Position numbers and translations under genes: made by a program. This document shows positions 1 to 64,000 of a stretch of DNA of 64,000 nucleotides, piece after piece. The notes below the pieces were generated by a model. The model saw only the letters and a list, made by a program, of their open reading frames with translations. It was not told the origin of the DNA and did not search any database. The stretch is taken from the NCBI GenBank assembly GCA_951406725.2, contig OX597818.1, positions 71,672,001 through 71,736,000 on the forward strand, read 5' to 3'. This DNA is from Octopus vulgaris. Lineage: Eukaryota. Every line of letters starts with the position of its first letter. The first letter of the stretch is position 1.

Positions 1-1339
1 AATAAAATATATTTTATCAAGTACTAAGCATATTTCTAACCTGTTTAACACGACTGAATCCAGAGGTAAACACTAACTTTGCATGTTGTTATATTTAGTG
101 TCAAATTAAATGATCTCTGCATGATGTGCGTGCTGTCCTTTTGTTTTATAATAGACTTAGTAGCGCTTCTTAATGAAACAGTAGGAATATTTGAATGTCA
201 AATGAAACTTTGTAACTTACTTGCTGAAAGATGTTATTAAATGTAGAGGATAAAAGAGACAGCAGTAACATTACTAGTGATTAACAGCATTTCATCTCAC
301 TTTTAGTCAGGTTTCAAAGTTTCTCTAGTCAAAGCGTGACAGACAAGCTTTCAACAGTATTTGTCAAGATGTGAATTTAATCTCTACAGCAATATTAGCT
401 TCCATGACCTTCAATGGCTTTTTTTTTACAGCAGATTAACAAGTCTAATCTTGGTTTAATATTAACCAATATCACTGACATTATAAGCATTCTCCCCACA
501 CCTTAAAATAGTGACTGTACATAATCAGATATATTCTTTGGAAAACTGTTTCATCATTTTAGACCAATGCCAACATCCCTTGCATCCAACATGCTTGTTG
601 TGGAGATTGAAAACCCAAGCTTCAGAAGTTTTGTGTTTATATTATTACACTGTAGGGTGTTAACTTTGAACAGAGATTCCATTTTGATGAGGATGAAGGC
701 TGCAGGAATTAAAGTTGGTATTAGGTGACAGAAAGGAGGGGGCCTGGCAAATCAAAACAATAACTAGACGAACAAATAAACAAATAAAAAAAAAAAAACT
801 TTTGTGGTGGCTCAAAACATTTACAGTTTAAAATGTAAATATATTTCAGGTACGAAAAGATGTTGGGTGAGTAGGTGGATGGATCATTGAATAAACACAT
901 ACACACCCAACTTCATGATCACATACATAAACTCTCTCTCTCTCTCTCTCTGGCTATCCTACTCAGACTTTTGGAGATATATTTAAAAAGTGATTGTAAG
1001 CTATTTCTTCAGATATAATTTAAGATTAAGAGAAAATTCTGTTCATTTCTTATCTGGATTTAGCTTGATAGGATCTGCTTCTTGTTGCAACATGAAGAAA
1101 AGTTTACCCTATATCTGACACAGTTAAGCAGATCTTTCCAGTTGTGGCCATCTTGTCTTTTTATATGAGGTCTGTCCATGGAAAAATTGAAACTTTTAAA
1201 AAAAATGTCCAAATCCAGCTGGAACAGGGTTCTTGTGACAGTAGTGTTGTGTATGGGCAACCTTGACTTTCAGTTTAATCAAAACCACGAAGCCTCAAGT
1301 GTTAAAATGAATGTATGCTTAGTGCATTCGGTGATTTGC

Positions 1340-2570
1340 TGCAAATAGAACAATGAAGGATTTGGTAGAGTAATAAGTTTGTGTGAAATTCTGTTTCAAA
1401 CCAAGAAAAACTGTTATGGAATCTTTTCTGATATTGCAACAGCTCTGTTGAAAGAGTTGTGTGCAATGTCACAAGTAGTGCTTAAATGTCAAATTAGGAA
1501 GAACCTCCAAATCTGAACAATGTTCCACGACAACAGATGATGCTTACATTGAGAAAGTGTGCTGTGAACTGAGAAAATTGAGAAAGTGTGTTGTAAATTG
1601 TGAAAGATCATTGCCCAATTGTCTCTGAAGTTTCTGAAGAAATAAGCAAGTATCAATAAAAATTTATGCAACATGATTCTAAAAGAGAAATTGAAGATGC
1701 ACAAAATTTGTGAAGACCAAATTACTGCCTGGCAGTGACTGATCTTTTGAACGTTGATGTAAATTTTCTAAGAAGTATCATGATAGATGATGGAATGTTG
1801 GTGTATGGTTGTGATATTGAAACAAAAAAGGCAGATAACACTGTGGATCATCATCATCATTTAATGCCTGTTATCTGTGCTGGCATGGATTGTATGGTTT
1901 CACTAGGACTGGCAAGCTGGAAGGTTGTACCAGATTCCAATCTAATTTGGTGTGGTTTCAATGACTAGATGCCCTTTCTAATGCCAACCACTCCGAGAAT
2001 GTAATGGGTGCTTTTATGTGCCACCAGCACAGGTGCTACTTGTGTGACACCAATATCTGTCATGACTGCGATTTTACTTGGCTTGATGTGTCTTCTTAGC
2101 AAGCACGGCATAATGCCAAAGGTCTTGGATAATTATTGCCACAACCATAAAAAAAAGAAAGTACACCAGTTGCTTTAATGTGAAAGCAATGTTGATTGCC
2201 TTTTTTAATTGGAAGGGCAACATTCATTGCAAGTTTGTTTCATATGGTCAAATGATTGATAAAGTATTTTGTTGGATGTCTTGAAATGTGTGGAAAAGGA
2301 TGTGTGAAAGACACCTGAGGATTGAGTTAACAAAGCCTGGATGTTACACCATGACAATACATCTGTTCATGTGTCATTCCTTATCTTTGATTATTCGGAA
2401 GAGAATGAAGTGTCTCTTGCCACACAGCCACTCCATTTGAAAAGAATTAAGCACCATCTGATGCAAACACAACCAAAACAGAAAAAAACCCCCCTAAAAC
2501 TGTTGGAGTGATGGTGTGTCAACAGAGGAAGGTAACAGTCTTGAAGGAAACAAACCTGACTAAATTGTAA
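1340..2570 (+). mobile_element. Degraded mariner-type transposase relic, interrupted by a repeat insertion at about 1848-2130
   Basis: Fragments read ..VCVKFCFK.. (HTH), NFLRSIMIDDGMLVYGCDIETK (ITGDE.WVY.YD.ETK-like), VKAMLIAFF..KG and WMLHHDN; many stops and frameshifts. Confidence 0.75.
1848..2130 (-). repeat. Interspersed repeat with RTE-like 3' tail ending in (ATG)n; related copies at about 3330-3410, 5768-5960 and 7940-8170
   Basis: Shared blocks catcatcatttaatg...tgctggcatgg and gatgccct(t)cctaatgccaaccact recur among these loci. Confidence 0.6.
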
Positions 2571-4844
2571 TTAATGCAATAACAGTTTTTCGTTTTGAAA
2601 AGACTTCATATTCAGCTTACTTCTTGTTTTAAGATTGTACTGTGTGATATGAGAGAATCTGGTCATTATTCCTGGTATGTGAACAACCAGAGAGGTTCTT
2701 TGTTGGTTCAACCAAAGAAAGATGCAATAGAGAGGTAAATTTTTAATGTTTTTGTCAAGAGGGAATGTAGGGCTCATGACCCTTTATTGTACCTCTGAGA
2801 TTTGTAGGAGAGTGCAATCCTCAAACTAGAACACTAGCCCTAATACTTGCAACAGAGTGGATCCTGCAAGACACCCAAGGAACTAGGTGGTGTTATAGTA
2901 AGATTTGAACTCAGAATGCAAAGAGCTGGAACAAGTACTACATAGCATCTTGTCTTACATTATTACAGTTCTACCAATCCACCACCTAGGAACTGTTTTT
3001 TTGTAGCAGCACTAAAAGGATGAGAAGAAAAGCTGATATCAGTGGGATTTGAACTCAGAGCATAGACAGGCAGAACAAATATCATGAAGTATCCTATCTG
3101 ATGTTCTAATGACTCCACAAATTCATTATGTTGTTTGTGTTGAATCAACACCAAAATAGAAGGCCAGAAGACAGAATCATTTTAAACTGCTATGACTGCT
3201 GAATACAAAATATTGCCCCTTGCCTCTTCAAAGCCCCTGCTGGAATCTTTACTAAATGTAATTCAACAATTAACTATACCTTGTTCATAATTCCAAAGGT
3301 GAAGTATAATTTTTGTTTACCATTATTTTAATGTCTACTTCTCCATTCTTGCATGGATGAGACAAAACTTTGTTAAGACAATATTTCCTATGGCTTGATG
3401 CCCTTCTTGACATTCGGGTTTGATCCACCTGCATGATACATTGAGTAAGTAAATGTCTCCTACCACAGACTCAGGCTAACCCAAGCCTTGTGAGTAAAAT
3501 TCAGTCAGACAGACTGCATCTGTGTTTGGATGGTAGACTGAATGTGCCTCTTGGCTTTTCACACCACCTCCTTGTTCCTGTATGTCTTTAGCTGAGTCCA
3601 CTCTTTTGCAAGATAACTATATCTTGATGTGCTGCATCCTCCCCCAGTCTCTCTAGATAAGGCTGTTGTCTTTTCTTCTTTTGACTAAGTCACAAAAAAA
3701 AAAGAAAAGAAAAGATATAACTATAATTAAAACCAACAAATCTACAACCTGTTTGGAATTGCTCAAAACCTTTTTACTCTACAGCATGAATATCACAACA
3801 TTCCATCTCCATTCCTTTATTGTTGATCTGCCAAGCCTTCGTACTTATGTAATAATCAACTCTCTGAAAGGAGTGGGTGTGTCATAAAATAAGTACCAGT
3901 ATGACACTAGGGAAGGGAGAAAAAAAAAACATTTTATTTCTTGAGTGTTACCTGCTATATGACAGGTAACTTTGCATGTATAAATTTGCCATCATGGGAA
4001 ACATAAGAAACTATGGTATACATGCAATAATTATAATTTAACTTTTATCAAATTTCCAGGTGCATATACAAGACTATGAAATAAAAACTAATTTTTGAAA
4101 GAAAGATATTTATTACCTTAGAATAAAATTAAAATAAATTTCTCATTTGTATACTTGCAATAAATATACAGTATTATTTTTCTAAATTTTATAAACATAA
4201 TTGCAATGTACTCCAAGAACCTATCTCTGCAAATTTTCATAAAAAAAAAATATTTTTCAGAAAAGCATCATTGCCTGCCACCAAGTCTCATATGTGCATT
4301 CACCCTGCACCTCTTATGCTAATTCTGTATTTCTTTTTTTACTCTCTCCACTGGAGCAATCAACCAACTAACATCTATTACTATTATATTAATAGATCAT
4401 GACATAATGATCTTGAGACTCATTCTTAACACATTCTTAGTAACATTCATGAATTCCTTCTCCAGAACCTCCAAAACTGCAGCTCAGGCACAGTAAACCA
4501 TTTTAACCTGACATATCAAAACGTTAATTTCTTTAATAATCTTGGCACTTGGGTGAAATGTGTATATGTATTTTAGTTTTAGGTAAATGTTTATAGATAA
4601 ACCTTTTATAACATGGTACTGCAGGGAAACTTTTTCTTTCAAAGACCATGGTGTGCAACTATAGAACCCATGTTTGGTCACAGGCATGTCATTACTGCTG
4701 TTGGGACCAGGTTTGTGAAATTTTGTTTTGTACACATCAGTTACTAGACATATTGATTTGTACATGTATGTGTATACATACCATGTAGAGACTCCTTCAG
4801 ATTAATTTGTGTTGAAGAGATATTCTTGAATTTTATAATTCCAG

Positions 4845-5620
4845 ATGTGGAAGCAAAACCTAGAGTTGATAGACCTCCAAGTAAACTTAAAGACTAAAGT
4901 ATTAAGTAAGACACAACTCTGTAACAGTCAGGGAAATGGCTTTGCTCTCTGTGCAGAGAGGGAGCAGACAAAAACTCCATTCAGTGTACTCTGTGTAAAC
5001 TATGGATATAGTGGAAATAGAGGCAGCTGATTAGGGAGGGTAAACTTTACATGTGGCAGATGTTTAGAGGCAATAAATACAAGAAACACATGTCAAAAAG
5101 ATTCTCTCAAATGCTTTGATGTTTCCCTAAAAGTAGCTAATAACTTCTGTTATCTAGGGGACCTAATTATCAGTGAGCATAAGAATAGACTGGAAGAAGT
5201 TCAGACAACTATTACCTCTATAGCTAAAAAAGAAAATAAAAGATTTCCCTTTCAGTGTGAAGAGGTGGCTGTATGATGCCTCTATATGAAGTGCAATGAT
5301 GCATGGTAGTGGGACATAGGGTAGAGAGAAATGGAACCAACATGTTTTGCTGGATAACACAAGTCTGCATGAATGATGGAATATAAGCTGTGCATAAGAG
5401 GAATTAAATGTTGTGTGCCAGAGAGAAAAGACAGTGCTGATACAGGCATGTAATGCATATGTATGACAGCTATAGGAAGAGATGCAGGAGCTAAAGTGAA
5501 TAGAACCTGAGGAAGAAGAAGAACCAAGAAAACATGGGATGAAATGGTGAAAACTGATCTCAAGATATTGGACCTCAGGGAAGAAATGACAGGAAATCAT
5601 GATGATTGGTGACATGCAAT
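4845..5620 (+). mobile_element. Highly degraded RTE-clade LINE fragment (post-RT region)
   Basis: WKQNLE..DLQVNLKTKVL (RT end motif), followed by Cys-containing, FCYLG-like and KRWLYDA-like remnants; no intact frame. Confidence 0.6.
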
Positions 5621-6837
5621 GCTAGAAACAAATATTGAAATGTTGGGAGTGATAGAAGCTGGGTGTTCTAATATAAATTTATATTTGGACTTCTTGCCCA
5701 ATAAACCCCAATTGAAACCATATCTGCTGCCTACCCTCCCTCTTGATATTCACTGTATCATGCTGTCATCATTATTAACATTTAATGTGTTTTCCATACT
5801 GACATGGGTTGGGTGGTTTGACAGGAACTTGCAAGGCCAGAGGAGGCAACAAGTTCCATAGTTTGTTTTGGTTTGGTTTCTATGGCTGAGTGCCTTTCTA
5901 TTGCCAACCACTTTACAAAGTGTACTAGGTGCTTTTTACATGGCACCAATACATTTTATGTGGAACCTTGGTTTTTGGCTGTAAGGACATGCCTGACACT
6001 ACATCTCTTCTCATTGTCCCATACCACTTGTATAACAAGGAATGGCACTGAACATACCTGTACTCATCCCCACTCCCACTATTAGTGCATCCAGCTGTTG
6101 CCCTTCTCTACTAACAGCCAACATTCTTTTTCTGTCTCTCTCTACTTTCCCACTCCTTACCCATAATGTTGTCTCTACCATCATACTCTTGTTCCTTTTA
6201 CCCCAAACCATCCTGCCTCTCTTTTGTCATCACCAGCTACCACTAAACCTCTTCAAAAAAAACTGAAGATAACCAAAATGTGGTTCCAGTGCTATCAGAA
6301 TTAAAGGAATTACATAACATTTCTGTAATTCTTCAGAGTTGCAAGTGTTGCATAAACAATTTCTTTACAACTGATAACCAGAAGGGTTTTTATAATTTGA
6401 TAAAGAAAAACATTTAAAAAATTAAAATAACATTAATAAATTAGTAATAAGGAAAATATTATTGATGTCATTTATAGAATGCGAGGGTGTGGACTACTGT
6501 AAATGACAAGGAAACGTATTTTACTGGGATATAGACTAAAATGAAGATAAGATACATATAAGGAAATATAGGTTCCTAATATATTATATTTCTTTATAGG
6601 TGCAGGCATGGCTATGATTAAGAAGCTTGCTTTGCAACCATATAGTTTCAGGTTCAGTCCCACAGAGCAGCACACCTTGGGTAAGTCTCTTCTATTATAA
6701 CCCCAAGCTGACCAATGCCTTGTCAATGAATTTGATAGATGAATGTGTGTGTCTTTAAGCCAGAGATTTGATAGCTGGGTGTGTGTCTTTGAATCAACAA
6801 TTAACTCCTGTACCCAAAATTTTAGGCTTTATGCCTG

Positions 6838-7050
6838 TAGCAGAATCGTTAGCACACCAGACAAAATTACTTAGAAGTATTTCTTCTGGTTTTACATTCT
6901 GAGTTCAAATTCTGCAGTGGTCAATTTTTCCTTTCATCTTTTTGAGGTTGATAAAATAAGCATCAGTTGAACACTAAGGCCAAGGTATTTGACTTAGCCC
7001 CCACCTGCCAAAATTTCAGACCTTATGCTTGTAGCAGAAAAAAGAATATC
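6838..7050 (+). mobile_element. SINE family B copy (CpG-decayed)
   Basis: gcagaatcgttagc...ctgagttcaaattc (B box)...ctttcatc..gataaaataag; homologous to 57160-57370. Confidence 0.7.
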
Positions 7051-7290
7051 ATTATCATTGCAGTTCTCTCCAGTTTTGATGATCTGAGGTATCCATGTCA
7101 TGTCTCAGCTCCTTCCAACAATTTAGAGATGCAGTCTTTTCATCAACACATGCACTGTTCTGAGTATGTCCACCAACTATGTACTTTCAATGATGTATGG
7201 CAATTCCAGCTTCTCATGCAAGGTCATGTGTTCTTTGAGATGGTTCTGAGTACACTAATCACAATGGGTATCATAATCACCTTTGCGGTT
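7045..7290 (-). mobile_element. Possible degraded 3' end of a Dong/R4-like element
   Basis: Minus strand reads VIMIPIVISVLRTISKN, resembling the VIPIVIGALG..SK C-terminal motif seen at 41030 and 44510; ends near gcaatgataata. Confidence 0.35.
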
Positions 7291-9349
7291 GTAGGAAGGG
7301 AATCATTATTAAGAATGATGAAGTGTTGAATGAGGAGGTTATGAGGGTGATGGGTGTTTCAGGACTGTTTAACTCTAGGTCAACATTGGTTGGTAAGTTA
7401 TTGAGCAAGTGAAATTGCTGAGCAGGTGATGGACAGTGGGTGGAGTGTGGAGTTAGTGGGTACTTTTTACTTTCTTGAACATTGTAAGTGCAGGCATGGG
7501 AGTTTGGTTTAAGAACCTTGCTTCTCAGCCATGTGATTTTAGGTTCAGTCCCATTGTGCAGTACCTTGGCAATTGTCTTCTACATTAGCCCCAGGATAAC
7601 CAATGCCTTGTGAATGAATTTGGTACATAGAAACCTGTAGAAAGCTTGTCATAAATGTATGTGGGTGTGGATGGTATTCTCTCTTATTTTCTCTGATAGC
7701 AAATTGTCCAGTGGCACTGTTTTCAAAGGCAAATGGAATGAAAAACCCCTTACTTAAAATAAGGGCAAATGATATGGGCATCATGCTGTAGAAACAATGC
7801 CTCAGCAATATGTATTCATCTAACTCATGCCAGCATAGAAAAACAGATGTAAAACAAACTGAATAATTTCAAGTAAGAATGAAAATTCTAGCTGCTGTAA
7901 CATTTGCTCATTATTGGTGCAGTTATAATGGCTGATCATCATCACCATTATCATCAACACTTTCATCATGTAATGTCACTGTTCTGTGTTGATATGGGTT
8001 GGACGGTTTGACAGGACTCAATGTGTCTGAAGACTGCATCGTGTGGCAATGTCTGCTTTGACATAGCTTCTATGGCTAGATTCCCTTCCTAACACCGACC
8101 ACTTAACTGATATACCGAGTGCTTGCTTTTTTCATGGCACCAGCACTAGTGAGGTCATCATGCAGCCTGCAAGATTTAACTCCCCTTCAACTGAGAGACA
8201 AGAGGGACAGAAAAGAATAGATTTCTTACTGTAGTGGAACTTAATAAAGGCTACTGGGAATGGTCAGGATGGAAACAAAAAGAGATAAAATAGTGGTGAT
8301 GCAGTGTGAAGGTAGATTCACAAGCTACAATCTTTGGTTTGGTACCTTAGCAATCCAAGTTAATTCAAATATTGTTGGAATTTAGTCAAAGAAATACAAT
8401 AACATGGCATAGATAGATTGAAATGTCAATAAAATTGAATCTTAACAGAATTGACAGAAAATTATTGTAGAGGTTAGCAGAAGGTGTTGACGGGGGGGGG
8501 TTAAATAAGTATGTTCACACCTTAGTTTCAGTATTCCAGAGCCCTACAGAAATTATTTCTTTGGTACTATTCATTCCCACTGTATTTTACACCCTACACT
8601 GCTAATGCTTGAAATGGAATGAAACAGATTTGGTGGAGTTTGAATACAGTCATGTGAGGTGAGAAAGAAGGGAATGAAGATATTAGTGAATAAATAACAT
8701 ATTCAGAGTTAGACATCACAGAATGGAATAATTATGTTTACTTAAGGATAAACAACTTCTTACTTAGATTAAAGGATGTTAAAGGAAAATAGAATTGTTT
8801 CCACCATACTTGAGACGACCTTCACTTCTAAAGGATACAACTTTCAAAATGTCTTTATCCAATTTAAGACCTTTGCTAATAATTTTATGAAAGAATCTTC
8901 TGTAAATTTATATTCCAATCACATCAAGAAAGCTAATTATTTTAGGAAATCCCTCCAAATTCTTTATCATTTTCAAAATAAATTGACACACAATGTAAAA
9001 TGCATACCTGTTGTCCAATTACATCCTCCTTGTATATGAGTCACCTGTGCCAATATTAAAAGAGGTTTCGCATTTGGAAGAAAAATCTTTATGAGGAATA
9101 TACAAGAGGTTGCTCAACCTATTGGAAACAAGAAACAAATTTCCCTCAAATCACACAATATTGCTTTTGTAATACACATGGATCAGTAGGTTAGAGAATG
9201 CAGTTTTGGTTCCACTATTTCCAGGAAAAAAGACAGCATAGTCATAGTGTCTTTAACCCTAGTCTGCTTGGACAGGGCTAAACAACATCATTATGATGTT
9301 TTGCTCGATAAAATTAATTCATATATATATATATATATATATATATCGC

Positions 9350-9795
9350 CATATGTATGTGTGTTTTAGCTATCATTCACAAGCCAGTATGACCGGATAG
9401 TTCACCCTCGACCCAGTGGAACATATCGAGAATGAGACAACTGCAGGTATATGCCTGTCGTTAAAAGGGTGCACTGCACGACACTGATCCCTTACCATTC
9501 AATGGTGCACCCTCAGATTTACAGTGATACACTTACCTCGAAACTCCACTTTAGCATTATTATAAATTAGTGTCCACCCAGAATATTCTGAAGCACCCCC
9601 AGGCACGGAAGTCTAGCGACGGGCCTGAGCGGGTGGAGGCTGCGCCAGCACTAGGCTTGCACTCCTTTCAGCAGAGTAGAATAACGTGAAATGGCGCGCC
9701 TTACTCAAGGATACAATGCACCGCCCAGTCCATGAATCGAACTGATAACCTTACGATCGCGATGCCAACACCTTAACCACTAGGCCACGCGCCCA
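9350..9795 (-). mobile_element. tRNA-derived SINE (family C) in the SIK intron
   Basis: Minus-strand head gggcgcgTGGCCTAGTGGttaagg...caGTTCGATTCatgg (A and B boxes), followed by a body containing aaggc..atttcacgtt shared with 32630-32880. Confidence 0.7.
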
Positions 9796-12402
9796 ATTAA
9801 GTGTACATAAACCAGTGTATTTACACCCTCGTAAATGCATACAAAAGTAAGTCTATACAATACATGTATTTTTATGACCTACCCGTCTTCAGATATAGTG
9901 CTTGTCCAACGTGTCCTTCCTTTTTCTTTAAACGATAAGAATATTATTTGAGGGATATTTAGTTATTTCATAACAGGTCATGTGACTATATACCGGTTTC
10001 CCGCGATTAAAGAGGTAAACGACTTACTTGTGTCTCGTTATATATTTTACTTTAGGCACATATAATGCACTTTATACATGCATGTAACTCGCGTGTGTAT
10101 ATACATAAGATGAAATGTGTGTGTAAATAACATTATATATGGATACAACCCTCCCTTAGCCCGATACTAATAGGCCCACTCTCACATCAATGGACACAAA
10201 CTAGGAATTAACTGTCCTTCATGAGTGTGTTTGCTGTGTGTATGTTACACACACAGTAAACATACATACAAGCATATAAAACTAGATGCATACAACACAT
10301 GCATGCATGTATCTACGTTATGTATTCTGATTATCTGAAATTACGCCAGACACAATGAAGACCTAACACACAGCTGGTAGTATTAACTGATACGTTAACA
10401 TTTTAACATGCAATTTCTAAACTAGTTGCGTGAGGAAACACCCACGCAACAGAAAAATCATTGTTATTATTATCATTGACGTTATCAAATTGATTGTTAT
10501 GGTAGCTCAATGTTGATTTAATTGAAGAAGCCGGTTAGTTATCAGTCTGATAACATCAATAAAGGTTATCGAGTACATATTTAGCCGGCCACAGATAAAC
10601 ACAATAAGAAGTACATCCATTTACAGACACATTTATGTAATAATTATATACACAAAGTTCTTATATGGTCGCATAACCAGCTAGAAATAACAGCCAAATC
10701 TTATTCAAGGATTACACTGGATAATTGTAGTTCTCGTCATACTATGTTTAATGAAAAGCGGGATGATAATCTTTGGAACGGCCTGCTTGATCAGGACCGG
10801 CTATACCTTAAAGGATAAAAAAAAAACCCGGATCGAAAGATATCTTCTAAGTGGTCTCTACATTTGCTAGAAAGCGCAGCCACATGTACTCAAAACCGCG
10901 AGTCTGCTGTTTAAGAAAAGGTCAGTGGATAATGTGTTTATGGGTGCACAGTGCTCGAGGATAGGACGGGATACGTTGAATCGCCTATTAATCTAACAAT
11001 ATATATCAATGTATCCTTAGGATTTGTGTATATACTCATATATTTACACACGCACGCATTTTTATTGTATATAGCTCATATATATCTCATACGTTCACAG
11101 CAGACAGAAGGTAATGGCATGAAGATTACTGGAAACAGGAACAATATTTGACTGATCCACATACATGTTTTACCGGTGAGTGTATTCAGGTTTTCGTAGC
11201 CCGCACTACAAGGCTATGTTGTAGCATCGTCTTCAAAGTTGTATGTTCTATACACATACGTGTGTGTGTGCGTGTGTATAAATGCATATACCCCCTCCCC
11301 ACATATCTGTAGGCGGATACGGTGATTATATACCATGGCTTTCCTTAATGGGAAATACAGAAATATGTGTACGTACGTAATGTATGTACAACGTACAACG
11401 GTGAAGGCGGTGCTCCGACATGGCCTTGTACACATTGATCACCGGTAAAATATCGATTCATGGATCACATGTAGGTAAAAGGTTCGAAAACTCCACCGAA
11501 TACCAACTTGGATCTGCATTATTGTTACCTTTGGAAGTAATCTGACGAATTGGGTTCGTATCACTGTTAGGACTGCTGTTGGGAAACCTCGATCCCCTTG
11601 TTTATCAAGAAAAACGACAAGTGATCACATGGTTAATCCGAGAAGCGATTGTATCATCGATAATCTTGTTTTAAAAAATCTCATTTACCTTCCTCATCTT
11701 TTAAGGACCGACATGAAATAAAAGAATGAGATTGTATGTATGTGTGTATATACAAGCTATCACTATTATGTGTTATTAAAATGATACATACAAGTGTGTA
11801 TACAGGTAAATTAATGTTTGAAATTAAATATTAGATATAGGGGTACATATGTATACAATACATAGGATACCTTGAATGAAATAGTATTGAAAGTTCCAGT
11901 ATTGACTTGGCTTTCTCTGATGGCCAAAGTAAACCTAAAGAACTAAAATATAATTTAAGGTTGCATTAATTGATAAAAAAATAAAAACGTTGAGCAGAAT
12001 CATATTCTTGATGGGTTGAATTAAAATTGTTTGACGCTGGAAACAATCCAGCATTCACGTGAAAACATTTTTTGTCTTTAACAAACATTCTCTCGGTAAA
12101 TTTATTTTCAAGAGAAAGAATTTGCTTAATAATATTTCAGAAAGATGGCAAGGAAGAAAAAGACGTGGAATTTATGTTGTTTGGGTGTTATCAATGTTTA
12201 AGGAATATTTATAGAAATAACGGAAATGGAGTTTGGCCAAGATGAAGCTTTCAAGATTTCTGAAACTAAACATAAACCAACAAATAACAATATACAACAC
12301 ACACACACATATATGTATGTACGTGTGTGTATATAAACGTATTTTGGGGTGAATGAAAATATTATCAATAGTTGAAATTAGAAAAGTATGATTATCATGT
12401 GC

Positions 12403-12435
<33 letters not shown>

Positions 12436-12649
12436 CATCCGCACGCACAATCACATAATATATATACACATACAGGAAATGAAACGTGTACACGTCTTCG
12501 CATTTGCTATTTTTTCTTTTAGCCCATGTTAAGTAGGAGGAATTAAAATCAAAACAAAACCAGCAAACAGTAATTCTTCTATGATAAAGTTAAGACCAAG
12601 TCTGCAAAAGTTTAACCAAATATACAGTGTGCGCGCGTGTATGTATGTA

Positions 12650-12688
<39 letters not shown>

Positions 12689-13366
12689 GACACACACACA
12701 ATTAGGAGACAATTAAGAACAGTTACGTCACTTGTTGGCACCAGTCATATCAAATAAACCCCCCAAGACTTAAATATATAACCGACACTACTTTATAGAA
12801 ATATGTTAAAACATATTACAACATTCTAGACATTAGTGTGTCGTCTGTGAATTTACAACAAGCACCTTGATACATAACTACCTTCCACTCTCATGTATAA
12901 AAATTATTATTATAAATAATATCAATGTTTGGTCATAAGATAAGCGTAAAACATAAAATCTGAATAATTGATGTTAAGTCACTTGACGGTTATGGCTTAG
13001 TTGTATAAGAATAGATTTTAAAAACCCCAGACGTAATTGAATACATAATACAAGTGTGTGTATGTCTATTGACACACACATGTATGTGTGTATGTATGTG
13101 TACAAAGTATAAAACATGAGGACAAAAAAAAAAGTCGCCGTAGTAATAATTACACGCAACACTTACGTGTTTATATATATATATAAATGTATGTGTGTGT
13201 GAGTGTACATGCTGCTAGATACTGAAGTTGCTTTTCTTTTAGCGGCTTGTGTCTGTCTGTGTGTATGTATGTATGTATGTATATATATATATATATATAT
13301 TGAAAGTGAGATAGCTTCATTGTATACGCAGTAGAAGTTGATTTGTATGTGGAATATGTAAGTTTA

Positions 13367-14330
<964 letters not shown>

Positions 14331-14430
14331 TCACTTTTAATGTACTTGAGAGTTCTGACTAGTTTGGCCACATCGCTCACATTTACCCAAAGTAATTGTA
14401 TTCACATCGTTAATATAAACACAGTGTGTG

Positions 14431-14720
<290 letters not shown>

Positions 14721-15103
14721 CACTATATGTGTGTGTGTGTCTGTATGCACATGTATGTATCTGTGTGTATGTATGACGTATCTGCGTGTGTGAGAGAAAG
14801 AAACTGAGAGAGAGAGAGACTCTTTAATCACATCATTCATAAACAGCGTAGATACGTAATCATACATCACGGATATAAACAACACATATACAATCATATA
14901 TCGCTTATATGAACACAATGTGTGTGTGTGTAAATTAATTTGTATCCAATTTTTCTAACACGATAATATATATATATATATAGTCATACCTCATGTATAC
15001 ACAGTGTATATATGCAGTTATACATAACTGATATAAACACGTTCATATGTAATCATACATCGATTAATATAAACACATTGTACGTATTACCGATATATGG
15101 TTT

Positions 15104-15205
<102 letters not shown>

Positions 15206-15527
15206 CATCTATCTTACTAGAGGGGAAGAGAGAGATAGATGAAGAAAGAGACAGAGTGGGGAGACAAACAATTATATATTGCTAATATAAACATAGTGTA
15301 TAGTTGTAATGATACATCACTGTTATAAACACTTATTCATGTAATCATGCATACATCGCTGATATAAATAGCATATGTAATCTCGCTTTTAACATACTCG
15401 GAGTTTAGACTAACTTCAGCCATAACGTTGTATTATACACAATATGTGTAACCACACATGACTACGGGTTTTGGTGAAGCTCATGACCCGCACGTATACA
15501 TACATGATATATACAGCCATATACCAC

Positions 15528-15567
<40 letters not shown>

Positions 15568-15581
15568 ACTCACACACACAA

Positions 15582-15612
<31 letters not shown>

Positions 15613-15642
15613 CATACACTCACACACACACAACACACACAA

Positions 15643-15727
<85 letters not shown>

Positions 15728-15730
<3 letters not shown>

Positions 15731-18134
15731 GTTTAAGTAGTTGAATGAATTATCCTAGTATGGATAATTCGGTTAACCGATACCCGGGTAGCAAATTTAC
15801 GTCAGAAAGCACGGTTGAAGCTACATGCCAAGGGCAGAAATCACGTGCTTTCGTGTGGAAATTTGTGTCTTTTTTTACTATAGATAAATGAAAGAATGGA
15901 GTCGAACGGCGATTTAACAAAATTCCTTTATTCTCGACATATGTTTCGAAGACTGCATATTCCTAATTCCGAAGGAATAAAGGGTGCATTATGCCGTCTT
16001 CTCATCAGGAAAGACAAGGAACTTATGTCAGCATCATGACGAACAAAAACTTTTAGATGACTGCCCACACGGAGTCCATAGTGATAATGAGTGTTTCTTT
16101 AAAATATTCCGTTATAAGCAGTGACGTCAAAATTGGTGAGATGGATAAGATTCTAAAAAGTTCAAGAGTTCAAAAATGGTTGGAAGGGGAAAGATCTAAG
16201 AATAGGGGGGTGACAGAATGCAAGTCGTATGTATGGTGATGCGTTGTTGTTTGCTTCTGCCAATGAGATTGAGTGCCTATGTGTGTGTATGTATATAACT
16301 GCATTTGTGTCTATGTGTGTGCATGATTGTTTGTGTGGGGGGATGAATGCCAAATACATCTAGTGGTGAAGCGACAGGTTTGTGTCTGTGTTTGATTGTG
16401 CTTATGATAGAGAGAGGGAGAGGTAGAGAGACAAAGGTAGGACATACCCCAACGAATTTGGTAGTAGGCCTTTAAGTAACGTAGTATAAAAAAATTGTCT
16501 ATGGTGTTGTTGTAGATGTGGAACCAAATTATTAAATTCAAGGAGCTTATCTATATTAATCATCATTCATATTAGTGGAAGGCGTGTTTCTTCCAGTGCA
16601 TGCATCTATAGGATTTTTCTACCATTGTGTTTACAAAAGGGAATTTGGCGAAAAGTATATAGAAAAGCTCAGAATTACAGACGGCACAATATTTTCTGCC
16701 CTTATCAAAAGGAAAGGATACAGACAATATGGACCATTCCAGCTTGAAAGTTATATTGCTGTCCTTAAGACGCCAAACTAATTTACTTAGTCCAGTACTT
16801 TCTTGTTTCCTCTTATCTCGGAAAGTTGAATAATGATTGGAAATCCTCTGGGATAATTTAGAAGTAGTAGCTCCAACATAGAAGAAGACATCGGTACCGG
16901 AAGAAACCCTACACTGGTAAATGGAATTTCTAATTTTGGAATTACTGGACAAGAACTTTAATCTGTTAGGGTTTACCTCCGAGACTAAGACGGAGTTTTT
17001 ATTATGATTGCTGTTAATATAACTGCTAGCACTGACCACTATACTATTTCTATTATTGTTACTATTATTAATTGTACTATCGCCTGTAATATCCCTGACT
17101 ATAGAAATGCTGCCGTTGTTATCATCAATACTACCACTGTTATTAGAAATGCTGTCGTTCTTACCACTAACACTACCACTGTTAATAATCCGACTAATAT
17201 TATTATTAATATTACCACTGTAAATGCCAACGCTGTTGCTATTATCAATACTATTTCTATTATTATTATTGTGTGTTTGGTTGGAATTGGTAAGAATAGT
17301 GTTGTAACTCCTGGGTGAAGAATCCTTGTTTAGCAGCTTGTTATTATGGGAGGCAATAATTTGCGATAGATTTCTAGTGTTGGAGAATGCAATCCTTACC
17401 TTATGCGAATTGATAGTAGAGTAATGCCTAGAATTCCTGGGAAAGTTCCTAGTTACGGCTTCACGGAACTGCAAAGGAAGGTTTGACTTGATTTGTTTTC
17501 CGAAAGGTATGACAAACCAGATATAGTTTTTAGTGGACTTAGAATTGTTCAAAGTGTTACCAGTTACATTAAAGGGAATATTTCTGTGCTGGAAAATTGG
17601 GGTTGGTTGCCGATTGCCTCCCCTGGTCCGTATATTATTTTTCTTAAGTATAGTGGTGCCGACGTTGTTAGAGCTGAAATCATTATTCTCACTATTTCTA
17701 TTGTTATTAGTTTTCTTATCCTGAGAAGTATATATAGGTTTAGAATGGGCCGGGTCGTTATATGATACTTTATCTCTATAACCGGCTATTGACAAGGCGG
17801 CGTTATAAAATTCCGCTTTCTGGTTAAAGATGTCGACATTAGCAGATAATTTTGACAGTCTTAAGGAAATATTTTAAACTAAATTATCGGTAACAGTTTT
17901 GGCATGGTTACTGAAAACGCTGATATATTTAAGATTAGTAGAAGGCTTATGATAAGGGAAGTATGAATTATTCTGCAGATTTAGGGTAACATCTAAGAAG
18001 TTGGCTTTAGTTAATTCGTCGTCAAAAACTATGCTCAAGCCCATTCTGCTAAAAAATCTAGCTAATCTGTTCTTAATCTTCTGTATCCTATTGTTCGGAG
18101 CATTCTGGAGGTAAAGTAGACAATCGTCTCGACA
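15728..18134 (-). mobile_element. Penelope-like element (Neptune-type), 5'-truncated: RT C-terminus, Asn-rich linker, GIY-YIG endonuclease, 3' pseudo-LTR
   Basis: The frame from 18131 reads RDDCLLYL...NFLDVTLNLQNNSYFPYHKP...YISVFSNH (RT catalytic DD and thumb). One in-frame TAA at 17874-17876 is followed by ORF 16572-17795 ending IYQCRV..FYVGATT...RISNHY...LSK.VW.LK...W.IL...CAVC..E...CMH. The element abuts (TA)n at its 3' end. Confidence 0.9.
15920..16024 (-). ncRNA. Type I hammerhead ribozyme in the PLE pseudo-LTR
   Basis: CUGAUGA (16008-16002), stem II GAAGAC/GUCUUC plus GCAUA/UAUGC, GAAA (15947-15944), palindromic stem III ACAUAUGU, GUC cleavage triplet (15938-15936), stem I UUUC/GAGA plus AAGUUCCUU/AAGGAAUUU. 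Confidence 0.85.
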
Positions 18135-19290
18135 TATCTATAACTGGTTGAAGTCCTTTATTTTCGTCCGAAAAGAGGTTGTCACAGTTGTAGGACAGCA
18201 CTCTTCACCCTATGAGATGACGTCTGGTGTACCACAGGGATCTGTTCTTGGCCCCATTTTATTTGTTGCATATGTTAATGACATAGATGCCAACTTAAAG
18301 AATGCCACAGTGCTGAAATATGCAGATGACATCAAGCTGTACCTCGAAATAAAGAGGTCAGATCCTGTACACTATAGATCTCTATTGCAAGCAGACCTGG
18401 ACACAATGCAGCAATGGATCATGGACTGGCAACTCAAGCTGGCTGTGGACAAATGTACCACCATGCATTTTGGGAGGAAAAACCCAGCGTCCACCTATTC
18501 CTTCCACAACACTAATCTCAAAAAGTCTTCGTGTGAACGTGACCTGGGTGTTATTGTCGACAGTGATTTGCGTTGGACAAAACACATCGCTAAAATTGTC
18601 TAGAAGGCTGAGGGTGTCGTGGCATCACTCACCAAATCCTTTGTGAGCCGCTCTCCGACTAACTATCTGCGGCTTTATATAGCTATAGTAAGACCTCACC
18701 TGGAATTTGCATGACCGGTCTGGAACCCCTTCTTGCCCAGGATATCAATCGTCTGGAAGCCGTTCAGCGATGTGCAACCAACAGAATACCCTCCATCAGG
18801 CATTTGCCATATTCTGAACGCCTTACTTCCCTGGGCATGGACACATTGAAACTCCGACGTCTGGCAGCTGACTTGGCAGACACCCATAAAATTATCAACC
18901 ATCTTACGAACAATAACTCTGAGCACCTTTTCAAACTCCACCCGTCTAACACCCGTGGACATATTTACAAAGTCAGAAAGCAGCACAGCTCCCATGACTT
19001 TAGGAAACATTTTTTCACGCTAAGAGTTGCTGAAGCATGGGACAAATTGCCGGCATCGGTTGTTAGTTGTCGGAGCACTGCATCCTTCAAAACTTCCATG
19101 CTTCCTGAGATTCGCCAACACTACACCTGATTTTCTCCACTCCATACACACACAAGCATGTATTTGACTCATACATTGTTCGCTTTCCAGACATTTGTAC
19201 ATTACTGCATACACTTTACACGCACTTTCTGACAAATTGTGGTGCACCTGAGCACTGTATACAATAATTTAATTATTATTATTATTATCA
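18135..19290 (+). mobile_element. 5'-truncated CR1-clade LINE (RT C-terminal half, 3'UTR, (ATT)n tail)
   Basis: SGVPQGSVLGPILF, KYADDIKLY, ERDLGVIVD, RPHLEFA, LEAVQR.AT, PYSERL..LG..TL..RR, TRGH.YK, FF..RV...W..LP; stops at 18601 and 18712. Confidence 0.92.
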
Positions 19291-19540
19291 TTTTTATACA
19301 TACATACATACATACATACATACATACATACATACATACATACATACATACATACATACATACATACATACATACATACATCGTCAAATCAACTAAACGA
19401 GCAATAAAATTAACAATAGCCAACAACAAAAGGACGTGCACTAGGAATGTATTAGTTTGACGATCAGTAAAAGTGAGAGATTTTGATGTTTCGAGTATAA
19501 CTCATCGTCGGAAAAGAAGGAAAAGAAATCACCAATAGTA

Positions 19541-19574
<34 letters not shown>

Positions 19575-19749
19575 CACGCGCGCGGAGTCTTTGTTCCTGT
19601 GTTTGTTCCCCACCGCCACTTAATGGCCGCTGTTGGTGTGTTAGTGGTTTGGCAAAAAAGACCGATAGAATAAGTACCAGGGGTCGAGTTGTGCAACTAA
19701 AATTCTTTAAGGCGGTGTCCCTGTATGGCTGTAGATTTAAGTAAAAGAT

Positions 19750-19810
<61 letters not shown>

Positions 19811-19991
19811 TACAAACAACTGAAATTTTATGCGTGGCCATAAAAGTTCTCTAATCTTTTTGTGTGCCTAGAGTCAAAGTGAGACAACAGCTGTGTCAGT
19901 GATGCTTATTGGGGCAGGAAAGAACAGGTGGCAACATCTGTCCTCTTGTCTCCAAATTAAAGAAATTCTGTGACTTAATTGAAAATTTCTG

Positions 19992-20382
19992 TTATTTTAT
20001 CAACATACCATGGCAGTCAAATGTTACTGTAATTTAGCCCCAGGAAACATCGTCTCCAGCTGGCTATACGACACAATATCTGTGTCCTTATATTTTTGAC
20101 CAAGAGAGTTTAGCATCCACACTCAGCATATCTGTGTATCGCGATTTCTGGGTTATTTCTGTTCATCGACACATAACAACTGTTCGGCCAGAGGTGGCGC
20201 TGCTAAACTCTTGTTCGAAATATATAGTTTTCATAGTGGCACGCAGTCACTGATCTAATGAGATAGAAAATTTCTATTTGTAAATCTCTCAACGAGAGAT
20301 ATTGTCGTATAGCCAGCTAGAGACGATGTTTCCTAGGCTAAATACCAGTAACATTCGACTGCCACGTTATGTTGGCAAATAA
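19992..20382. mobile_element. MITE-like element with about 80-bp terminal inverted repeats; a second, inverted partial copy lies at 20408-20700
   Basis: Left end ttattttatcaacataccatggcagtcaaatgttact...ctggctatacgac matches the reverse complement of the right end gtcgtatagccag...agtaacattcgactgccacgttatgttggcaaataa; non-coding. Confidence 0.8.
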
Positions 20383-20910
20383 TCTTTACTCTAGAGTACT
20401 GTTACTGAATATCTTTCATTGAGAAATTTACAAATAGACATTTTCTATTTTATTAGATCAGTGACTGCGTGTCACCTTGAAAACATTATATTTCGAACAA
20501 GAATTTAGCACCGCCACCTCTAAACAAACGTGCTGATAAAGGGAAACAACTCAGAAATCGCGATACACAGATATTGTTTTGTACTGAGTGGGGATGCTAA
20601 ACCCCATTGGTCAAAAATATAAGGACATATATATTGTGTCGTATAGCCAGCTAGAGACGAAGTTTCCAGGGGTTAAATAATAGTAACATTCGACTGCCAG
20701 TTCAGGGAAATCTTTGATCCTGGAGATTATCTCTTTTCATTTAGAGTTAGTCACAACTACTACAAGGCGTTTGTCTACTTTTTGTCGAAGTGAAATTGAA
20801 TTTGAATAAACGAAGTTCACAACTTGTACAGTATCTAATACATCTTTGTCTTATATTATCCGTATCCATGTCACTGGGCACTCTGAGTCTTTACCCTTAG
20901 GTCAGTTTTG

Positions 20911-20980
<70 letters not shown>

Positions 20981-20987
20981 GCACGCA

Positions 20988-21032
<45 letters not shown>

Positions 21033-21197
21033 CGGACTTCTTTTAGTTTTCGTCAACCAAATCCACGCACAAGGCTTTGGTCGGCCCGGAGCTATAGGAG
21101 AAGGCACTTGCCAAAAATGCTGCACATTGGGACTGAACCCGGAACCATCTGGTTGGGAAATAAACTTCTTACACACAGTTCATACACACACACACAC

Positions 21198-21252
<55 letters not shown>

Positions 21253-22758
21253 GTTTCATATTCACCTCACAATGACAATCTGACAACGCTAATCTATAAT
21301 TGATGAGTAACAATTATTTCTAAACCTATAACTAACGTCACCTAGGAACAAAAATGATCTATTAACCTGCATAACTAAATGAAAACAAGAAAGCAAGCTA
21401 ACGTACACTAACAACAGAAGTATAACGATCGAACAAATTCCAGCTTAACACAACTGCGGACTTCTCTCATCAGCTGCCTAACGGATATCATGGTGATTTC
21501 GACATATCTACCTACCAACATGCAAACAAGTTGATAGTTCACCCTTCAATTTGACGGTGATGTAGATACACTAGCATGCAGATTGTGTTTTTATAATGTG
21601 AAAAAAAAAAAATTACTCAACGGCAACATAAAAGCATGACATCTGAGTTGTACAAGAGTAGAGGAGACCACTAAAATAGCTGAAGGACTTTTCAAACCTC
21701 GCAATATCATATGTTTGCAACGTATAACTTAGTATGACATTCTGTGTGATTTAAATCCTGCGACCAAAATGGTAACCCATCCGAGCTTGCATGGTGAAGA
21801 CGTCTTACTGGTTGAAAAACAAGTGTATGTCAGTGTGTGTGTGTGTGTGTGTGCGTAAACACGAGCATATGTGCATGTGTGTATAAGTGCGTACGCATGT
21901 GTGTACGCGCACGCGCGTGCGTGTGTGTGTGTGTGAGTGGTTAGTGGTTTGCTCGCATTTCCTTGAAATGTGCTATGGAAGAAATGAATAACCTTCATCT
22001 CAACAACTACGACGTTCGTAACAGCAGGCCACTGGGGCAACAAGTGTAAGTGGAAGCACACACAACATCACATGCCACACCCCATATGCATATATCGCAT
22101 ATATGTAATGTAAGACTTGTAAAATATAGTAAAAATATTATTTTGGGTGATTCAAATGTTTTCTGATATACAATTCAATATGTTAAGTAAAGTGGTAGCT
22201 GTGTTTATTGTATCAAATATTTGCAGTGTATTCAGAGTTTCGGCCCAAGCTGATCTATTCACGACTGGGTATGTGTACTCGTACACGCGTACACATACAT
22301 ATATGCACATATGAGTGTCTATCTGTACAGACACTCACACATGTATGTACACATACACACGTACACACACACATACACTCACACATAAAACAAAGAGATG
22401 ACAGCGGAAAAACCAAATGTTATGCAATCATCTTCATTAGCTGTTTCTGCAATAAGATGTAGTGGACTCTCAGTTGGGTACCAGGATAACATCCTGTAGC
22501 TTTCTGTCTCGTTATGCCTAAGCGAGATATTAATATACATATATATATATTACATATATATGTATATAGGTAAAAACTTAAAGAGTGTGTGCGTTATGTG
22601 TTTGTATATATATATATATATATATAGTCTATTGTTCCGTGATGGTATGATCAACAGAAAAAGTGCTTCAATTTTAGTTTTTTATGGCATGTGGATAGTG
22701 TCTGATGATTGTACTGTTTGGCATGTTCTCAGCACATGAAACTAATAGTAGCACATAA

Positions 22759-22801
<43 letters not shown>

Positions 22802-24923
22802 AATATATATATGCACATATATACACCTATTTCTTTTCTGAGATTTCTTTGTATGTCTTCCCACAAACGAGTTAGTTTGAAATTCAGAAACTGCTCCGTT
22901 GTGGCAATTTAGATGCTTACCATAACTAGTGGAAGACACATATACACTCACATATACACTCATACTTATACAACGGGCTTCCACACAGTTTCCGTATACT
23001 AAATTCATTTACAAAGCACTTGCCTGCCTGGAGTTACAGTAGAAGACATCCAAGATTCCGTGCAAGGGGACTGAACCCGAGACGACTTGGTTGTAATGCA
23101 AGCTTCTTAATCACACAGCCATTTTTTTTTTTTACTCTATCTATAACAATTTTTCGAATTATTCATTGTCTTGCAACATTATTCCATTAATCCCTTTACC
23201 TACTTTCCATCAATCTGATCTCGTCGCAATTGTCATGGAAGAGAAAATAGTTAAAACAGCTTCTACATAATGTTTGAAACGATACAGCGGTCTAATTGTC
23301 TGCCAAAGGAGTGTTTAATTCTTGCGTGACATGTCAATTAGTTAACGTGTAGTTTCGGGATTTAAAAGAAATGAAAGTAAATTGACCGGAAGTGATGACC
23401 CTAAAATTTCATGTAAACAATCTATTTAGCGCACGCAATGCAACACCGTTCTTGTCAGTTTCAAGTCGCAGTTTCGAGGAACGAAATTCTTGATGCTATA
23501 ATACAAATCTTTAATTGAAGTTAACGGTCTTTGTGTGTTTCTGAATGGTTAACTTGTGTTTTCCACGCTGCAGTCGCTTTCGTTTCAGATCAAAATACTA
23601 GCTATGCAATTACATTTCTGTAAATCTCTGTAACATAACAAATGTATTGGACTTACACATATTTCATATAACAAGAAAACCGTACATATATATTTTATGA
23701 GATGTAAACAATCACTTTGATGTAACATAAAGTACGTTGGAACGGTGTACCTCAGTTGCTATTTCTGAACTACTTAAGATATCACAAGAAGGTACAACAT
23801 AAGAAGGTGCCTCTGGATGCAACATAATGAAGGAGCCCTTTTAATAAAATTATTGAATTCACCAGGTCTCTTTATATTCTCTTTATGAAGTTATAGGATA
23901 TCATGGTCTTCCTATCCAGTCAGTATAATATATTTTTCAAACCCCTTAACTGCACGTTAAACCCTTAATTTAGCCTGGTATTCTTTAATTCTTTCAAAAT
24001 CTTCAAATTAGTGATGGTTATTGAATGGCGATGGTATACCTCTGACAGAAATGTTAGCAGTGGACATGAGATGGACTGAAAAGTACTACACTATATCGTT
24101 ATAAGAAGCTCACTAAACTTGACAGAAGAATTCGAAAGTTTAATATATTAATTTCACAAGACTTTAAACCTCAAATGAGACAGCACTTTACATGTATAAC
24201 TCATAAAATACAACGCAATTCACCATTACATTGCTTATCTTTTTACCACTTGCTTGGAATGTGGCCATGCTCGAACACCTCCTTGAAGGGCTTTAGTCGA
24301 ACGGATCGACTTTAGTACTTCCGCTTTATAAAGCCTGGTACTTATTCTGTTATTCCATTTGCCGAACACACACACACACATACATACATACATACATATA
24401 AATGGCGGTGCCCCTGCATGGGGCCAGCTTTGGGCTGGAATATATAAAGGAATAAAAGAACACACACGCAACGTGCATGCGGTTACAAAGCTAGCTGCCT
24501 GCATCTTTTCATTAAGTATTTATCGAAGACAATATGGTGTAGACGCGATAATATTCTCCACTTAACAGGATTATTAACAAAAAACATTTTGTCATACAGT
24601 GACTGAAAAGATTCGATGCCCCCCCCCCCCCTATAGACAGTCGTCAGTAGTTTACCAAAATTAACTTCTTGTTTAGTCCTATATCAGCTCAGTGTCTCTA
24701 CATTCCCTCTTATACAGTATGTATTTAATTCAAACCCCAAAATGCAGGGTGATTGACACTATGACTGACGATTCATTACCGTTGAAACTTCGAATTTATA
24801 GTGACGTTGCATTCCCTTGAAAGAAATATTTAGACGCTGTACATTGGGTCCTTTATTAGTTCATGTCACCAGGTGTTTCTGAGGCTTTTGATAAACGCAC
24901 ACACCAAGTGCGCGCGCGCGTGC

Positions 24924-24983
<60 letters not shown>

Positions 24984-25622
24984 ATGTATGTATATATATA
25001 TATATATACATACATATATTATTTGCTTCAGTCATTTGACTGCTGCCATGCTGGAGCACCGCCTTTAGTCGAGCAAATCGACCTCAGGACTTATTCTTTG
25101 TAAGCCTAGTACTTATTCTATCGGTTTCTTTTACCGAACCGGTAGATTACGGGGACGTAAACACGCCAGCATCGATTGTTAAGCGATGTTGTGTGTGTGC
25201 GTGTGTGGGGGCAATTTTTTTCCAGAATGAGATAAAAAAACCAAGGTTGTGAAGATTTTAGAACATTTATAAATATTTATTATATCCCTTCATCGAAGAC
25301 GGTTTGAGAAGATGGTTAAGCAATAGTTAATTTAGATAAGATACGAAATAGAGAGTGAAGTGGAGGAATGAAAATATCCCTGCATATCTCATATCTATTT
25401 TCATTCCACCAAAATTTCAGGCCTTGTGCCTTTTGTAGAAAGGTTTTATCATAAACTTTTTCAAGTTTCACTTGAAAAGGAAAGTGACACCTGTGTAGGT
25501 TTTTCTACTACTAGCTTTAAAGCGCCTCACCTATTGAGAGTTTTATTTAAATTTGTTTGTTATTTTACTTACACGTTTTAAAACCCTTTTTTGTATCGTC
25601 CTGTTCTGCCATTTCAGGACTT

Positions 25623-25679
<57 letters not shown>

Positions 25680-25895
25680 CCAACCATTAAAAAAACAAAG
25701 GAAGAAGAAAGAAGGAAGGAAACACAACTTGATCTGAGGCAACAAAAGTCTTTCACTATCTGCTGTCGCTTCAGTGGCTATAGCATTTCATTCTCTTTCT
25801 TCCTGACACACGTCTCTGTGCAAACCCAGCTGCTTTACTTTGTGATATCATCATCGTGGTCGTCGTTGTCTTCGTCCCCCTCTTTCTCATCATTG

Positions 25896-25927
<32 letters not shown>

Positions 25928-27094
25928 TGTCGTTAACCATCTGTTGCTATTTTACGAGATGCAGCTTACAACTAATAATTATAGTATTAGTATTAGAAGT
26001 AGTGATTGTTGTTCTGTAACCCTAGGCCAGCCTTGATAGACTAGACATATATATATGATCAAAAGACAATTTTATTAGTGATTCCCAACCCACGTCTCTT
26101 CTGAAATAGTCAAAGCAAAATTATCTAAAATACATTTAGTTGAATCCCAATTTGCTTGAAATACATTTCTCTAAATCATATTTTATTTAAAGTATATTAT
26201 TTAAAACAGTTAAAACGCATTTAGTTTTTAGACGGTTATCTAAACTAAATTTTATCTATTTAGTAAAAAGCACGTTGATCTAAAACAGTTAAACACATTT
26301 AGTTGAATTATATTTATGTAAAACACAGTCAACAAACATTTAGTTAAACGTATTTAAAACACAATTATTAAAATACATTTAAATATATTGCTCTTAAACA
26401 GTTAAATGCATATATCTAAAACTTATTAATCTATTTAGTTAAAATACATTCATCTAAGACATCTCTCTACCTATTTTATCGTAACCTGAATGTTATTGGG
26501 CTGGTCTGTGTTGGTAACCGGTTGAATTGATGGATGAAAGTATGTTTCTTGGGTTGCATTTAGAAGTAATTGAATAACATCCGCAAACATTTAACAGAAA
26601 TTTTTTTATCGCATATAAAGATAAAACCGCGTTGGCCTTTTACAGATGACCTCAGCAATAATTACATACTGGGAGAGAGATGCTGCTTGGAATTTACGGC
26701 AAGCTATCGATAAGGAAACATGCGGCTTGTCCAACAAATCTGGAAAGAATTGGGCTATATTCGTGGTGGCGGACATGTGCCATCTATCTTAACATCTTCC
26801 TGGGTAGTCTGGCAGCTAAAAATGCACGCTGGAAGTCAAATTCTAGAATAGGGGACCGGAAGTCAAATTCTAGAATGTTCGAGAAAACTTTACACGCCAT
26901 CGCTTCACGCTGATTGATCGTGTGAAACTATGGTGGTTTGCTTGTGATGTCTGACCGTGTATTCAGTGATTCGATTTCGAATCCGCGTTACAAGGTTTAA
27001 AAAAATTGATTTAACAAATTTATTTTAAAACATTTATTCATTTCGTTACGTATTCGCAAAATTCTTGGTGTAAATTTGTGTCTTTTTATCTTTA

Positions 27095-27485
27095 ATCCTT
27101 TATCATTTACTTGCTTCAGTCACTGGACTGCGGCCATGCTGGAGTACCGTCTTGAAGGGTTTAGTCGAGCGAATCGACCTGAGAACTTATTTTTTAAAGC
27201 CTAGTACTTATTCTGTCGGTGTTTTGTGCCAAATCGCTAAGGTACGGGGACATAAAGAGACCAGCAACAGTTGTCAAACTCTGGTAGGGAGCAAACGCAA
27301 AAATATATATACATAGGCGCAGGAGTGGCTGTGTGGTAAGAAGCTTGCTTCCCAACCACATGGTTCCGGGTTCAGTCCTACTGCGTGGCACCCTGGGCAA
27401 GTGTGTTCTACTATAGCCTCGGGTCGACCGCAGCCTTGTGAGTGGATTTGGTAGACGGAAGCTGAAAGAATCCCGTCGTATATAT
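27095..27485. mobile_element. Two SINE family A pieces back-to-back (3' half on minus at 27095-27300; tRNA head on plus at 27316-27485)
   Basis: Both halves align by eye to the full copy at 37608-38007. Confidence 0.75.
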
Positions 27486-27789
27486 ATAAAACCAAGAGAA
27501 CAAATTTCAAAGGCCAGTGTTCATATTCACTAAATATATTTCAAAGCCTCGGAATACTCCATAGCATACATAGGTGCATTCATACACACAAGATATAATA
27601 CAAAAATATATAAATATATATATAAAAATATAGAAATATAAAAATACATAACTGTACTTGCGAGGTTGTATGTCCGTATTAAAATCACTGAGGATATTAA
27701 AATATGCAGATGGTGAATGTATAGCGGTAACCCAAATAGATGAGGAAGCTGGTATAAAATTATCTTACAAGGAATCTTGAGCAGGTGCA

Positions 27790-27880
27790 AAGTCTGACGG
27801 CCATTTCGAGAAGATATAGGTTGATATGGGCGAGTAAATTTCAACCATAACAATCATCTACATTTCTCTCATCAGAGTTA
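27790..27880 (-). ncRNA. Hammerhead ribozyme (PLE-type) without an adjacent PLE ORF
   Basis: CUGAUGA (27875-27869), stem II GAGAA-AUGUAG/CUAUAU-C-UUCUC with internal GGUUGA/UCAACC hairpin, GAAA (27807-27804), near-palindromic stem III AUGGCCGU, GUC (27798-27796). Stem I is weak (2 clear bp). Confidence 0.65.
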
Positions 27881-27977
27881 ATCTAAAGGAGTTATTTAAA
27901 TCTTAAAATTTTAAGCAGCATGAGAGATTTTAGAATTTTTAAAAATCGAATGCTGTGTGGGAACATACTGTTCATAA

Positions 27978-30900
27978 TTCTTTTTGCCCACAAGGGGCCA
28001 ACACAGAGACAATACAAAATACGGGTCGATAAAAACGAATGAATTTTACTAAGAAATGGACAACTTAAAAAATTTCTGAAAATATAGCGTATGATTTAAA
28101 CAAACAAGCCCCGTTCCACCACTGAGATCTTTTAATTTTTCTTTATTCTTTACACTTACGCCTGGTCATTTATACCCAGCATTCGTGCCACTTTCTTTCA
28201 TTTTTTGTTATATATCGCAGACGACAGACATCTCCTCTCCAGCCGTATTTTCCTTTTGAGATGGAAAGTAAAGAAGGTTACTAAACCTTGGTTGGAGATG
28301 AAGACGCCTGTCACTACTCCTTTCATTCGAGACTTCCATACTGCTTCTTTCGCCATAGCAATTACAACGAGAAAACAAACCTTTCTTCCTTGTTAAAGGA
28401 AGACGGCAGAGTAATCTTAATGATTGATTCAGACGACAGCTGTACGCTTCCCATAGCAGCTGTTCGACATAAATCCACAATTTCGAGTGCAGGACAGTTT
28501 CTCTGTCCTGCTCACATCTAGGACAAATCTGCGAAGATTGACCTCCATGCCTTGCGAGTTTATCACGAACAGGTAAGACTCGTCTGTAACACTGCCAAGC
28601 CAGGGACTTTTGGAAATTATCTGAGGATCTTATCTGGAATGTACGCCGGAACAGTCCGGCTAGTTGACCATCGCTGAGATCCAGGGCCTCTCCCAGGTTA
28701 TCATCACACTTTGCCTCTACCAACCCTCTATAGAACGAAACCCTGACCACCGGCGTCACCCGTGCGAGAGAGACGATGAAAGGCTTGGCTGCATTTGGCC
28801 TGCCAAGCCCCTGCTTTCGGTCTACACCTAATCCAAGATTCCAGTCCACTAAAATTAGTGAACTTAGGAAAATTCGCCTCGACGAACAGAGACCACACCT
28901 ATTCCCCATCCAGCTAGAGCCAGAGATGTCTTATCCTCAACGCATGTCTGCGCATCTTTATCCACAGCATTCCTAATCCATCCTTTAACAGTTTTTGGCA
29001 GCAGATAGAGCGCTTTATTTCTCCCCAACAAAAAGCAGAAGCGTAGTCTCTCCAACTTGTTTTGCCAAAAATTGGGGCAAGGCACGACGGTTAGGCGGTA
29101 GGTAATCACAGATACGATAAGCACATTTGTGACCCAGGGATAGTCACCGCTCAGACCAGGTCTGAGTTCGGAGGATCACCCTGCTCGTCATCTCGCTCCA
29201 GTTCTTCTCTATCTGGAAGTCCGGACCAAACCAAACTCCTAGCATTTTAACCGGGCCCTCCGTCCAACGCCCCACGACGTTGTTGGGAGGTATCGACTTG
29301 CCCTTCCAGGTGCGAGTTGCAAGCCGACTGACTTCTCACGGTTAATTTTTACTCCTGCCACCGCCTCGTATTCTTTAATGGCCTCACCTATCCTTTGTAG
29401 GTATTTGACCTCGGATACGATGATGGTGATGTCATCCACGAACGCGGATACAAATCTGCCATAACTTAGATCTCGCGGGACGCCCTTCATAGCCTCCAAC
29501 TTCCGCAGCAAGGGTTCGAAAGCCAATACGTACAGGAGTGGAGAAAGGGGACATCCTTGCCTGACCGAGCGCTTGATGGAGAACGGCTCCGGAAGGAAAC
29601 CGTTCACCCGAACGATCGAATCGATGTTGCTGTAAAGAGTAGTGATCCAACTAAGAAAGCTGAGGGGTAGGCCGAATGCCGCAAGGACCGACACCAGATA
29701 CTGGTAGTCAACCCTGTCAAAAGCTTTAGACTGGTCTAAATGGACCAGAGTCCCACCCTTGCCAGGAATTTTATTCACCTTCTCTATGGTATAGCGTATA
29801 AGATTGAGATTGTCCTGGACGATCTGCCGGGAATGGCACTCGTTTGCGCCTTCCCGACGAGTCCACCCGCGACACGCACCATCTTTTTGCTAGTACCTTG
29901 GTCAAAATCTTCAGTTCTGTGTTTAGCAGAGTGATGATCTGGAAATTATCTACAACGTTCGTCTTGTTTGGGTCCTTTATTAGCAGTATCATTAATCCCG
30001 GCTCACAGACCTGGGTATAAACCAACTCTGCTCCCAGTGGCAAAGTAGGTATCCAAACAAGTCTGGCATACTATAATATAGCTCGTAAGGAAGGCCATCA
30101 AACCTCAGCGACTTGTCCACGCCGCAGTCCGACAAAGCCTCCTCTACCTCCACAGTTGTGATCGGTCCTTCACAGCTTTTCGATTCCCACCCCGAGAGAC
30201 ACGGCAACCCAGCGAGGAAGTCCGTAAAGTCCCTCCTGCACTCCGGTTCACCGCTCCTCCCGAAAAGCTGAGCGAAATGCTCCTGAAAGACCTTACACAT
30301 CTCATCGGTTTCGTTTACCAAGTTCTCCTGTTGGCTCGGCAAAGACTTTAGTGACGTCATTGTCACGTTGCATCTCTATCACACGGGCCCAGCTGGCCGC
30401 CTTAATTCCTCCCTGTCCTATTGCACGCTGCTTTGCCCTGACTATGCACCCCACGTGTTTAGCTTCGAGGTTTTGGTTGAGAACCAATCTCGCCACTAAA
30501 ACTCGGGATGCAGAGCCAGACCTCAGTGCCTCTTGAAAATCCTTAGTTAAGTTCCTTTCTATTCTATTTTTCTTAGCGACTAATGCTTTGCTATATCTAA
30601 TGGACTCGAACTTTTGAGGGCATACCACTAATTGTTGTTTATAATGCCCTCATCACTAGCAACCTAATCCGACTCCTGTACTCCTCATCTGCTACAAGGA
30701 CTTGTTAAGTTTCCAGTAGCCGGGACCTTGCCTACATAATTTATCTATGTCAAACTTACAGATCACAAGTTTGCGATCACTGTAGATGACGTAATGGAAC
30801 TGTGGACACCTAACTAAATCTTTATCTATTTTCCTAACGAATAACCTGTCTAAATAAGACCTAGAAGACTCGTCGTTATTCATCCATGTCCATAATGGAG

Positions 30901-32345
30901 CGATCCGGGTTTTCTAGTCTATACCTATCTTCCAGCTGAAAATGCCTAAGCAAATCGAGGAGTCACGGGTTTCCCCTCCTATCCGTACACGAGCCAACAC
31001 AATACACGCGTGCATCGCAGATTGAGTTAAAGTCTCCTAACAACACTAAGGAGTGTGACGTACCTAGAACTTTTTCTAGGTCTCGAAAATAGTCCGACTG
31101 TCCAGCATGCGTGGGGGCACAAACAGCTACCAGCCTGAAGGGCTTACAACTGCTGTGCATCATATCCAGGACGACCAGCCTTCCTTCTGGATCAACAAAA
31201 ATTACTCTAAACCCAGATTTTTCTTCAACAGAACTGCGACACCCCTCCCCCTTCCAGGTTGGCCTGGAGATATAAATTTCTCATAGCCGTTTAGGAGGGA
31301 GAAAAGCCTCTCGATCCATTCAGCCAAGTTTCTGTAACTACAATCACATCCAATGTATGCTACCTGAGGTCATTGAGGAAACGCCCTTGTTTCCAATTCG
31401 ACCTCAGGCCACGAACATTTAAACATCTTACGTTAAGTGTAAACGTGAAGAAAACTCTTACCTTGGATGGAGATGGGCTAACGCTCATCTCGTTATATTT
31501 AATTTGGGGCTTGTGAGGTCTCTATGACGAGGCCCTCATAAATTCGAAGAAAAAAATCTTTCTTCAGAGGGCCTACGTAATCTTGGAACTCCTTTTTAAG
31601 TTCCAAATAGTTTGCGCTGTCAATTTGGTATTTAACAATATGTTTGGGGGTGTTCATCGGATGTTGTATTGCAGTGTGAATTGTTTTTATTTTTGTTATT
31701 AATTTTTTGTTGTTGGTGTTAATGGCCATTAAGTTCGTGTCGGGGTTTGAGGTCGGGCGGGTATTAGGTCTTGGGGTTTTCTTTTTCGGGGTACTAGGGC
31801 TTGCGGGGGAGATTTTTCCTTTTGCTTTTTACTACAGTCCAATTACGGATGTCTTCTTCCTCCTCCGCCAGGGATGTTGTTGGTGTTGTTGTTGGTGGTG
31901 CTGGAGGCTTTGCTGCCTCAGACGTCGTTGTTGTAGCCGGTGTTAGTTGGAGCTGCTGCCTTGGCTTTTGTTGTGTTTCCGGAAGCAGGTGGGGCATCGT
32001 TGCCTTCTAGGGAGGAGGAGTGCACTTGGCCCTGATGTGACCTTTCTGGCCACATTTGTAGCACCGCGGCTTCCCCCACGACATTCACCTGTAGCTTACT
32101 CCCCCCACCACCTGTACAGTATCGATAATTCCTTCCAGGTCCTCTGCCAATTCTGCTGTTCCAAAACGGTTGCTTGGAAGATGTTGATTTTATCCCCCAA
32201 GCCCACCGTTATTGCTGCGCGAACCAGGCAGCGTTCATTTTGGGTGGGATCTCTCCCAACCTTATCTTGAAGGTACGCCCGCCCATATATGTTGGCAGGA
32301 GTACCACCCCTGTCGTTTTTAAAGTTTCTGTAGAGTGCTGCCTGG
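27978..32345 (-). mobile_element. Near full-length degraded Tx1/L1-clade LINE (ORF1 remnant, APE, RT, zf-RVT)
   Basis: LNVRGL (about 31420), VLLGDFN, SYLDR, SD.K.V, GPGYWKLN (APE); G.DGLPYE.Y, LDQSKAFDRV, VRQGCPLSPLLY, FVDD (RT); LPVRDKL..CPRC..ETVLH. Many frameshifts; the 5' end is cut by a SINE piece at 32345. Confidence 0.9.
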
Positions 32346-32525
32346 CTTGACAATCGATGTTGCTGTGTTTACGTTTCCGTCACTTAGCGGTTCGGCAAAA
32401 AGAGACCGATAGGATAAGTATTAGGCTTACAGAGAATAAGCCCTGGGGTCGGTTTCTTCAACTAAAGGCGATGCTCCAGCATGGCCGCAGTCAAATGACT
32501 GAAACAAGTAAAAGAATAAAAGAAA
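32345..32525 (+). mobile_element. SINE family A 3' half; other partial copies at about 19585-19745, 24240-24365, 25020-25200 and 38210-38285
   Basis: gcttgacaatcgatg...gcggttcggcaaaagagaccgatag.ataagta...ctccagcatggccgcagtcaaatgactgaaacaagtaaaaga. Confidence 0.8.
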
Positions 32526-32629
32526 AAATACACGAGTGTCAAACTAATACACCTACTCGTTGTTCTCTTACCTATCTTCGTTTTTGCTTTCTGTGAATTT
32601 GAACTACACACACACACACACGCATATAA

Positions 32630-32877
32630 AGGGGTAAAGACCCCCTTCGGTCATGAATGACCATGGGTTTGCACCTAGAAAGTTACCCTCCTAGACACAA
32701 GTCTGGGCAAGGTTGTTTATGGAAGACCAGCAGTCGCCCATGCATACCAGCCTCCCCTCTCCACGCCACCAGTGTTATCCAAGGGAAAGACAAAGGTCGA
32801 TACAGCTTGGCACCAGTGACGTCGCAACTCATTTCTACAGCTGAGTGAACTGGAGCAACGTGAAATAAAGTGCCTTG

Positions 32878-32880
<3 letters not shown>
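32630..32880 (-). mobile_element. SINE family C-like body/tail fragment
   Basis: Minus strand gcaaggcactttatttcacgttgctcc..cactcagctgtagaaatgag resembles the body of the 9350-9795 SINE; bounded by microsatellites. Confidence 0.5.
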
Positions 32881-32927
<47 letters not shown>

Positions 32928-34236
32928 GACGGGGTTCTTTCAGTTTCCGTCTATCAAATATCTACTAACAAGGTTTTGATCAGCCCGGGACTTTAGTTGA
33001 AGCAACTAGTCCAAGATGCCACGCAGTGGGACTGAGCCCAGAACCATGTGGTTGGGAAGCAAGCATCTTATCACACACAGCCGTTTCTGCATTTAATACA
33101 AAAAAGTAAATGAATGGTTTGATGTAAAAAACTATCACAAAGTCCAAGCAATATAATGGTTTCTGATTTAGACATAAGGCCAACAATTTTGAAGGGAAAG
33201 TATTTGTCGATACAACCTACTCCAGTACTGATGGGTACTTCATTTTTTATCGATCCTCGAGGGATGAAAGGCAAAGATGACCTCGGAAGGATTTGAACTC
33301 CAACGTAAAAAAACTAGGGTAAAAATACTGAAAGGTATTGTTTCTGATTTTCTAATAATTCCGCTACTTCACCTAAAAGATGTTAAAGTTACGATACATA
33401 CAAGGTTTTAACATCAATAGTAGTAGTTAATTTAACCCCCCCCCCCCAAAAAAAAAACCCCCAGCAGCAACGAAAGTAGAATTAGCCATTTGGCGTCATT
33501 GTCCATTCCATAAACGGAAAACAAAAAAACTGCAAAGAGAATTTAACGAACATACGCTAAAAATCTATTACATTGTATGAAGACATATTGCACATAAACA
33601 CAACATATAAAACTACTTCCTTTATTTATAACCAAGTCGGCCACATAAATCTGTCATTACTTGGCTTAGTTTATGATGAATCACATTGCGACTTGTAGGG
33701 GAGGAGTTTCTCCGTTGGTATACCACCTCATATAGCAATGGTTTCAAATTTTGCCACAAGGGCAGCGTTCAACTGGTACTTACTTTATCGATCTCGAAAG
33801 GGTGAAAGGCAAAGTTGATATCGGCGGAATTTGAAACCACCGCGTATTATAATAACAACAATAATAATGATTTCAAATTTTGGGCTCAAGGCCAATAATT
33901 CCGATGGTGAGCCGCTAAGCATTTGTTCGCTAAGCATTTCGTTCATTAGATTCTGCCAGCTCACAGTAAATATCCAGTGAAATAACAGCCTCCACAACAT
34001 GTACTTTACAGGCCAGATACCCGACAGAAGACCACAACTCGCATTACACACACAGCACGCAATACAAACACTTACACCGCAAAAGACTACAACCAACTTC
34101 CATAACAAAACAAACGGAAGCAATACAGTACCGGGACGAGTTTGCACTCCCCAACAACAAAAAAGAACACATAATGCCGCACACACCTCAGCAACATGAT
34201 GTAGTGGAAACCTGCCTGAAACTATCAAATGTCGAA

Positions 34237-34326
<90 letters not shown>

Positions 34327-36051
34327 AACAACAACAACAATAATAATGAATATTCAAGTGTCCTAGAAAGACATTCACTTAATCAATAAGTCATAGTCTT
34401 GTCATTTGTAATTATTTAAAATTGTTAAAATTATTCATCTTTTTTTTTCTTCCTTCATTGATTAATTCTCAACTATCGGGATGGTCTTCTTCAATCTACA
34501 AATGTAGCAAATTGTCTCTCGCATTTCTACGAATACATTTTTATTGCGTTATTTTACACTTTATTGTATTTTATTGCAAGGAATATGTATTGTTTTACTA
34601 CAGCAAAGAACAAAAAAAACCCACACTAAAGGAGCAATTCAGATGTTCATTACAATCGTTCGTGTTGCCTGGTGAAGCGTTTTCATTGTATCACACGGTT
34701 TTCCTCCTGCCCCGACAACAGAAGCGTTACTTCTGCGACAGTCTTTGTTCTTTTATCAAATTGATTTACAGGAGCAACTGATACATCAAACTCTACACCG
34801 AATTATTTCGATACAACACGATATGGTCATGTGGTTCAGATGTTTGATCCATTACCATTTGGTACCAAATTCGATCTTAGTGCATGCCTCTTTGAGAAAA
34901 TGATATGTGCCATAACTGACGCAAGCCTTCTAAGTGATATGGAGTACCCGGAAATTTTGTAGTAAATTGTCGGAAAGACTTTACCCCAAATTAAGTGGCT
35001 GACTTAACATGTCGCCCGGCCGAACCCAACATTTGGTCCTTAGATGCCTTATCAGAGTTTTATAAGGATTTGAATTAAGTCTCCACTCTGAGGAAACTCA
35101 TTCCTTTTGTCACAGCAGTACGGGGACATTTACAAATGTCTTGATTGCTGTTGTTCCTTCCTAGATAAAGCTACAAGGCACACATGTATCAGGGTAACTG
35201 CAGTATGTTAGAAGTAAATGTTATATATCATATAGTTTCATCTATCTAGCTTTGGATCGTGCACTTTGTCTCTAGATTTCTACCATAATAACAATATGTT
35301 GGTTTTTAGCGAGTTGGATGAAAAATATTAGTTATAATGAATTTAGATTTCAAATCAAGTTCCATAAACTAAAGTCCGTTTAAGTTGCACCCACCTATCC
35401 CATTTCTTCCAATGATATTTGGCAAGATTACGTGGCTCCTTTTGACACAAGAATTAAAACCCTCAAGTATCCTCGGAATTAACAAACTTTACGGTTAGGG
35501 CTAGCGATTCATAGATATGTATTCTTTATCATTTACAAAAGCTGGAACATAAACACCAATGGCATTGAAATGTTAATTATTTAAGAAACAGATTGAGAAT
35601 ATTGAACTTTTTTTTTACCAAAATTAAAACCAATTCCATGCATGCCTAATTTAAGATAGCCCTCTTACTCCAAAATAATTTAAACCTTCACCATTCTTAA
35701 TTAGGTTATCCTCACCAATTCTGGTTTTACTTAGATCCGTAATGTCTACAATGGAATTTCCAAGTTCGCATACAATGAGGGCTGCTCATTGTTCAGATCT
35801 TTCAGACACTTTATTCCAATTTCCAGTAGTTAAGGATATTCTTCTTTTTGCTTTATTGTTATGTCCGTTAAGGGTGTATCTTCTGGGCGTGCGTTCTCTT
35901 TTGAGATAGAGCTGAGGTTGGCAATGTGTAAGTAACCTTATCTATCCAAGGGAAACGTTCTAGTATAAGTTCTGAGTTAGAGACTTCTAGAGTATATCAA
36001 CTTCTTGTCCCTGCCTCCCGTTCCTTATCACTGCTGGAATGAATATAGAAA

Positions 36052-36101
<50 letters not shown>

Positions 36102-36132
36102 TCACTCACTCACACACACACACACACACTCA

Positions 36133-36172
<40 letters not shown>

Positions 36173-36429
36173 TATATATACACACACACACGCATACATA
36201 CACTTTAATATTATCTGGGTAACAACCTTATAGCGTGCTTTCGAAAGCTTCTCTTCGGGTATTGCCCACCAGATGCTATCATGCAATAGGACCTCTCCTT
36301 TTATCTGGATACACATATGGAAATCCGCGTAGTTTCCGTCAACCCAATTTCGCCACAGGTCTTGGTCACCTCGGAGGTATAGCAGAAGACACTTGCTCAA
36401 GGAACCACGCAGTGGAACTGGACTCGAAA

Positions 36430-36499
<70 letters not shown>

Positions 36500-37070
36500 G
36501 GAAGCAACTACTCATGGAACGGTAATGTAAACTAGATGAATATACTACGGCCACTTGTAGCGTTGATTATCAGGCACCGTATGAGACAATACTGGGCCTT
36601 CCATGTCCAGTCACAGACTTTTCGAAGGGTTTCCATACACTTCTCTTCTACTTCATATCACCCACATTCATTGGGAAGACCTCAAAAACACTTGGACAAA
36701 AACGCCGCGTAAGGATATTACAGAACACGGAACTTCGTGAATACGAAGAGATAGCATGCACATTCCGTTCCCCAGTCTGTCTGTCTCTCATTTTCTCCCC
36801 TTCTCTCACTCTCTCTCTTTCTCTCTCTCCCTCTCTGATCCACGTAACGAAATACGAATCCACTCGGTTCCGATAATAACAAAAGCAATAGCACCCCATC
36901 ACCATCATCGTCATCATCAACAACAACAACAACAACAACAACACAAGCAACATGTATATATGCCCCCCCCTACAATCTTTATCACTCCCCTGTGTTTCTC
37001 TTCCCCTCTCTCTCCTATAATGTCAACTTTCTATTTTGTCATTGCTTCACACTCTGCCTCTTTCTTCACT

Positions 37071-37139
<69 letters not shown>

Positions 37140-37522
37140 ATAATGTCTTTTCATGTCCTCGCAGTCAGTCTTCCAGCTCTCACCACTTTCAACCTAGTTT
37201 TTCTACCTCCCCCTCTTTCTTCCTTTCTACGATGTTTGTTTTCTCGTTTGCTATTATGTCATTATGACGTCATTCGATCAGTCGCTGATCACACCGTACA
37301 CACGCACCGAAACATCACTGAAAACTTCACCTCACCACGCAAGTAATAATATATTGATGTATGTATATGTATGTGTGTATGTCTGTGTGTGTGAGCGACT
37401 CTGTGTGTGTAGCGTGTGAGTGTGGGAGTATAACTGTGTATGTATTACATTTGCGTGTAGGGACGTATGTGAATGTATGTTGTACATACACTCGTATGTA
37501 TATAATCTCTCTCTCTCTCTCT

Positions 37523-37575
<53 letters not shown>

Positions 37576-37607
37576 TTTGTATGAATACGCACACATTTAT
37601 ATATATA

Positions 37608-38007
37608 GGCGCAGGAGTGACTGCGTGGTAAGAAGCTTGCTTCCCAACCATATGGTTCTGGGTTCACTTCCACTGCGTGGTACCTTGGGTAAGTGTCTTC
37701 TACTATAGCCACTGGCCGACCAAAGCCTTGAGAGTGGATTTGGTAGACGGAAACTGAAAGAAGCCCCTCGAATATATGTGTATATATGTATGTATTTGTG
37801 TGTCTGTGTTTGTCCCCCCCCCCCCATCGCTTGACAATCGATGTTGGTGTACTTAAATCCCCGTAAGCTTGCGGTTCGGGAAAAGAGACCGATAGAATAA
37901 GTGCTAGGCTTATAAAGAACAAGTCCTGGGGTTAATTTGCTAGACTAAAGGTGGTGCTCCAGCACGGCCGCAGTCAAATGACTGAAACAAGCAGAACAAT
38001 AAAAGAA
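37608..38007 (+). mobile_element. Full-length tRNA-derived SINE (family A, about 400 bp, internal microsatellite). Head-only copies at about 6600-6740, 7490-7650, 21030-21180(-), 22970-23120(-), 32927-33085(-), 36330-36430(-) and 53390-53520(-)
   Basis: ggcgcaggagtgactgcgtggtaag (A box)...gggttcacttcc (B box)...gtggatttggtagacggaaactgaaagaagccc, then (TG/TA)n, then the 3' half ending gactgaaacaag. Confidence 0.85.
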
Positions 38008-38630
38008 TATATATATGTATATATACATGTATATATATATTTGTTTGAATATATGTGTGTGTGTGTGTATATATATATATGTATATACATATAGACATAT
38101 ATGTGTGTATATGTATATACATATAGACATATATGTGTGTGTATATATATATACATATAGACATATATGTGTGTGTATATATATATATATACAAATGTAT
38201 ATATATAGAGGTCAATTTGCTCGACTAAAAATGCGGTGCTCCAGCGTGGCCGCAGTCAAATGACTGAATCAAGTAAAAGAGTGAAGAGTATATGTGTGTG
38301 TGTGTGTGTACATATATATGCATATACACGCATATACAAATACACATTAGCATACATACATACATACATACATGTCTGCAGACAGACATATGTACATACG
38401 TGTATATATGTATCTATAAAGTCAAGTTAACACTCGTGAAACTATCTATTTGACTACATCTGTAGTTGCAGACATTTATAAGCCAACAATGGCAATACAC
38501 ACGGCAATTATAAGTCTATAGGAATACTATATAAATACACGCTCTCTAGCGTTGAGAGAAAGCGATACAAAGACACAGAGGGAGATTGATGTATACACAG
38601 TAAAGGAGTGAGAGAGTGAGAGATTGAGAG

Positions 38631-38795
<165 letters not shown>

Positions 38796-39041
38796 GGGAG
38801 AAGCAACAAACCAGTTTTTGTGATATACTGGAACTCATCAAAGTTACATGCATATATAAATATAGCAGGCGGAGTTTCCTCTTTGTCGTTGCCATGGTAT
38901 TTAAAGCTCACTTATGACGTAGGCAGCGATCTCCCGACTTCGCTCTCGGCCAATAATTATTTGCTTATTTTTTTTTACATGTTTTGCTAAGCATATACAC
39001 CCACTTCTGTACCCATTTCACCAATCTAAACACACACACAA

Positions 39042-39083
<42 letters not shown>

Positions 39084-39894
39084 CACACAGGCTCTCACAA
39101 ACACACACACACGAATATAGACACATTTTCATGTGATTGTCTTATTTGTTCTAGATAAAACTTCAAAACTTACCATAGCGATGGTCTCTATACGTCGGCT
39201 TTGGATTACCTCGTCCCCACTTCACCCCACTCAGTCAGCCCAAGTCCCACATTAACCCATTATGTCCAAGCCTCCTTGTACCCCAGAACTGAAATTCTCT
39301 TACTTTACGTCTTTTCTTCACTTCTTGGAACCGTTTAAGCGAGGCATAACGGTTACGCTCACCGGTTACAGTAGGTCCTGTGAAAGCTATGGGAACAGAA
39401 CAGCCATCTCCCTTCAGACCTAGCAGCATATATTTAATCTCAGTGTAAAGCTGTTATGTAACGTTGGGGAGGCTTGCTTTGTCTTTCATTAAAGCTTCTT
39501 CAGGTTTAGCTTATTTCTTGCCAGCTACTGAGAGAAAGCAGAGACATCAACTCTTATGGAAAATATATTCAAAATCAGAACAAACCTTAGCCTATTTATA
39601 CTGCAACGTTGTAAAGTTGGATGTAGATTAACTGAGGCACTGACACAGTGTATTTGCGGCAAAAAAAAAAAAAAAAGGAAAAAAGAAAAGGTGCGCATGT
39701 GTCCTTAGTAGTGCTATGGGAATGTGATTGGGTGTAACATTGATCTTGTATGTATTTTCCATACATATTAATATCAGCCCATTCTCTCAGCTGCTGGGAC
39801 AAAAGAATCCTGCCGAGACTTTATTTTACTCAACAATTCTTTTATATATTTAGATCTATACAGTCATACATTTATGTACACATTCTTTTATCAA

Positions 39895-40085
39895 TGGTTT
39901 AAAATTTTGGCATAAGGCCAGCAAGCTCGGCGGAGGGTGTAAGTCGATTACATCGACCACAGTGCTCAACTGGCACTTATTTTATAGACCCCGAAAGGAT
40001 GAAAGGCAAAGTCGACCCCGGTGGAATTTCAACTCAAAACATAAAGACGGTCGAAATGCCACTAAGCATTTTTCCAGTGTGTTAA
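39895..40085 (-). mobile_element. SINE family B copy; others at about 33170-33370, 33740-33840, 43170-43310, 44755-44960 and 45085-45270 (all minus)
   Basis: ccgaaaggatgaaaggcaaagtcgac...ggaatttgaactcagaa core, the reverse complement of 57160-57370. Confidence 0.8.
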
Positions 40086-40090
40086 TGATG

Positions 40091-40155
<65 letters not shown>

Positions 40156-40156
40156 T

Positions 40157-41357
40157 TGAACTAGCTTACAAAACAACCACAATTGGACTGGCCAAATATC
40201 TCGAAATATCGAATGACTGGATGCTAAAGCTCGTGGAAAATCACGAGAGACGAAAGAAGCTTCATTCTATCATAAAGGAAAGCAAAAAATTTGCTATTGA
40301 TCTCGTGCAGGATACCCAAACTGAACAACCCGAGGGAAGTACGGCAACTATTGTTGCAAAGAAGGTGAAAATGATGGCAGTGAAGAAAGCGCACGAGCAA
40401 TTGGCTGATAGGTGGGAGGAGAAACCTCTGCACGGCAAATATGTAACCCGCAGCAAACAAGCTGATGTTGACCAGAAGCAAACCCATCAGTGGCTACGGA
40501 GCTCAGGGCTAAAAGCAGAGAGCGAAGGTTTCATCCTGGCTGCTCAAGATCAAAGCCTATTAACCCGGAACTACCAGGCCAATGTGATGAAAAATGGAGC
40601 AGACCCAAAATGCCGATTCTGCAACGACATGATTGAAACAGTGGACCACCTAATCTCTGGATGTAAAGTCTTAGCACCAGTGGAGTATAAATTAAGACAT
40701 GACAGAGTTGGCCAATATCTCCACTGGCTAATAAGTCGGCATTACAATATCAAAACTGCCGACAAGTGATATAATCACCACCCTGAGGCTGCAACTAAAG
40801 GAGAAAATGTAACCATTCTGTGGGACTTTCCAGTACATACAGGCCGAACCATCAAGGCCAATAAACCAGATATTGTTGTGAAAGACCAAAACAATAAAGT
40901 TTGCTTATTGATCGATATGAGCATCCCCTGTGATCATAATATCTCAGCGAAAGAGTTTGACAAGCTCAGAAAATATAAAGACCTACTCATTGAAATTGAG
41001 AAAATGTGGCATCTCAAGGCGGTTACAATACCAGTGATCGTAGGAGCACTAGGAATGATCAAGAAGGGAACCGAAAATTATATGAGAATGATCCCTGGCT
41101 TACCATCCCTGCAAGAAGTGCAAAAGATTGTCTTAACTGGTACATCACACGTATTGAGAAGAGCATTGTCGATGTGAGAACTGTTGGTGCTCATGTATTT
41201 TAATTTAACTTAAAAAAAATTAAAAAAAAAAAAAAAATGAACGAACTATTGAGTTTGGTTTAATGGCCTACCAATGTATACTATGAGTTTCTTTGCCCTA
41301 GGAGTCGGGAAGACACTCGGCAAGAAATGGAAGCAAATTTGAAAGAAGAAAAAAAAA

Positions 41358-41358
<1 letters not shown>
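40157..41358 (+). mobile_element. 5'-truncated Dong/R4-clade (restriction-like endonuclease) retrotransposon, family 1, flanked by (TAA)n on both sides
   Basis: LHGKY, WLRSSGLKAESEGFILAAQDQ, CRFC..ETVDHLISGC, RHD, ILWDF, KPDIV..D, LIDMSIP, K..KY.DL, IPVIVGALG; a single TGA at 40767 separates two in-frame ORFs. Confidence 0.88.
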
Positions 41359-41392
<34 letters not shown>

Positions 41393-41394
41393 TT

Positions 41395-43165
41395 ATTCTT
41401 TTATTGGCCACAAGGGCTAATATAAATATACATAAAATTACATGTAACAACATAAAAGACGAACACAAAACGATACAATGGGTTTTCAAATCAAGTAAAC
41501 ATTATAAAAAACAATGAAAAGTTAAAATTAAACAAAAATAAAATCTCCCAATATGGGGTGGCGCTTTAAGGTTACTCGTGGAAAATCCCACAAAAAGCCA
41601 CTTGTGCTTGATCAACAGAGCAAGAGCCCTAGTCCTTTTATTTCTTCACAGGTGTATGCTCAGAATTTGTCCTTTCACACTGGCCAATCTTCTAACATTC
41701 ACCCTCCTTTCAACAAACTTGCTAGAAGGCAACACTTCCCTTTCCACCCTCACTTTCCTCTTCAAGTGAATCTTGCAAAAGTTGATGAGGGTTTGGCCAA
41801 AGAAGAAAGTGTCTGACTTTAGCCCTTTCAGACGAGTCCACCATACTACCTCTCTCGCTACAGCCACCAGACAATTAAAAATTGCCTGCTGCTCCTCGCC
41901 AAAGGATGGTGGCGGGGCAATCTTCAATATGGATTCAGCTGGTAGCCAGATCCGTCCCACACGTGACATCAGGTGTTCAACATAAACCCACAGGTCAGCA
42001 ATGCTCAGGCACTGGACTAGGGCGTGCAGAACGGTTTCGTCTCTCTGCGCACTCTTCGGGCAGGCCCGGCTGACGGCAATTCCGTGCCTGTAAAGTTTAT
42101 CCCGAAAGGACAGCGCCCCTCGGTAGCACTGCCAGGCAAGGGATTTCTGGAAGTCATCCATAGGCCCAGGCCCGAAATTTCTCCGAATCAGGCCGGTTAG
42201 TTGATCCTCGTCGACGCCTAGAGTTTCTCTGAGAACATCGTCGCACTTCCCTTCCACTAGCCCTCTATAGAACGTTAAAGTGGAACCACCACCGATTGCA
42301 TTGCCCGCCTGGCGAAGGGCTGTGAGCGCTTGACAGCACTCGAGGTGCCAAGCGTCCCTCCTCTGTATACTCCTAATCCAGGTTTGCAGCTCAGTCAAAA
42401 AGACGAGCTGTGGAAAAATGAGTCTGAAAAACAGCAACCATACCTGCTCACCGTCAAGGAAACGCTGGAAATGCTGAGCGCATGTCTGTGCCTCAGCAGA
42501 TGGATCGCCTGACCAGTGGTACCTGACCCTTCCACAAAAAGTCAAAGAGCAAGCGTACCAGCTTGGCCAACAAGCGGTCGGGACAAGGGACGACGGTCAA
42601 GCGGTAATAGATGACGGATGCGATGTACGCATTCACCACCTCCGCTCGACCTTTCAGGGACAGCTTCCTCTCGGCCCATTTCTGGGTGAGATTGGCCACC
42701 CTGCTCGTCACCTGGTCCCAATTTTTCGCCACCTGGAGGTCTGAACCGAACCAGACCCCGAGCAATTTAAACAGACCACCTGCCTAGCACCCCACGACAC
42801 TGTTGGACGGCATGGACTTGCCTCTCCAGGTGCCTAGTTACAAGCCCACGGACTTTTTCGCGTTAATTTTTGCCCCTGTCACCGCTTCATATTCGTTCAG
42901 CGTCTCGCCCATCAGGTCAGTGTGCCTGTGGCATAGGCAGACACGCTGTTTCCACCTCCTAGATCGCGCGGGATTGCCCTCGAAGCATCCAACTTGCGCA
43001 GTAATTGCTCGAGAGTCAATACGTACAAGAGGGAGGAGAGAGGGCATCCTTAGCGGACCGAACGCGAGATGTCAAACAGCTCTGAAAGGTGACTGTTCAC
43101 CTGTATTATCGAGCAGATGTTGCTGTATAAAGCAGCGATCCACCCGCGGAAGACCGAAGCCGGTG
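41395..43165 (-). mobile_element. 5'-truncated Tx1/L1-clade LINE related to 27978-32345
   Basis: SRSVR.GCP, YEAVTGAKIN, LGVWFG, LSLKGRA, FQKSLAWQCYR, RDKL, ETVLHAL.QC; 3' end gcccttgtggccaataaaagaat abuts (TAA)n. Confidence 0.88.
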
Positions 43166-43324
43166 AATTCAAATTTTGGCACAAGGCAGTAGTTTCGTAG
43201 GTGAGGAGCAAATCAATTATATCCACCCCAGTGCTCAACTAGTACTTATTTCATCGATCCCGAAAGGATGGAAGTCAATGTCAAGCTAGCATTTGAACTC
43301 AGAACGTAAATAGCAATGATGATG

Positions 43325-43378
<54 letters not shown>

Positions 43379-43419
43379 GGCCACAAGGGCTTACATTAAA
43401 AACAACATGAAATAATAAT

Positions 43420-44737
43420 AAGTACTCGGATATTTTAGAAATGAATAAATTGATGGAGAAAGATATGACAGAAAAATTAAAAGTGGAATACTTGTGCAGA
43501 CTGAGACTAATCCTTAAGTCGAAATTAAACGGACGGAATAAGATCGAAGCTATCAACACCTGGGCGGTTTCACTCCTTAGATATGGAGCAGGGGTAATCG
43601 CATGGACAGTAGACGAACTAAACAACTTAGACAGAAAGACAAGGAAGATGCTAACTAGACATGGGTCACTCCACCCCAAAAGTGACACAGACAGACTGTA
43701 TGTACCAAGAAAAAGAGAGGGAAGAGGACTTATTGGAAGGGAACACAGCATTAGAGCAGAAGAAAACAACATAGTATAGTATGTAAAAAATGCCAAAGAA
43801 CCGCTATTATTAGAAGTAAGAAGGTCAGGCTTGTGTGAGATGAAAGATAGCAAAGATAAAGCACTAGACAAGAAAATGAAAACGAATAAAACTAAAAATA
43901 GGTTGGTAAAGAAAAGAATGCATGGTCAGTTTCATAGAGATGTTGAAGATAAGATAGACAGAGAAAAATATGGCTGTGGATGACTAAAAGTGATTTAAGA
44001 CTGGAAACGGAAGCTCTAATATGTATTGCCCAAGAGCAAGCACTAAGAACAAACTACATAAAATACAGAGTAGACAACACAGCAGAAAGTGATAAGTGCA
44101 GAATCTTTGGCCAAAACGGTGAAACTGTATGGCATATTACCAGCCAATGTATGCCACTAGCCCAGAAGGAATATAAGAGACGCTACGACAATATAGCGAA
44201 GCTTGTCCATTGGACACTTTGCAACAAGTATGGACTTGACAGAGCAAAAAGTTGGTATGACTGAAGGCATCGTCAAGAATAGAAATGCAAAGATCCTGTG
44301 GGATTTTATGATTCAGTGCGACCATGAGATAGAGAACAGGAAGCCAGGCATAGTCTTAATTGAGAAAGAAAACAAATTATACTGGATCATTGACACAGCA
44401 TGCCCAACTGACAACGAGGTATGCGATAAGGAAGAAAGAAAAGTCGAGAGATATGACAGGTTAGCTTGGGAAGTTAAGCAGTTGTGGTCGATGAAAAAGG
44501 TAGTGGTTGTACGAATAATTGTCGGAGCCCTGGGAACAATGAGCAAAAATCTTGAGAAGTACGTGGAACAAATAGGGGCTGCAATAAGGGTGGAGCACGT
44601 GCGGAAAACATCACTGCTTGGAACCGCTCGAATACTCCGGAAGCTACTCGAAAAATAAAGGATATTACCTTAGTCCACTGGTAGTGAACAGCTGAAACCG
44701 TAGTACATCTCCAGCGTTAGAAGCTGTACAAAGGCAA
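43420..44737 (+). mobile_element. 5'-truncated Dong/R4-clade retrotransposon, family 2, with (TAA)n tail
   Basis: LNGRNKIEAINTWAV..LRY, LDRKTRK, HPKSDTDRLY.PR..GRGL, ETEALICIAQEQAL, CRI...ETVWHI..C, ILWDF, KPGIV, IIVGALG. Confidence 0.88.
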
Positions 44738-44970
44738 TGATAATAATAATAATTCTTTCTATTATAGGCACAAGGCCTGAAATGTAGGGGACGAAGTGGT
44801 TAAGTCAGTTCCATTGACCACAGTGTTCAACTGATACTTATTCTATGGACCCCGAAAGGAAGAAAGGCAAAGTGTACTTCGGCGGAATTTGAACTCAGAA
44901 TGTAAGGACGGACGAAATGCTACTACGCATTTTGCCCGGCGTGCTAGCGATTCTACCAGCCTGGTGTTCT

Positions 44971-45082
<112 letters not shown>

Positions 45083-45309
45083 CTTTTCTACTAAAAGCAC
45101 AATGCCTGAAATTTTGGGCGTAGGGACTAGTCGCTTACATTGACCCCAGTGTTTCACTGGTACTTAATTTATCGACCCCGAAAGGAAGAAAGGAAAAGTC
45201 GATTTCAGCGGAATTTGAACGTAGCGGCAGACGAAATACTGCTAAGCATTCCGCCCAGCGTATTAATAATTCCTTCTGTTATAGGTACAAGATCAGAAAT
45301 TTTGTGGGA

Positions 45310-45975
45310 AGTTGCTGGTTGACTGCATCGACCTGAGCGCTCGAACGCCTCTTCATAGACACTCACTCCCAGAAAGTGAAGGTTTATCCTCGGTTTGTCC
45401 TCCGAGAGTTGCTATCTTCTAAGGCCGCCAAGCCCATTGATAGGGCCGGTGTAGCTGTGGACAGTAGTACCCTCTCCTAGAGACACACTTTGACAAAAAC
45501 TAAGGAGTGTCTCATTCCCAGTAGTCTTCTAGTCATGGCCAATGGCCACTTTAAGAGCATTATAGGCACCACCTTCGAGCAAAGCAATGTACTGAGATCT
45601 CGAAATACACAACAACGGCCATAAATAAATTATAATTTGCTTCTCCACCCCGAAACATGGGGCTGCCAGGAAATTACCTAGTCTGCCTATACTTTAAGGT
45701 AGCACTGTTTACAGCAAGCCGGACACTAACCTGAAATTTCACAAATATCTTTTGTTATCCGGCAGGTTTATAGTTGGTTGTACCAGTTGTACCAGACAAG
45801 ATGTTATCAGTAGCGCTCGTGTATTATTATATATGTATATATGTGCTTTAATGACTATAAAACGTATTATAACCTCCCCCGACGGTATCGTTAGCCCGTT
45901 CATACATTTGATTTTGCCTCTCTTCAAGACTAATACACTACACTTTCTCAGTCCGAACTCTATCAGCACTGAAGG
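45310..45975 (-). mobile_element. Rearranged Dong/R4 fragment: short RT piece plus a possible 5'UTR-like segment
   Basis: 45850-45970 reads IEFGLRKCSVLVLKRGK (cf. MKFGIEKCAKVTLKRGK at about 47950); the rest is non-coding and unassigned. Confidence 0.45.
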
Positions 45976-45998
45976 TATACACCGTTTATTTTTATTTA

Positions 45999-50532
<4,534 letters not shown>

Positions 50533-50575
50533 TTATTATTACTATTATTATTAGTACTACTACTATTATTAATAT

Positions 50576-50720
<145 letters not shown>

Positions 50721-50752
50721 TTCATCATTATCATTATCATTATCAGTATCAG

Positions 50753-50791
<39 letters not shown>

Positions 50792-50819
50792 TGTTATTAT
50801 TATTATTATTATTATTATT

Positions 50820-51376
50820 GAGTGAGAGAGCAGTGTATGCCATCAAAGTGACACTGGGGTAAAATATACGAAGCCCAGTATACTTATCATGACTACCCGT
50901 CTGATAATGGTACACTAGGTACATGCATCACAACTATGTGCGCGACATAGTGATCTCATATCAAGATAAACAGCGTATGACCTTGCAAGTGGGACCTAGT
51001 TAGAATTTTCTTCTGGTCGAATAACCCATCCCGCTCAAAAGGTCCCTGAATAAGGGTTGTTTAAGGATGTTGAACGAAACACTCATGTTTCCAGAGGTAA
51101 ATTATTCAAACCTCAAAGAATCCCTCTCAACACATGGCTGTGATGCTCCCCGACTACTTCTGCTCGTAATCAGATATGCACATATCGTCAGCCACTAAGG
51201 GACATGCTCAACTGGTTACGGTCAAACGACTGACAAGCAAATCTGTGGTATTGAGCAGAATATTTGCTGTAGCCCATCTTTTATACCAAGACAAAACAAT
51301 GTACATGATTAACACTTCCAGTGAGTTAAGATCAGGAGCCATGAGAGCCACTGTCTGGTACTGCATCAGGGCATTT
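50820..51376 (-). mobile_element. About 555-bp non-coding interspersed element bounded by trinucleotide arrays
   Basis: Sharp boundaries against (TTA)n and (CTT)n; no ORF and no obvious Pol III boxes. Strand inferred from the (TAA)n tail. Confidence 0.5.
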
Positions 51377-51436
51377 CTTCTTCTTCTTCTTCTTCTTCTT
51401 CTTCTTCTTCTTCTTCTTCTTCTTCTTCTTCTTCTT

Positions 51437-51467
<31 letters not shown>

Positions 51468-51479
51468 ATATTATTATTA

Positions 51480-51580
<101 letters not shown>

Positions 51581-51744
51581 TATTATTATTATCATCATCA
51601 TCATTATTATGATTATACAGTTGTACATTAGCATTAACACATTAAAACATTTGTACATTAACATTAGCACATCAGTATAATTATAAAACGATAAAAACTA
51701 AACTTTTATTGTAACTTACATTTATTTTATCAACTTCACCTACA

Positions 51745-51782
<38 letters not shown>

Positions 51783-51915
51783 TATAAATGAAGAAAAATA
51801 TTAAACTCTTTTTCTTTCAAAATATTATCGTTCACATAACATTTATAAATTCTTTTCCTCCCTTCCTCTCTCTCCCCCTCTCTCTCCCCCCTCTCTCTCT
51901 ATATATATACACACA

Positions 51916-53115
51916 CAGGGAGCGTAAGATATTTGAGGACAGATTTATGTTTATAACAACAGTTAATAACTTTATCAAAAAGTGCTATGAAGATAAAGCC
52001 ACCTTCAGCTTCACCAACTGCTTCTATATGAAATCTAAATCATCTACATGCTCGGATCAAGTGGTCCTGGTTCATTTTGGACATTACTCTATGACAGCTT
52101 TCAAGGGATCTTTGGTGTTATGGGCATGTTTATTGACCTCTCCCTTAGCAACGCTTTACATGTAATAGACCAATGGATTGAGATCTGGAAAATTAGGAGG
52201 CCAAATGTTAGGGGTTATGTCATCATGAAAATTTTCAGCTATCCATTCTTGTGTTACTAGAGCCATGTGTGATAGTGCAGTGTTACTGAAACACATATGA
52301 CCTTCCATTGCATACACTGCCTATCCAGGACTTAACAATTGTTTCCAGGACATCAATGTAGACAGCAGAGTTAACTTTAAGGCCTTCTGGAAAGAAGTAA
52401 GGAGACATCACATGTCCTTCATTGCTGGCAATCTCTAAAACCATGACAGTTGCAGGAAATTTTGTATGCATAACACTTGGAACTGCAGAAGGGTTTGCAC
52501 ATAATCATCTGTCATTTCTTCTGTTAACTTTTTGAACTTGGTCGAAGTTTTTCTCATTCGAGAAAAACCAAATCAAATCTTCCGTAGGATTTTTCAGTTT
52601 GTTTAAGAGCCTTTTAGATCTGATGTAGCGATTTTCTTTTGCTTTTTCAGACAAATTGACCTTTCCTCATCATATAAGACTTATTATCTGATGTCTTGGT
52701 GGACCACATTTCTGACTGTTCCTTCTGACACATGGAGATCTTTTGCAATTGACCTCATGGACTTTCAGGGATTGTAATCAATGGTTTGTTGAACTTGCGG
52801 ATAAATTTAAGTGTTCTGATGATTTCAGGGCGTTTAGAATGCTTTTTTTGCTTTAATACTGGTGATACGTTTCCATCTTCAGTCTCTAGCACCTTACAAA
52901 CTTTGTAGACGAAAGATCTGGAAACTTTTAAAAATCGAAATATTCCAAATCGCTATGCTTAGCCTTTATAACAACAATAACAACATGCCTCTTCATTTTT
53001 TAAGTAAACTGAGTATCTGCCATTATTATTTTCTGAAACAAAGATTAAACAGAGTTAGTAAAAAATGCCGCAATGACCCCCGAAAGGTACGTCCTCAAAT
53101 ACCTTACGCACTCTG
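51916..53115 (-). mobile_element. Tc1/mariner superfamily element (maT/DD37D-like) with both TIRs and a defective transposase
   Basis: TIRs CAGGGAGCGTAAGATATTTGAGGAC (51916) and the reverse complement of 53091-53115, CAGAGTGCGTAAGGTATTTGAGGAC. Protein remnants WFFSNEKNF, TKFPATVMV...EGHVM.P.FF, YVFQ and WPPNFPDLNPL. Confidence 0.85.
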
Positions 53116-53306
53116 TGTATGTGTGTATAGTTGAAATTTACAAAAAGTAGAAGATGACAGGTGTATAAACAAGAAACAGGTGTATTAGTTTGACGCTCGG
53201 GAAGGTGAGAAAATCTATACATATATAAATACATATACATATATACATACATACATACACACATACATAGATACACCAACACACACACACACACATATAC
53301 ATACAT

Positions 53307-53348
<42 letters not shown>

Positions 53349-53536
53349 GTACATATATCTACATATACATCTATATATATATACATATCTACTAAATCCA
53401 CTCACAAGGCTTTAATCGGTCCGAGGCTTATAGTAGAAGATAAGGTGCCACGTAGTGGGACTGAACCCGGAGCCATATGGTCGGGAAGCAAGCTTCTTAC
53501 CACATAACCACATCTGCACTTATAAACACACACACA

Positions 53537-55389
<1,853 letters not shown>

Positions 55390-57159
55390 GCGCGGACGGT
55401 AATATTTTTCAACCGAGATATTACAACTGTATCTTTTCATGTGCATCAATTCTGTGTATGCACTCAATTACTGACGTTTATCAATGGTTTCTCCCATTGT
55501 TTTCACGTACCATTTTCTATCAATAGAACTGTCGACATTTTTGACGACACGAGTATGTTAGTTTATAATAAAACGTTATACAGTTATAGCAAGACATCTG
55601 ATAGTAATGGCATTCTTTGTTATATAGCTATGACGTCAGTAAATCAAAAGAAGCACTCAACGCGTTTGGAAGCATACGTTTATAATGATATATATATATA
55701 TTTATTTATTTATTTATTTATTTATACATGTTCCATAAATAATATCATTACATTCTCGTCGTAGTTAGGGGAAAAATAACCTATTCTTGATGAAGTATTA
55801 ATGTAAACCATTCTGGTTACTGAGATCTTGGTGTGTTGTCACTGTGAAGCTTAATATATGTTTATTTAACATATGGTGTAACAAATTTAATCTCAAAGAT
55901 AATGTGTTGGTTTTCTAATGAATGCACATCTATATATGTATGTATATACACGATTAGGTAAGACTACAGGATTAAGTGTTATAGCAAATGATATAAATGC
56001 AAATGATTATATGTGTGTTAGGCTATGTATTACACTACCACACTAAACGTATTTTCTTTTAATTTCCTTCTTTGAATTCTTCCTGTAAAGAAAGCTTTGA
56101 CTTCTAACAAAGAAAAAAAGCTCTGTCGCTGTAATTTAGACAACGAAACATTAGGGACATGCAAAATAAATCTGTGTATATTTATATTTAACACGTTTGT
56201 GTGACTCAAACATAGAAAGACATTTTGCTGAAGTAACTTTCTCGGAATAGAAATTCTCCTTATTAACAATGCATGTAAAAACCAAGATGGGCCACGAATG
56301 ATGTTATCGGATTGTTTCTGCATCGTTACGCTACTGAAACCGAATCTATCGTTCATAGTCCACTAAGAACTATCTTATATGTAAAATAGCAAATAATAAA
56401 TTTGCTGGCGAGTGCAAAGCTTTATCATTAATAAATTATAGTACACTAAGTGATGATTAAAATAAAGCTATGTACATTTATATTTATCACGTGCGAGTAA
56501 ACTTCAAACGTAGAAAGACCTTTGTTGCGGTAACTATCTAGTAAAAGAAATTCTTCTTATAGACATTGTGTGGAAACACACCGAGCTGGAGAATTTTTTG
56601 TTTATAGTTTAGTCAAAGGAGGAAGAACAATCCTTATAACTCATTCCATGACCTCTAAGTCTAATGAGAGGAATTTGTCTCAGACAGGCAACCTGTAATG
56701 AATGCAAAGAATGGACTTCTCTAAAGGCACCCAAGGAACAGATGGAGATCTTGAATCAAGTGACAGGTTAAGTTTTATATTAATTTTTTTGTGTTTGCTG
56801 TTTCTCTTACGCGTTGATTCAGATGGATACGTTTGAGATTATCTTTTTCCTTGTATACAAATAGAAATGTATATGCTGTACCTATGTGCGATATAGGAAG
56901 TCGAGGGACATAGGAAATTAGTATCTTAATGTCATTTTTGACCATTGCTGATTACATTTGTAACACCAACAGTTATATGACGTATATAACATTTGCTATC
57001 GCATCTGGTAGACTTAAGGATTTCACTGCCTCGTTTCTTCATTAAATTTTTTTATAGACATTGTCTACTGTTTGACTGTGAAAACAATTCCTTCAAAATA
57101 GAAGTCTCGCGTTCAAAAGCTGTTACACTCCTTGTGAATATTGGTCTCATTCACTTAAA

Positions 57160-57370
57160 GCGGCGAGCTGGCAGAATCATTACCGCACCGAGAAAATGCT
57201 TAGCGGCATTTCGTCCGTCTTTATGTTCTGAGTTCAAATTCCGCTAAGGTTCACTTTGCCTCTCATCCTTTCGGGGTCAATAAAATAAGTACCAGTTGAA
57301 CACTGGAGTGAATGTTATTGACTTATCCCTACCTCTGAAATTGCCGGCCCTCTGCTAAAATTTGGAATCA
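57160..57370 (+). mobile_element. SINE family B, well-preserved copy
   Basis: gcggcgagcTGGCAGAATCattac (A box)...gaGTTCAAATTCcg (B box)...cctttcggggtcaataaaataagtaccagtt. Confidence 0.8.
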
Positions 57371-59135
57371 ATATTAGTCTCATTATCAAACAGCCAAATA
57401 TAATGTTTTGTAGTTCAAAACAACAACAGTATTAGGTTTGTTGTTTGCTTTCGCAATTGGTTTATTTTTTTAGATCCCTCAAATATTTTTTCTCAGTTTC
57501 GCTGTATCAATCTTTATGGTGGATTGGTATTTGTTAACTTACTTTTTCTAAGTGATTTTAGTGGGTATTGCACAGAAGTAACCACCGTGATGAAACGATT
57601 CTAAAAACTATTGTAGGCTTTTAGAGTCATTTACCTTTTCTGCAGTTTGTATTGTGCTTCAAGTATCTACATACAACTTTCTCAGTAAGCTGATCTATTT
57701 TTTGTTTTTACTGACGTGTTACATCAATGTTATCTGGAGAAAGGCCAATGTCAGTTTTTATTTCATGTCTCTCCTCAAGTTCACAAGCTGTAATACATTA
57801 ATTTCAGACAATAGATTGAAGTTCTTTCCTCTGCCAGAGATGTTGCGTCGCGCTTACATTCTATGTTTTATAATGACGTCATTACCTATTTATGACTGAC
57901 CTTTCTATTATCATAGCAATTATAGTTTGGCTTATTACTTCCATTGATGATGAAGTTCCTGGTAGTAATATTAGGTCACTCTAATGTCCATCAGGCCACA
58001 CTAATGTACATTAAGATATCATAAATGTGTTGTGAGCGATATGCTTCTTATACACGTGACGGTCATATTTTAATAACACCCTTTGAAGTTTCACCTCTTA
58101 CTCACTCGATATTAAATAGGTTCTCATCATATCTGACATTCTCATCTTATCTAAGAATATTTGTAATTTCCATCATGCTGTAGAAGTTGTCACTTTTAGA
58201 TTTCCGTGGCAAGGCACAACTTTCCTTGTCTTGTATCCATATATATATATATTTGACAAACTAGTCTTAATTCTTGTAGAGTTATTTAATCTATATTTTT
58301 TTAAAATCTCATTACCAAATACTCTTGATACTGTTAATATTTGATAGTCTTCGTATTCAACTCATACTCAGCTCGTACTCTACTCGTACAAGTTCACTTT
58401 GTTCACGAAGAAAATATTTCAAAAGGTTTTGTTTTGAATCAGATCTTTATCCATCCATCCATCCATCCATCCATCCATCCATCCATCCATCCATCCATCC
58501 ATCCATTCCTCTACACATTTATTCATGCATACACGCATATTATGTGTGTGTGTGTATGTTTGTGTGTGTGCATGTGTGTTAACGTGCGTATCTGTGTGCA
58601 TGTGTGCGTGCGCATATATATATTACATACATAAGTATGTATACGTTTGAATGTGTGTGTATGTATGTTCTCTTCTGTTCTTAATAATTCGAAATCATCC
58701 TATAAGGAAGGAGCTGTTTTTTAACAACGCTACAAAGCACTATCGCTGGAATGTAAATAACAAACACGCATTCACATTTTAGACCTGAGAAAAGTCTTGC
58801 ATATTTTTACTGTTCCACTTACAGATTGTATTTGTAATGTGCGAATTAGCTGGTTGATTTCTTTTTCTGAAAACCCTAGCTTATGCAGATTGTTACTTAG
58901 GTATTTATTCACAAAATCAAGCACAAAAATTTTCATTGGTATAGATGTGAATTTATAATCTAAGTGTAGAAGCTGGAGGTTTCGAAAGAGTTGTCCGTAG
59001 TTTTCCTCTTTCTCTTTGGTTTTACATCAGTAGGGTAGCTATGACGACACAAAATTTTACTTGTCTGTCCCAAGCAACGATATCCGGGTTGTTATGTTTA
59101 CATTTATAAGAAGTTCAGATGGAAATGCTCCATTT

Positions 59136-59210
59136 ATGTATGTATGTATGCATGTATGTATGTATGTATGTATGTATGTATGTATGTATGTATGTATGTA
59201 TGTATGTATG

Positions 59211-59244
<34 letters not shown>

Positions 59245-59362
59245 TGTATGTATGTATGTATGTATGTATGTATGTATGTATGTATGTATGTATATATGTA
59301 TGTATATATGTATGTATGTTTGTATGTATGTATGTATGTATGTATGTATGTATGTATGTATG
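59136..59362. repeat. (TATG)n microsatellite
   Basis: Tetranucleotide array; a similar (TACA)n array lies at 19297-19381. Confidence 0.95.
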
Positions 59363-59410
59363 ATAAAACTTACTTGGAAGAGGATGCGTAGCGTTCAATC
59401 ATATAATAAT

Positions 59411-59465
<55 letters not shown>

Positions 59466-59470
<5 letters not shown>

Positions 59471-60627
59471 TATGTGGGCACAGGACATCACGAAACATGT
59501 GCAACGAAAAGTACAAAGCACGCGTACAAAGTACGAGTACATGAACTATTCTTTTGAACAACGAAAGACACAAATGGAAAACAAAACAAACAGCATAAAG
59601 AGCGATCCTTCATTAGTTGTTGGCTGTTTTTCTAGTCTCGTATTTCGAGTATTTAACAACAATATACGTTTTCGATAAAACAGTTGCTCCCGCAAAGCAA
59701 ATTAAATCAAATTTGGGATTTTTGCGGAGGGTCAAAATAGGTAACACAAAGAGGACAGTGAAAACAAACAGGAAGGGCTGCTAAACGAGGTTGTGGTGGT
59801 GAACGCGTAAATCTAGCAAGGACAGGAGACAAGCAAGAACACTATTCCTTGTTCCAGCTACAACGGAGAGAAAGAAAGAAAGATGGCCGATGGTCACGTG
59901 GGAGCTATGTGAGCAAAGGAGGAGGAGTTAGGGAGAGAGAGTGACAGAGTAATAGGATAAAAACGTAGGAGAAGAGGAGATAAAAGGACAAGAGAGAAAA
60001 ATGAAAGAGTAAAAAGATCGTATAGAGTGCGCATCAGAATTATTAAGATAAAACTTTCTTGGAAGAGGTTGAGTGGGCGTTCAACCATATAATTTATATA
60101 AATAATATATATACTTCTCTCTCTTCTCTTCTCACATGACCGATTGGCCAGCCTGCTCTTCCTTTTTGATTTGACCGTGGTCTGTGCAACATCGATATTC
60201 TTCCCTGTGTTTGTAAAACATTTGTATCTCTGCCGTAAGGCTTCATTTCCACACGCGCCAGTTTAATTCAATTCGTCCTTAGTCGAAAGACGCCTGTTGT
60301 TATGTTGTTATGACCTGTTATTATTTTTATTGTATTTTTTTAATTGTATTTATATTTGTGTAACATTGTCCCTTTTTGCCATCCTTGTTTTTGTATACAT
60401 TCGATGCTTTCTTCCAAGGAATCTAATGCTCTTAGCTTAGTTTTTGCTTAGGGCTGGCCAGATTGGCGCAATCTCAAGAATAATCAGCCGAAATTGCGAG
60501 GATAATCTGGTTCTTGACTGAAGATAGAAAACTCCTTGTTTTCTTTGCATCGTCTTTCTGGATGTTTTGTTGTCCCCTTTTTATATCACTTAGTTGTCCA
60601 GATGTTTTGCGTTCTTGCCCCATTTTG

Positions 60628-60630
<3 letters not shown>
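59466..60630. mobile_element. Non-coding element of two diverged, head-to-head units between (TA)n tracts, each carrying a hammerhead-like motif; a partial third copy at 60750-60795
   Basis: Inverted motif tggccgatggtcacgtggg (59884) versus ctcacatgaccgattggcca (60131). Both units end in T-rich tails running into (TA)n. The terminal tgcat..gtggg.acaggacatcacgaaacatgt.caac is repeated at 60751. Confidence 0.55.
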
Positions 60631-60692
<62 letters not shown>

Positions 60693-60825
60693 AATATATT
60701 CATAAATACATATGTATAGGTACATACTTACATCTATACGTATATATATATGCATAAGTGGGTACAGGACATCACGAAACATGTACAACAAAAGGTATGT
60801 ATGTATGTATGTATGTATTTTTTTG

Positions 60826-63800
60826 TATGGCAGGTCACTTTCGAGTGCTACAGGTAACATGTAACCCAGAACAACCTGTTGCATGGTCGGGTCGTCGGCG
60901 ACTAAACCGGTAACCCCACCAAGCTTGCTTGGTCTGGAGGATGTTTATTGGACACCCTGCGGGATGAAAAACAAAACCCGTCAAAGGGCGGAGGAACTCT
61001 TGAGAGTCAACGGCCATCCAATAAATGTGTTTTTATTTATTTATTTATTTTTTTTCTTCTTAAGGCTTAAGGCTGTATCATGCGCGGGGACATAGAAATA
61101 ATTGGACTGAATACCCGATCGCGCGGTTAAACCATTGGGAGTGAAGGACTCCTATCCTTTGTTAGGGCATCCTTCTAGGAGAAGGTAACTCAGGTAACTG
61201 GGATAACTCCGACATAAATCTGCGGCTCAGTGGTTACCGATGATGTTGACTTGTTCTTCTTTTCGGATTATGGCTGCTGTTGCTTAGTGAGTGGGATTGA
61301 CTCAGTGCACAGCCTTTCCTCACTTTAAAAAAATCTTTTTGCACAGGTATTGCACGATAACTACATTGGATTGATTAAAGTGATTAACTAATTCATGACT
61401 GTTGATTGTGCTGTGAGTCTCAACTGAATGGCTGACTGTAGCCTTAAAAATCAAAAATCAATGATGTACCAAAACAGTATAAAAATAAATGGCAGTAAGG
61501 AATCTGGAACGACATCGGCTGAAAGAGTCTGGCCCGGCAGGGGCTCCAGAGCATCACAATCTGAACCCGGCCGTCATCATGCTACTGTGATAGAACCAAA
61601 GAAAATAATGAATATTGGCTGTTGGAATGTACGGACACTGCTTGACCACAAGTCCCCTGAACGTCCCGAAAGAAGGACTGCGCTTGTTGCGAAGGAGCTT
61701 CAACGCTATGATCTTGACATCGTTGCTTTATCTGAGACGAGATTACCTGGAGATGGTCATCTTACAGAATCTTGTGGAAAATATGCATTCTTTTGGAAAG
61801 GGAGAGATGAAGAGCTTAGAGGAGAAGCTGGAGTGGCATTTGCTGTTAAAACTACTCTTGTGGACAAGTTGGAAGAATTCCCAATCAGAATTAACGAGCG
61901 TCTTATGTCCATGAGAATTCCTTTGGCTAAAAGAAATGATATGACCTTGGTGAGTGTGTATGCTCCAACTATGTGCTATACTGATGACGAAAAACTTTCT
62001 TTCTACCACGCTATGAAGGGCATTATAAGAAATATCCCTCGGGCAGACAAAATCATTGTACTGGGTGACTTTAATGCTAGAGTGGGTAAGGATTTTAACA
62101 CATGGACTGTAATTGGAAAGCATGGGGTGGGGAAGTGTAATAGTAATGGCATGCTTTTGCTGTAGATGTGTGAGGAGCTGAGTCTGTGTCTTACCAATAC
62201 CATGTTTCAATAAAAGAATATGCTTAAGACTAAATGGATGCACCCTGCATCTAAAGAATAGCATATTCTGGATGATATCCTAGTTAGGGTCCGTGACAGA
62301 CAGGATGTGCAGTGTGTTCGTGTTCTTCGTGGAGCTGAGTGTTGGCCTGACCACCGCCTAGTACGTGCAAAAGTGAAATTAGTCACAAAACATAAAATCC
62401 GAGCTGCAGGGATGACCCTGCCTAAAAGACTGAATGTTGATCGTCTTAGGTATAATAGTGTGAAGAGAACTTTACAAGAGGAAATGAATGCTGCAGATAT
62501 TGGGGAGGATTGACCGACCCTTAAAAAGTCAGTTTATGATATAGGCAAAACAGTTCTGGGATTGATACAAAGAAAGCATCAAGATTGGTTCAAAGAAAAT
62601 GATGAACATATAGATGATTTATTGGCTGATAAAAGACGTACTTTGTCACGCTATTTGTCAGCAAAGTCACAGGAAAGGGAAGTGTTGCATAGGGAACTCA
62701 AGGACGTAAAATCACGTGTGAGGCAAAAACTCTCTCAGATGAGGGATACGTGGTGGAGTAAGAAGGCTGACGAGATACAGGCGGCATCAGATTCCAATAA
62801 TACAAAGCTGTTGTATGATCTCTTGCGAGAAATTTATGGACCGACATCTTCCCCGATGACACCAATTCGAAGTAGGGATGGTAAAGAACTTCTTCGTGAT
62901 TCACAAGGAATTCTGCAAAGGTGGCAAGAACACTTTGATGAACTTTTGAATCAGTATTCTGTAGTTAGTGAGGATGTTCTCAATCTCATCCCTGGATTGC
63001 CTGTGAAGGCAGCACTCGCAGAACCACCAAAGTTGGAAGAAGTTGCAATGGCTGTCTCAAGGTTGAATAATAGGAAGTCTCCGGGTATGGATGACATACA
63101 TGCAGAGTTGTTACAGCATGGTGGTGAGAAAATTCTGCAGAAACTTCACTCTTTGATTGGTAAGGTATGGACTAGTGAATCTGTACCTGAGGACTGGAGA
63201 GATGCAGTAATGGTGGTCCTGTATAAGGGAAAGGACAACAGGAATGATTGTGGTAATTATAGGGGAATATCATTGCTGTCTGCTGTAGGAAAAGTTTTAT
63301 GCAGGATACTTCTGGATCGTCTGCTGAAATACATTGTAGATTGTGTTCTTCCAGAAAGTCAATCTGGCTTTTGTGTGTGACGCGGCACTGCTGATATGAT
63401 CTTTTCAGCTAGACAGCTTCAGGAAAAGTGTGTGGAACAGGGTCTGGATTTGTATCAGATGTTTGTCGATCTGACAAAAGCCTTTGATACCGTCAATAGA
63501 AAAGCATTGTGGAAAGTCCTCCAGAAACTTGGGTGTCCTGAAAAGTTCCTTGCTTTGGTTAGGTCTTTCCATGAAGACATGAATGGTAGGGTGAATGTTA
63601 GAGGGAAGATGTCGGAGCCTATTTCAATACAAAATGGAGTGAAACAGGGGGATATTCTGGCACTGACCCTATTTTCCATATATTTCGCGATGGTGTTCTG
63701 TATTGCATTCAGAAACTGCAGATACGGTGTTTACGTCCATTATCGAACCTCTGGCAGCATATTTAATATCAGGCGCCTTGCTGCAAAAACAAAGATATTT

Positions 63801-64000
63801 ACCTCTATCATAAGAGACCTTTTGTATGCTGATGATTGTGAGCTAGTAGCACACACAGAGATTGACATGCAACACATTTTGAATGCATTCTCTGATGCTT
63901 GCACTGCCTTAGGATGGACAGTCAATCTCAAGAAAACTGTTGTCATGCATCAACCTGCCCCTGGTAAGCAATATAGTGTACCAAATATCTATGTGAATGG
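60826..64000 (+). mobile_element. RTE-clade LINE, 5'-intact but with nonsense mutations; runs off the window end
   Basis: IGCWNVRTL, PERRTALVA.EL.RY..DI.ALSETRL, SVYAPT, LGDFNARVG, DHRLV (APE); KSPG.D.I.AE, NYRGISLLS..GK, LPESQ.GF, FVDLTKAFDTV, GVKQG, YADD (63825). Stops at 62163, 62210, 62259, 62511 and 63378. Confidence 0.93.

Follow-up and report, generated by a model that had tools for sequence, protein, structure and literature searches.

Hammerhead ribozymes of types I, II and III are cyclic permutations of the strand order CUGANGA > GAAA > UH, and in hammerhead chemistry G12 serves as the general base and the 2'-OH of G8 as the acid. A further order, cleavage site > GAAA > CUGANGA, is that of type SGC, for which Eckert et al. 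2023 (PMC10085705) demonstrated cleavage at slow rates of 0.007-0.19 per min; its 583 examples come from metatranscriptome-led searches, and none was reported from the genomes of known organisms. Two ribozymes of type CSG, from soil metagenome DNA, were tested in the same work, and CSG RNAs cleave as well. The scheme assumes that CUGANGA and the helix II strand are inseparable by more than 1-2 nt, i.e., that block C is unbroken; other insertions in the core lowered hammerhead activity (PMC3088659). Among Penelope-like retroelements, the Naiads have been reported to lack canonical hammerheads, and some cases listed as 'HHR_core' or 'HHR_half_core', which no descriptor matches, were left unexplained. 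The view that Naiads do without hammerheads has served to argue that such ribozymes may be mere parasites of Penelope-like elements (Craig et al. 2021, PMC8557442).

An earlier note had pointed to two hammerhead-like motifs in a 64,000-nt stretch of the Octopus vulgaris genome (hereafter the window). Judging from comparisons of sequence, we regard them, with a probability of about 0.8, as real copies of a conserved and probably catalytic RNA, a known kind of ribozyme in a new strand topology.

Two motifs in the octopus window

Both motif strings are present as the earlier note had written them, copy B on the plus strand and copy A on the minus strand. Copy B lies in a 5'-truncated copy of a repeat family, B1 (60112-60629, +), that ends in a (TA)n tract. 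Its helix II begins with G10.1 in an upstream strand, 10.x (60452-60457), whose partner is 60484-60489. This strand is followed by the 5' strand of a further helix, X (60458-60464, partner 60504-60510), the counterpart of the stem I-II interaction helix in SGC, and then by block S (60467-60480), consisting of a helix III strand, the AUC triplet and a helix I strand. Helix III pairs 60467-60471 with 60494-60498, and helix I pairs 60474-60480 with 60511-60517; by analogy with the hammerhead core, the predicted cut falls between 60473 and 60474, just after U16.1-C17 (60472-60473). Block G (60484-60498) contains the 11.x strand of helix II, GAAA (60490-60493) and the second helix III strand, and the 3' part (60504-60530) carries the 3' strand of helix X, the second helix I strand, the CUGAAGA core (60518-60524) and the 3' strand of another helix, P0. 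Helices I, II, III and X are thus as they had been drawn in the earlier note, but the unit is larger, since P0 and a hairpin, P5, had been missed. The 5' strand of P0 (60408-60413) pairs with 60525-60530, directly after A9, with U.U as the first pair, and P5 (60414-60451) lies directly 5' of helix II, with two pairs broken relative to the 8 bp of the family majority. The core of copy B is intact, and 13 nt are deleted after the 3' strand of P0.

Copy A belongs to a second family, A (59417-60113, -), which stands head to head with the B1 copy and whose 3' end runs into (TA)n. The 5' strand of P0 (59733-59728) and a 7-bp P5 (59727-59690) together occupy 59690-59733, and helices II, X, III and I, the decayed core and the 3' strand of P0 occupy 59604-59689, with GAAA at 59646-59643, the core CUAAUGA at 59616-59610 and the 3' strand of P0 at 59609-59604 (all on the minus strand). 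In intact copies the cut is predicted between the positions corresponding to 59663 and 59662. Copy A shows G5>A, a C.A mismatch in helix II and a mismatch in P0; the first two are departures from the family majority, in which core and helix II are intact, and the earlier suspicion that this copy is probably inactive agrees with its decayed sequence. Beyond the (TA)n tract lies a repeat of about 44 nt of the start of the family A unit (59362-59405, -), resembling the 'tails' described for Penelope-like elements in PMC8557442. A fragment of a third, O or Naiad-like, family with GAAA and CUGAUGA occurs at 21460-21504 (-).

Several other features were noted in the neighborhood. A second fragment of a family A 3' end (60760-60793, -) adjoins the (TA)n tract of copy B, and elsewhere, too, one microsatellite often harbors copies of both A and B (loci L036, L040, L044, L047 and L055). 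Both units carry a CACGTGACC-like word upstream of the ribozyme (in the region 59900-59890 and at 60135-60150 of the window), a possible promoter element. Downstream, the first of several LINE-like frames (61428-63380, +) matches the endonuclease/exonuclease/phosphatase domain PF03372 (E 4e-12), and a 288-codon frame after it resembles the start of a reverse transcriptase (RT). On the other side, an 84-codon frame (58772-59026, -) without a Pfam match is like one in locus L075 and is probably the end of the ORF of another retroelement. No tRNA was found in the 64-kb window.

Conservation of the fold across six repeat families

We built majority sequences for six octopus families, namely, A and B1 (30 copies each) and B2, O, A4 and B4 (20 copies each), the latter four having been reached by tracing divergent matches. 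All six majorities have CUGANGA, GAAA, an N-U-H triplet with A or C as H17, and G10.1-C11.1. Every possible pair is formed in helix II with the upstream strand (30/30), in helix III (18/18) and in helix I (30/30), with up to four pair types per helix position among the six families, whereas mixing strands between families leaves only 0.55, 0.44 and 0.53 of the positions of helices II, III and I paired, respectively. Pairing helix II with the bases that follow A9 gives 8/30, 13/30 and 14/30 at offsets 0, 1 and 2, so that the proposal of the earlier note that the 5' strand of helix II comes from upstream is supported. Helix III extends for 4-6 pairs after A15.1-U16.1, helix X has 5-7 bp in the six families (interrupted in B2), and the linker between helices I and II measures 1-7 nt, in agreement with the pseudoknotted, non-circularly permuted hammerhead with a short linker that had been suggested.

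The two additional helices are also found throughout. The hairpin P5 ends at the base before G10.1 and forms 6-8 of 8 pairs in all six families. P0, in which the strand before P5 pairs with bases from A9+1 onward, scores 4-6 of 6, versus a mean of 3.1 and a maximum of 5 (reached by one cross-family combination) in a control between superfamilies. The junctions between A9, P0, P5 and helix II are 0-1 nt long. P0 is the weakest of the helices, with a U.U first pair in B1 and B2, a bulge in B4, only three Watson-Crick pairs in O, and one position unpaired in five of the nine rows of an alignment of B-subfamily copies. In that nine-copy alignment the six-helix structure pairs 91.6% of the cells, whereas slid registers pair 28-52%, and 8 of the 28 pairs are changed on both sides, a number reached by 1 of 500 shuffles, although this figure is not a probability since the sequences are related. 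Compensatory changes are therefore present among subfamilies, both in this alignment and in the six majorities.

The earlier note had further spoken of covarying helices between copies A and B. However, A and B yield only one 13-nt match on alignment (E 0.53), and since they do not align, the likeness between them is a structural equivalence rather than covariation proper, and the independent witnesses in the octopus genome are three superfamilies (A, B and O). As the six families fall into these three, there are fewer independent events than pairs counted. Within families, substitutions affect core bases in 24/1538 cases versus 921/17573 elsewhere, a contrast that we do not count as evidence because the copies were chosen by similarity and mix subfamilies. 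The alignment of the A-superfamily member A2 was left out of the counts for one misplaced row and register shifts. Further subfamilies with altered helix pairs (A2, A3, A5 and B5) were each seen as a single copy; loci L114, L138, L035, L084 and L135 were noted for these or for the CACGTGACC-like word.

A descriptor for the order UH > GAAA > CUGANGA, with an exact core and at least 3, 4 and 4 bp in helices III, I and II, respectively, matches copy B in the window and nothing in 20 dinucleotide shuffles of it. It returned two matches in 400 kb of evenly spaced genome samples and none in five shuffles of them, and 84 matches versus none in the reversed sequence of 1.05 Mb of collected loci, which are enriched for the ribozyme families by construction. 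The upstream helix II is present in 83 of these 84 matches (77 of the 83 with G-C at 10.1-11.1), whereas a downstream partner is possible in eight, and the single match with a downstream partner only is a 5'-truncated copy. Alone, the bare core pattern is not significant (two matches in the window versus 0.38 expected, a number reached by 10 of 100 shuffles). As is to be expected of a doubly pseudoknotted fold, the nested folding z-scores (-0.66 to -1.65) are likewise insignificant, and nested minimum free energy (MFE) folding tells nothing about helices I and II. Comparison of the window and of seven loci (six with an intact copy and one with a young-family 3' end) with Rfam gave only microsatellite-driven and other sub-threshold matches and no ribozyme family, which bears out the expectation that standard searches would miss the motif.

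Copy number, Naiads and the question of the carrier

The octopus genome (2.8 Gb) is rich in microsatellites. A first look gave 3508 candidates for family A and 3178 for B1, of which 40 each were scored (90-94% and 87-93% identical, respectively). Copies of A and B share a common 3' end that passes into (TA)n about 150-190 nt after the predicted cut, and have varied 5' truncation points. Eight places in the 400 kb of evenly spaced samples match the families, which corresponds to tens of thousands of copies genome-wide, about 56,000 by simple scaling and roughly 24,000-110,000 on Poisson limits, in an estimate for which one family was seeded from the same sample. Most copies are decayed, the strict descriptor accepting two in this sample; B2 is young, its copies being about 1% from their own majority. 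Copies close to the majority from P0a through P0b include L015 for B1 (exact over 126 nt), L163, L165, L167 and L170 for B2 (exact over 128 nt) and L034 for A. Same-strand periods of 782 and 769 bp in A4 and of 725 and 746 bp in B4 were seen, and no ATG ORF over 86 codons was found in the three tandem units checked, suggesting that the sister families form non-coding tandem units of about 725-780 bp, reducible to monomers by one cut per unit. Among 30 loci each of A and B1, tails and irregular pairs occurred, but no two copies lay in tandem one unit apart. Insertion at (TA)n, 5' truncation, tails, and tandem or inverted copies were all observed, and are common to other Penelope-like clades too.

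Family O links the fold to a described element. A 17-base word from the published 3' end of Naiad_Obim has 299 exact matches in the octopus genome, and its control none; the 3' end of Naiad_Obim/Ovul matches family O by eye; and in locus L219 an N-terminal GIY-YIG domain, RT motifs and an O-family motif (87.7% identical) follow one another on one strand. On these matches, family O represents the 3' end of a Naiad of the octopus, and the genome holds families that differ little from published Octopus Naiads. We searched the published Naiad consensi (supplement of PMC8557442) for four core words and parsed the 3'-end matches by eye, without computation. The places covered were 55/62, 27/43, 23/23 and 25/25, the remainder falling after the Naiad file; a core word broken across two lines, a core of the U3-A8 kind or an incomplete consensus would escape this search. 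Within this scope, 8 of the 54 consensi have the complete fold (P0, P5, upstream helix II and X), namely, those of two octopuses (Obim and Ovul), two Acropora (Amil and Anas), a cubozoan (Movir-2), one Clytia, an acanthocephalan (Plae) and a clam shrimp (EuTe). Two more have an imperfect one, Aacu with two mismatches and the ctenophore Bfor with only two pairs in helix I, bringing the total to 10/54 in five phyla. In six of the eight nematode consensi the motif is of type CSG and its block C is unbroken, and neither fold was seen in the other 38 of the 54, which include all 11 bivalve ones. The Naiads of Euprymna, Darwinula/Limulus and Saccoglossus have core words that we could not fit to the fold by eye. 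A spider Naiad (PMC8557442 S5, part 17) has the order S > G > C with a 10-bp helix III, an 8-bp helix I and a long linker; its helix II does not parse clearly, and it is possibly a further variant. In layout, the nematode CSG motifs resemble the soil-metagenome CSG ribozymes of PMC10085705; as a conjecture, the latter may come from retroelements of soil animals.

A and B appear to be non-coding. A search of the GIY-YIG family, a search with the Naiad endonuclease, upstream walks and a tblastn search of a Penelope-type protein over the collected loci revealed no ORF joined to A or B. Naiad-type matches in the octopus genome are few and mostly broken, old remnants (locus L212 is a 5' fragment only), whereas intact 781- and 784-codon RT-GIY-YIG frames with a C-terminal endonuclease are abundant. 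Since the Naiads here are remnants, yet B2 is young, a young Penelope-like family of the C-terminal-endonuclease type may be the present mobiliser of A and B. The young families with intact 784- and 781-codon RT-CxxC-GIY-YIG frames were seen to end in canonical-order minimal hammerhead-like motifs (L215-L217, about 1250-1450; 3' ends of L086, L090, L091 and L105) with the core UUGANAA, the U3-A8 covariant described in PMC3088659. A further element with a C-terminal GIY-YIG, in L084, carries a canonical-order minimal type I hammerhead-like motif in its 3' UTR (about 2370-2420, +).

Proposed topology, alternatives and known ribozymes

The motif would best be explained, at the probability of about 0.8 given above, as a self-cleaving hammerhead whose strands follow a seventh topology. 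From 5' to 3', the proposed order is P0a, the P5 hairpin, helix II (10.x), Xa, helix III, UH with the cut after it, helix I, the linker, helix II (11.x), GAAA, helix III, Xb, helix I, CUGANGA and P0b. Joining A9 to G10.1 on paper would restore the ring common to SGC, CSG and GCS, and the topology can be read as a circular permutant of this non-cyclic ring (C > S > G), opened at A9|G10.1 rather than in a linker. Against this proposal stands that the literature searched yielded no natural hammerhead in which the A9-G10.1 bond is open. The core would fold as a normal hammerhead and cut after H17, a near-perfect four-way junction of P0, P5, helix II and the core would replace the missing A9-G10.1 bond, in which helix II stacks onto the core and P5 onto P0, and the linker together with helix X would do the work of the loop-loop contact by keeping stems I and II side by side. 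The motif would act as the pseudo-LTR ribozyme of Naiad elements and of short non-coding relatives (A and B). One ribozyme per tandem unit of about 725-780 nt could cut read-through transcripts into monomers, which, by analogy with retrozymes, may become circular and be inserted anew at (TA)n by an RT of the Penelope type.

A merely accidental order of short words in the repeats, which the near-chance frequency of the bare core pattern in the window and the insignificant z-scores would seem to allow, is refuted by the pairing in six families and the nine-copy B alignment, and we give it a negligible probability: all shuffled or reversed controls are devoid of descriptor matches, and six helices are kept with differing sequences in six families and in distant animals. 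It is also very improbable that we are dealing with an ordinary type SGC ribozyme, in which helix II forms with the bases that directly follow CUGANGA, so that the upstream match would be fortuitous or act as an off-switch. The purine-rich stretch behind A9 in A and A4 can form four pairs, with G.U, at a one-base offset, and the eight descriptor matches mentioned above allow a downstream partner. However, downstream pairing, at the 8-14 of 30 given above, fails in B1, B2 and B4, the sole downstream-only match belongs to a truncated copy, and the bases after A9 pair in P0 instead.

The fold may also be real without unaided cleavage by the monomer, needing a protein (e.g. the RT of the element) or a second RNA copy, or serving only as a protein-binding signal whose shape stayed hammerhead-like. 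In favor of this, minimal Penelope-type hammerheads cleave slowly and as dimers (reviewed in PMC6765202), hammerhead cleavage was not needed for insertion of a Poseidon element in vitro (PMC11167929), and the SGC ribozymes themselves are slow (PMC10085705). Nevertheless, we consider it unlikely: the catalytic positions are invariant in all six families, helix III with its 4-6 pairs is unlike that of minimal dimeric forms, and a dimer would leave the A9|10.1 break in place, as the 11.x strand finds no partner in the bases that follow A9. More plausible, if still on the doubtful side, is that the ribozyme is the one proposed but its carrier is not, A and B being non-autonomous and moved by the young C-terminal-endonuclease families, with the fold acquired or independently evolved. 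The abundance of the intact frames next to few and broken Naiads, the youth of B2 and the absence of mutually alignable sequence between A and B agree with this, but the 3' ends of Naiads from five phyla, as parsed by eye, have the same fold and junctions, and the young families bear canonical-order minimal cores instead. The origin and the present mobiliser of A and B may differ.

Returning to the self-cleaving hammerhead opened at A9|G10.1, we judge the odds to be about even for a broader, joint reading, in which this seventh natural topology, with the core opened into a four-way junction, would be the long-missed ribozyme of Naiads in at least five animal phyla, the nematode permutant CSG would record re-permutation by a shift of unit boundaries in tandem arrays, and in the octopus it would drive tens of thousands of non-coding retrozyme-like copies yielding circular RNAs of about 750 nt. 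A hammerhead opened at A9|G10.1 would break the stated rule of an uninterrupted block C, bring non-circularly permuted ribozymes, so far metatranscriptome RNAs of unidentified source, into animal genomes, and revise the view of Naiads as multiplying without hammerheads. It also offers RNAs ready for testing, a descriptor with which to search other genomes, and a scaffold whose two free helices lie at the catalytic core.

Compared with known systems, the octopus motif is closest to type SGC, with which it shares the order S > G > C, all core bases, a short linker between helices I and II (about 3 nt in SGC) and a I-II interaction helix. In SGC, however, the stem II strand comes directly after CUGANGA, whereas here a break at A9|G10.1, which P0 and P5 close, divides block C, and the motif sits in an animal genome. 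Because the unbroken block C that defines SGC is absent, we do not file the motif under that type, though by analogy it should work like one. Type CSG has the same strand ring, including the I-II helix, and is a circular permutant of the octopus form, but is opened in the G-to-C linker, with block C intact and without P0 and P5. Types I-III (Rfam hammerhead families; Perreault et al. 2011, PMC3088659) have the core bases, A15.1-U16.1, G10.1-C11.1 and the three core helices in common with the octopus motif, but a cyclic order and a core without a pseudoknot, whereas the octopus motif runs UH > GAAA > CUGANGA and has no Rfam match.

On the side of the carriers, Naiads share with the octopus families the (TA)n targets, 5' truncation, tails and tandem copies, but A and B have neither an ORF found nor an alignable link to Naiads, and PMC8557442 proposes no fold. 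Non-LTR retrozymes (Cervera and de la Pena 2020, PMC7229834; Li et al., bioRxiv 10.64898/2026.07.22.740005) are non-coding tandem units linked to Penelope-like elements with one hammerhead each, an arrangement that the unit-length pairs of A4 and B4 suggest. Their hammerheads are of type I, their units typically span 150-450 bp, and their circular RNA has been shown; the octopus units span about 725-780 bp, are mostly 5'-truncated single copies and do not carry type I. In the openly accessible literature searched, no account of an A9-opened hammerhead or of a fold for the Naiad cores was found. Of the new architecture that the earlier note had proposed, the strand order was thus already published as SGC, and the motif is not a new ribozyme class. 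As far as that literature shows, what is new is the opening at A9|G10.1, its closure by a P0/P5 junction, and the occurrence in Penelope-like retroelements of animals.
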